From Zootoca vivipara (Eukaryota): 64,000 bases of DNA. Of this stretch, positions 1 to 64,000 are shown in pieces (the stretch's first letter is position 1; every line of letters starts with the position of its first letter). The translations under genes were made by a program, and so were the position numbers. The notes beneath the pieces were generated by a model. The model saw only the letters and a list, made by a program, of their open reading frames with translations. It was not told the origin of the DNA and made no database searches. The stretch lies in the NCBI RefSeq assembly GCF_963506605.1, contig NC_083279.1, positions 100,998,001 to 101,062,000 of the forward strand, in the 5' to 3' direction.

Positions 1-528
1 AATGACAACAGTGTCTGGTTGTGCTGCTGCAGATGCAACAAACATAATAAGGAATTGGGTAGAAATTTATTTATTTATTTATTTAATTTGTACACCACCC
101 TTCATCCAAAGATCACAGAGCACTTCACATTAAAATACAAAATGAGAACACAAAATATAATAATAAAACCAAACCAAACCAAACCAAAAACACCACTCCC
201 AAGAAATAAATGGTTATTTAAGATTCTAAAGCCTTAGGACAGGGACTGCCTTATTAGTGGTCTTTGCAAGACACTCTGGGAGGTCTTTTTACATCTTAGA
301 CACCTGCATTTCAGACACCTGCTGCTCTCTCCATCCACCCAGGACATGGATCAAGACCTCACCAGGAACATAAGCTGAGCCTTGCTGGGCCACAGCTGTC
401 CTCATCTGACCCAGAGTTCCCAACCATCACCACTGAAACTGTTGCAGAGTGGCTCCCCACCACCACCACCCCTTTGCCAGCAAATGTCAGAAAAGCATAA
501 CAGGTTCTAAGAATGAGGAGCTGGTCCT

Positions 529-1464
529 TCACTTGGAGAACATTTGGATTATCCTGGCCCGAATCTGCTTTGTTTTCACACTGTACACAACAGGGTTCAT
601 TAGGGGTGGCACCAGCAGGTAAATATACCCCATGAAAATGCGGATGTGGAGAGGAGAATCCTTCCCAAACCTGTGAATCACAGACAGGCCAATCATGGGC
701 ATGTAGAAGATCAAAACGGCGCAGATGTGGGAGACGCAAGTGTTGAGGGCCTTGAGCCGCTCCACCCGTGAGGCGATGCTCAGGACCGTCTTGAGGATCA
801 TGATGTAAGACAGCAGGATAAGGAGCGAGTCCACGCCCACCGTGGAGACAATGACGAACATCCCATAGATGCTGTTGACCGTGATGTCTGAGCAGGCCAG
901 CTTCATCACCTCTTGGTGCAGACAGAAAGAGTGGAAGAGGACATTGGACCGGCAGTACCGATGCCTCCTGAGAAGGAAGGGCAGTGGGAAAATCAGGGCC
1001 ACACCTCTGAACACAAAGGCCAGCCCCATCTTGCTTATCCTTGGCACAGTTAAGATGGAAGCATATCTCAGAGGGTTCCGGATGGCCACAAGGCGGTCAA
1101 AAGCCATGGCCAAGAGAATGGAGGATTCTATGAAGGACAGTGTGTGGATGAAGAACAGCTGAGTGAAACAGGCATCCAGACTGACTCTTCTGGCGTTGAA
1201 CCAAAAGATGCCCAGGATGGTAGGCATGGTGGTGAGGGATATGCCTAGGTCTGCCATGGCCAGCATGGAGAGGAAAATGTACATGGGCTCATGGAGGCTT
1301 TGGTCTGTTTTGATAATGAACAGAATAATGGCATTTCCCAGGATGGAAATGATGTACATGGAGCAGAATGGGATGGAAATCCAGATGTGGCTGGACTCCA
1401 TGCCAGGGAACCCAGTAAGCCAGACCACTGGTGGCTTGGGCTTGGTGCCGTTTTGGAGATCCAT
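529..1464 (-). CDS. Class I olfactory receptor, OR51-like (311 aa)
   Basis: Intact ORF with LHEPMY, MAFDRLVAIRNPLRY, FCLHQEVMKLAC, KALNTCVSH, HRFG, PPLMNPVVYSVKTKQIR; N-terminal NGT sequon; polypyrimidine/CAG acceptor on - at about 1507-1524. Confidence 0.95.
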   Translation of the reverse strand: MDLQNGTKPKPPVVWLTGFPGMESSHIWISIPFCSMYIISILGNAIILFIIKTDQSLHEPMYIFLSMLAMADLGISLTTMPTILGIFWFNARRVSLDACFTQLFFIHTLSFIESSILLAMAFDRLVAIRNPLRYASILTVPRISKMGLAFVFRGVALIFPLPFLLRRHRYCRSNVLFHSFCLHQEVMKLACSDITVNSIYGMFVIVSTVGVDSLLILLSYIMILKTVLSIASRVERLKALNTCVSHICAVLIFYMPMIGLSVIHRFGKDSPLHIRIFMGYIYLLVPPLMNPVVYSVKTKQIRARIIQMFSK

Positions 1465-1612
1465 GATGTGGTCTGGTGGGTCCCTCCAGGAGCATCAACC
1501 TCCTGACTGCAAGTAAGGAAAAGGTGTCTTACTACCAACCAAAATTGGTTAGGGCATGAAGAATATCCAAGGAGTTCCTTACAGCTTTTTGTCCTTTCCT
1601 GTCTTCTAGAGA

Positions 1613-1811
1613 TAGAATCATAGAATCATAGAGTTGGAAAAGACCACAAGGGTTATCCAGTCCAACCCCCTGCCAAGCAGGAAACACCATCAAAGCATTC
1701 TTGACATATGCCTGTCAAGCCTCTGCTTAAAGACCTCCAAAGAAGGAGACTCCACCACACTCCTTGGTAGCAAATTCCACTGCCGAACAGCTGTCAGGAA
1801 GTTCTTCTTAA
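1613..1811 (-). mobile_element. CR1 3' end
   Basis: (AGAATCAT)n tail; nearly identical to 32981-33131 and 53439-53635. Confidence 0.88.
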
Positions 1812-4715
1812 TAGATAGTACCCCTGAGAGGAAAAAGACAGACAAATGGTAGTAAATTGATAGCACAGCTGCCTGAAGACTGTGAGGGCTGGTAGGGCTT
1901 AGGGAAGTAGGTGTTGCCAGAGCCAACAACAGGCAGAGCCAACTCATTCTACTTTTGTCCCCATCTTCTTCATCCTCCCTGTTGAACAAGGGGCAACAGG
2001 GAGGCTAAGGCAGAGGAAGCCAGCAGCCAGAGGAATCTCATAGGCTGGTTGTATGAAAGAAGGCAGGGTGAGGCTAGATGGCCATCTGTCAGAGATTCTT
2101 TAGCTGTGATTCCTGCATTGCAGGAGGTTGGGCTAGATGACCATTAAAACTGTACTCTATTGTTCTACGGTTCAAATAATGAGACTACAGTGTGAGTTCC
2201 CTTTTGCAGGGCATATTCCGATTTTGTTGTGGGTAGAAAAGAGTACTGTCTACTTCCAAATGCCAGTACAAAATCCAATTCAACTGTCTGGAAGTGATTT
2301 TATGTAAAAGCTAGATTTGGGCTCATTGTAGACGAAAGAGTTGTGCAAGTGACTTTTGAGGGGCGGCAAAGAGGAGGTATGAGTTCCTCAGCACCCTAAG
2401 TGAATCCCCTCTAGAGATCTTATCTTTCCCCAAAGCTCTCTCCATGCTTAGCACCCAGAAATGCCATCTCTCGCCCTCTCTCTTCTTGCTTGCCGCCTGC
2501 CTCCCTTTCCAAAGGTGGAGGCTGTATAGTTGTGCAACCAAATAAATTATTTCTTTTATTCTATTTATTTCACAAATTTATCCATTTGTAAGACAAAACG
2601 AGACAAGACCTCAAAGCAAAAACAGAACAGTAAAAGCAAGAGAGAGAAAACACAGCCCTACATTAAAACACACAAATGGTAAAAATCAAAACAGATTAAA
2701 AAATACCTCAACTTTCTAATCATCTGGGTAGGCATTTAAAGTTGTGAGATGTTGTAGCTGAATACGCAAGGTGGGCAGAAAACATTCAAGATCTGGAAAA
2801 AGCCTTACGATAGCAAGGGTACCAACTCTACAGTTCTAGGATTGTAACATAGCCATTGATATCCTAACTACCCTCTGTGAATTTGTCTAATTTCCCTTTT
2901 AAAGTCATCCAGGATGGGGGCCATCGCTGCCTCCTGTGGCATTGATTTTACATTGTGCGAAGAAGAATGTAGTCTGTCCCGAATCTATAGCTGCTCTTGA
3001 TTTGCTCTATTGGCAATGCCATGGCTGTAGCCCAGCGGTAGGTGTAAAAGATCCCCAGGAGTAGCTGCAGCAGAAACCTGTGCCTGAGACCACCACTGGT
3101 GCCTGACTCTGTATAGGGCAGCCTCTTCTCTGCTTGGACCAGCTTCCCTCTCTCTGCTGATGGCTCCATCGCTTTCCTCTTTCAAGACCTAGCTCCTCTA
3201 CACACCTTTCTCCTGGACCACCTTAGCCCTCCTCGCTTCACCTCACCTTCCTTTCTCCAGACCACTCTTTACTTGTTCAACTCTGGCTTCTCCCCCAACT
3301 ACCTGCATCTGATGCAGACCAAAGTCTCTGTGCAGGAACCAGATCACTCTCTGGATACCTAGTGCTGTAGGTATCAGTGTCAAATCATACTAGAACGTAA
3401 AAAGCACCTGCTGGATCAGGCCAATGGGCCATCTGGCCCAGCATCTCCTTTTCACAGTGGGCAACTAGATGCCACAAGGGGAAACCCACAAGCAGGATTC
3501 AAACACAAGAGCATTTTCTCCCCACCTGTAGTTTCCAGAATCATTACTGTCTATGACTGCAGGCAAGGCAGAGCCATCCTGGCTAGTAACCCTCGGTCGT
3601 CCTCTCCTCCTCTATGAATTTGTTCAATCTTCTTTTAAAGCCATCCACCTTGGTGGCCATCACTGCCTCCTGTGTTTAACTATGTGCTGCAAGAAGAAAT
3701 TGTTTCTTGTATCTGTCCTGAATGTGGTACCATTATGGAGAGAATGGCTGGTAGGCTTGGAAGAACCAATAGCTTATTTGCTGGTTTGCCGCCCAAACAG
3801 ACCTCTTCCCACATAGAAGCATGCATTCATACCCTGCAAACTAGGTGGTCCAGCACACCCTAATTTATCTATAAGAAAGGTCCTGGGGGCTTCAGAACCC
3901 TAGGAATCATGAGTGAGTGATTGTGTTGCAGAGCCTGCAGTTCACAGAGCAATCAAATGGCCTTTATGGCCTTCCCAGGGTGACACCTCTGAGGCCTTTT
4001 GTCCCTGCGGGAAGGAGGAAACTGCCAGCTTTGAGCCTCCCAGCAGGTACCTGCTTGTAATTGCCTCCCTCTGCTGACTCCGCTGGGAGATGGATCTGCA
4101 CTTAGTGCCAGAGGCACCATTTAAAGTAATGCTCCCCAGTGCTCAAAAGTTTGGTTTAGAGGATGGGACAGCAGAACAGAGTTTTGCAGCACCTTCAAGA
4201 CTAACTAACTTATCATGGCAGAAACTTTTGTGGACTAAAGTCCACCGCATACAATGCATTTGAAGTGGACTCTGGTCAATGAAATTTTTATCCCATGTTA
4301 AATTGGTTGGACTTGCTATATGGAGCAATGCAGCTTTGTGTGAATGCAGGAATTCCACAAACAAACAGTAGAAAATTGGTTAAAAACTTTATTAGCACTG
4401 AAACAAGACCTTCCATTTCCTTTCTAGACATGGATTGCTTCTGTGTAAAGAAAAGGCAAATTCTATGGCACAAATTTGCAAGCCTGTGTTCATTTTACAT
4501 AGAGATTTCACCTGGCTGAAGATGGAACTTGCTCTCAAGGATGCTGTTTTGCTATTGTGTGTTGAAGTCATGGCCACATGGAATGTGCATTGTTTTAGGC
4601 AGATACAAAGAGGGGAGTAAGTTGAGCTGGGAGATTTGAACTATTGGGAAGGGCAATGGATCCCTCATGGAGCTGGCCTCCCTTCTGATTATGCAGCAGA
4701 GCAGGTGGACAAGAG

Positions 4716-5714
4716 TCAATGGACCCTTAGGGTCAAGAAGAGCTTTGCAGATATCCTTTGGCGCACCTCTTTCATTTTGACACAGTAGAGCATGGGGTTG
4801 AGCAAAGGTGGGGCCAGGAAGTGGATGTAGGACAACAGAATGTGGAGGAAGGGCGGGGTGTGGAGCTTGAGGCGGCTGATCAAGGACAAGGCCAACATGG
4901 GGGTGTAGAACAGCAGGACCACAGAGATGTGGCAGGCACAGGTGTTGAGAGCTTTGTGGCGCTCGTCCAGCGAGGTGATGGCCACAACGGTCTTCAAGAT
5001 CCAGATGTAAGACAAGACGATGAGCAGTGGGTCCAGCCCCATAGTGGAGAAGACTACTAAAAGCCCGTAGATGCCATCCCTGCTGGACTTGTGGCAGGCC
5101 AGCTTCATCACATCTGGGTGCAGGCAGTATGAGTGAGAAAGGGCATTAATATGGTGGCAGTAAGTCAGCCTCTTGAGAAGAAAGGGGATTGGCACATGCA
5201 GGGCCACACCCCGGAGGCCAATGGCCAAGCCAATGTGGACCAGTCTGGAGCTGGTCAAGATGGAGGTGTACCTCAAAGGGTAGCAGATGGCCACAAAGCG
5301 GTCAAAGGCCATGGCCAAGAGCACAGAGGACTCCATGATGGAGAACGTGTGGATGAAGAAGAGCTGGGAGAGGCAAGCGTCCACACTGATCTCCCTTGAT
5401 CCAAGGAGGAAGACACGGAGCATTGTGGGCAGGAGGGCTGTGGCCAAGCCCAAGTCACAGGCAGCTAGCAGGGCAAGGAAGATGTACATGGGGGAATGGA
5501 GGGCTGTTTCCGTGATTATGACAAAGAGGACGGCCCCATTCCCAAGAAAGGACAGCAGGTAGGCTGTGCCCATGGGGAAAGCCAGCCAATATGGGGTGGA
5601 TTCCAGCCCAGGGAAACCCATCAGGAGAAAGAGAAGCCCAGGGAGGGCAGTATTATTAGGGTGGTGAAGAATGGTGTGATTACTCATTGTTGATGGAGGG
5701 TCTTGCAGCTCCAT
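4716..5714 (-). CDS. Class I olfactory receptor, divergent OR51-like (332 aa; second Met at MSNHT is a possible start)
   Basis: LHSPMY, MAFDRFVAICYPLRY, SHSYCLHPDVMKLAC, KALNTCACH, PPLLNPMLY; acceptor CCTTTTCTAG just before the ATG. Confidence 0.93.
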   Translation of the reverse strand: MELQDPPSTMSNHTILHHPNNTALPGLLFLLMGFPGLESTPYWLAFPMGTAYLLSFLGNGAVLFVIITETALHSPMYIFLALLAACDLGLATALLPTMLRVFLLGSREISVDACLSQLFFIHTFSIMESSVLLAMAFDRFVAICYPLRYTSILTSSRLVHIGLAIGLRGVALHVPIPFLLKRLTYCHHINALSHSYCLHPDVMKLACHKSSRDGIYGLLVVFSTMGLDPLLIVLSYIWILKTVVAITSLDERHKALNTCACHISVVLLFYTPMLALSLISRLKLHTPPFLHILLSYIHFLAPPLLNPMLYCVKMKEVRQRISAKLFLTLRVH

Positions 5715-5766
5715 TCTCTAGAAAAGGATGCGAGAAACAAGAAGTGAAACAATTGTGCATTTTAGT

Positions 5767-6004
5767 TACAGGTAGGTAGCCGGGTTGGTCTGCAGTAGTT
5801 GAAACAAAATAAATAAAAAATCCTTCCAGTAGCACCTTAGAGACCAACTAAGTTTGTTATTGGTATGAGCTTTCGTGTGCATGCACATGCACATTTTGTG
5901 TGCATGTGGTATCTGAATAAGTGTGCATGCACACGAAAGCTCATACGTATGACAAACCTAGTTGGTCTCTAAGGTGCTACTGGAATGAATTTTTTATTTT
6001 GTTT
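5767..6004. mobile_element. Penelope-like fold-back insertion with mutated hammerhead (5909-5946)
   Basis: Inverted arms of about 85 bp, left arm with extra tail TACAGGTAGGTAGCC...; 13-bp TSD CAATTGTGCATTT at 5750-5762 and 6005-6017; core reads CTGAATA instead of CTGANGA. Confidence 0.78.
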
Positions 6005-6374
6005 CAATTGTGCATTTGAATGATTATTCTTAAAGTCATCACACGAGTAATCACTTTTGTTCTTACATGGAGAATTTAAACCACAAAAGTACAATGTCTG
6101 TGCACAATATATGCATTGCAAAAGCAGTAACACACTGCCTCTGCAGCAGCAGCATCGCCACCACCTCACCGCTCAAATAACATTTCTAAGGTTTCTCAGG
6201 AGTCAGTGAACTACGCTTTGTGTCAGCTGGGCAATGCTGGTTATAACAAACGACAATTTAATGTTAACAGGTGACTGAGTGGTTTGGTTAACAGGTGACC
6301 CAAAGCTGTACAGAAGGAATGAAACGAAGACTGCAAATAAGAACATGAGAAGAGCCTGCAGGATCAGGCCAGTG

Positions 6375-6464
6375 CATAGCTGCCAAGTTTTCCCTTTTCT
6401 CGCGAGGAAGCCTATTCAGCATAAGGGAAAATCCCTTTAAAAAAGGGATAACTTGGCAGCTATG
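6375..6464. mobile_element. 90-bp hAT-type MITE
   Basis: 15-bp TIR CATAGCTGCCAAGTT; 8-bp TSD GGCCAGTG. Confidence 0.88.
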
Positions 6465-7419
6465 GGCCAGTGGCTGACCAGATGTCTCAGTGAGAAAAGC
6501 ACAAGCAGGATCCAGGCACAAGAGCAACTCCCGCCCAGCAAGTGGGATTCAGAATTATGTAAATCTCTTTTTTCATTCAAAAATTCTCATTGTTATTTTT
6601 TATTTGATTTATTAGTCACTCACTACAAAAAAATCATCTAAGTGACTAGGTCAATACATTGCATGCTCAAGAGGATGAAGTGCATGACAAAATTAAGCAC
6701 TTAATGATAGGTAATATAAACTCACATTTGCTGTCCAGTTTTGGTTTTTTTGTTTTGTTTCTAGATTATGTAAATCGATCATGAAGATGATGTGGACATT
6801 CATTCTCAATTATTTTGCACGGAATTAAATTTTATCTTCACTAAACAGAGATGGTATTATAGCATTCAGGATTTGATTTCGTACTTTCTTTAATAGTTGG
6901 TAGACCATAATCAATAGTTTATGGGTGTTGCTAAATTGCAAAATCTTAAAATAGTAATAATAAATCAGGTGGTTTCCATGGAGTGCACGTCTTCTCCCTA
7001 GGATCCCTGATCATCACCATTCTCTGCAAGCATGCACCTAAGAGTGAGACTAAAATGCAAACGTTTCTCAAAGGCTGTGGTTTATTGTGGCCACAACTGT
7101 TGTCATTTGCCTAGCCAAAACTAACCACACCATTTCTTAACAGATCACTATCCAACCTTCTCTTACCCAGAATAACTCCTCCTGCCTAATGCAGAATAAA
7201 GCAATAACAGAAGAGAGAGTAAACCCTGTCTAAAAATCAATACACATTGTTAAGCGCCTGGTTAAGTACACTTTTTATTGTTGTTGCACAAATTCAAAAA
7301 GTGCCAAGTTCAAGCTGAGTGGGTATTTAGAGTGCACACAGATTCTTCTTTTGCAGCTGCAGATTGAATCCGAGCTGGGCCAGCAAGGAAGAATCTTTGC
7401 AGCCACGCCTTGGACAGTG

Positions 7420-8017
7420 CTAATGAAACACCCCCTGTGTTGCAGACTAGAGTCAAAATTCCACAAAAAGAGGCAACACGTCGACCGATTCCAACAGGCG
7501 AAATATATATCTATTTTTTCTCTTTATACACTATAACGACATGCGATGACAGTGATCCAAGGTAATCGTACTGTTTCGGTTAAAAATTTCAATAGCCTTG
7601 ATTAGTACTAGGGTGTTACCTGTGGTGGAACTGTATATTCCGCTTTCCATTTCCTGCTTCAGGCAGCAGGGGTTACCTATGTGTTTATGACCCCTGTTCC
7701 ACAGATTGTATACAAACACTAAGGTATGTTTTATTTTTGTATTTGTCTGTATTTTTTCAATGTTAAGATATTACGGACTGCATAGACTCGTGTTCATGCT
7801 GGCCATTGGCCTTAATATAATGTATGACATAATTAATGATATATAATTATTTGATTTATTTTTTGTAGTTAAAAAACTGAAGAAGATCAAACCAAAACAG
7901 TATGATTACCTTGGATAACTGTCATCGCATGTCGTTATAGTGTATAAAGATAAAAATAGATATGTATTTCACCCGTTGGAATCGGTCGACGTGTTGCCTC
8001 TTTTTGTGGTATTTTGA
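7420..8017. mobile_element. Second fold-back element family, probably Penelope-like
   Basis: About 128-bp inverted arms (7453-7581 / 7890-8017), 33-nt extension on one arm only, 13-bp TSD GCCTTGGACAGTG at 7407-7419 and 8019-8031. Confidence 0.65.
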
Positions 8018-8677
8018 TGCCTTGGACAGTGGCAGACTTTGGCCTCTCAGATTTCATTGGCAACCTGTGCAACACTAAAAAAATTCCCCACTGCTCCTGC
8101 CTTTTGCACTCCATTCTACAGCATTGTTGTGGCACCCTCTGCAGCAGTGCCCAGTACAGCCACACTGGTCACACAAATCTAAGACAACCTCTGCCTTGGG
8201 TTCTTTTTGAAGAAGAGAAGCATCAGGAGCATGTGATGTAGACGGGGCTCTGTATTCCATCTTTTGCTTTGCATTTGAATCACCTGACAAGCATTATACA
8301 GAAGGGAAGGGAAGCATTGTTTCAAAACTCTAAATAATTTCCCTTTGTCTCACACGGCACCTGCCTTGCTCTTCACTTCGGCTGCTTCTCAGTTTGCAGT
8401 TCCTTTTCATTTCATGCCCTACAGTGGGAAGAAGGAACTGTTCTGCCTTCCGTTCCCTGGAATAATACCAGTGCCTCATTCCTGGGGAAAAGAGGGGGAG
8501 GTGGGAAAGCTTTTTAACTAACAGCTCACTCTTGCATTTTGTGCCCTCCCCATTGCTATTTATTCAGGGAACATTCACCCAGCAGAACGCTCAGCCATGC
8601 CATGCCACTCTCTCTCTTCTTGGGCAACTGCTGTTTGCTGCCATTTGCTCCTACTGCTGAGCTGCACTTTCCCAGAT

Positions 8678-8821
8678 TCCTAGAATTGTAGAGTTGGAAG
8701 GGACCCCAAGAGTCATCTAATCCAACCCCCTGCAATACAGGAATCTTTCCCCCAAACATGGGACTCAAACCCACAGCCCTGTGATTAAGAGTCTCGTGCT
8801 CTACCGACTGAGCTATCCCAG
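8678..8821 (-). mobile_element. SINE with tRNA-Lys(CTT)-like head and CR1-type tail
   Basis: On -: GATAGCTCAGTCGGTAGAGCACGAGACTCTTAATC...GGGTTTGAGTCCC then CR1 3' end; acceptor stem and B box damaged. Confidence 0.7.
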
Positions 8822-10540
8822 GGATAGATATTATGATTATCATAACACCTCTCAGTCTCTTTTCCAGGCTAAACATACCCAGCTTTCTCAAATGAAGGTT
8901 CTTACATTCTTTAAGGGAGGTTGCCAGCAATCCGGCTGTGCAAGAAGAGATTTGCTGATGCAACTCTGCCTGCTCCCTCTCCATAACAAGTGATGATGGC
9001 AAAAGGCTTCTCAGATGTAAAATAAATATATTTTATTGACCAAATAATACATGCCAGAGCTGTGCTGTAGCTGTAAATAATGCCAGGCTGTGGGCTGGGT
9101 AGCAAGGAAGGAATTTGCACCCGCTTTCCCCACCCTGGAGCCCCAACGGAGTTGTAGTCCAAAACACCAAGCTGGCAGGAGTGGGCAGGTTGGGGAAGGT
9201 TGTTACATACAAACCCAAATGGCACCAAGGAAAAGCAGCTGATGCCACTTCTTCCTTCCCAGGGCTGGGCAAGTAGAATCATAGAATGGATTTGTTTATT
9301 ATTTAGGCATTGCATAAAATTTAAGCACTACCGACTGGGACCAAATGAAACTATAACCTAATCAATAAAACTAACAATAACCTAAAAACAGAATAAAGCA
9401 GACATCAACATTCTACATTTCTGGACAGGCTTGTCTAAACAAGAATGTTTTCAGTAGGCACCAAAGAGTACATTGAAGTCACCTGCCTCTGACAAGGCTT
9501 CCCACCTGCCAGCAATTCTGTGCTAACTGCAGCCTCCAGATACTTAGAAATAGAGGTAGAGAAGAGAAGCTGCTTGATTGCTGCTGTGAACTTCTCTGTT
9601 CATCCTGCTGCTATTTTGTTGGGCAAGATTAAGACCAGCAGCACCCAAAACATGCTCACCAGGAAATAAGTTCCCCTGAACTCCTTGGGAACGACTCCAT
9701 CCTAAGGGAGCATGTTCAGAATGGGACAAGACACCTCCTCCTCCTCAGGAATCCTTTCCCCTGAGAAGCAAACCAGCCTCCTGTGTTTTCAGGTCAGATA
9801 TCAGAGGGAAACAGGAGGAGAGTCTCACATTAGCCAATGAAGAGCCAATGGGAGATTGCAGGAAAAGATGCATGGAAGCAGAATAACTAACCGGATTAAT
9901 TCTGCGAGATGCTGAGGGTTCCAAGGAACCTGCAGGTCACATCCAACTGCAGTGCAGACACCAGGGCCGGGAGTTGCCCTCAGGACTTTGAAAGCCAGGG
10001 CCCCAAATCCTCATTGTTTTTAGGTGACACATTTTATGAAGATTACCGCTCCCTCATGCAGGCAGGAGAAACCCAACCCTAATCTCAATGGCTCCCTTTG
10101 AGCAAAGTCCCTGTCACTCCAATTATATCAGGCGCTCCTTTGTGTGAACCAGTTGGGTCCACCCACCTGGCACCTTCCTTCTGGTGCTTCCAGCCCTCCT
10201 CTGAATGAAGGTGGCAAACACTGCCAGATCAGAACATAAGAAGCACCACCAGAATCCTGGGAAATAACCCCTAGAGTTTTAGAGCTTGATCACCTATTGC
10301 TAATCATGATGCAAACTGACAACAAAGGAGCGAAACCTGCTTCCCTGAATTTTGAGCAAATAAAGAACATTCAGAGCATGGCAGTTTTCCAAAATGCATT
10401 CATCGGGGGTTCAGGGAACATGGATCTGTTCATTCCAGGTGATGCCCACAATAAAAATCATGCAAATCTTTTGATTCTGTAATGCGAGGCTCAAGCAAAA
10501 CATCTCCAGCAGAATATTGTTATGAGTTTGTGGGGGGGCT

Positions 10541-10620
10541 AGGTAAAGGTAAAGGGACCCCTGACCGTTAGGTCCAGTCACGGATGACTCTGTGGTTGTG
10601 GCACTCACCTCACTTTATTG
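10541..10620 (-). mobile_element. Sauria SINE 3' fragment inside solo LTR
   Basis: AGGTAAAGGTAAAGGGACCCCTGACC... Confidence 0.8.
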
Positions 10621-10727
10621 CCCGCCAATCAAGGATTGATTAAACTTTGCCAAACACAGAAACCCCCTGGATTTAGTTATGCTAACAAGGCAAACCAGCT
10701 CCGCAGAGCTAGCTGGATGGGCCATTA

Positions 10728-11015
10728 AAAGGTAAAGGGACCCCTGACCATTAGGTCCAGTCATGACCGACTCTGGGGTTGCAGCGCTCTATTGGCCGAG
10801 GGAGCTGGCGTACAACTTCCGGGTCATGTGGCCAGCATGACAAAGCCGCTTCTGGCGAACCAGAGCAGCACACGGAAACGCCGTTTACCTTCCCACCAGA
10901 GTGGTACCTATTTATCTACAGTACTTGCACTTTGAGGTGCTTTCGAACTGCTAGGTTGGCAGGAGCAGGGACTGAGCAATGGGAGCTCACCTCGTCGCGG
11001 GGATTCGAACTGCCA
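10728..11015 (-). mobile_element. Sauria SINE, 5'-truncated, inside solo LTR
   Basis: AAAGGTAAAGGGACCCC tail; TSD GCCATTA at 10721-10727 and 11016-11022. Confidence 0.9.
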
Positions 11016-14000
11016 GCCATTAGCAGGGGACAAAGGCCAGTGATGGCCCATCAAGAAAACCATTGGAGGGCAAGACTGCCAGGCAAGGGGGAGTGGGACC
11101 CCTTCTCTGCTGGGTGCTACTGGGCAGAGGCAAAGGCCAGGTTTGGGGTTTCACCTTTGGATGATGTAACCTGGGGGAGGTCTTTGGAGTCAATTAGTAG
11201 CAAGGTAGCTCAGTAGAGAAGAAGGAGGGGCAGAACTTTAAGTGAGCTGAGAATGACAAGTTGAAACCAAAAGACACAAAGAGTGGCTTTTTGCTGTCCT
11301 TTGAATCCAATGCTACCCTTATGGGGGAAACCAGACCCTCATGGGATGGCTCTGCAATCTCTCCATCTAGGTGCAGGTTGCATATACTGTATGTGTAAAT
11401 AAAACCATGTATCATAAAGACACCACATTCTCCACTGTGCCTCATAGTCCCAAAAGGGAACACAGACCCTAGTAGGCAGGCATGCAATGTCTGGAATCTC
11501 ACACTCTTGTGGAGATGGGGTGGCATGTAACAATATTATGAATTTGAGAGTCTCCCCCTCCACTCCCAGCCAGGGCTTCCCTCTGAATCTTCTCCACCCC
11601 CTCAAACTTACCTTTTCCATTCACTGTCTGAGACAGTCTCTGACCAGCACCCTAGTGCAATGTCCCCACAGATAGGAAAGATTAAGAAGAGGGAGGCTTT
11701 GTAGACAGGAAAGATGCCTGTAGCTCAGTGATAAGAGCACCCAATTTGCATGCAGAAGGTTCAATTCCTGATGGCTGGTTGGGAATATCCCTTGCCTGAA
11801 ACGCGGAGGTTGGCTGCCAGTCACTGTAGAAAACATTGAGCTCGGTGGTCTGAGTCAGTTCTTCCTGTGCTCCATTTTTCCTTTTGCTGTGGTTCCTTTG
11901 TAGGTGAACAGCTTCTTCTCCCAGTCTAGCCATATACATTTCACTGTTTAGAAACAATGGCAGGAGGATCAGCTGCAACCTGAGATTCCCAGGGCCCTGC
12001 ATCTACCCAAGATGCCTTATATGTGGCAAGACATGGGAACCTTCAGTTCTGGGCTCAACCCATTCTAGGCAGCTGCCCATCCCCTCCCTCACCTGTGGTT
12101 AAATTTACAAGGGAACCTCCATTGCTCAAAGAAGCCCTTCTCACCTGTGCCTTGCTACAGACTCCGGGGGGGGGGGGATGGCATGGCAGTGGGAGAAGTC
12201 CCTTTTATTCATCCATGACTAGACAGAGCCCGCCTCTTTGTTTCCTGCCATCTGTCACTTCCAGTGACATCCAGTAGCTCGGCTGGAAGATAAGGAGGGC
12301 TCCAGCCTAACACCAAGAAAACACTAACCATTTGGAGCTTGGCTGCCTTGCAATCAATAGGGGTCCAAGTTCCTTTGGTGACTCATCTGGTCCACAAACA
12401 ACCTGACCCAGAGCACCCACCTAACAGGGGGCAGGAGAATGCTCCAATGTCGCAGATTCATTGACGGATGGGGCCAGAAACAGGTCACAGAATCACAGAG
12501 TTGGAAGTGACCCCGAGGGGCATCTAGTCCAACCCCCTGCAATTCAGGAATATCAGCTAAATATCACATGGACTAAGGGTGGAACCATTGATGAGAAACA
12601 CCATAGACCCGTAAGGATCCTCAAGGCGGTGCTGGACTACAACTCCCATCACCTGTGACCATTGGCCATGCTGGCTATTGGGGCTGCTGCACTCAGGTCC
12701 AGCTTGCAAACCTCCCCCTAGGCATCTGGATGGCCTCTGCAAGAAAAGGATGTGGGGTTAGCACGTCATCTTCTTACATCATATTCTTACACTAATGGGA
12801 CTTGAGTTCAGCAACATTTGGAGAGCATCCATGTCACAGACAGCAGATTTTTTTAAAAAAGAGTTAAGTAGAATAAGAGTCAATCAGAAACTTTAAGAGA
12901 ATGCCTTTACTTTATTAGGAAAAACTAAGTTTCACTATAGTGTGTGGGGCTTTTGATTTACACAGAGCTCTTTGTCTTACTGCCTGCCAAGAGAGAGAGA
13001 GACAGAAAATGTGGGAAACTTAGTGGTAAGTCTTATTCTAAGACTGAGAATGGAAAAAATAATTGCAGACAAATTAAGCTGAACTCTGCCTTGTGAAGAA
13101 AATCACAAGCTGCAGAGTGGTGTCCTGAGGGACCGAGAAGCAGCGGAGGTTCTCTCTTTGGAAATACTTTTTTTAAAAATTCAGTTGGTTTCAAACCTCA
13201 GTTATTGATCTGAATGCCCACCAGAATGTTCTTCAGATCCAAATGGCTCTGCTGTTCATTCCTCAAGGCCACTCCTTGGCACGACGCCAGCCACAAGCTA
13301 GACTTGCACCCGCTCTGGGAATTTTCCTTAAGGAATTCCCCAGATCCAATAAAACCTCACTACTTCAAAAGCTGCCTAGAACAAAGCTTGCATGATGGCA
13401 GTGACAGACCGCTACAGAACAGGAAGGAGATTCACACACTGCCAGAGCCCCAGAGTGATCAGAATGATAGCTGGAATATTCCTTACAGGACTGAGAGACT
13501 CTGCATGGTACATGGCAAATTTCCCGACATGCCTGTCGGCTCTCTCAGCTTGAAGGCTGACTACTCTTCTGCTTGTAAAGGTTAGCAAAGTGCACAGTGG
13601 TGGTGTCTGGAGAAACTTTTCGACTTACATCCCAAAAGGCAGTTAAGGAGGGAGTGGGGTAGGGGGAGTGCCAGAGTTTCTTAAGCCAGACACCTGCTGG
13701 AATATTCAGGACAGATAAAAGAAAGGACTTTTTCATGCAGCACAGAGCCAAACTATGGAACTCGCTCCCACAGGAGAGAGCCACCAACTTGGATGGCTTT
13801 AAAGGAGGATTTGCTAAAATCACGGAGAAGGAGAGGGCTATTGATGGCTACTAGCCAGGATGGCTCTGCTCTGCCTCAAAGTCGGAGGTAGCAATGCTTC
13901 CAAATAGCAGTTGCTGGAAACCTGAAGAGGGTGGAGGGCTCTTGTGTTCAAATTCTGCTTGGGAGTTTCCCACTAAGGCATCTGGTTGGCAGCTGTGAGG

Positions 14001-14111
14001 ATGCTGGACTAGACGGGCCACTGGCCTGATCCAGCAAGCTCTCCTTATGTTCCTTGGCTCAATGTTACATTAGATGCAAGATCCATCTCTTGCAGGTTTT
14101 AAAACTGTTAT

Positions 14112-14466
14112 TAAAGGGGCCCCTGACCATCAGGTCCAGTCGTGTCCGACTCTGGGGTTGCGGCGCTCATCCCGCTCTATAGGCCGAGGGAGCCGGTGTT
14201 TGTCCCCAGACAGCTTCTGGGTCATGTGGCCAGCACGACAAAGCTGCTTCTGGCGAACCAGAGCAGCGCACGGAAACGCCATTTACCTTCCCACCGGAGC
14301 GGTCCCTATTTATCTACTTGCACTTTGATGTGCTTTCGAACTGCTAGGTGGGCAGGAGCTGGGACCGAGCAACGGGAACTCACCCCATTGCAGGGATTCG
14401 AACCGCCGACCTTCTGATCATCAAGCCCTAGACTCTGTGATTTAACCCACAGCGTCACCTGGGTCC
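14112..14466 (-). mobile_element. Sauria SINE, near full length
   Basis: Reverse complement of the 41995 element, with B box GGTTCGAATCC. Confidence 0.9.
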
Positions 14467-14694
14467 AGTTGTAAAAGGCCTGATTCAGATCAGGACTGCA
14501 ATGCTGGGGAAAATCTAGCACCAGATGGGCAAGATGGACTGAAGAGTCAAGATTATGACAATCAATGAATTTCAATATGTTTTTTGCTCATGCATCCTTG
14601 CTCACTTTGGGGGCAAGGATGCTGGGGTGCATCATCCTTTGGTCTGCAGTAGGGCTCCTCTCTTTTTAGAATCAATGAATAATTGAAAGAGAGA

Positions 14695-15010
14695 ACTGTA
14701 GAGTTGGGAGTAACCCCAAGGTCATCTAATTCAACTCCCTGCAAGGCAGGAATGGCAGCTAAAGAATCCATGGCAAGTGGTCATCCAACCTCTACTTAAA
14801 AGCCTCCAAGGGAGGAGAGTCCATAACCTTCTGCGGGAGTCCATTCCACTGTTGAACGGCTCTTACTATGAGAAAGTTCTTCCTAATTTTTAGTTGGAAT
14901 CTTCTTTCTTGTCATTTGAATCCATTGATTCAGATCCTACTTTCTGAAGCAGCAGAAAACAAGCTTGCTCCATCTTCCATATGAAAGCCTTTGAGATATT
15001 TAAGATGGCT
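14695..15010 (-). mobile_element. CR1 3' fragment (older)
   Basis: Diverged match to the 53439-53740 CR1 sequence. Confidence 0.75.
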
Positions 15011-15311
15011 ACACCACAGAATCATAGAATTGTAGAGTTGTAAGGGATGACTAGGGTCATCTAGTCCAATCCCCTGCAATACAGGAATATGTAGGTGGCC
15101 CATAGGGGGATTAAACCCACATTATCACATTATCAGCACCACACTCTAAACAACTGAGCTCAGTTCTCAATGTCTTTAATACCATTATGTTCTTCATGGA
15201 TTGATGGTCTGCTGCTAGATTATGTACTGCAATGGATTTATAATTGCTGCTTTTTTCTAGCATAAAATAAAATCTCCAGTCTGTAACTAGATCCCTTCCA
15301 GATCCCAGATA

Positions 15312-16268
15312 ATGCCCATTCTGAGCAACAGCAGTGACTTCAGTCCGCCAACCTTCATGCTGATGGGATTCCCTGGGCTGGAGATGTATCACCGCTGGAT
15401 CTCTGTCCCATTCTGCTCTATCTACCTCATGGCCCTTTTAGGCAACAGCACCATCCTCTTTGTCATCAAGACCAACTCAAGCCTTCACCAGCCCATGTAT
15501 GTTCTCCTTTCCATGTTGGCCATCACCGACTTGGGCTTGTCCATCTCCACCTTACCGACGGTGCTGGGGCTCTTTTGGTTCAATGTGAGGGAGATTGACT
15601 TTAACGCCTGTGCCACACAACTCTTCTTTATTCATACCTTCTCTTTCATGGAGTCCTCAGTGCTGTTGGCCATGGCCTTTGACCGCTACATTGCTATCTG
15701 CAACCCACTGAGATACAGCAGCATCTTGACAAACTCAGTGTTGGTCAAGATTGGCCTGGCCATTGCCGCAAGGAGTTCAGGCATTGTGCTGCCAACACCG
15801 TGGCTACTCAGGAGGTACAAGTACCCCAGGGGCACCCTGCTGCTCTCCCACTCATTTTGCTTACACCAAGATGTGCTGAAGCTCTCTTGCTCTGACTCAA
15901 GAGTAAGCAGTGTCTATGGTTTGTGTGTTGTCCTTTGCACTTTGGTGATTGACTCTCTGCTCATCCTGTTGTCATATGTGAAGATCATTAAGACCATCAC
16001 AGTCATCGCCTCCAGGGAGCAGCGGCTCAAGGCTTTCGACACATGTGTCTCCCACATCTGTGTTGTCTTGATCTTCTTCATTCCTGTGATTGGGGTGTCA
16101 ATGATACACCGATTTGGGAGGCACATTTCCCCCGTTGCTCATATCCTCATGGCCAATGTCTACCTCCTCATCCCACCAGTCCTCAATCCCATCGTGTACA
16201 GCGTGAAAACTCAGCCCATCCAGAAGGGCATCTTGATGGCATTTGGTAAAAAAAGGACCATCCGCTAG
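15312..16268 (+). CDS. Class I olfactory receptor, OR51-like (318 aa)
   Basis: LHQPMY, MAFDRYIAICNPLRY, SHSFCLHQD, KAFDTCVSH, HRFG, PPVLNPIVYSVKT; NSS sequon. Confidence 0.95.
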   Translation: MPILSNSSDFSPPTFMLMGFPGLEMYHRWISVPFCSIYLMALLGNSTILFVIKTNSSLHQPMYVLLSMLAITDLGLSISTLPTVLGLFWFNVREIDFNACATQLFFIHTFSFMESSVLLAMAFDRYIAICNPLRYSSILTNSVLVKIGLAIAARSSGIVLPTPWLLRRYKYPRGTLLLSHSFCLHQDVLKLSCSDSRVSSVYGLCVVLCTLVIDSLLILLSYVKIIKTITVIASREQRLKAFDTCVSHICVVLIFFIPVIGVSMIHRFGRHISPVAHILMANVYLLIPPVLNPIVYSVKTQPIQKGILMAFGKKRTIR

Positions 16269-16925
16269 GAATGGCTTTGGACACTCCAGGTTTCCACTGG
16301 GAATTCTTCAACTATGTTGCTTTATGGTTCATTTACTTGTTCATTGTTTTGGTTCTGAATTTTCTGGCTCCTATCCCTAAAGTGCTGTACAGCCCAAAAT
16401 ACAAACAACAGTTTAAAAATGCATGCACTGGATGTTTTGGGAAGGAAATAGAGATGTTTTGCTTTGCTGCTGGATTAGATATTAAAAGCCTTGGAAATTC
16501 TGAAGCATGGAAAAATCCAGCTTTGGGAGGCGCTCTTGTGAGAGGGGATTGAAATTTTGGAGAAAATTAAAGGGTACACTACTTGCTTTCTCATCAAGTC
16601 TTATTTTACTGCTTTAACAACATAAAATACATAGTTCATAATTTAGCATATAAAATTGTACTTATTTATGAAATTGACAGAGAAATCCTGCCCAATGTAC
16701 TCTGTAACTTGTAAGTGCCTTTGAGGATTTTTTTACAACCAGGCAGTGTACAAATTTTATGAAATAAATACATTTCCATATGAAAACAATGAGGCATTCC
16801 ATAGGTTTTCAAAAGTCACAATAGTAGATTAAAAGTGAAATTTGAGGGAAAGCCTCACTGATTTGCTATTGTTGTAAAGAACTCTCACTGAATTTAATGG
16901 GATTTACTTCTGAATAGACATGGCT

Positions 16926-18118
16926 GTTGTTGTTGTTGTTGTTGTTTAGTCGTTTAGTCGTGTCCGACTCTTCATGACCCCATGGACCATAGCACGCCAG
17001 GCACTCCTGTCTTCCACTGCCTCCCGCAGTTTGGTCAAACTCATGTTGGTAGCTTCGAGAACACTGTCCAGCTATCTCGTCCTCTGTCCTTGAGCTTCAG
17101 ACCATATTTTGCACTCTCCTCTTTCACCCTCATTAAAGGGTTCTTTAATTCCTCCTCACTTTCTGCCATCAAGGTTGTGTCATCTGCATATCTGAGGTTG
17201 CTGATATTTCTTCCGGCAATCTTAATTCCGGTTGGGATTCATCTAGTCCAGCCTTTCACATGATGAATTCTGCATATAAGTTAAATAAGCAGGGAGACAA
17301 TATACAACCTTGTCGTACTCCTTTCCCAATTTTGAACCAGTCAGTTGTTCCATATCCAGTTCTAACTGTAGCTTCTTGTCCCACATAGAGATTTCTCAGG
17401 AGACAGATGAGGTGATCAGCCACTCCCATTTCTTTAAGAGCTTGCCATAGTTTGCTGTGGTCGACACAGTCAAAGGCTTTTGCATAGTTGATGAAGCAGA
17501 AGTAGATGTTTTTCTGGAACTCTCTAGCTTTCTCCATAATCCAGCGCATGTTTGCTATTTGGTCTCTGGTTCATCTGCCCCTTCGAAATCCAGCTTGTAC
17601 TTCTGGGAGTTCTCGGTCAACATACTGCCTAAGCCTGCCTTGTAGAATTTTAAGCATAACCTTGCTAGCGTGTGAAATGAATGCAATTGTGAGGTAGTTG
17701 GAGCATTCTTTGGCGCTGCCCTTCTTTGGGATTGGGATGTAAACTGATCTTCTCCAATCCTCTGGCCATTGCTGAGTTTTCCAAACTTGCTGGCATATTG
17801 AGTGTAGCACCTTTCTCTCCAAGATGTCTGGCTCAAGGTCATCAACCACACTACCTGGGGTGTACGAGACCTCCATATCTTTCTGGTATAATTCCTCTGT
17901 GTATTCTTGCCACCTCTTCTTGATGTCTTCTGCTTCTGTTAGGTCCTTACCACTTTTGTCCTTGATTATGGTAATCTTTGTACGAAATGTTCCTTTCATA
18001 TCTCCAATTTTCTTGAACAGATCTCTGGTTTCCCCCATTCTATTGTTTTCCTCTATTTCTTTGCATTGCTCGTTTAAGAAGGCCCTCTTGTCTCTCCTTG
18101 CTATTTTTTGAAAATCTG
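16926..18118 (-). mobile_element. Bov-B LINE, 5'-truncated, two internal deletions
   Basis: (GTT)n tail at left; matches the 30437 copy in three blocks with jumps near 17088 and 17812; TSD CATGGCT at 16919-16925 and 18119-18125. Confidence 0.92.
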
Positions 18119-19144
18119 CATGGCTAGGATTGCACTTATAGTGCACATCAACTGCCTTTGGCAACAAATTGAAACAAGAACAGGCACCTGTATACATCAC
18201 TGAATATGTAAATATTTATTGCAAAACATTTTTTAATGCATTTATAAAAAAATATTTACATACTGCTATTCATAAAAAAATATCAGATCAGTTTACAATA
18301 ATTCTACATAAAACCATACAATAATAACCATATAAAAGTGTTAAAATCAGAAATCAGTATTCTTAATTGCCTTCACAAGTCTGATGGAACAGAAATGTTT
18401 TCAGCAGACTTTGGAAGTTAAAATAGAATCACTATTAGCAGAGTATTGCACAATACTGGTTGATGGCACCAAAATCTCAGTTTCTCATGGTCAAATGAGC
18501 CTTGCCAACCAACAGTTCTCCTGCAGATGATGGGGAAGGGATGCAGCACAGTGGAACAGCATCTGCCTTGCCTGAGGAAGGTCCCAGGTTCAATCCCCAG
18601 ATACGACTGAGAGAGGCTCCTGCCTCAAACTCTGGACAGTCACAGCCAGTCGATGTAGACAAGACAATGGTAGATGGATCAGTGGTCTGAGTCAGCATAA
18701 GGCAGCTCCCTATGCTTGCTATCCTATGAACTCAGTGACTTAGCTGGGATACAAGTGTTCAGATTATCTCTGAGGCGCACTGGACTTAAGTGGTTCAGTG
18801 CTTTGACGAGGATCTTGAACCTGGCTCAGTAGCAGACGGGCAGCCAATGCAGTTGTTTTAACGATAGTGTCAGGTATTCACTACCACATGTCCCCATCCA
18901 CAGTCTGGTTGCTGCATTCTGCACCATTTGGACATTTTGGGCGCCTTGTTCTCACACAATTTTGGGCTGAGATCTTGCCCCCCCCAAAAAAAGAATTTGG
19001 GGAGGCCTGCGATTTTGGGCAGTCCCCCAAAATGCATGTTTTTGGACACTGTGCCCCTGAAAGGAATTTTTCCAGGTCCATGATCTCACATCGGTTACAT
19101 GACTCACACAGGAATTCGGACCCATAAGATGATAATTTATAATA

Positions 19145-19145
<1 letters not shown>

Positions 19146-19187
<42 letters not shown>
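19146..19187. repeat. (TAT)n microsatellite
   Basis: Read directly. Confidence 0.95.
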
Positions 19188-19879
19188 GCCACATTGTGTT
19201 GGAGGATATGAAAGAAACCCAAGAGCAGCTTCATATACAGCATACTGTATTGCCTTGAGTTTGCCAACTCATATTCGACTGTCTGTCTAGGTATAGCCTT
19301 AGTTGGCACATTAGACAAAGCTGGAAAAAGATACTCCTGGTCACAGAGGACACTTGGGCCTCAAGGGACAAAGCTGTACCCAGGAGTACACACTTGCTCC
19401 TTCAGAGGGAGTGTACCCCCACCCAACACAGATGGGGTAAATTGCCTGTCACATGAACATGGCAACCACCCACACAAAGAGCTGCCATCTTCCCAGATGA
19501 CACACAGCCCTACTTCACCACTACATCTGAACCAGGAGCGACTGTGAAAGCTCTGAACTGGCGTCTGAATGCAGCGGTGGACTGGATGAGGGCCAATAAA
19601 CTGTGCTTGAATCCTGCCACAATGGAGATCAAATTGACAGATGGAAGCACATCCACTTGATTGTCATTTTCAAGAGATTCCTCTGACATGCCCAACTGGG
19701 AGTCGGTTACCTTAAATCCAGGGACTTACTGCTGAGTGGCTAGCTATAGGATTGCACTGGAAAATAAAGAAAACACATTCAGACTATGTGGCACAAATAT
19801 TATAAATGTACTGGTAGCTACAATGGCAACAACTCAGCTGATCCGCAGCCACTTGTCTACAGATGGAGGTCTTGCAAAA

Positions 19880-20170
19880 TTTACCTGGCTCCCAGGAATT
19901 TGTCCCAGGCTTCACAGTGAATGAGCTTCGCTACTTAGCAGTTCCCAGGGGCGGCTTCTGCTGAATGCAAGCACTTCCCAGGAGAGGTGCAAAGGGACAT
20001 ATAAAGAAGGCTCCTCAGTTGTGAAAGCGTTCCAGGGATGTGCCCATGTCCCTAGGCTAGGGAATGGTTGTCTTCTTATGACAGAGCTTCAGAAAGCTGG
20101 AAGAAGGCACCCAAAGCCCATCCGAACCAACCTGCTTTGAATCCTCTAACTGAAGCTCATTTCGGTGAGT
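19880..20170 (+). promoter_or_regulatory. Probable promoter and non-coding first exon of OR 22877
   Basis: Several O/E(EBF)-like sites (e.g. TTCCCAGGGG 19942-19951), TATAAA 20000-20005, donor TCG|GTGAGT at 20165. Confidence 0.5.
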
Positions 20171-20580
20171 TGTGTTTCGTTTATTCTGTGTCATGATAGA
20201 TAAGTAAATGGAAGGCAGTTAGGCAGGGAGAGAGGAAGAGAGAGAGCGAAAAGACCTGCTCAAGTCCCTAACAAGTTCAAAGAATCATACAACTGTAGTG
20301 TTAAAAGGGGCCTAAAGGGCCTCTGCAATGTGATTGTAGCAGCCATTGCCAACTTGGTGCCCTCCAGATATTTCAGACTACAACATCAAAAAGCTGTGCT
20401 GATTCAGGTTGATAGAAGTTGTGGTCCAAAATTTTGGCAGCACAGAAATTTTCAAAAGCTGGTTTGTTAAAAAAAATTTTTTAGAAGGGAAGGCTTAGAT
20501 GTTATGCAGAGATGCTTCATTCCTGTATAAAGAAATAAGATGCTGAGGTTTGCAGTTGGCAGCCTTCTTGATAAAGCACA

Positions 20581-21416
20581 TTGTTGTTGTTGTCGTTGTT
20601 GTCGTTTAGTCGTGTCCGACTCTTCGTGACCCCATGGACCAGAGCATGCCAGGCACTCCTGTCTTCCACAGCCTCCCGCAGTTTAGTCAGACTCATGTTC
20701 GTAGCTTTGAGAACACTGTCCCATCATCTCGTCCTCTGTCGTCCCCTTCTCCTTGTGCCCTCCATCTTTCCCAGCATCAGGGTCTTTTCCAGGGAGTCTT
20801 CTCTTCTCATGAGGTGGTCAAAGTATTGGAGCCTCAGCTCCAGGATCTGTCCTTCCAGTGAACACTCAGGGCTGATTTCCTTCAGAATGGATAGGTTTGA
20901 TCTTCTTGCAGTCCATGGGACTCAAGAGTCTCCTCCAGCACCATAATTCAAAAGCATCAATTCTTCGGCGATCAGCCTTCTTTATGGTCCAGCTCTCACT
21001 TCCTTACATCACTACTGGGAAAACCATAGCTTTAACTATATGGACCTTTGTCAGCAAGGTGATGTCACTTTCTGCCATCAAGGTTGTGTCATCAGCATAT
21101 CTGAGGTTGTTGATATTTCTTCCGACAATCTTAATTCCGGCTTGGGATTCATCCAGTCCAGCCTTTCACATGATGAATTCTGCATATAAGTTAAATAAGC
21201 AGGGAAACAATATACAGCCTTGTTGTACTCCTTTCCCAATTTTGAACCAATCAGTTGTTCCATATCCAGTTCTAACTGTAGCTTCTTGTCCCACATAGAG
21301 ATTTCTCAGGAGACAGATGAGGTGATCAGGCACTCCCATTTCTTTAAGAGCTTGCCATAGTTTGCTGTGGTCAACACAGTCAAATACTTTTGCATAGTCA
21401 ATGAAGCAGAAGTAGA
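20581..21416 (-). mobile_element. Bov-B LINE 3' part with internal deletion near 21066
   Basis: (GTT)n tail; RT motif FIDYAKVFDCVDHSKLW on -. Confidence 0.92.
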
Positions 21417-22300
21417 AACACAAATAGGGAGAGGCCTTGGGTGGTTGGGTGGAGAATGAAGGTGCCATTACCTCAACCTTATCCATTCTTAAATGCTACT
21501 CACAAAGAGGCAGCATGACAGAAACAGAGCTATCCTCTGAAATTCACATTTCTTTGAATTTTGTGATGCAGTTCTCTAACAAAAAATATGTACAGAAAAT
21601 GTATATATTGGGAGTAATGTGCAAGAAAATGCATGTATTAGTGAAAATAACATGCACACATGCACTAAATTAGGGAAATTGCTTGCAAAAATGTGTGTGC
21701 TAGAACTGCATACAAAAATGTGTGTACTGTATTAGGAAGAGTTTGCACTAAAATGCTGATTGATTTATATGAGGATATTTTTTTCCAGGGGTCTGGTCTG
21801 CTGGGCAGTGGCCCTGCAACACCTGAAAAGGCTTGGGTGCAGTCTGCCATGGCAGCTATGACACATGTAGACAATGCCTTGTGGCTCCTTGCCACCATCA
21901 TTGAGGTGCCCAAGTGGCCAAATTCCTGATGACCAGTAATGCTGATGCAACTGCTGTTCAGTTTTTGTAGGAAAATGTAGACCCTGCCCACCTTCCGCAC
22001 ACAAACATTGCCTGTTTTTTCCAAAAGGCACCCATCAGTAGATCATTGGGGTATTAGTTGTTGATATTAGTGGCAGACACAGCGTACCCAAAACAGACAG
22101 CCATCTGCTCTCCAGCAAAGTTGTATAGGGGGCCATATGTCACTTCCATTTAGAATGGTGACATATTCATATGTCAGGCTTCCTTTATAAATGCCAGCAA
22201 CAAAGTCTTCACTAAAGTTCCCATTGAAGTGACTGACCACCACAGATTAATCAATGTAACTGTCATCAGCCTTGAATCATAGAAAGTAGAGTTGGAAGGC

Positions 22301-22368
22301 TCTGGCGTGCTATGGTCCATGGGGTCACGAAGAGTCGGACACGACTAAACGACTAAACAACAACAACA
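22301..22368 (+). mobile_element. Bov-B 3' terminal fragment inside a CR1 fragment
   Basis: CTGGCGTGCTATGGTCCATGGGGTCACGAAGAGTCGGACACGACTAAAC plus (CAA)n; flanked by repeated AGAGTTGGAAGG. Confidence 0.85.
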
Positions 22369-22876
22369 GAGTTGGAAGGGACCTCAAGGTCATATACTCC
22401 AGCCCCCTCCAATGCAAGAATCTCAACTAAAGCATCCATGGCTATCCAACCTCTGCTTAAAAACCTCCAAGGAAGGAGAGTCCACCACCTTGTGAGGGAG
22501 TGTGAGGGAGTCTGTCCCGCTATCCAACAGCTCTTACTGTCAGAAGGTTCTTCCTGATGTTTAGTCGGAACGTCCTTTCTTGTTACTTGAATCCAGAGAT
22601 TCGGGTCCCTTGATCATCTTGGTTTCCCTCATCTGCACAGGCTTCCCTGCGATGGTCAATGTCCATGTGACAATGGAAAAGCAATTTGTGATTCACACTT
22701 AGCCTGGAAGGGGAAAGAAATGCACACCACTCAAGAAAATAACATTTTGAAAACCGCTTTGAGGGCTTTTCTTCTTCTTACAATCAAGTGGTGTATAAAT
22801 TTTATGAAAGAAATAACTGTGTTTCTTTTAATAGAGAACAGCAAAGACTACGGGAGAAAGTTATTGGAAGACTATC

Positions 22877-23836
22877 ATGTCCTCCAACCACTCAGCCTTC
22901 AGTCCTCCTGTGTTCCTCCTGACAGGCTTCCCAGGGCTAGAAAAACACCATGCCTGGATCTCCATCCCCATCTTCTCCATGTACCTGGTAGCCATTGCAG
23001 GGAACAGTACCATCCTCATCATCATCAAGATGGATCAAGCCCTCCATGAGCCCATGTACTATTTCCTCTCCATGCTGGCCATGACAGACCTGGGCTTGTC
23101 CATTACCACTCTGCCCACCATGTTGAGCGTTCTGTGGTTCAGTCACCGTGTGATCAGCTTCAACGCCTGCCTGGCCCAGATGTACTTCATCCACACCTTG
23201 TCCATTGCTGAGTCAGGAATTTTGTTGGCCATGGCCTTCGATCGCTTGGTGGCCATCCGGAACCCCTTGAGGTACACAACGATCTTGACCAACAAAACTA
23301 TAATCAAGATTGGGGTGGGGGTTGCCTTTCGGGCTGCCTTCCTCGTCCTCCCTGGATCCCTCCTGCTGAGAAGGCTGCAGTATGGAAAAGTAAGTGTGCT
23401 TTCCTATTCATTTTGCTTGCACCAGGATGTTCTGAAAGTGGTGCATTCAGACAAGAGAACCAACAGCATCTTTGGTTTGCTGGTGATGCTCTTTTCCACT
23501 GCTGTGGATTCCCTGTTGCTCGTCCTGTCCTACTTCATGATTCTCAGAACTGTGTTGGGAGTTGCCTCCAAGGAGGAGCGTTTCAAGGCGCTGAGTACTT
23601 GTGTCTCCCACATCTGCGCTGTCCTAAGTTTCTACATCCCCATGCTTGGCTTGACTATGATCCACCGCTATGGGAAGCATGCTCCACCCATCATTTTCAT
23701 CCTCATCGCTAATGTCTATCTCTTGGTGCCGCCTCTGATGAACCCTATTGTGTACAGTGTGAAAACCAAGCAGATCCGCACACGGATAATCTTGAAGCTC
23801 CGGAAGAAGGAAAAGGCACTAAAAGCCTCAAAGTGA
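22877..23836 (+). CDS. Class I olfactory receptor, OR51-like (319 aa)
   Basis: LHEPMY, MAFDRLVAIRNPLRY, FCLHQD, KALSTCVSH, HRYG, PPLMNPIVYSVKTKQIR; acceptor TTTCTTTTAATAG ending 22834. Confidence 0.95.
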   Translation: MSSNHSAFSPPVFLLTGFPGLEKHHAWISIPIFSMYLVAIAGNSTILIIIKMDQALHEPMYYFLSMLAMTDLGLSITTLPTMLSVLWFSHRVISFNACLAQMYFIHTLSIAESGILLAMAFDRLVAIRNPLRYTTILTNKTIIKIGVGVAFRAAFLVLPGSLLLRRLQYGKVSVLSYSFCLHQDVLKVVHSDKRTNSIFGLLVMLFSTAVDSLLLVLSYFMILRTVLGVASKEERFKALSTCVSHICAVLSFYIPMLGLTMIHRYGKHAPPIIFILIANVYLLVPPLMNPIVYSVKTKQIRTRIILKLRKKEKALKASK

Positions 23837-23864
23837 CAGGTTTCCCGACGCTACATATTCATTC

Positions 23865-24585
23865 ATTTATTTTATTTATTCATTCTGGTTGTTTTATGGC
23901 CAAAGACCTAGGTAAAAAGAAAAGTTTTCACCTGGCACCTAAAGACATGTAATGATGGTGAGCCTCTCTGGCAAGAGAATTCCACAGATAGGGAGCCACT
24001 ACAGAAAAGGTCCATTCTCAGGTTGTTACCCTCTGAACCTCTCAAGGAGTGGAAACACAGAGAAGGGCCTTGGAAGACAAGCACAGCATCTGAGTCAGCT
24101 TGTATGGGGAGAGATGGTCCTTAAGGTATTGAGGTCCCGAGCCATGTAAGACATTTTAGGTGAGCTCTAGCACTCTGAATTGGGCCCAGAACTACTTAGT
24201 AGACAGTGCAGCTGAGCCAGAATTGTCTTGCCCTGGTGGGCAACCTGACCATCAAAATTTGCACTAGCTGAAGTTTCTGGACCATCTTTAGAGGCAGCTT
24301 CATGTATAACAAATTACAGTAATCTAACCTAGAGATTACCAGGGCTTAGGCCACAGAAGTTAGGCTATCCCTGTTCATATAGGGGTGTAGTTGGGCCACC
24401 AGTCGAAGCTGACAGAAGGCACTCCATGCCACCAAGATCACCTGAGTCTCAAGCGACAGCAATGGGTTCAGAAGAAACTCCAAGCTATGCTTCTGCTCCT
24501 TTACAGGGAGTGTAACCTCATGAAGAGCAGGCAGTCTCCCACCTTCCCATCTACAAAACCACCCACCAACAGTGCCTCTGTCTTA
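23865..24585 (-). mobile_element. L2 LINE fragment
   Basis: ALVISRLDYCNLLY peptide on - near 24305-24345; (ATTT)n tail at left. Confidence 0.65.
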
Positions 24586-25307
24586 TCTCATACCCTCCAA
24601 CACTCCTCAGATGAAAATCGTGACATTCTATTATTTGAGGAATGTTGGAGGCTATGTAGACTTGTTAAATTTGCACAGCAAGCAGAGAGATTTAAGGGTA
24701 AGTTTCTCCCCTTTCCCACCCCTGCCTTCTGAGCTCTCCTCCCACACTTGCCTGGCGATAGATGGAATTCAACATTACCCTTTTCCTATTGTTCTGTCTG
24801 TGCGGCATTGCTCTTTGCCAGATGGAAAGATGCCCGTCTCCTCCCTCTGTGTGCTGTTCAGGGGGTTCTACTGAGCCCCCCCCAGGCCTTTTTCAGAGGG
24901 TGTGGGGGTGCAGGGGGAAGAGACATGGGAAAGACACACTTCATAAGCGGAAGTCTTTGCCCAAGGCTTCTGCTTACGGGGTTGGTTAGGTGAATCTTCC
25001 CCAATAACTCTTTCAAATCTGCTCATTCACGAATCCATTCCAACCTGTTTCTGCATTTGTTGTCATCCATCTGTCTCAAGAGACAATGGAGTGTGCCTCT
25101 GGGGGGAGAAGTCAAACCAATGTATTAGCAACACCAAAGTGACTTCCTCAGGGTGCAAGTCTGGGCAGTATTTCTGGAGGTTATGGGCTACCCAAACAAC
25201 ATCACCTTTTTGGACAAAGGAAAGCAGAGCAAGACATTTGGCACCAGCCTGGGTGCAGGAGTTGCTGGAAGGAGATGTACAAGGAGCCACCCAACCATCA
25301 TAGGAAC

Positions 25308-25397
25308 CATAGCTGCCAAGTTTTCCCTTTTCTCACGAGGAAGCCTATTCAGCATAAGGGAATTTCCCTTTAAAAAAGGGATAACTTGGCAGCTATG
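25308..25397. mobile_element. 90-bp hAT-type MITE, second copy
   Basis: Same TIR and nearly the same interior; 8-bp TSD ATAGGAAC. Confidence 0.88.
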
Positions 25398-25493
25398 ATA
25401 GGAACTCCACTCTGGATCTTTATAGGGTTTACCCTTGAGCCTTTTTTTCTGAATGGCTGGGGAGACCTGGGCAGATGGGCGGGGTATAAATAA

Positions 25494-25494
<1 letters not shown>

Positions 25495-25555
<61 letters not shown>

Positions 25556-25562
25556 TATTATT
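25495..25562. repeat. (TAT)n microsatellite
   Basis: Read directly. Confidence 0.95.
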
Positions 25563-27660
25563 CCAAAAATATCCTGCAGGGAAGCAGAGACTTAAGTTCA
25601 GAGTTTTCCTTCTCCTAGATGGGTTACCTTCCCAGGTGAATGAGCACCAATTGCCCCTCACTTTTTATGCATTAATCTACTTTAAAAAATACCAAACGCA
25701 AAACACCCCTGCATGAAAAATTGCATTTCAATATATTTTTGTAAATCTTCTCACAAACTACACTTCTCCAATCCTTATCCTAAAACATACATTTTAAAAT
25801 ACATCTTGGTACATCTTTAAACCAAACATCGGCCACAGCAAATTTTGTGGATTGTTAAATCTGAAGGAAACTACGTTCCTGTCCTCATAGTGCAAGAAAT
25901 AGGGATAATTTCAGTTCATATTAAAATTCACAAGAGCAACTTTGTCAAGCATCCATAAGCATGACACACAAAATCCTACAAAAATAACCCAAGTCCCCAG
26001 GAATTCATTTTGGGCTTGGTGGATAATGAACTTTTCAGCCCAAGGGCAGCTTCCAGTGATGTAAGAATCTCCCAAGAGGGGAACACAAGAACACATAAAG
26101 GCTCCTTGCGTTGCTGGAATTGTAAGCACTTGTTCATGTGCAAAGATGATGCTGAATGTCTCTTTGCTGTAGAATGCAAGACACACAAAATTGCTGAAGC
26201 GAGGAACCAAAAGCCCACTTGAATTGACTAGCTTTAAGTCCTCTAATGAGATGTGATTTGGGTGAGTTGCATTTCCTTTACTTGACATCTTTATAGACTC
26301 ATTTTAACAGGCCATGGGGGTTTGCCGGTGCAGAAGGTTCTACTCAGATGAGAGTAGAACCCCACCACAAAACACCAACACCACATGAATTTTACTGTAG
26401 CAAACATTACTTCCAGATGCAGGTGTCAAGAGAAGAAAAAAGATACGCATTGTAGAGCACCTTGTGCCCTGCATTTCCTTTGGTCTGCATAGCCATCTCT
26501 TTCCCTGCCTGTGGTCTTTCTGAGGACCCCCTAAAACTCAAATGCTGAGACATTGTTGGGGAGCAGAGGTCCCTGGTTTAGTTTCCTTCTGGTGTGTGGG
26601 AGGGCACTGAGGACTTGGGCATCTTCAGTGTTGGCTTTCTTGCAAGCAGAAGATACTGCAGAGACCAAAAGCTTACTATAGCAGGCAGTGCACAATATGT
26701 TCCCAGAGATCAATGTGTGTAGCCTCTGCCCTTCAGTGCCATGCATATCCCAAGTCCAGCTAACTCCGGATGGACACCCTTAGCATTCCCTCACACCCTT
26801 ATCTCTTGCAATTCAAAACTCACTGTCTTAAAACAGCTGCAGAGAACTCAAACCTCTCCTCTCCTGGATAATTCAAGTGGTTCCATGTGGAGAGCAGTTG
26901 CAGGCATTAAGCATGTCAAAGTTTATTCTTGGGTTCTAACCAATCTTCCACAGTGATAAATCTGGGGAAACACACAAATATACAGTTCCCGTTTGTCCCA
27001 TCAGCCAGCCAGCCTCTCTGTTAAAGGGAAGAAAAGAGAATTTATCTGTGCTGTTATCTCAAAGAACAAAGGAATACAAGGCTTCTCAAAAGGTGAGTTT
27101 GCTAGAATTGTAGGAGTAGGTCTGGTGTCTCCTCTCCTTGGTGGATGCGCCTCTGCCCCATTGCTACTTCACAACACAAATAACAAGGAGTGAGGGCCTT
27201 GGGGGAAAGTGACCACACAATGCAAGAAGTTGGGAGCTTTTGGAAATCCAAAGGTGAGCATTGCCAAGTTTGTGCCTGAAACTTGAGGAAATATTTTTTT
27301 AATGAACTCAGAGGAATGCTAGGTAGGATCTCATGGCTCTATATACTGGTGCAAAAAGCAACCCAAGGTGTGTGGGAGATCCTCAAGGAGGAGCTGCAAA
27401 AAGGCACACTCACACCCACAATTCTAATGAAGAAAAAATTGGGTGGTTTTGAATCAAAGAATATGCGACAGATTATTCAGTTAAAATCAAAATGTAAATC
27501 AGCATAAGGAAATCTCTGTTTCACATTCAGGCTCTGATGTCGACTTGGAAGAGAAGCTGTGTTGCCATTGGTGGGGAGGATTTGAATGTCTGAATAGCCA
27601 GATGACTTCTTTTTCTCTTAAATAGGGACCAACAAGGGACAATGGTCTTCAGACAACATC

Positions 27661-28596
27661 ATGTCCATCTCTAACGAAACAGCTAGTGCTGCTGCTTACT
27701 TCCTCACAGGCTTCCCTGGGTTGGAGGAAAAACATATTTGGCTCTCCATCCCCATCTGCTCCGCGTCCCTCATAGCCATCGCAGGAAACTGCACCATCCT
27801 CTTCATCATCAGGACGGACAAAACCCTCCACAAGCCCATGTACTATTTCCTCTCCATGCTGGCCCTCTCTGACCTGGGTTTATCAATCGCCACTTTGCCC
27901 ACCATGCTGAGCGTCCTGTGGTTCAACCACCGCATTATCCATTTCAACATATGCCTGATTCAGATGTACTTCATCCATACTTTCTCCATCGTTGAGTCAG
28001 GTATTCTGTTGGCCATGGCCTTTGACCGTCTGGTGGCCATCCGGAACCCTCTGAGATATACATCTATCTTGACCAACAGAAACATCATCAAGATAGGGTT
28101 GGGCGTTGCCCTTCGGGCCGCCCTTCTTGTCTTTCCAACTGCCATTCTCCTGAAGAGGCAGCGGTATGGAAGAGTCAATGTACTTTCTTATTCGTTCTGC
28201 TTGCACCAAGATATTTTGAATGTTGTGTGTTCCGACAGGAAAATTAGCAGCATCTATGGCTTGATGGTGGTGATTTCCTCCATGGCTCTTGATTCTGTGT
28301 TGCTGGTTTTTTCCTATATCATGATCCTCAAAACTGTGTTGAGCATTGCCTCCAAGCAAGAGCGCCTTCGGGCCTTGAATACTTGCATCTCTCACATCTG
28401 TGCTGTCCTCACTTTCTATATCCCAATGATTGGCCTCTCTATGATCCATCGCTATGGGAAAAATGCCCCACCCATTGTCCACATCCTCATGGCCAATGTG
28501 TACCTCCTGGTGCCACCATTGATGAATCCCGCTGTGTACAGTGTGAAAACCAAACAAATCCGAACAAGGATAATCAGACAATTTTGGAAGAGTTAA
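27661..28596 (+). CDS. Class I olfactory receptor, OR51-like (311 aa); close paralogue of 35824-36765
   Basis: LHKPMY, MAFDRLVAIRNPLRY, FCLHQD, RALNTCISH, HRYG, PPLMNP; acceptor TTTTCTCTTAAATAG ending 27625. Confidence 0.95.
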   Translation: MSISNETASAAAYFLTGFPGLEEKHIWLSIPICSASLIAIAGNCTILFIIRTDKTLHKPMYYFLSMLALSDLGLSIATLPTMLSVLWFNHRIIHFNICLIQMYFIHTFSIVESGILLAMAFDRLVAIRNPLRYTSILTNRNIIKIGLGVALRAALLVFPTAILLKRQRYGRVNVLSYSFCLHQDILNVVCSDRKISSIYGLMVVISSMALDSVLLVFSYIMILKTVLSIASKQERLRALNTCISHICAVLTFYIPMIGLSMIHRYGKNAPPIVHILMANVYLLVPPLMNPAVYSVKTKQIRTRIIRQFWKS

Positions 28597-30190
28597 CAGA
28601 AAACTCTTAGCAGGAGCAACCAGAGCAAGCAAGTTATAGGAGGGATTATCTTCTTCTTTCTTTGGTGATCACTTGTAGCCAAATAAGATTGCCTTCCATG
28701 AAAATGGTCTTAGCCGGGAGTCCATAAGTGATTGTGGAGGCCAATTCTGGATCCACATGTCTTTCCACAGTGGGGACATAGGTTTCCAGGCAGGAGTTGA
28801 TCACAGTGAGGGTTTGCCAAACGTGCCTTCCTTTTAGCTCATTTCTCCTTTTCGCTCAGAGTTCATGCTTCTTCAAAGTCCATGACACCTTTGGTAAAGG
28901 CTGGAGCGCTCCAATTGGAGTGATTATGTATCCCCTTCAAGTTAGGGGTGCAGGACATCAGTCCCTTCCTCCAACTGTACAATTGCAAATTTAGCATTGA
29001 AAAGAACAGTGCATTGTTGGAACACCTTGAAGTTTAACTAATTTACTGTGGCTAAGTGGAATGCAGTCCAAACTGGTATTTTTATAATGTGGCCACCTAG
29101 GTGAGTACATAGCTCTAAACTGCATATAGGGAGAGGGGGGGGGATTTGTTTGTTTTTCCCAAAGTGAGGACACAAATGCAAGAAATTCAGTCTGTCATCA
29201 TGCTATGTGGCTTATAACTAAATGCAACAAATAATCAAACAAATACAAGAGCCAACCAACCTGCCAGGGATCCACTTCTGACTAGAGAAATACATCTAAA
29301 GAGGGACAATCGCTCCATAATTCATTGTTTTGCAACTTTAACAACAGCTGCAAAAGTCATTCCGTCCCAATGAATAACCTGTTTTCACCATTTTCCCTCT
29401 CAGCCTGGAAGAAGAGTGGTCTGTCAAACTGCAGATGACTCAATAATGAACCTTATCAGTTCCTTGGCAGTTCACAAACTCCTTTCATCATTCCATCTGA
29501 CTGACTATAAATGAGCAGTTATACTTCCAATTAAATTAAATTGCAAGTCTTTTATTATTCACTCTGTAAATAATAAAGGATGGGGAAGAGTCAGCTCTAA
29601 GTTTCCACCGTAAACCTTTTGCAAAACAGAGCTTCCCTCCCTTCCCCCCTTTTAAAACTCACACAGTTCTGTTTAATGTTATATTCCATATCTATAACCC
29701 TCGCTTGTACAAATATAATTTGAACTAACATTCAGAGAATGGTTGCCGAATCACAAATGTGGAGAAGAAAACTTTAAATAAAGAAACTGTAGGCTCCCCT
29801 CAACCCCCTGTCTTTTGCACTGAATGAAGTTTTATCTAAAGTTCAAACCTAAAAATCCTTGCAGTTGGTTTTGTTCCACAGTTTGTGATCTCATCTGTTC
29901 CAGCATGTGCCTGTACTTTAGTCCAATTAAGCTCCTATTAACAGTAGGCACTGGAGGGTTTTCGGCAGGCGAAGTGTTTTTGCACTCAGAGCCTCCCTGT
30001 CTCCTGCATTCCATGCCAGAGGGAGAGCCAGGTACTGCGAGTGAAGCCCATTCCCTTCTGTCCCTGGGGGGAATTTGCAAGGATATTTGCTCTCAATCAT
30101 ACTTGTTTTTCCTTCACCAACGATCTCCCACTGTTGTGGGGTCTGCCTCCATTAATGCAGAGCGGAACCGGAAGCCAATTTAGCACCTTG

Positions 30191-30322
30191 GGAAATCAGC
30201 CCTGAGTGCTCACTGGAAGGACAACTGCGGGAGGCAGTGGAAGACAGGAGTGTCTGGCGTGCTCTGGTCCATGGGGTCACGAAGAGTCGAACATGACTAA
30301 ATGACTAAACAACAACAACAAA
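30191..30322 (+). mobile_element. Bov-B 3' fragment with internal deletion
   Basis: GGAAATCAGCCCTGAGTGCTCACTGGAAGGACA joined directly to ACTGCGGGAGGCAGTGGAAGAC...; (CAA)n tail. Confidence 0.85.
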
Positions 30323-30436
30323 AACTAACTAGTTTCCTGTGGCTAAGTGGAACACAAACTGCATTGTCATATTAAAGGAAACAGTCACCCATGTGATTTG
30401 TAGGTCTAGGTTCAATATAGGATGAAGGGCAGGTTT

Positions 30437-32605
30437 ATACAGTCAGCAAAAACAAGACCTGGAGCTGGCTGTAACTCAGATCATCAGCTTCTTATAGCAA
30501 AATTCCAGCTTAAACTGAAGAAAGTAGGAAAAACCACTGGGCCAGTAAAATACAATCTGAATCAAATCCCTTATGAATACACAGTGGAAGTGAGGAACAG
30601 GTTTAAGGATTTAGATTTGGTGGACAGAGTGCCTGAAGAACTATGGATGGAGGCTCGTAACATTATACAGGAGGCAGCAACGAAAACCATCCCAAGGGAA
30701 AGGAAATGCAAGAAAGCAAAATGGCTGTCCAACGAGGCCTTACAAATAGCGGAGGAGAGGAGGCAAGCAAAATGCAAGGGGGATAGGGAAAGATACAGGA
30801 AACTGAATGCAGATTTCCAAAAAACAGCAAGGAGAGACAAGAGGGTCTTCTTAAATGAGCAATGCAAAGAAATAGAGGAAAACAATAGAATGGGGGAAAC
30901 CAGAGATCTGTTCAAGAAAATTGGAGATATGAAAGGAACATTTCGTACAAAGATTACCATAATCAAGGACAAAAGTGGTAAGGACCTAACAGAAGCAGAA
31001 GACATCAAGAAGAGGTGGCAAGAATACACAGAGGAATTATACCAGAAACATATGGAGGTCTCGTACACCCCAGGTAGTGTGGTTGCTGACCTTGAGCCAG
31101 ACATCTTGGAGAGTGAAGTCAAATGGGCACTGCTAATAACAAGGCCAGTGGAAGTGATGATATTCCAGCTGAACTATTTAAAATTTTAAAAGATGATGCT
31201 GTTAAGGTGCTACACTCAATATGCCAGCAAGTTTGGAAAACTCAGCAATGGCCAGAGGATTGGAGAAGATCAGTCTACATCCCAATTCCAAAGAAGGGCA
31301 GTGCCAAAGAATGCTCCAACCACCGCACAATTGCGCTCATTTCACACGCTAGCAAGGTTATGCTTAAAATTCTACAAGGCAGGCTTAGGCAGTATGTGGA
31401 CCGAGAACTCCCAGAAGTGCAAGCTGGATTTCGAAAGGGCAGAGGAACCAGAGACCAAATAGCAAACATGCGCTGGATTATGGAGAAAGCTAGAGAGTTC
31501 CAGAAAAACGTCTACTTCTGCTTCATTGACTATGCAAAAGCCTTTGACTGTGTCGACCACAGCAAACTTTGGCAAGTTCTTAAAGAAATGGGAGTGCCTG
31601 ATCACCTCATCTGTCTCCTGAGAAATCTCTATCTGGGACAAGAAGCTACAGTTAGAACTGGATATGGAACAACTGATTGGTTCAAAATTGGGAAAGGAGT
31701 ACGACAAGGTTGTATATTGTCTCCCTGCTTATTTAACTTATATGCAGAATTCATCATGCGAAAGGCTGGACTAGATGAATCCCAAGCCGGAATTAAGATT
31801 GCCGGAAGAAATATCAACAACCTCAGATATGCAGATGACACAACCTTGATGACAGAAAGCGAGGAGGAATTAAAGAACCTTTTAATGAGGCTGAAAGAGG
31901 AGAGCGCAAAATATGGTCTGAAGCTCAACATCAAAAAAACCAAGATCATGGCCACTGGTCCCATCACCTCCTGGCAAATAGAAGGGAAGAAATGGAGGCA
32001 GTGAGATATTTTACTTTCTTGGGCTCCTTGATCACTGCAGATGGTGACAGCAGTCACGAAATTAAAAGACGCCTGCTTCTTGGGAGAAAAGCAATGACAA
32101 ACCTAGACAGCATCTTAAAAAGCAGAGACATCACCTTGCCGACAAAGGTCCGTATAGTTAAAGCTATGGTTTTCCCAGTAGTGATGTATGAAAGTGAGAG
32201 CTGGACCATAAAGAAGGCTGATCGCCGAAGAATTGATGCTTTTGAATTATGGTGCTGGAGGAGACTCTTGAGAGTCCCATGGACTGCAAGAAGATCAAAC
32301 CTATCCATTCTGAAGGAAATCAGCCCTGAGTGCTCCCTGGAAGGACAGATCGTGAAGCTGAGGCTCCAATACTTTGGCCACCTCATGAGAAGAGAAGAAT
32401 CCTTGGAAAAGACCCTGATGTTGGGAAAGATTGAGGGCACTAGGAGAAGGGGACGACAGAGGACAAGATGGTTGGACAGTGTTCTCGAAGCTACGAACAT
32501 GAGTTTGACCAAACTGCGAGAGGCAGTGCAAGACAGGAGTGCCTGGCGTGCTATGGTCCATGGGGTCACAAAGAGTCGGACACGACTAAACGACTAAACA
32601 ACAAA
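30437..32605 (+). mobile_element. Bov-B (RTE) LINE, 5'-truncated, two frameshifts
   Basis: Three overlapping ORF pieces give endonuclease end (SDHQLL), RT (FIDYAKAFDCVDH, GVRQGCILSP, LRYADDT) and C-terminus (VHGVTKSRTRLND); tail CGACTAAACGACTAAACAACAA. Confidence 0.95.
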
Positions 32606-32848
32606 AACCAAGGTGAGGGCAAAAATGCAAAAAAAAAAAAAATCAAAGTCTGCTAATGATACATGGGAGGTGGAGTGCAGAGAAGTCCATTGTGATAGGG
32701 GGTGAGGCACAGTTCCTTCAGCTTGACACAAATCACCTGTAAATATATTGTGCATGTGCATTTGCCACAAGGAAAAATGAAGTACTTTTCGAACACCACT
32801 CACTTCCTTGCATGGCAGAAGGCTGGACTAGACCACCTTTTGAGAACA

Positions 32849-32979
32849 TGGATAGCTCAGTTGGCCAGAGTGGGGTGCTGATAATGCCAAGGTTGCAGGT
32901 TCAATCCATGGGACAACTGCCTATACATGCACTGCAGGGGGCTAGACTACCTGTAGATGATCCTCAGGGTCCCTTCCAA
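32849..32979 (+). mobile_element. SINE with tRNA-Ile-like head and CR1-type tail (related copy on - at about 15018-15165)
   Basis: TAGCTCAGTTGG...GTGCTGATAATGCCAAGGTTGCAGGTTCAATCC then CR1 tail. Confidence 0.6.
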
Positions 32980-32980
32980 T

Positions 32981-33131
32981 GAATCATAGAATCATAGAGT
33001 TGGAAGAGACCACAAGGGCCATCCAGTCCAACCCCCTGCCAAGCAGGAAACACCATCAAAGCATTCCTGACAGATGGCTGTCAAGCCTCTGCTTAAACAC
33101 CTCCAAAGAAGGAGACTCCGCCACACTCCTT
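32981..33131 (-). mobile_element. CR1 3' end inserted in the tail of a tRNA-derived SINE
   Basis: Same young CR1 subfamily as 1613-1811. Confidence 0.85.
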
Positions 33132-33522
33132 GATTCTACGATTCTCTGCAATTCTATGATTCTGTTATATCCACACAATTACATTGATGTATAGTGCAGA
33201 GTTGTGTGAGAGAGATGATACCAGGATACGTGTTAAGAACCTCCAACTTTTTATTGCACTTTGAAGTGTCATGCAGCAGGGAATAGCATTGTAATCAAGA
33301 GAGAAATGGCCAAGTGTTCAGTACAGTGTCCCCTCTCCCCTGCAATTTGCTTTGTAAAAAAAAGAAACAAACAACGGCACAGCAGTACATAACAAGTGAA
33401 AGTGGGTTTAGTGTGGATTCAGACCTTCTCCTTCAGAGTCTTGGCCATCCCTTTCAATGGAGTGAGAAGGAAGGGGAAGAGTTTGTCTCTACTCTCATTT
33501 GCTCTTCTGTTTAAGATTGAGC

Positions 33523-33652
33523 NNNNNNNNNNNNNNNNNNNNNNNNNNNNNNNNNNNNNNNNNNNNNNNNNNNNNNNNNNNNNNNNNNNNNNNNNNNNNN
33601 NNNNNNNNNNNNNNNNNNNNNNNNNNNNNNNNNNNNNNNNNNNNNNNNNNNN
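33523..33652. other. Run of 130 N (gap or masking)
   Basis: Read directly. Confidence 0.98.
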
Positions 33653-34093
33653 CATCCAATTCAGTTCCAATATTACCCTGACTTTCTTATTTCCATTACA
33701 ATTCATGAGGCTGAACAAATGTAGGTTTGTTGATCTTGGGTCTCCTAAATGAAGAAAACAATCGCCTTCTTAAAGGGGCTCCTCTAAGCATGAACATGGG
33801 GACTGCAGCATTGCTTGCACGTTCATTTAGTCAGAATGGTGCAACCCAAGGGCAACTGATGCAAGCACTTCCCACAGGGGAACATGGGGACACATAATGG
33901 CTCCCTTGCACTGCCGGCATCACAGACATGTGTCCATAAGTAGACGCGATGCTGGCTGTCTCTTGCTGTAGCATCAGAGACGCAGGAAAAGTCTAACAAG
34001 AGGCGGTTTGGTGAGTTGCATTTCCTTGTCATCATGATAGGCTCACCTTAACAAGTCTTAGGGGGTTGTCAGTGCAGTAGGTTCAACTTAGGT

Positions 34094-34229
34094 NNNNNNN
34101 NNNNNNNNNNNNNNNNNNNNNNNNNNNNNNNNNNNNNNNNNNNNNNNNNNNNNNNNNNNNNNNNNNNNNNNNNNNNNNNNNNNNNNNNNNNNNNNNNNNN
34201 NNNNNNNNNNNNNNNNNNNNNNNNNNNNN
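34094..34229. other. Run of 136 N (gap or masking)
   Basis: Read directly. Confidence 0.98.
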
Positions 34230-35823
34230 CAACTTCAGATCTGTCCAGTGCTATTTTTCTAGAAAAAGAGGTGCCAGAACTCACCACAAACACCTCCCTT
34301 GTTCTCTTATAATGCCAATGGCACCCACCTGTGTGCTGCCAGAACTGAGGGCACTGTGGACTTGGGGCATCTTCAATATTTGCTTTGCTACAAATATACA
34401 AACAGAACATACCACACAGAAACCAAAAGCTTCCTGTAGCAGACAGTGCACATCACACTCCCAGAAATCAAAGGCTTCACTGCTCAGTGCCATACATATC
34501 CTAAGTCGAGTTCACTCCAGCTAGACACTCCTAGCACACTCTCACTCTCTTCTCTCTGGCAGTTCAAAACTCCCTCTCTCTCTAACACCCCGCGCTGCAG
34601 AGCACTCCCCTGACAGCCCTCCACTCCAGGATAATTCTAGTTGCCCCACCTGGAAAGCATCCTCAGGCATTAAGTATTTTAACATTCTTTCTCAGGCTCT
34701 GACCATCCCTTCACTGAGATAAATCTGGGCAAACATGTGAATATACGGCATTTCCAACCTCTCTCTTGAAGGGAAGAAGAGAAAATATTTGCGGTGCTAC
34801 CTCAAAGAACAAATGAACACAAGGAATTTTGAACAGCAAGTCTGCTAGAATTATAGAAGTGGGGCTGATATCCCCTCAGGGACTGTTTCCTTGCCACTTA
34901 GCAGCATCATACGCAAAACAGCAGGGAGGAAAAGTGAAAATGTAATGCTGGAATTCAGGATCTTACATGAATCCAAAGGTGAGCCTAATCAAGTGTGCAC
35001 CCTGAAGAAACCCGATGTTAATGAACTCAGAGAAGTATTAGGCAGGATTTCACGACTCTCTTTTGATAGAATGGGAACCTGGGCTGATTCAACGGAGACA
35101 AAGACAGAATTATCCATTCGGGGAGAATCAATGCACACATATCGGAAGTGGGGTGTGTGCTGAAAGCCATCAGCCAGGCTCCCAAGGTGCTGGTCCTTGA
35201 CACAGACCAAGCTATTCAAAACCTTTACTGAGAAAACCAGAATATATGAGGTCAGTTAATGCAGTTGAAGGCTGCCATGAATGGCATACAAGCAGCACCC
35301 CATGCTACCCTTGCCATGCACCGTTAGTGCAGACCTGAGTCTTGTTCCCTGCTAAGTTCTGAGGAACCCGTGGAGAGTTTGAGCTAGGTGTGAGCGTATG
35401 CGTGTCTGACTTTCCAACTGATTAAGCCATTTGCAGTTTGTTCGAGGGGGAAGCCAGCCGCTGGGTGGTCCCTTTCTAGTTGCCCGGCATGCTTACCAGA
35501 TGAATTGTGGCACTTTTACCACAGACAAGACCGAGGTGTATCAAAGGTCTACAGGGATAAATTAATTATTGAACATGATATTGCTCTTGGGTGCTTTGGA
35601 ACAGATGGTTTTGAATTGAAGAATGTGGGGTAGATTTTGTAGTCAAAATCAAATTGTAAAATACTATTATCTTTATTTTGTGTTCAGGCTGTGATGGCTA
35701 CTGTAGGAGGGAAAGGATCAGTTGCAGCTGGTGGAAAGGAATGGGATGTCGGAATAATCAGAAGGCTTCCATTTTTCTAATTCAGGGAGCAGCAAAGGGC
35801 ACAGTACAGTCTTTGACAAGATC

Positions 35824-36765
35824 ATGTTCTACATCAACGAGACAGTCAGTACTCCTGCTTTCCTCCTCACGGGCTTTCCTGGGCTAGAGAAACACCACAC
35901 CTGGATTTCCATCCCCATCTGCTCCATGTACCTCACAGCCATCGCAGGAAACTGCACCATCCTCTTCATCATCAAGACGGACCAAACCCTCCATGAGCCC
36001 ATGTACTATTTCCTCTCAATGCTGGCCATGACAGACCTGGGACTATCCTGTGTCACTCTGCCCACCATGCTGAGAGTCCTGTGGTTCAACCACCGCACAA
36101 TTGGTTTCAACACCTGCCTGGTCCAGATGTACTTCATCCATACTTTCTCTATTCTTGAGTCAGGCATTCTAATCTCCATGGCCTTTGATCGTCTGGTGGC
36201 CATCCGGAACCCTCTGAGATATACATCTATCTTGACCAACAGAAACATCATCAAGATAGGGGTGGGGGTTGCCCTTCGGGCCACCCTTCTTGTGTTCCCA
36301 GCCTCCTTCCTCCTGAAGAGGCTGCAGTATGGAAAAGAAAATGTGCTCTCTTATTCATTCTGCTTGCACCAGGATATTCTGAAGGTGGTACGTTCCGACA
36401 GGAAAGTCAGCAGCATCTATGGCTTGATGGTGGTGATCTCCTCCATGGTTCTTGACTCTGTGTTGCTGGTTTTTTCCTATATCATGATCCTCAAAACTGT
36501 GCTAAGCATTGCCTCCAAGCAAGAGCGCTTTCGGGCCTTGAACACTTGCATCTCTCACATCTGTGCTGTCCTCACTTTCTATATCCCAATGATTGGCCTC
36601 TCTATGATCCATCGCTATGGGAAAAATGCCCCACCCATTGTTCACATCCTCATGGCCAATGTGTACCTTCTGGTGCCGCCACTGATGAATCCCACTGTGT
36701 ACAGTGTAAAAACCAAACAAATTCGAACAAGGATAGTTAAACTGTTTCAGAAGGGCAAAAGTTAA
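35824..36765 (+). CDS. Class I olfactory receptor, OR51-like (313 aa)
   Basis: LHEPMY, MAFDRLVAIRNPLRY, FCLHQD, RALNTCISH, HRYG, PPLMNP; acceptor TTTTTCTAATTCAG ending 35785. Confidence 0.95.
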   Translation: MFYINETVSTPAFLLTGFPGLEKHHTWISIPICSMYLTAIAGNCTILFIIKTDQTLHEPMYYFLSMLAMTDLGLSCVTLPTMLRVLWFNHRTIGFNTCLVQMYFIHTFSILESGILISMAFDRLVAIRNPLRYTSILTNRNIIKIGVGVALRATLLVFPASFLLKRLQYGKENVLSYSFCLHQDILKVVRSDRKVSSIYGLMVVISSMVLDSVLLVFSYIMILKTVLSIASKQERFRALNTCISHICAVLTFYIPMIGLSMIHRYGKNAPPIVHILMANVYLLVPPLMNPTVYSVKTKQIRTRIVKLFQKGKS

Positions 36766-36980
36766 CTGAAGTATCTTAGAAAAAACATTCAACACATTTA
36801 TGTGTAGGAGGCTGTGTTGTTCCCAAGTCTGGATTTTGAAACTGATGTCCTTAATTTGCCCTGGTGAAGTGAGAGGCTTGTGGCCTGATTATGACCGAAG
36901 GGTGAAATCAGTTTTAAGAACGTATATAAAATTAATCAGCAAAAAACCCATTAAATTTATTGCAGTCTATGAAATATGTG

Positions 36981-37280
36981 AGGACGCGGGTGGCGCTGTG
37001 GTCTAAACCACAGAGACTAGGGCTTGCTGACCAGAAAGTCAGCGGTTCAAATCCCCACAATGGGGTGAGCTCCAATTGTTCGGTCCCAGCTCCTGCCCAT
37101 CTAGCAGTTTGAAAGCACATCAAAGTGCAAGTAGATAAATAGGTGAACTGTGTTTCCATGCGCTGCTCTTGTTCACCAGAAGCCACTTAGTCATGCTAGC
37201 CACATGACCTGGAAGCTGTCTGCAGACAAATACCAGCTCCCTCGGCCTATAGAGCGAGATGAGCATGCAACCCCAGAGTT
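36981..37280 (+). mobile_element. Sauria SINE, 3'-incomplete
   Basis: GGACGCGGGTGGCGCTGTGG head, GGTTCAAATCC B box. Confidence 0.88.
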
Positions 37281-39563
37281 GTATAAAGTGGTATAGAAAT
37301 GAAGTGGTATAGAAAGTGGTATAGAAATGAAATTAATAATAATAATAATAATAAATATTTATTATTTATTCTTCCTCTTACTCACTTGTGTTAGTTTAAC
37401 ATCTAGTTAGCATCACTTTGCAGCATGAAATGTGGAAACTTCTGAGACAAGGTTGCTTATCCTTATTACGTTATTAATTATCTAGGATGCTTTTTCCTTC
37501 TAAACAAAATAATCACACAGAAGTCTGTAATGCATTAATAAAAATATTGTTTAGTTACATAAAGCTTCAGTCTTGATTCTATTCATCAAAATACAACTGA
37601 AAATAAATAAAATTTAAAGCATTTAAAAAAACTGTTAAAAACATCAGAACACAATATCTAAAACAATCTAAGAGCAGGTGTCACCAAATCATGTGAGGAA
37701 TTCAACGTTGAATGTTCTACCAGTGCAAACATTTCACCTTGACTAACAGAGCAACCCGCCTCTCCTTCCCACACATGCTATTCTGGTGCTTTTGCTGGGC
37801 CCCCAGAGCCAACTTCAGGGGTCACAGGAGGTGTGCAGGTGTGGAAGCCACAATGGCTATGCTCTGCCTCCACAGCTGGAGGCAGGAATGCTTCCAAATA
37901 CCAGTTCCTGGAGACCACAAGAGGGGAGAGGGTTCTTGCACAAAGGCACTGCTTGTGGGCTTCCCCTTGAGGCACCTGGCTGGGCACTGTGAGAAGAGGA
38001 TACTGGACTAGATGGGAGGATTCATTAGTTTTATCCTACCCAAAGTGTCTGGATATACCTACTGAAAGAAAAACATTTTAAGCAGGCATCTCAGAGTACA
38101 GTGATGGTGCCTGCCTAATGTCACACAAGCTGCCTTGAGCCAGTGTGTTAGTGTACGACAGGCACGTCCAGCAGGCAGATCGTCTGTGGTAGATCAGTGG
38201 TTCCCCACAAAGAAGCTCAACAACTTAGGCCTTCCTATAAAAGCTCAACAACTTAGACCTGAACCCCCTTGGGAGTTGGCACCCCAACTAGATGCACAAC
38301 CCATATGGGAGATGGGCACCTGGCTGCATTTTCTCTCTCTTTTGTACTTGAGCTTCCCACCAGTGAAGATGGCAGTAATCACCCAGAATGTGCCCATAAT
38401 CAGCACCAGTTCCCAGGAGAGGGAGCAGGTCTCCCAAAAGAGATTCGCAAGCATCCACTTAAACCTTCTCTGGTTATCTCAGCAAACACAATGACATTGT
38501 GCAAACAAGACCGGTATTTTCATTGTACACAGCCGAACAAACCTCTTAAGACTTTCATAGGGGTAAGTTTTGCTAATTTTCATTTAGCTTCCTTCATGGA
38601 AAATTCATTCCCTCCTCCCAAAAATATTCTGATTCTAGCTGTTTTCAACTGAATGGGCTGTTATTTTTCCTTGCTTAGGGTACCCATTTCTTTATTCAAC
38701 TTGTAGCTCAGGGAAAGCTGTGATTCAAACCTCGCATGGTGCTGGACTATGCAGTTCTATGATTTGAGGAAGTGGGGGTTGGGGCAGCGGTTGTTGCTTT
38801 CATGCCTGCTTGTGGACTTTCCTTTGTGGACTTTGTGGGAAAGAGGGTTCTGGACTAAGTGGGCTTGCTTTGGTCTTCTCTAGCAAAGCTCTCCTTCTTA
38901 AAAAAAAGAGCCCTGAATGACAGAGAACAAGGGTGTGCAAACAGCACAGGCATCACAGATCCTGCTGGAGAGCACGTTCTTGTTTTCGGCTACATTTTCC
39001 TTCTATATCCCAGTCCTAACAGAATGGAGTTTTAATAGGACTCCAGTGCAAGAAAGACAAATGGTTGCCAACAGAGGAAGAGCAGAACCTAGTAAAAAGC
39101 ATATGTGGTGTATGGTGACCATGTTCTCCAAGCCCAAATGCTTTTCTTTAGCAAAAGATGCAACCTTGGTGCATTAATCCCTCTCTCTCTTGTTCCAACT
39201 GGCATGGGGGAAAATGGGACAGGGCTCAAACTGAGAGCTGCTGCTGTTAATTTTATGGTTTTATCTTTTTTGTAAATGGTTTCGAGTTTTTTCCTACAAT
39301 CGTGTGAGATAGAAATTGTAGGAAATAAATAAATAAAATAAAATCTATTGCTCTGCCAGGCTCCATCAAGCTGCTCCCTCTTACAGTGAAAGTCACACGA
39401 TATCCAAGGACAAAATATGACCAATCTTCATTTCATTAAAAACTCGCAGAGTAGCAGAAGCCTAATAAACTTGACAACTGGATCAGCAGGAATATGGCAA
39501 AGTTGAACAGAGATGCTCTGATGCCAGAGGCTGGAGGCAGAAACAAAGAGTCCACTGTGTGCC

Positions 39564-40541
39564 ATGTTGCCGGTCAATGGCAGTGGTGCCCAGCAGCATC
39601 CTGCATTCTTCCTCCTGGTGGGCATACCAGGCTTGGAGTGGGCGCAGGCTTGGATTGCCATCCCTTTGTGCATCATGTATGTCATTGCAGTCCTGGGAAA
39701 CAGCATCATTCTCTACGTGATCAAGACTGAGCCCAGACTGCAGGAGCCTATGTACCTTTTCCTGGCCATGCTGGCCATCACCGACCTGGTTCTTTCCACC
39801 TCCACTGTGCCCCAAATGCTGGCTGTTTTCTGGCTCAGTGCTGGGGCCATTGACTTCCATGCCTGCCTGGCCCAGATGTTTTTCATCCATGCCTTCTCGT
39901 CTGTCGAGTCGGGAGTGCTCATGGCCATGGCTCTCGACCGCTATGTGGCCATTTGCTACCCGCTCCAGCATTCGGCCATCCTCTCCTTGCAAGCCATAGG
40001 AACCCTGGGCAGCCTCGTTCTTCTGCGTGCAGTTCTCCTCATCAGCCCCTTTGCCTTCCTGGCTCACAGGCTTCCCTACTGTGGCCACCAATTCATTTCC
40101 CACTCCTACTGTGAGCACATGGCTGTGGTGAAGCTGGCTTGTGGGAATATCCAGGCCAACGTTGTTTATGGCCTCTTTGTGGCTTTTGTGGTAGTTGGAT
40201 TCGATATCTTCATCATTGCTATGTCCTATGTCATGATCCTCAAGACCGTATTGAGACTCCCATCCCATGAGGCTTGTCTGAAAGCCTTTGGGACCTGTGC
40301 ATCCCATATCTGTGTTATTCTTTCTTTCTATATTCCAGCTCTCTTCACTTTCCTCACTCACCGGTTTGGCCACAATGTCCCCCACCACATCCACATTATA
40401 GTGGCTATACTCTACCTTCTGGTGCCCCCCGCTTTGAATCCTGTTATATATGGGGTGAAAACCAAGATGATCAGGGAGAGGATTCTCACTATATTCCTTA
40501 TTTCAGGCAGGCAAAGGACAACTTTCGGGGAGGGTACATAG
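39564..40541 (+). CDS. Class I olfactory receptor, OR52-like (325 aa)
   Basis: LVGIPGLE, MALDRYVAICYPL, OR52 signature HSYCEHMAVVKLAC, KAFGTCASH, THRFG, PPALNPVIYGVKTK. Confidence 0.95.
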   Translation: MLPVNGSGAQQHPAFFLLVGIPGLEWAQAWIAIPLCIMYVIAVLGNSIILYVIKTEPRLQEPMYLFLAMLAITDLVLSTSTVPQMLAVFWLSAGAIDFHACLAQMFFIHAFSSVESGVLMAMALDRYVAICYPLQHSAILSLQAIGTLGSLVLLRAVLLISPFAFLAHRLPYCGHQFISHSYCEHMAVVKLACGNIQANVVYGLFVAFVVVGFDIFIIAMSYVMILKTVLRLPSHEACLKAFGTCASHICVILSFYIPALFTFLTHRFGHNVPHHIHIIVAILYLLVPPALNPVIYGVKTKMIRERILTIFLISGRQRTTFGEGT

Positions 40542-41152
40542 CTCAATGGTGGCTCACAGGGTTTGGGTGGAGAACACCTTAAGTTCAATCCCAAGCATCT
40601 CCAGTTAAAACCATCTCTGGTATAAGGACTAGGAATTATATTTGTCTGGTCCTTTGGAACATCCAATGAAGCTGAATGTTGGAAGATTCAGGAGAGATAA
40701 AAAGGGCTTCTTCATGCAGTGCAGTCAAATTATGGAACTCCCTCCATCAGGAGGCTGTGACGGCCACCAACTTTGATAGCCTTAAAAGAGAATTCATGGA
40801 GGAGAGGGCAGTCAAAGGCTACTAGCATAAAGGTAACCGAAGACGCATTGGTTAATATGGTGTTAAAGATAAAGATTATAAGGAAGCCAGAAGACTGAGG
40901 TTAGATACGAGGATCTTCCATAATAGTCAAACAGTAAATAAGATAGGGAAAGAATTATTAGACATATGGAAGATTAATGAGAAGGTGCAAAGTACTCAAG
41001 CAATAATATGGGATACAATGAAAGCAGTGATGAGGGGAATTAGTATTAGGGAATCCAGTAAATTGGGGGGTACAAGAGATGAAAGCATTAGAGGAAGAAA
41101 TTAGGAGACTGGAAAATCAATATATTAATGGTAAAGATAAAAGCAGTTATGC

Positions 41153-41153
<1 letters not shown>

Positions 41154-41190
<37 letters not shown>
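41154..41190. repeat. (AAT)n microsatellite
   Basis: Read directly. Confidence 0.95.
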
Positions 41191-41520
41191 TATACCCTGC
41201 CCATTTGGCTAAAGGTAAAAAGGAGAGAATGGAAAATAAAGATATGGAAGTAGTGCAGAGAGATTTGCTATATGTTCACATGTGGTGGGCATGTAAATAT
41301 GTACAATTTTTGGCAAAGGGTGTTTAAGGAGATAACAGAAATCACTGGGTTAAAGCTGGCTGAAAGCCCAGAGGTAGCATTATTATCAATTTATGATGGG
41401 GTGGAAGGTTTGAAGGTTATGAAGGTCTTGCTCACAAATTTATTGACAGCTACAGGAGTTATTATAGCAAGGAAGTGGAAGGGGCAAGGTGAATATAAAA
41501 TGGAAGAATGATACAAAGAG

Positions 41521-41717
41521 CATAACTGTCAACCTTCCCTTTTTTTGCTGGAAATTCCCTTGTTCCATCGCCGTTTCCCACTGCTATCCTGGATTGTTAT
41601 ACTGTAGACTGTCCCCGGGACAGGTGAGGCTGCTGCTTATCCCTGATTTTCAGATCCGAAAGTGGACAGGTGAAGCTGCTGATCCCTTATTATCAAATCC
41701 AAAAGTTGACAGCTATG
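41521..41717. mobile_element. 197-bp hAT-type MITE inside an L1 fragment
   Basis: TIR CATA(A/G)CTGTCAAC; 8-bp TSD ACAAAGAG. Confidence 0.85.
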
Positions 41718-41770
41718 ACAAAGAGGTGTGGGATATAGCTATCCATAATAAACTAACATGTGCTATTAAG

Positions 41771-41853
41771 AGGGGGGCGCAGGTGGCACTGTGGTCTAAA
41801 CCACAGAGCCTAGGGCTTGCCGATCGGAAGGTCAGCGGTTCGAATCCCTGCCC
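41771..41853 (+). mobile_element. Sauria SINE head fragment
   Basis: A and B box region only. Confidence 0.75.
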
Positions 41854-41994
41854 CAGGTAGGTGTATGCTTTCAATTTCAACCTTCCCACCTGTGACAAGA
41901 GTAGCCCAAGTGAAGGGCCCCGCTCCTCTCCTTTAAAGGGACAGCAAAAGGGGTGTGTTGGGATGTCTTTGCTTATTCCTAACCATGTATCCTA

Positions 41995-42363
41995 GGGATG
42001 TGGGTGGCACTGTGGTCTAAACCACTGTGCCACTTGGGTTTGCCAATCGGAAGGTCGGCGGTTTGAGGCCCCGCAACGGGGGTGAGCTCCCGTTGTTCGG
42101 TCCCAGCTCCTGCCAACCTAGCAGTTCGAAAGCACGCAGTGCAAGTGGATAAATAGGTACGGCTCCAGCGGGAAGGAAATGGCGTTTCCGTGTGCTGCTG
42201 TGGCTTCGCCAGAAGCGGCTTAGTCATGCTGGCCAAATGACTCAGAAAAACTGTCTGCAGAAGCGGACAAACGCCGGCTCCCTCAGCCTGTAAAGCGAGA
42301 TGAGCACCACAAGCCCAGAGTCGTTCGTGACTGGACTTAAATGTCAGGGGTCCCTTTACCTTT
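41995..42363 (+). mobile_element. Full-length Sauria SINE
   Basis: tRNA-like head GGGATGTGGGTGGCACTGTGG, tail CCCTTTACCTTT; TSD TAACCATGTATCCTA at 41980-41994 and 42363-42377. Confidence 0.92.
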
Positions 42364-44092
42364 AACCATGTATCCTAGTTGCTGCTGGTGCACCCTTCCA
42401 ACTGTGTAGCCTGTACTTTGAGATGATGCCGAGACCACCTGCTCATTCCATTAATAAATCTTTGGGATTTCCTGAGTTGAGAGCCTGAGTCTTTCATCCG
42501 AAGGTGAGAACCAGCAGAGCTGTGAGTGTATGATGAAACCCTGAGAGGAAGCCATAAAGAGAGAAAACAGCCTAAACTACTGATCCAGAGGGAAATCTTG
42601 TGCTTTCAGAACCACTGGGGCCATCTGCACACAGTGCGGCACTGAAGGAAGCTGCATAAATGCTCCTCTCTACTCTTAGAGTATAGAAGGACATAAGAAG
42701 AGTCTGCTGTGTCAGACAATGTCTAGCATCCTGCTTCCCACAGGGAACAGCTAAGGGGTTGGACACACAAAGGCCGATGGTTCCTCCTCCTGCTGTTGCC
42801 CCCATGAAGTTACCATGTTTGTTTCAAGCGCCTGTTACTCAGCACCAGAAGTGAGTATCACCACTAGGTTACTCTGGCTGACACCTAGGACCTTCACTTG
42901 CTTTTGAGCACTGCACAGAGCCCCATAATTTGGTTCTGTACTGGATTTTGTTAGGCTGTGGCTTAGTGCAGGGCTAAAAGAACGCCAGATCTTGATGGTC
43001 TGAGGTCTTTCTTTCTAGAGGGTAAAAAGATCATTTGGGTACTTTTTTATTATTACCAGGAAATTGGAAGGGGTGGGTGAGAGACCTCCAGCACCACCAC
43101 TATGAGTTGGACCTAAGGGAGTCAAGATTAGGCAATTGTGGGGTGTTCCAAGGACTCCCTATTACATTGCTAAGTGGAAAGTGGCTTACAAACACTATCT
43201 GAGTAAGTGAAAGAAAATCTAAAGTACAAAGCAATGCCAGTGACCCTATTAGTTTAATGCAATAACAATACAGACCCCAGCCAGGAGGATGTGCGTTGGT
43301 TTTTTTAAAAGCACTGGAGGATATTGGACACACACTCAATGTTTTACTTTCTCTGTACTTTCTGTAAGCTGGTTTTTAGTAAATAACAGTTTCAGAAAAT
43401 GACAAATGTTTTTTTTAATTACATTATCAAAAATTGTATGCCCATTGACTCAGTGTATATGTGTGTGCGTGCATAAGAAAGTAAGTAAATAAAATATGCC
43501 TTTTAAAAATACCATATACCAGCAGCATGTGCAGGAAGTTCTAGGAGAGGTTGATTTTAGAATAAAGATAATGCACTCGTTGAACCAATTTACTGGAGTA
43601 CTGACCATGATGGCCAGAAAATACTGCTCCCCCCAAAAAAAAGAGAACCCAACAAACAGCATCTGAGAGAACAATGTCATTCTGTTAGGATATTTCCGGA
43701 ATTAGGTGCAAGGAAACATATACATATATAAAGTTCTAGTAGGTAATGCAAGAACATCCTGTTTTCACAGTGGCCAAACAGATGCCTGTGGGAAACCCAT
43801 AAGCAGGACTCAGACACAAGAGCCCTCTCCCCTCCTGCAGTTTCTAGCAACCGGCATTCAGAAGCGCTGCTGCCTCCAACTGCAGTGATACAATGTTTTA
43901 TTCTATGTCTTTGCCGCGGGATCACATTCACCCAGTGCTATACCAGCTGCACTGGCTCCCAGTGGAGTATAGGGTCAGGTTTAAGGTGCTGGTTTTAACC
44001 TTTAAAGCCTTATACGGCCTAGGACCCTTGTACCTACAGGACCGCCTCTCCTGGTATGTCCCATGGAGGACCTTACAGTCTGCAAATAACAA

Positions 44093-44341
44093 AATAAAAA
44101 AATTCCTTCAGTAGCACCTTAAAGACCAACTAAGTTTTTATTTTGGTATGAGCTTTCGTCAGATACTCTGCTCAGATGAAGGGTGGTATATAAATGTAAT
44201 TAAAACAAAAAGAGTATCTGACGAAGTGTGCATGCACACGAAAGCTCATACCAAAATAAAAACTTAGCTGGTCTTTAAGGTGCTACTGAAGGAATTTTTT
44301 TATTTTGCTTCGACTCAGACCAACACGGCTACCTACCTGTA
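44093..44341. mobile_element. Penelope-like fold-back insertion inside an L2 fragment
   Basis: Inverted arms, right arm with about 35-nt tail ending ACCTACCTGTA; 14-bp TSD TCTGCAAATAACAA at 44079-44092 and 44342-44355. Confidence 0.82.
44214..44251 (+). ncRNA. Minimal type I hammerhead ribozyme (Penelope-like element), intact core
   Basis: GTAT-CTGACGA-A-GTGTGCATGCACAC-GAAA-GCTC-ATAC: helix I GTAT/ATAC, CUGANGA and GAAA boxes, palindromic helix II, AGCT helix III. Confidence 0.8.
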
Positions 44342-45389
44342 TCTGCAAATAACAACACCCTGAAGATTCCAGGCCCCAGGGAGATTAGACTGGCCTCGTC
44401 CAGAGTCAGGGCCTTTTCAGACGTGGCCCTGGCCTGGCAGAACGCTCTCTCACAAGAGACCAGGGCCCTGCAAGATTTGGCATCCTTCCGCAGGGCCTGC
44501 AAGACGGAGCTGTTCCACCAAGCCTTTGGTCAGGGTTCAGTCGGACTCATTTTCTCTTTGTATAAGAACAAGCATGAAGGAGGTTTCCCAGCTCGCTCAC
44601 AGGTCCTTATAATATCAGTGGAAACAGTTGGTCCTGGCAAGTATTAACTGCTTTCAATTTTATCCTGAGGATTGTTATTTGTCCAGTTTTAACTTTAACT
44701 TTAATTTATTAGTATTAATTTTGGGATGCATTTTAATCAACTGATTGCTTGTTTTTATGCACATTGTATTACTGGGTATTTATATGATGTTAGCCACTCT
44801 GAGCCCAGCTCCAGCCGGGGAGGGTGGGGTACAAATAAATAAATACATGACAAGGGTTGGGGGTTGTTGAGGTGGGAAGAAAATGTCGATAATAGAGAAG
44901 TGGCTCAGCAGCATCTAACAATGTTTATCTCCCCGCTTTCTTCCATGCAACTCAAGGCTGTGTCTGTAGGAATACCCACTCCACTCGATATGAGAATAGG
45001 GGAGACACTTGCCCAGCACACATCGCTGCCCTTCACTGCACCAAATGTCAATTATGATAGATGTGCTTCAGCCCCACTGGAACCAATGTGGAAAGTTTAG
45101 CACATGACTTAAGTCCAATTTGATTTCAGTGGCAGCTAAACACAATTCACCGGGTGTAACCCACACTATCGAGATTTCTCTAAGAGAGCAATTTTTTCCA
45201 TGCATTATTTTCAAGTAAGCACAACTGTTTACCATATTATGTATTTTTGTGTTTTTATATTGTAAACTGCCCTGTGATCCTCAGATGAAGGGTGGTATAT
45301 AAATGTAATTAAAACAAAAATAAAAATGGAATTCAATAGGGTTTACTGCCACATAAAAAAGCAGGGGCTTGGCCTGCTAGAATGAAATA

Positions 45390-45760
45390 TAGAATGATAG
45401 AATTGCAGGGTTGGGTGGTAACCCAAGGGTCATCTAGTCCACCCCCTTGCAAAGCAGAATCAAAGGCCAAAATATCCCTGACAGATGGCCATCCAATCTC
45501 TCTTTAAAAACACCCAGTACAGGAGAGTCCACCACCTTCCAAAAGAGTCCATTCCACTGCTGAACAGCTCTTTCAAAAAGCTCTTTGTAATGTCCTATCC
45601 ACCAGAGCAGCAGAAAACCAGCTTGGTCCATCATCCATGAGATGGCCTTTTAGATATTTGAAGATGATCATCATATCACCTCTCAGTCTTGTCTTCTTCA
45701 GGCTAAGCATCCCCAACTCCCTCAACTGTTCCTTATAAGGCTTGGTTTCTAGACCCTTGT
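45390..45760 (-). mobile_element. CR1 3' fragment (older)
   Basis: RAVQQWNGL...VFKERLDGHLSGI peptide on -. Confidence 0.75.
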
Positions 45761-45958
45761 AATGCCTAGCTTTCCCAAAGTCTACACCTAAGGGAATCCC
45801 TAATATATGCTATTCATGCTGACACCTTTAAAGTTAATTAGCAGGGGGATGCCTTTGTTGTTGAAGAGGCACAAAGTACACATGCTGTCTCAATTTGTGG
45901 CTCTTCCCTCCACTGCAGCCAGCAAGACTACAGTATCCATGTGCCATGCCTCCCATGA

Positions 45959-46912
45959 ATGATGTATGTGTTTAACGGGAGTCATGCCACCCCCTACTCT
46001 TTTATCCTGCTGGGTATCCCTGGTCTGGAAGCGTCCTACTACTGGCTCTCCATCCCTCTTTCTTCAATGTATGTCATCACATTGCTAGGAAACTGCACCA
46101 TACTGTATACAATCAAAACAGAGCAGAGCCTCCACAAGCCCATGTACATCTTCCTCTGCATGCTCGCCGGCATAGACCTGGTGCTCTCCACCTCCACCCT
46201 GCCCAAGATGCTCTGCATTGTCTGGTTCCGAGCTGGGGAAATAGACTTTGGTGCCTGCATGGTCCAGATGTTCTTCATCCACTCCTTCTCCATCATGGAG
46301 TCGACAGTGCTTGTAGCAATGGCCTTTGACCGTTACGTAGCTATTTGCAATCCTTTGAGATATGACTCCATCCTAACCAACCCATTGCTGGCCAAGATTG
46401 GAGCAGGGGTCATCCTGAGAGGCACAGTCTTTATCATCCCAATCATCATCTTGGCAGCCCGTCTTCCATACTGCAAGACCAACGTCATCCCCCACACATA
46501 CTGTGAGCACATGGCTGTGGTGAAGCTGGCCTGCTCAAGCATCCTTGCCAATGTTGTCTATGGGCTTCTGGTGGCTCTCCTTGTGGTGGGGGTGGATTTG
46601 CTGTTCATCACTTTGTCCTACTGCATGATTGCCAGGGCTGTCATGGCTCTGCCATCAAAAGACGCCCGCTATAAGGCTTTCAGCACCTGCGCAGCTCACG
46701 TGGTAGTGATCCTGGTCTCCTACACCCCAGCTCTTTTCACCATCTTAACACACAGGTTTGGCCATCATGTGCAGCCTCATGTTCACATCCTTCTGGCCAA
46801 CTTCTACCTCCTTTTCCCACCCATGCTGAACCCCATTGTGTATGGTGTGAAGACCAAGGAGATCCGTGAGCGAGTGACCCACATAGTTCTCAGGAGGAAG
46901 CGACCTACATAA
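45959..46912 (+). CDS. Class I olfactory receptor, OR52-like (317 aa)
   Basis: LHKPMY, MAFDRYVAICNPLRY, HTYCEHMAVVKLAC, KAFSTCAAH, THRFG, PPMLNPIVYGVKTKEIR; acceptor CTCTTCCCTCCACTGCAG ending 45918. Confidence 0.95.
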   Translation: MMYVFNGSHATPYSFILLGIPGLEASYYWLSIPLSSMYVITLLGNCTILYTIKTEQSLHKPMYIFLCMLAGIDLVLSTSTLPKMLCIVWFRAGEIDFGACMVQMFFIHSFSIMESTVLVAMAFDRYVAICNPLRYDSILTNPLLAKIGAGVILRGTVFIIPIIILAARLPYCKTNVIPHTYCEHMAVVKLACSSILANVVYGLLVALLVVGVDLLFITLSYCMIARAVMALPSKDARYKAFSTCAAHVVVILVSYTPALFTILTHRFGHHVQPHVHILLANFYLLFPPMLNPIVYGVKTKEIRERVTHIVLRRKRPT

Positions 46913-47319
46913 CAACACTCTCTCAATAAGGGCTTGCAGTGTTGAATGCAACATCTAGAAGGCCGGAGGCAATAAAGAAATATTAAAAAGTAGTAAGGCT
47001 GTAAGCACTTAAAAAAAAAATCCCAGGTTTTTTCATCTTAATGGGTGGCAGTCATCTTTTCATCTTTTAAAAATGTGTTTGCAATTGTTTTACATGAATT
47101 GTAAGCCCCTTATATGGTTTTGTTATATTACAAGTTTTCTGTAACTTTTTTGTGATACAGTAAATAAATATTTGTTGTATGTAGACAGCACAGAAATCCC
47201 TGTACCCGGAACCCTATTGTACCTGACATAATTCCCTTTCATGGTCACAAGGATCTCCAGAGCACAAGACTCTTAAAATGAGAGGGAGCCTGAGACAGGC
47301 GGATGCCAAAAACAACACT

Positions 47320-47570
47320 AATAGAGTTGAAAGGGATCCTGAGGGTAATCTACAACTGGATGTAGACCAAGGCAGAATAGAGCAGTACAATTACTTTCTG
47401 TGATTGGACCACTATAATTCTGCTGATGAAGCCTAGAACAGCATTGGCCTTTCTTTGCTGCTGCATCACATTGCTGACTCATGTTAAACCTGTGGTCCAC
47501 TAAGACCCCTAGATCCTTTTCACATGTACTACTGGCAAGCCAGATGTTCCACATATTATATTTGTGCAGC
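47320..47570 (-). mobile_element. CR1 RT fragment
   Basis: CEKDLGVLVDHRFNMSQQCDAAAKK peptide on -. Confidence 0.75.
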
Positions 47571-47689
47571 TGTTTTTTAAAATAAATAAATAAATCCCAA
47601 CAGTGCCATAAAAGGAAGAACTACCTCAGGTTAGAAGAGATTTTAAGTAGGAAAATAGATGGGAGAGCTTCCCCACTCACAAAGGTACT

Positions 47690-47998
47690 TAGATCATTAT
47701 GTTGATCTGGAAAGTGAAGAGTGTGTCTGTGTGTATGCTGGAAAAAATACTCTTGTTCCCAAGAGCACCTGTTGGCTATCCAGGGGAGAGGGAGGCATCC
47801 ATGCCCATAGAGGTCTTTGAAAGCAACTGGCGGAGGCTGAAGGGAATTAGAAGCCTCCTCTTGGGTGCTGACCAGACTGACCTATAAATAAGACCTGGCA
47901 GCAGTTCCCTCCACCGGATCCTAGAGAGGCTGGCAGGAGCACTGGGCACAGCATGGCCACTTCTTCAAAGAGAGATTCTGCAATCTGCTAAGGTGAGT
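47690..47998 (+). promoter_or_regulatory. Probable promoter and non-coding first exon of OR 50075
   Basis: CATTA homeodomain core, O/E-like TTCCCAAGAG and TCCAGGGGA, TATAAATA 47883-47890, donor AAG|GTGAGT at 47993. Confidence 0.5.
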
Positions 47999-50074
47999 GA
48001 CTATAGTTAGCCTCAGGCAGGTTATATTACCCAGGTACTGTTCTCCTATAAGAGCTGGTGATGACTCCCTCAGGTGGATGCAGAAGCAGCATGGAAGGCA
48101 GAGGTGACCGTCTCCATAGCCTGTGTCTTCACCCAGCCAGTGGGATTGGGCTTTTTAGGGCTAGAATTACAGTCAATTGCATGAAAGAATACATTCTCCC
48201 TTGAAGACCTGCTGAGACTTTGGACCCAGCTTGGAAAGTAAGCTGGGCTGGCTTTTAAAGACAGGGAAGTATAGGCTGAGAGGCAAAGGCTGCTGTTAAA
48301 ACATCAATTTAATCTTTTAGCTGAAAGCCCCCTTGCTAGGTCTGGGGCGATGGATGCAGCAATGCTTTTGAATTACAGGTGCTGGAAACCACAGGAGGTG
48401 AGAGAGGTGGTCCTCAGGTCCTTCTTGCAGCTTTCCCACAGGCATTTGACTGGCCATTCACTGTAAGAATATGATGCTGGACTAGTTGGGACCCCACTGG
48501 CCTGATCCAGAAGGGCTCATCTTATATTCTTATGCATACTCTCTAAGGGAAAGCAAGAGTGAGCTTTCAACACATAACTGATATGCCCAACAGAGACATG
48601 TCATGTCATAATGTATTAGGAAAACAGATTCTGTAGAAGCTGGCAATATGAATTTGACATCTAGTCCACAGATTACCTGTGCAAATTCCACAAAGGATTT
48701 ACTTGTTGTTTAACGTTCTCCACATGCACACACCCCTGGATAATTCCCTAGGGAAGAGCATCACATCAGAAATGAGCCAGGAATAGACAGGCAAAGCAGA
48801 TGAAGCAAGGCGGGTGAGACTTCTGTTTTTGATGTTTTCCAAGCTCCTCCCTCAGGAAGCTTGAAGCATCTACTAAGTTAAAACAATAAAATCACACGGC
48901 TGGGTCTTAAACTGTTAATCATGTTAAGTACTGTATATGTCTCTGTAAAATAGATGGGCTTATTTTGAGAAAAAGTAGAGTTGGCACCTTTTTTCTGCTG
49001 TATCTCATGTCAGAATCTCCTGTCTCTTGCTACCTTATGCCTTTGACTGGAGATGCCGCTAGGAATTGAGCCTGGGACCTCCTGCATATTTATTTATTTA
49101 TTTCTTAAATTTATATACCTTACCACCTTTTATTTCAAGGAGCTCATGGTGGTGTACCTGGTTCTCATCTCCCCATTTCACCCTCACATCAACCCTGTGA
49201 GGTAGGTGAGGCTGAGAGACAGTGACTTGTCCGAGATTGCCCAGTATGTTTCATGGCCAGGTGGGGATTTGAACTCCTGGGCCCTGCAACTGGACTATGG
49301 GTCCTCACTATTTACATATCCAGTTGGGGAAAGCTGCATCTGTGAACTTTTGCCAGGTATCCAGCTGTTAAAAGGCCTCAGGAGCCTTATCGCCAGCTGC
49401 TACTCTTATACCAGCAAAGTAAGAAGGGGCAGATTTTTCAAAAATCAAATTTGCACAATAGCTGCTTAGGTCAAAGCAAATCTTTCCCCTGGAGCAGAAG
49501 AGGCAGGCTGAAGAGTGTCACAGAATCATAGAGTTGGAAGGTATCCCAAGGGTCATCTAGTCCAACCCTCTGCAATGCCAGAACAGCTAGTGAGGAACAA
49601 CAAGGCAGGAGACAGCAGAAGCAGCTGGGGGGGGGGGGGGTTGGCTGAGATAACTATACACATTTTGCAACTTGACTAAATGAAGAAAATATCACTGAAT
49701 GCTCAATTAACGTTAGCATCCTTTAAATGTAGGCAGCCAGGCACACTAGAGGATAAACAGCTCTGAGTGAGCACTGGTATCTATCACATTCCTGAGTGCT
49801 GTTACCCCACACTTAAATTTTCAACTGTTGTATCCCTGCCAACCTTCACCATCAGGCCCTGCTGAAAGCTTGTATTTCTTCCTGCCAGCAGGAATGGGGT
49901 TGAGGCTAATTTATACCTGCTGGTGGAAACAAGACCTCAAAATGGTGATGTGAAATTTTGCTGGATGCAGAACATGCCCGTTAACTGTTGCCTGCCTCCC
50001 CTACCTCCAGATTAACAAGAAGCTTCTCCTTTGCACAGGCCATAGGAGGAGTCCCAAGGCCCCTCCAGTCTAAT

Positions 50075-51034
50075 ATGTCTGCCTCTGGCAGCACCTACAA
50101 TGGCACCCTACACCCTTCAATCTTCCTCCTGCTGGGGATCCCAGGGCTGGAGGCGGCCCACGTCTGGCTGGCCATCCCCCTCTGCTTCATCTACGTGGTG
50201 ACTGTGTTGGGGAACTGCACCATCATGTTCATCATCTGGGTGGAAGAGATCTTGCATGAGCCCATGTACTTATTCCTCTGCATGCTGGCTGTCGTTGACC
50301 TGGCTGCATCTACCACTGTTGTGCCCAAAATGCTTTGCCTCTTCTGGTTTGGCTCACGAGAGATTCGCTTCGAAGCCTGCTTGACGCAGATGTTCTGCAT
50401 CCATGCGCTGTCCATCATCGAGTCAGCCGTTTTGTTGGCCATGGCCTTTGACCGCTACATGGCCATCTGCCAGCCACTGCGCTATGCGGCCATCCTCACA
50501 AATCCTGCCATCGTGAAGATTGGCTGCTTGGCAGTTGCCAGGGGAGCCATTCTGACTGCCCCATTCCCCATCCTTGCCAGCAGGCTGCCCTACTGCCGAA
50601 CCAATGTCGTCCCCCACACCTACTGTGAGCACATGGGCATCGTCAGGCTGGCCTGCTCTGGCACTGTGATCAGTAACATGTACGGCTTGACCGTGGCCTT
50701 GCTGGTGGTGGGTCTGGATTTAATGTTCATCGGTGTGTCCTATGCAAAGATCATTGTGACCGTGCTGAGGCTGCCATCTCGGGAGGCCCAGGCCAAGGCC
50801 TTCAACACCTGTGGCTCCCACATCTGTGTGATTGTCTTGGCCTACACACCTGCCCTCTTCTCCTTCCTCACACACCGCTTTGGCCACAACGTGGCCCCCT
50901 ACATTCATATCCTCATCGGCAACTTCTATATTCTGGTGCCTCCCTTCTGCAATCCTATTGTCTATGGTGTGAAGACCAAGCTGATCCGTGAAAAGGTGGT
51001 CAGCTTACTCCTGAGGAGAAAAGATGTCTCCTAA
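50075..51034 (+). CDS. Class I olfactory receptor, OR52-like (319 aa from ATG at 50075)
   Basis: The ORF-track start at 49988 is a TTG upstream of acceptor CTTCTCCTTTGCACAG (ends 50038); first ATG is 50075 (MSASGSTYNGT). LHEPMY, MAFDRYMAICQPLRY, HTYCEHMGIVRLAC, KAFNTCGSH, THRFG. Confidence 0.93.
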   Translation: MSASGSTYNGTLHPSIFLLLGIPGLEAAHVWLAIPLCFIYVVTVLGNCTIMFIIWVEEILHEPMYLFLCMLAVVDLAASTTVVPKMLCLFWFGSREIRFEACLTQMFCIHALSIIESAVLLAMAFDRYMAICQPLRYAAILTNPAIVKIGCLAVARGAILTAPFPILASRLPYCRTNVVPHTYCEHMGIVRLACSGTVISNMYGLTVALLVVGLDLMFIGVSYAKIIVTVLRLPSREAQAKAFNTCGSHICVIVLAYTPALFSFLTHRFGHNVAPYIHILIGNFYILVPPFCNPIVYGVKTKLIREKVVSLLLRRKDVS

Positions 51035-53750
51035 AAAAAAAGGTGGCTAGTGATGCATCCAGACACTTACTGGTGGGGCTGTGAATGCCAAAAAGAAAAA
51101 AGAAAGGACACAAATCCAGTCGCTCTTGATCTTGGACCAGAATCATATCTCTTATGAAGTGTATAAACATTTACAATATACCCATAATTAAAATATGCAC
51201 TAAAACAACACAGTACTTAAAGCAGGAGAGACAGGCTGAGAGATCAAGGGAAGGCAGATGCAGATAGGTGCCAATACACAAGCGGTTTCTTGTATTTCAA
51301 CAGGGAGTGCATTCAATTACACCAGGGCCACAAGTGTCCCCTAAAAACAAATAATGATTAGGCCAAGACAAGACTAGCCAAATTCTATTTGTTGATCTTA
51401 ATCCCCTTTAGCAGGTACCGGAGGGGAATACAATCTTCCAGATAATTCAAGGTGTTGGTCCTAACACACAAGTCCTTATGCAGCTCAGGACCAAGTTACT
51501 TGAGAGTTATTTCTTATCCACACGGTAGATCACTCTAGTCTGCAAGAGAGTTTCTTTTGCAAGTTTCAAAGATCTCAAAAGCCTCCTCCGCAGTGACTCA
51601 GAGCAAGGCTTTTAGAATGGCTGCCCTTGGTCTGTGGAATAGGGTACTTCTCAAGGTAACAACAGGTGCCTGCTACCTGCACATTCTGGAAATGACTGAA
51701 TACATTTTTGTTCCCACAGACTTTCTCAGCTGGATAAATGGATTTTTACCACAAAACTTCATTGTTTTAAATGAATTTGTATTGTGTTTTTGCCTGTTTT
51801 TAATTACATTGTGTGTAAATTGAGACAGTGGTTTAGAAGATATTAAATAACAACAACAACTTGTACAGAGCTGTTTAGAGCTTACACACACATCAGGCCT
51901 TAATATTGGCTTGCTGACTAACAGGCAGACAGTGAGTAGATCCTTTAGCATGGATATATGTGATTGGTAAAGGGCCCTACTCACCACCATGAACTCAGCG
52001 TTTTGCACCAACTCCAGGCTCCAGGCGCATATACCAGGGCATATGTCACAATGGCCTAGGGATAAAGAATAAATTTGATTCAGTTTGCATCTAAAGGCTA
52101 ACCTAACTAACTTGCAGTTCACAAAAAAAGAGCTGAAAAGCAGGCACCCTTCAAAATTCACACTTCTCCAGATTTTGCAATGCAGTTCTCCAACCAAGTT
52201 ATGGGTATAAGAATGCATGTACTGGGGAAAGTGTGTGAGCAAATGCATACATCACTGAAAATAACAAACAAAGATACATCAGGGGAAATACACTTAGCAA
52301 AATATGTGTGTATATATGTGTTATGTGAAACTGCATATGGTTCTAATTCATACAGGGGATTCCCACCATCACCACATATCAAACATTGTGTGTTCAAAAG
52401 CTTTTGAGGAGGTTGCAAGACCTGGAAAAAGCTTTTGTAGTTAGATTTCCAAACAAATGAATGGCCACATGCTCCTGGGGTTGCTGGCCTACATGCTTCC
52501 AAGGAGAAAGCGTGATCTCCCTCTCTAGTATTGTCACAGAAGTTTCAGGACAACCATGCTGTATTCTTTTCGACCCTCTGCTAAAAACATTTTTGTCTGT
52601 ACAAGCCTGTCCAGATGTTTAGAAAGTTGGTGCAAGTTTAAATGTTTTGCTTCTGGTCTATTGTTATCTTTTCAAAAGTTTTATTTTAAAATGCTTACGT
52701 GGCAGGTAAGTTCCATGGGGACGCATTTCCAAAAAGACCGTAAAATACTTAAAAGTCTCCTTTGTTGGAAGGCAGAGAGAAATTGTTATTGAAAATGTGT
52801 AATTTCTTGTTAGAATGGTTTACAAAAAGATGAATTGACAAAATAAGTGATGATAAAATGGGCAAAGGAATTTGGGTATAATATTGAATATGACGTGGTT
52901 GAAATTATGGAATGAAACAATGAAATTTACTGCATGTACCGCCTTGAAGGAAAATGTAATGAAAATGTAGTATAGATGGTATTTAACACCGGTGAAATTA
53001 GCTAAAATGTATAGGATGAGTAACAGAACATGTTGGAAATGTAAAGATAAAGATGGTAAATTTTATCATATGTGGTGGACATGCGAGAAAGTAAAAGGAT
53101 ATTGGGAAATGATATATAATGAGTTGAAAAAAATGTTTAAGTATACCTTTCCCAAAAACCCCGAAGCATTTTTATTAGGTTTAATGGGAGAAGAAATTGC
53201 AAATGGAGATCAGAGACTGTTAATGTATGCTACAACTGCAGCGAGGACTTTACTAGCCCAAAAGTGGAAATCACAGGAGATAACAACGATTGAGGAGTGG
53301 CAAATGAAGATGATGGACTATGCTGAACTGGCAAAGTTGATCTACGGGATCCGAAACCAGGGAGAGACAAAGTTCCAGAGGGAATGGAGTAAATTTATTG
53401 ACTATATAGAGAAGAAGTGTAGAAGTTTCAAGACACTTAGAATCATAGAGTTGGAAGCGACCACAAGGGCCATCCAGTCGAACCCCCTGCCAAGCAGGAA
53501 ATGCCATCAAAGCATTCCTGACAGATGGCTGTCAAGCCTCCGCTTAAAGACCTCCAAAGAAGGAGACTCCACCACACTCCTTGGCAGCAAATTCCACCAC
53601 CGAACAGCTCTTACTGTCAGGAAGTTCTTCCTAATGTTTAGGTGGAATCTTCTTTCTTGTAGTTTGAATCCATTGCTCTGTGTCCGCTTCTCTGGAGCAG
53701 CAGAAAACAACCTTTCTCCCTCCTTTATATGACATCCTTTTACTGGTATA

Positions 53751-54145
53751 CAGTGGTACCTCGGTTTATAAACACAATTGGTTTCAGAAGTCTGTTCATA
53801 AACTGAAGCAAACTTTCCCATTGAAAGTAATGGAAAGTGAATTAATCCGTTCCAGATGGTCCACAGAGTACTTAAACTGAAGCGTTCATAAACTGAAGCG
53901 AACTTTCCCATTGAAAGTAATGGAAAGTAGATTAATCCGTTCCAGACGGGTCCGCGGAGTGCTCAACCTGAAGCGTACTTAACCCGAAGCATGGGTGTAA
54001 TTGGTTCCGGAAGTCTGTTCATAAACTGAAGCGAACTTTCCCATTGAAAGTAATGGAAAGTGAATTAATCCGTTCCAGATGTGTCCGCGGCGTTCATAAA
54101 CCGAAAATTCATAAACCGAGGTGTTCATAAACCGAGGTTCCACTG
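53751..54145. mobile_element. Tc1/mariner (Tigger/pogo-like) MITE inside CR1
   Basis: TIRs CAGTGGTACCTCGGTTTAT / ATAAACCGAGGTTCCACTG, TA on both sides; internal unit of about 63 bp present three times. Confidence 0.85.
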
Positions 54146-54261
54146 TATATTTGAACATGGCTGTCATATCACCCCTTAACCTTCTCTTCTCCAGGCTAAA
54201 CATACCCAGCTCCTTAAGCTGTTCCTCATAAGGCATCGTTTCCAGGCCTTTGACCATTTTG

Positions 54262-54422
54262 GTTGTTGTTGTTTAGTCGTTTAGTCGTGTCCGACTCTTC
54301 GTGACCCCATGGACCAGAGCACGCCAGGCACTCCTGTCTTCCACTGCCTCCCGCAGTTTGGTCAAACTCATGTTCGTAGCTTCGAGAACACTGTCCAACC
54401 ATCTCGTCCTTTGTCGTCCCCT
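54262..54422 (-). mobile_element. Bov-B 3' fragment inside CR1
   Basis: Reverse complement of the Bov-B 3' end and tail seen at 32450-32600. Confidence 0.88.
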
Positions 54423-56211
54423 TTGCTACGGACATACCCATAAAAGCCCTTTTTGTTGCTTTTAACCTCTCTAGCAAGCCTGAGTTCATTCTGTGCTTTA
54501 GCTTTTCTGACTTTGTCTCTACACGTGCTGGCTATTGGTTTGAATTCCTCTCTGGTGACTTCCCCATTTTTCATTTTTTTACATCCCTTTTAAATCTTAA
54601 CGCAGTTAAAAGTTCTACAGAACTTTTAACTGCGTGACTGAAATAAATCCTACGATGTGAACTTGTTAATTTCTACACAAAGGAACTGTGAGATGAGAGG
54701 AGCAATAAAACCGAATGGTGGGAGGGAGGGAAGTCACAAGCTCGGCAGAGCAAAAGGATTGAGAAGGGTGAATTTAAGATGAAATGTAATTTGTTTTGTT
54801 TATTTGGAAAATATAATAAAAATTATTTTTTTTACAAAAAAAAAGTCTCCTTCACCAGAACCTACAGATGTGCTGGCAGCTGGACAAAGGTAGCTGGGAC
54901 ATCCTGACCTCTGAGATTATGGGCACCTGGGAGCCAAAGTTGCATCCTGGCTCCCTCCAAAAACAATAAACCCACTTCAGCCATTTTCAATTTACATTTC
55001 TTTTTTTAAAAGTCTTCATGCTTTTTACCAATATTCTTACGGGGTGTTTTTGGAAACTGCTTTGAGGTTTGCTTGTTTCAATCAAGTGGTATATAAAATT
55101 TATAAAATAAATAAGATAAAACAAACATTTAAACCCCGGCCAACATTTTGAAAAAAATGTTTTCTTTTTGCTAATTAATTCATGAGGATTTTTGTTTTGT
55201 AAACTGCTTTGAGGTGTTAACAATTTTTTTCCCAATCGAGAAATGCATAAATGTCATGAGCTAAATAAAATAAGCATGTAGCATTGAGGTTTTTTAAAGT
55301 GTTGACTGGGCATCAGCCAGAGCCTCACGCTGGCAAAGGGAGAGTTTTGTTCTGTCTTAATTTTAGGACCTGCATTCCCCCCCCCCAACCCACCATTTTA
55401 ATTTTGTCAGGCTTCACTTGCTTTTTAACCGCCACCTTCTCTGCGTTTTAGCACAGCTGCATTTCACCTGCGCTGTTTTCATTATTTTCTTTCGCCAGGT
55501 AATATTTCTTAGTTTTTCAAATCAATGCCAAATTAGACCAAACTGTGTGGCGTTTCCGTTCGCCCAAAGCTGCCATGAGTCCCGTCCCCGTCCCCCCGTC
55601 CCCATTATTATTTATTATATAAATAACACACGTTAATTTCCCTCAGGAAGGTCACGGGAAACGCCTCACTTTCCTCTCACACAAAGCGGCGGGAAGGCAT
55701 CGCCTAAAAATACATAACTAAAAAAAATGAATGAGTGGCTGCTATGATTCCTTTTACGAGGAGAAAGGAAATGTGGGACGTTTTTCTCTTCAACAGCATT
55801 GAAGGGGTTTTTCTTTAAAAAAATATTTTTCTCCTCAGGTTCTTCTGCCCCTCCCCCCTCCCCCGCCTTCCCGCGTCTCGCGACCGCGCTGCGCGCGCCG
55901 ACGCCCCACACAACCATGGCCGCGGCAGCTTCCCGCGACGTCTCTAAGGGAAGAAGGGGGCGGAACCTCAGAGGGGAAAACTGAGCGCTTCGCCTACCCG
56001 CCTTCGCTCTACGCGATGACGACAGGGCGAACACGCGCTTCTCCCCGCTCGCCCCGCCTACTAGTCTGCCCGCCTCTTTCTCCCCGCCGCTCTGTATGGT
56101 CGGCACGGAGGAGCTCAGCTGACGTCACTCCCCGCGGCTCTTCCCCCCCCTCCACGGCGATAAGTTTCCCGTCATCCCCCGCGCTTCCTCCTTTCGCCTC
56201 GCGCGGCCAAG

Positions 56212-61196
<4,985 letters not shown>

Positions 61197-61229
61197 AGTG
61201 GCTCCTCATGGCTCTCCTTGGGATGCTCA

Positions 61230-61235
61230 AATAAA
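61230..61235 (+). terminator. RPS11 polyadenylation signal AATAAA
   Basis: 33 nt after the stop codon, followed by T/GT-rich sequence; short 3'UTR typical of ribosomal protein genes. Confidence 0.85.
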
Positions 61236-62408
61236 CCTTTTGTAAAGACCTTTGATTTTGTTATATCTGCTTGTATCATCTGCTGCTGCCAGAATTTGTT
61301 CCAAGAAAAGAGAACTCAGTAAGGCATGCCTAGAAACAAATAAGGGTGCCATTGGTAAATCAAGTGCCAACAGGGATAGCAATTAAGCATGGTGCCAAAA
61401 GTAGGAAATCATCTTGGTGGGAAGTTAATTCTAAAGAAGAACAAGTTCTTCAATTGTTAGGCAGGCAGCATCTCCTTTCATTTCTAGTGACGCTGAAAAT
61501 AATCTGCAGCTTTGCTGCCTTGCAAGAAATCTGTGTAGATGATTGTGCTGGTGACCTAGCTATTTTCTTTTTTAGGATAGAGTTTCAGAGTTAAAGGAAC
61601 CGTGCTCATCTGTTGCTTTGGCCTGGATAAATGCCCCTGTGTTTCATCTGCATTACTTGAAAGTAAGGCTGCCTGGTGGTTATGTTTTGAAGGGCAAAAA
61701 GGGGTTTGCTTGTCATATCTAACCCACCAGCAGGGGAGTTGATTGGGTTTTTAAGAAACATTTTAAAAATGCCAATTGTGTTTCTTATAGAACCTCTGGA
61801 GACTGTTCTTCTTGCCTGGGTAAAATGGCTTAGAATAGTGTTTCCTTAACTACAGCACTAATGCTTGGGGGGGGGGGGGGACAAGCATTGCGAACCTAAT
61901 TTAATAAAGAGGTCTCAGCTGCTGCAGATTAAGTAACCAGAGTTTGGAAAGGGACAGGGATCATGCTGGGGCTTCCTAAGGATTGTAGCACAGTGAGATG
62001 CCACTCAACAAATAAATGTTCATTGACCATATATGTGTCATTCCATGTTAGACATAAAACAGCTAAAACTGGTTCAAGAGCACACATGATTTCAGGAGAG
62101 CCACAACAAGCAACCAGCATTCCTTCTCACCTGGTGACTAGCCACATAGTAGAGTTGTACCTTGGATCGCAAATGCCTTGCCTCCCAAACAAGTCTGCTT
62201 GTGAATGATCGAAACCCAGAAGTGAGTGTTCCAGTTTTTGAACCATTTTCAGAAGCCGAACTTCCGTGGCTTCAAGTTGGCTGCAGGACACTCCTGCCGC
62301 CAATTGGAAGCAGTGGCAGGCAAACAGAATCATGAAAACTTGGGAAGCAGAAGTTTGTTATTCTAAGTTTCATAGTCCACCTTTCATCTAAAAGTTGTGG
62401 GGTGGGAT

Positions 62409-62638
62409 AAAAGGTAAAGGAACCCCTGACCATTAGGTCCAGTCGTGACCGACTCTGGTTGCGGCGCTCATCTCGCGTTATTGGCCGAGGGAGCCAGCGT
62501 GCAGCTTTCAGGTCATGTGGCCAGCATGACAAAGCCGCTTCTGGCGAACCAGAGCAGCACATGGAAACACCGTTTACCTTCCCGCTTAGAGTGGTACCTA
62601 TTTATCTACTTGCACTTTGACGTGCTCTCGAACTGCAA
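62409..62638 (-). mobile_element. Sauria SINE 3' part
   Basis: AAAGGTAAAGGAACCCCTGACC...CGAACTGC. Confidence 0.88.
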
Positions 62639-63069
62639 GTGTGCCTTGGCCTTCCACCTTGTAACAGGTTTGAGCATGATGTGCGTCGGAGCCCCATCAC
62701 ATGGAAGGCAGTAACAACATGTCTCGATACAAGCTTTTAAAATGGGGCAACAAGGAGACTAATGTGCAAAGAAGGAACTTTGCTTGGTCTCAGCAATTCC
62801 AGCAATTCACTTCCACACAGTGGGGGCTACTTTGCCCCTTTTAAAGCTCATCCACACTCACCTTTGCACCATGCTCTTTAGGCACAGGCTCAACCTTTAA
62901 AGTTCCATGTCCGAGTGCGTCCCCCCAAAACTTCTTTGACCCAGAACTTTGCCTGGAAAACCTGCTCTTTAACACAGAGTCCGAACAAATGGTACCGTAA
63001 TTCGGGTTTTCTGTGGATTGCCGTTTGCTCTGATTCAGCAGTCAAAAGTGGGTCAAAAGAAATCTCCAA

Positions 63070-63295
63070 GGCAAGGGTCAGCAACCTTTTTCAGCCGTGG
63101 GCACCGTCCCTCAGACCATGCGGTGGGCCGGACTATATTTTTTTTGGGGGGGATGAATGAATTCCTATACCCCACAAATAACCCAGAGGTGGATTTTAAA
63201 TAAAAGCACACATTCTATTCATGTAAAAACACCAGGCACGCCCCACAAATAACCCAGAGATGCATTTTAAATAAAAGGACACATTCTTCTCATGT
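63070..63295. mobile_element. hAT-like non-autonomous element fragment with internal tandem repeat
   Basis: CAAGGGTCAGCAACCTTTT terminus; CCCCACAAATAACCCAGAG...TTTTAAATAAAAG unit present twice. Confidence 0.55.
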
Positions 63296-63422
63296 CCCTG
63301 AGATCTCTTGATGAAGGGCAGTATATCAACTTAATAAATAACCATAACAACCGCCATGCATTTTTAGTCCATTAAATCAGCAATTCAGCATTTCTGGAAG
63401 GGTAAATGGCATACTTTTGTAT

Positions 63423-63537
63423 ACAGGTAGGTAGCCGTGTTGGTCTGAGTCGAAGCAAAATAAAAAAATTCCTTCAGTAGCAACTAAGTTTTTATTTTGG
63501 TATGAGCTTTCGTGTGCATGCACACTTCGTCAGATAC
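63423..63537 (-). mobile_element. Penelope-like single-arm insertion
   Basis: Same family as 44093-44341; 12-bp TSD ATACTTTTGTAT at 63411-63422 and 63534-63545, overlapping the element end. Confidence 0.8.
63500..63537 (-). ncRNA. Minimal type I hammerhead ribozyme (Penelope-like element), intact core
   Basis: Reverse complement GTATCTGACGAAGTGTGCATGCACACGAAAGCTCATAC, identical to 44214-44251. Confidence 0.8.
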
Positions 63538-64000
63538 TTTTGTATGTTTGCATAGCAAGTATTGGTTATTCATGAGGAGAATATGATTTACTTATTTTGA
63601 ACTTCGCTTGGTTCCTCCTTGGTAGCCAGTGTGATTATTTCAGCAGGGTTAGAACTCGGGACCCGCTGCCTTGAGGGACATCTAAGAGCAGAATGGCAGG
63701 GGAAAGGTCTCCCTTTGGAGGTGATGGACTCTCCTTCCTTGGAGGTTTCTAAGCAGAGATCGGACAGCCACCTGCCATTAATGTTTTAGCTGAGATTCCT
63801 GCATTGCTGGGGGTTGGACTAGATGACCCTAGGATCCCCTCCTATCTCTCCACTCCTGAATTCGAGGAGGGGGTTCCTTGCTTCCTGCAAAGCCCTTTTC
63901 CCTGCAAGCTGTTCCTCTGGTTTCTGGCCAAGGGAGGGAGATGCTCAGAGCCCAACCAAGAGCCTCGCCTCCAAAAAGAATCTCTGGCCATTGGCATAGC

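What the first reader, a model, noticed from the sequence alone, without database searches (positions are those of the whole stretch)
44093..45320. Hammerhead-bearing fold-back element carries an exact 41-nt copy of DNA from 1.1 kb downstream
Seen: the spacer between the two inverted arms (44171-44211, CTCAGATGAAGGGTGGTATATAAATGTAATTAAAACAAAAA) is identical to 45280-45320. The whole unit sits inside a 14-bp TSD, so it looks like one insertion event. The captured piece starts with CTCAGAT and the left arm contains TCAGAT (44159-44164) next to its end. Other window copies of this repeat tail (about 85-120 on -, about 63305-63335) differ at several bases. Inference: during integration the reverse transcriptase or a repair polymerase jumped onto nearby chromosomal DNA or nascent RNA of this locus. 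If general, these elements record local sequence between ribozyme arms.
Basis: partly seen in the sequence, partly recalled or inferred. Interest (0 to 1): 0.78.

Follow-up and report, generated by a model that had tools for sequence, protein, structure and literature searches.

The report
Penelope fold-back with locally copied filler
A young head-to-head insertion of a short Penelope-like retroelement, sitting between olfactory-receptor genes, carries at the joint of its two arms an exact 41-base copy of an older repeat tail 1.1 kb away; it is a single footprint of how such elements are stitched into DNA.

Summary
44171-44211 equals 45280-45320 exactly, with no other match in the window at up to 3 mismatches. 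A 14-bp target duplication frames a 249-bp fold-back.

The fold-back is an ordinary Penelope-like element (PLE) insertion. It has two inverted copies of a ~128-nt terminal unit, a 34-37-nt "tail" on one arm only, and a minimal PLE-type hammerhead at 44214-44251. Rfam does not detect that hammerhead. This scan had already noted such fold-backs elsewhere in this genome (s1-855404, s1-853479) and one with a non-Penelope spacer (s1-849491).

The 41-mer is filler lying exactly between the arms. Both arms end 2-4 nt beyond the family's usual 5' end. The donor is a 5'-truncated copy of an abundant repeat and is also present at the same site in a second organism, so copying ran donor to filler.

A local donor is favoured by proximity and by the copy-specific A/T-rich tail. 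It is not proven:
- The first half of the 41-mer lies in a repeat core with summed contig depth 500-1800 times single copy.
- The second half was masked by the reads tool.
- No read spanning the joints was seen.

Capture of unrelated DNA between PLE repeats is already in print (PMC3846280).

The parts
44079..44092 (.). left copy of the 14-bp target-site duplication
   Evidence: D3, 100% identical to 44342-44355
44093..44170 (-). tail-less, antisense arm of the Penelope-like unit (78 nt). Its outer end lies at the inner of the two usual 3' ends. Its inner end lies 4 nt beyond the family's usual 5' end. It lacks the 17 nt that hold hammerhead helix II.
44171..44211 (+). 41-nt filler at the head-to-head joint, identical to 45280-45320. 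The last A could also belong to the right arm (1 nt of overlap).
44212..44341 (+). sense arm of the Penelope-like unit (130 nt), 2 nt beyond the usual 5' end at 44214. Its 3' end at 44341 is where other copies also end.
   Evidence: loose ends before 44214 and behind 44341
44214..44251 (+). minimal PLE-type hammerhead motif: helix I 44214-17/44248-51, core 44218-24, extra base 44225, helix II 44226-31/44234-39, GAA 44240-42, palindromic AGCU 44243-46, C17 at 44247
   Evidence: read against the features listed in PMC4209133; not detected by Rfam
44308..44341 (+). 'tail': the A/C-rich 34-37-nt extension present on this arm only
   Evidence: PMC8557442 and PMC11167929
44342..44355 (.). right copy of the target-site duplication
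   Evidence: D3
45238..45335 (+). 5'-truncated copy (about 98 bp) of an abundant repeat ending in an A/T-rich tail; host of the donor sequence; present at the same site in organism B at least up to 45291
   Evidence: loose ends before 45237/45238; bins 45225-45326; record 16
45280..45320 (+). donor 41-mer
63421..63538 (-). solo copy of the same unit, with tail, starting at the usual 5' end, in a 12-bp target duplication
5767..6005 (-). older fold-back of a related subfamily: tailed arm 5767-5887 (minus strand), 21-nt spacer 5888-5908, tail-less arm 5909-6005; about 13-bp target duplication

Best explanation
WHAT IT IS (near certain). 44093-44341 is a young insertion of the short terminal unit of a Penelope/Poseidon-type retroelement. 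It was laid down in the way typical of these elements, as two inverted copies inside one target duplication.

HOW IT FORMED (inferred from the published in-vitro behaviour of an Anolis element). The element's protein nicked both DNA strands 14 bp apart, and each 3' end primed reverse transcription on element RNA. One priming used the outer of two internal start sites and gave the arm with the tail. The other used the inner start site and gave the arm without the tail. Both cDNAs ran to the usual 5' end of the short RNA.

HOW THE FILLER AROSE (inferred, moderate confidence). The two cDNA ends cannot pair with each other. While they were being bridged, the polymerase switched template without needing homology and copied 41 nt from the tail of an older repeat copy 1.1 kb downstream (its DNA, or RNA made from it). 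It then continued on the other cDNA.

FUNCTION. The filler is a scar of integration and has no function. The one intact minimal hammerhead is a family feature, and nothing here shows that it cleaves.
For: Family and architecture:
- The arms, the 14-bp target duplication and the tail on one arm only are shown.
- The same two-ended design is seen in 2 of 2 fold-backs in the window, and a solo copy has the same 3' end.
- Craig 2021 (PMC8557442, passages) describes inverted 5'-truncated copies and a 30-40-bp tail at one end as typical of PLEs.
- Frangieh 2024 (PMC11167929, main text) shows that an Anolis Poseidon protein nicks and extends both strands. It starts reverse transcription at two internal sites in an A/C-rich stem-loop 111-118 nt into the ORF, and the tail is the stretch between those sites.
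- Here the 3' end lies 110 nt after the ATG at 44232, counted from the ATG position, and 94 nt after the hammerhead cut site.
- The hammerhead features match those listed in PMC4209133.

Abundance and ends:
- Arm bins reach about 63,000 times single-copy summed depth in X1.
- Many contigs end with unrelated A/T-rich flanks before 44214 (74/46/160/31 in X1/X3/X9/X12). For flanks behind 44341 the rows shown give 48 (X1) and 39 (X9); no row is shown for X3 or X12.
- So 44214 and 44341 are the unit's usual ends, and both arms reached the 5' end.

Filler:
- It is exact and sits precisely between the arm ends, with 0 and 1 nt of overlap.
- The donor copy is in its repeat context and is shared with organism B (record 16, 19 differences over 484 nt).
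- This element subfamily is much rarer in organism B: bin 44256-44306 is about 920 times single copy there, against about 28,500 times in X1. The donor is therefore probably older than the insertion.
- The A/T-rich tail half differs in all 4 other tail copies aligned from the window.
- Even with 2000 exact copies in a genome of 1.5-2.5 Gb (size assumed), the chance of one lying within 1.2 kb is 0.002-0.003.
Against: - The number of exact 41-mers genome-wide is unknown.
- The bin holding the donor has summed contig depth 519-1790 times single copy at 90% likeness or better, so its first half belongs to an abundant repeat core. The tool skipped 45300-45336, which holds the second half.
- Only contigs were available. 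No record bridging either joint was listed, so the assembly of the spacer is unverified.
- The finding was picked because of the coincidence, which is a selection effect.
- Template jumping by a PLE reverse transcriptase has not been shown; PMC3846280 only proposes it.
- The two arms differ at 44129/44268, a site where the family is split C/T (45% T in X1). Yet they share an unusual A next to the 5' end, so it is unclear whether one RNA or two were copied.
- The 3'-end position matches the published Anolis element only roughly, and I had no sequence of that element to compare.
Confidence: 0.55

Rival explanations
1. Non-local donor. The polymerase jumped to the 3' end of an RNA, or to another DNA copy, of the same abundant repeat family. 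The identical copy 1.1 kb away would then be a coincidence.
For: - The donor belongs to a family with hundreds to thousands of copy-equivalents at 90% likeness or better (bins 45225-45326).
- 117 contigs in X1 start matching at 45237/45238 (table 7).
- The filler ends inside the A-rich tail, where a retroelement RNA could end.
- The joints have 0-1 nt of overlap, as in end-to-end template jumps.
- The finding was selected for the coincidence.
Against: - The chance of a copy within 1.2 kb is at most about 0.003 even for 2000 exact copies (genome size assumed).
- The local copy is old (shared with organism B), so it should differ from an active master. The tail half varies in 4 of 4 other window copies, yet the match is 41 of 41.
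- The best other window copy is 79% identical.
Confidence: 0.17
2. Later repair. The element first inserted as a tighter palindrome. A break at its centre was then repaired by a host polymerase (theta-type end joining or microhomology-mediated template switching) that copied nearby DNA.
For: - Long palindromes are fragile (recalled knowledge).
- Templated fillers that map near a break are the mark of polymerase-theta joining (PMC10923293, passages).
- A spacer-less 136-bp palindrome of this family is noted elsewhere in the genome (s1-853524, unchecked).
- There is a 17-nt deletion near the centre, between two 5-nt repeats.
Against: - Both arms still reach 2-4 nt beyond the family's usual 5' end, so nothing was resected at the centre.
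- The joints have 0-1 nt of microhomology, whereas theta-type joints average more (2.4 bp in PMC10923293).
- Those fillers 'oftentimes map to the immediate flank', not 1.1 kb away.
- The 17-nt loss is internal to one arm and does not bridge the centre.
Confidence: 0.13
3. Artefact or homogenisation. The spacer is an assembly or polishing error in a palindromic region, or the two 41-mers were made identical by gene conversion.
For: - PLE tandem and inverted structures are known to trouble assemblies (PMC8557442).
- No bridging read or contig was seen.
- The window contains two runs of N.
Against: - The structure is clean and typical of the family: exact target duplication, arm ends at the family's usual ends, one tail.
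- The X1 contig 44811-45263 matches the window with 0 differences.
- A 41-bp conversion tract with sharp ends and no flanking homology is unlikely.
Confidence: 0.07
4. The fold-back together with this spacer is itself a multi-copy unit, so the 41-mer is part of a subfamily consensus.
For: The spacer bin 44154-44204 has a high summed depth in organism A (35311 in X1).
Against: - That depth is about 60 times lower than in the arm bins. It is explained by repeat-family contigs and arm ends.
- Joints between arms in other copies fall at many positions with other letters between them (tables 5 and 5c).
- The helix II deletion and the spacer are not seen in the other 2 window copies.
Confidence: 0.03

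Closest known systems
Poseidon/Penelope-like elements of lizards (PAc of Anolis carolinensis; Frangieh et al. 2024, PMC11167929, main text read)
   Same: - A hammerhead lies at the start of the copied region.
- The 3' ends fall at two nearby internal sites, which gives a 30-40-nt tail on one end only.
- Insertion is by nicking and extension of both strands.
- 5' truncation occurs, and flanks are A/T-rich.
   Different: - This copy is only a 128-nt terminal unit in two inverted copies, with no ORF.
- The ATG lies in loop II and the cut site 16 nt after it, against 26 nt in PAc, so this is not the same family.
- No PAc sequence was on hand to compare.
Minimal hammerheads of metazoan PLEs (Cervera and de la Pena 2014, PMC4209133, passages read)
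   Same: - Helix I is short (4 bp) and helix II is long (6 bp).
- There is an extra base between positions 9 and 10.1.
- G10.1-C11.1 is present.
- Positions 15.2-16.2 are palindromic, with no real helix III, so activity would be expected only as a dimer.
   Different: - Cleavage was not tested.
- The second arm has lost helix II.
- Rfam models do not score the motif.
Capture of unrelated or host DNA between Penelope terminal repeats in Adineta vaga (Arkhipova et al. 2013, PMC3846280, passages read)
   Same: Non-element DNA is enclosed between element repeats inside one target duplication. The authors invoke self-priming and template jumps.
   Different: - There the pieces are long (0.9-1.5 kb spacers, whole genes) and lie between direct repeats, and no donor next to the insertion is reported in the passages I saw.
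- Here the piece is 41 nt at a head-to-head joint, with the donor 1.1 kb away.
Twin priming and 5'-junction template jumps of LINE-1 and R2 (recalled; only a search listing seen for PMC8857657)
   Same: Two primings on opposite strands give inverted halves. Reverse transcriptases jump end-to-end to other templates with little or no homology.
   Different: - The enzyme class differs (GIY-YIG endonuclease, telomerase-like reverse transcriptase).
- In LINE-1 the two halves come from different parts of one RNA and are not mirror copies of the same end.
Polymerase-theta templated insertions, or 'filler DNA' (PMC10923293, passages read)
   Same: A short stretch copied from a nearby template appears at a repaired joint.
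   Different: - Typical fillers map to the immediate flank and come with microhomology and loss of sequence.
- Here there is 0-1 nt of overlap, no loss from either arm, and the donor is 1.1 kb away.

Membership tests
Penelope-like element insertion (endonuclease-bearing clades) | An inverted 5'-truncated copy abutting the element, which forms an inverted repeat | tested here: met
   the feature is as described in PMC8557442
Penelope-like element insertion (endonuclease-bearing clades) | A 30-40-bp 'tail' extension present at one end only | tested here: met
   34-37 nt (44305/44308-44341) on the right arm only. The older fold-back 5767-6005 shows the same.
Penelope-like element insertion (endonuclease-bearing clades) | A target-site duplication framing the whole unit | tested here: met
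   14 bp, exact. The other two window copies have 12 bp and about 13 bp.
Penelope-like element insertion (endonuclease-bearing clades) | A hammerhead motif in the terminal repeat | tested here: met
   Hand parse of 44214-44251 against the features listed in PMC4209133. Rfam was negative.
Penelope-like element insertion (endonuclease-bearing clades) | An ORF with a telomerase-like reverse transcriptase and a GIY-YIG endonuclease (in the autonomous partner) | not tested
   The 249-bp copy cannot encode it. The only ORFs of 200 aa or more in 40-50 kb are three olfactory receptors and one ORF antisense to the first of them. No autonomous element was looked for.
Penelope-like element insertion (endonuclease-bearing clades) | 3' ends at the two internal reverse-transcription start sites of the A/C-rich stem-loop (111-118 nt into the ORF in PAc) | tested here: inconclusive
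   The 3' end lies at +110 from the ATG at 44232, counted from the ATG position, and 94 nt past the cut site (85-92 in PAc by the paper's numbers). Equivalence of the ATGs was not verified.
Hammerhead ribozyme (Rfam hammerhead models) | A score at or above the family's gathering threshold | tested here: not met
   No hammerhead family appears at gathering score in the window or at E up to 10 in 44050-44400.
Hammerhead ribozyme (minimal PLE type) | Self-cleavage, expected only as a dimer or with protein | not testable with these tools
   PMC4209133 and PMC11167929 report low or protein-assisted activity for such motifs.
Polymerase-theta templated insertion | Microhomology at the joints and a template in the immediate flank | tested here: not met
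   0 and 1 nt of overlap; the donor is 1109 bp away.

The most novel reading that the evidence does not exclude
After both cDNAs of a Penelope-type double priming reach the 5' end of the RNA, the element's reverse transcriptase bridges them by end-to-end template jumps and copies whatever free 3' end is close in space. Here that could be a second nick made by the element's own A/T-preferring endonuclease at 45320|45321, which lies in an A/T-rich run. Fillers of fold-back insertions would then be a natural record of off-target nicks, or of the spatial neighbourhood, at the moment of integration. With tens of thousands of copies in this genome, that record could be read genome-wide.
Probability: 0.15. 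Interest if true: 0.6.

Novelty: new member of a known kind. Interest (0 to 1): 0.3.

Why it matters
How Penelope-like elements finish integration is unknown. Frangieh et al. [quoted passage not shown] 2021 call the tandem and inverted structures unexplained.

This copy is clean and young. Both arms are complete to the RNA's 5' end, and a filler with an identifiable donor lies 1.1 kb away. That shows the joint is made by copying, not by annealing, and hints that the template is taken from nearby.

On its own this is an anecdote. Its value is that it points to a cheap genome-wide test: map the fillers of all fold-backs.

Tried and rejected
- Rfam at gathering score on the whole window and at E up to 10 on 44050-44400 found no hammerhead family. 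The microRNA-precursor hits all lie far below their gathering scores and simply reflect a long hairpin, so I rejected them.
- Folding the 128-nt unit alone shows no unusual stability: z = 0.46, and 128 of 200 shuffles fold as well. The whole fold-back folds as a hairpin (z = -18.95), which is trivial for an inverted repeat.
- TCAGAT as a switch point is rejected as evidence. It has about a 4% chance occurrence and is not at the joint.
- I looked by eye for microhomology that would let either cDNA end prime on the donor's flank. There is none on the left and 1 nt on the right.
- A genome-wide count of the 41-mer was not possible:
  - Read laying returned Logan contigs only, summed depths that 'are no copy number', and skipped 45300-45336.
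  - The search of earlier findings by sequence gave nothing, and per the operators a blank there means nothing.
  - An exact scan of metagenome contigs gave 0 hits, which is uninformative for an animal genome.
- I could not find an empty allele or an independent copy of the locus.
- Literature: I searched 'Penelope-like' with 'template jump' (7 papers), Penelope with template switching and filler (31 papers at 3 of 4 terms, 15 listed), and 'Penelope-like' with hammerhead, inverted and tail (8 papers). None that I read reports a short filler with a nearby donor at a head-to-head joint. Supplementary files, which hold the junction data of PMC11167929, were not seen and may bear on this.

Full report
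OBSERVATION

The 41-nt stretch 44171-44211 is identical to 45280-45320 on the same strand. At up to three mismatches these are the only two matches in the 64-kb window, and none of 100 shuffles gave a match (D1). A perfect 14-bp direct repeat (44079-44092 and 44342-44355) frames a 249-bp unit, 44093-44341.

The unit consists of three parts:
- a 78-nt left arm (44093-44170);
- the 41-mer;
- a 130-nt right arm (44212-44341).

Read on the minus strand, the left arm equals the right arm apart from one mismatch (44129 against 44268) and a 17-nt gap between two 5-nt repeats. That gap removes the palindrome of hammerhead helix II. The right arm runs 34-37 nt further outward than the left arm. The whole unit folds as a hairpin, as any inverted repeat does.

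WHAT THE ELEMENT IS

Two more copies of the unit lie in the window.
- 63421-63538 (minus strand) is a solo copy. It starts at the same 5' end, ends at the same 3' end with the tail, and sits in a 12-bp target duplication.
- 5767-6005 is an older fold-back of a related subfamily. It again has one tailed arm and one tail-less arm, an approximately 13-bp target duplication, and a different 21-nt spacer that resembles helix II itself.

In contigs of three studies of organism A, the arm bins reach about 63,000 times the single-copy summed depth (X1: 2,095,339 against 33.2). The tool warns that this figure is not a copy number. Many contigs run into unrelated A/T-rich sequence just before 44214 (74, 46, 160 and 31 contigs in X1, X3, X9 and X12). 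Rows for loose ends just behind 44341 are shown for X1 (48) and X9 (39) only. So 44214-44341 is the usual unit of a very abundant family.

The published description of Penelope-like elements fits point by point.
- Craig et al. 2021 (PMC8557442, passages) describe strong 5' truncation, an inverted 5'-truncated copy abutting the element, and a 30-40-bp tail at one end only.
- Arkhipova et al. 2013 (PMC3846280, passages) describe the same features with 8-10-bp target duplications.
- Frangieh et al. 2024 (PMC11167929, main text) show that a Poseidon element of Anolis nicks and extends both strands. It starts reverse transcription at two internal sites in an A/C-rich stem-loop 111-118 nt into the ORF, and the tail is the stretch between those sites.

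Here the ATG inside helix II is at 44232. Counted from it, the 3' end at 44341 is +110 and lies 94 nt past the hammerhead cut site; the paper's numbers give 85-92 for PAc. The tail-less arm ends about 35 nt further in. I had no sequence of the published element, so I claim the same kind of element and not the same family. Earlier notes of this scan reached the same family assignment for other pieces of this genome (s1-855404, s1-853479); I treated them as leads.

THE HAMMERHEAD

Rfam finds no hammerhead at gathering score in the window or at E up to 10 in 44050-44400. By hand, 44214-44251 has the following features:
- a 4-bp helix I;
- the CUGAnGA core;
- one extra base before helix II;
- a 6-bp helix II that begins with G-C;
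- GAA;
- a palindromic AGCU in place of helix III;
- C at the cleavage position.

These are the features that Cervera and de la Pena 2014 list for minimal PLE hammerheads, which are expected to act only as dimers (PMC4209133, passages). The left arm has lost helix II, so the motif is intact on one strand only. Nothing here shows cleavage.

THE FILLER

Relative to the usual 5' end at 44214, the right arm extends 2 nt further and the left arm 4 nt further. The 41-mer fills exactly the space between them. Overlap with the arm is 0 nt on the left and 1 nt on the right. Neither arm has lost sequence at the centre.

The filler is not part of the element family. Contigs from other copies join antisense and sense arms at many different positions. 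In the 12 of 315 'letters between' rows shown, 1-20 letters lie between the arms: 11 rows have 8 or fewer, and the 20-letter one is element sequence (tables 5 and 5c).

THE DONOR

The donor lies in its natural context.
- 45238-45335 is the 3' end of a repeat. In X1, 117 contigs start matching at 45237/45238 while carrying a different, shared upstream sequence, so this is a 5'-truncated copy about 98 bp long (table 7).
- A 505-nt contig of organism B runs from unique sequence at 44808 to 45291, with 19 differences and 21 gap letters. The repeat copy therefore sits at the same site in a second organism (record 16).
- This element subfamily is far less abundant in B. Bin 44256-44306 is about 920 times single copy in B against about 28,500 times in X1.

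Copying therefore ran from donor to filler, and the donor is probably older than the insertion. The second point is inferred, because I could not see whether B has the fold-back.

LOCAL DONOR OR NOT

For a local donor:
- The distance is 1109 bp, on the same strand.
- Even if 2000 exact copies existed in a genome of 1.5-2.5 Gb (size assumed), the chance of one lying within 1.2 kb is 0.002-0.003.
- The A/T-rich half of the 41-mer is the kind of tail that differs in all four other tail copies aligned from the window. The best other window copy of the region is 79% identical.
- An old copy should have drifted from any active master, yet the match is 41 of 41.

Against a local donor:
- The bin holding the donor has 519-1790 times the single-copy summed depth at 90% likeness or better, and the bin before it has 1577-5742 times. 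The first half of the 41-mer therefore belongs to an abundant repeat core.
- The tool skipped 45300-45336, so nothing is known about the second half.
- Only contigs were available. With 31-letter words they break at a 41-nt repeat and at inverted arms. No record bridging a joint was listed, so the assembly of the spacer is not independently confirmed.
- The finding was chosen because of the coincidence.

I put the local donor at roughly three to one over a non-local one.

MECHANISM

The structure and the direction of copying are shown. What follows is inferred from PMC11167929. Two nicks 14 bp apart leave two 3' ends. Each primes on element RNA, one at the outer and one at the inner start site, and both cDNAs reach the RNA's 5' end. 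The two cDNAs have the same sense and cannot pair, so a bridge has to be synthesised.

A filler with 0-1 nt of overlap at both joints and no loss from either arm fits a homology-independent template switch better than theta-type end joining. Theta-type joining shows microhomology, loss of sequence, and fillers that often come from the immediate flank (PMC10923293, passages). The same facts argue against a later break at the palindrome's centre.

Several points remain open:
- whether the template was DNA or RNA;
- whether the donor's 3' boundary in an A/T-rich run reflects a second nick;
- whether one RNA or two were copied. The arms share an unusual A next to the 5' end but differ at a site where the family is split C/T, with T at 45% of depth in X1.

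The 17-nt loss of helix II may be a skipped hairpin during copying or a later slippage. The region lies between olfactory-receptor ORFs on the same strand. That gives no particular support to a nascent-RNA donor.

COMPARISON AND NOVELTY

The element, its fold-back form, its tail and its minimal hammerhead are all known. Capture of unrelated DNA between Penelope repeats inside one target duplication is in print for a rotifer, with template jumps proposed (PMC3846280).

What is particular here is a short filler at a head-to-head joint with an identifiable donor 1.1 kb away. In the papers found and read in part, I saw no such case.

VERDICT

This is a good, young example of a known kind of insertion. 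It carries a single, unverified but suggestive footprint of local template switching. Interest is 0.3.

Noticed in passing
window 57926-58016, 60020-60112, 60722-60818 (+): Three SNORD35-like C/D-box snoRNAs (51-53 bits, gathering score 36). They presumably lie in introns of a host gene at the end of the window.
   Followed up: no
window 8750-8822 (-): A tRNA-like match (39.2 bits, gathering score 29). Whether it is a tRNA gene or a SINE head was not determined.
   Followed up: no
window 39564-40541, 45959-46912, 49988-51034 (+): Three intact olfactory-receptor ORFs (Pfam 7tm_4, E about 1e-109 to 1e-114). The fold-back and its donor lie 1.6-1.9 kb and 0.64 kb upstream of the middle one. An antisense ORF of 303 aa (39483-40394) overlaps the first receptor and is probably meaningless.
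   Followed up: partly
window 5767-6005: An older fold-back of a related Penelope subfamily. Its 21-nt spacer (5888-5908) looks like a partial copy of the helix II palindrome, so it appears self-templated rather than foreign.
   Followed up: partly
window 44103-44341: The summed depth of this Penelope subfamily, relative to single-copy bins, is far higher in organism A than in organism B (for example about 28,500 times against about 920 times in bin 44256-44306). This suggests a burst in the lineage of A.
   Followed up: no
window 44268 (and 44129): The only mismatch between the two arms falls on a site where the family itself is split: C in the window and T in 45% of summed depth in X1. This hints that the arms were copied from two different RNAs.
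   Followed up: partly
window 44811-45263: Single-copy contigs of organism A differ from the window at 0 (X1), 3 (X3) and 6 (X9) of 453 positions, so within-species diversity is fairly high here. Organism B differs at 19 of 484.
   Followed up: no
window 43900-44860: The fold-back is inserted into an older, abundant repeat that ends in the same kind of tail near 44800-44850. Its bins reach up to about 6,800 times single-copy depth in X1.
   Followed up: no
window 33523-33652, 34094-34229: Two runs of N (130 and 136 bases). They were left untouched.
   Followed up: no
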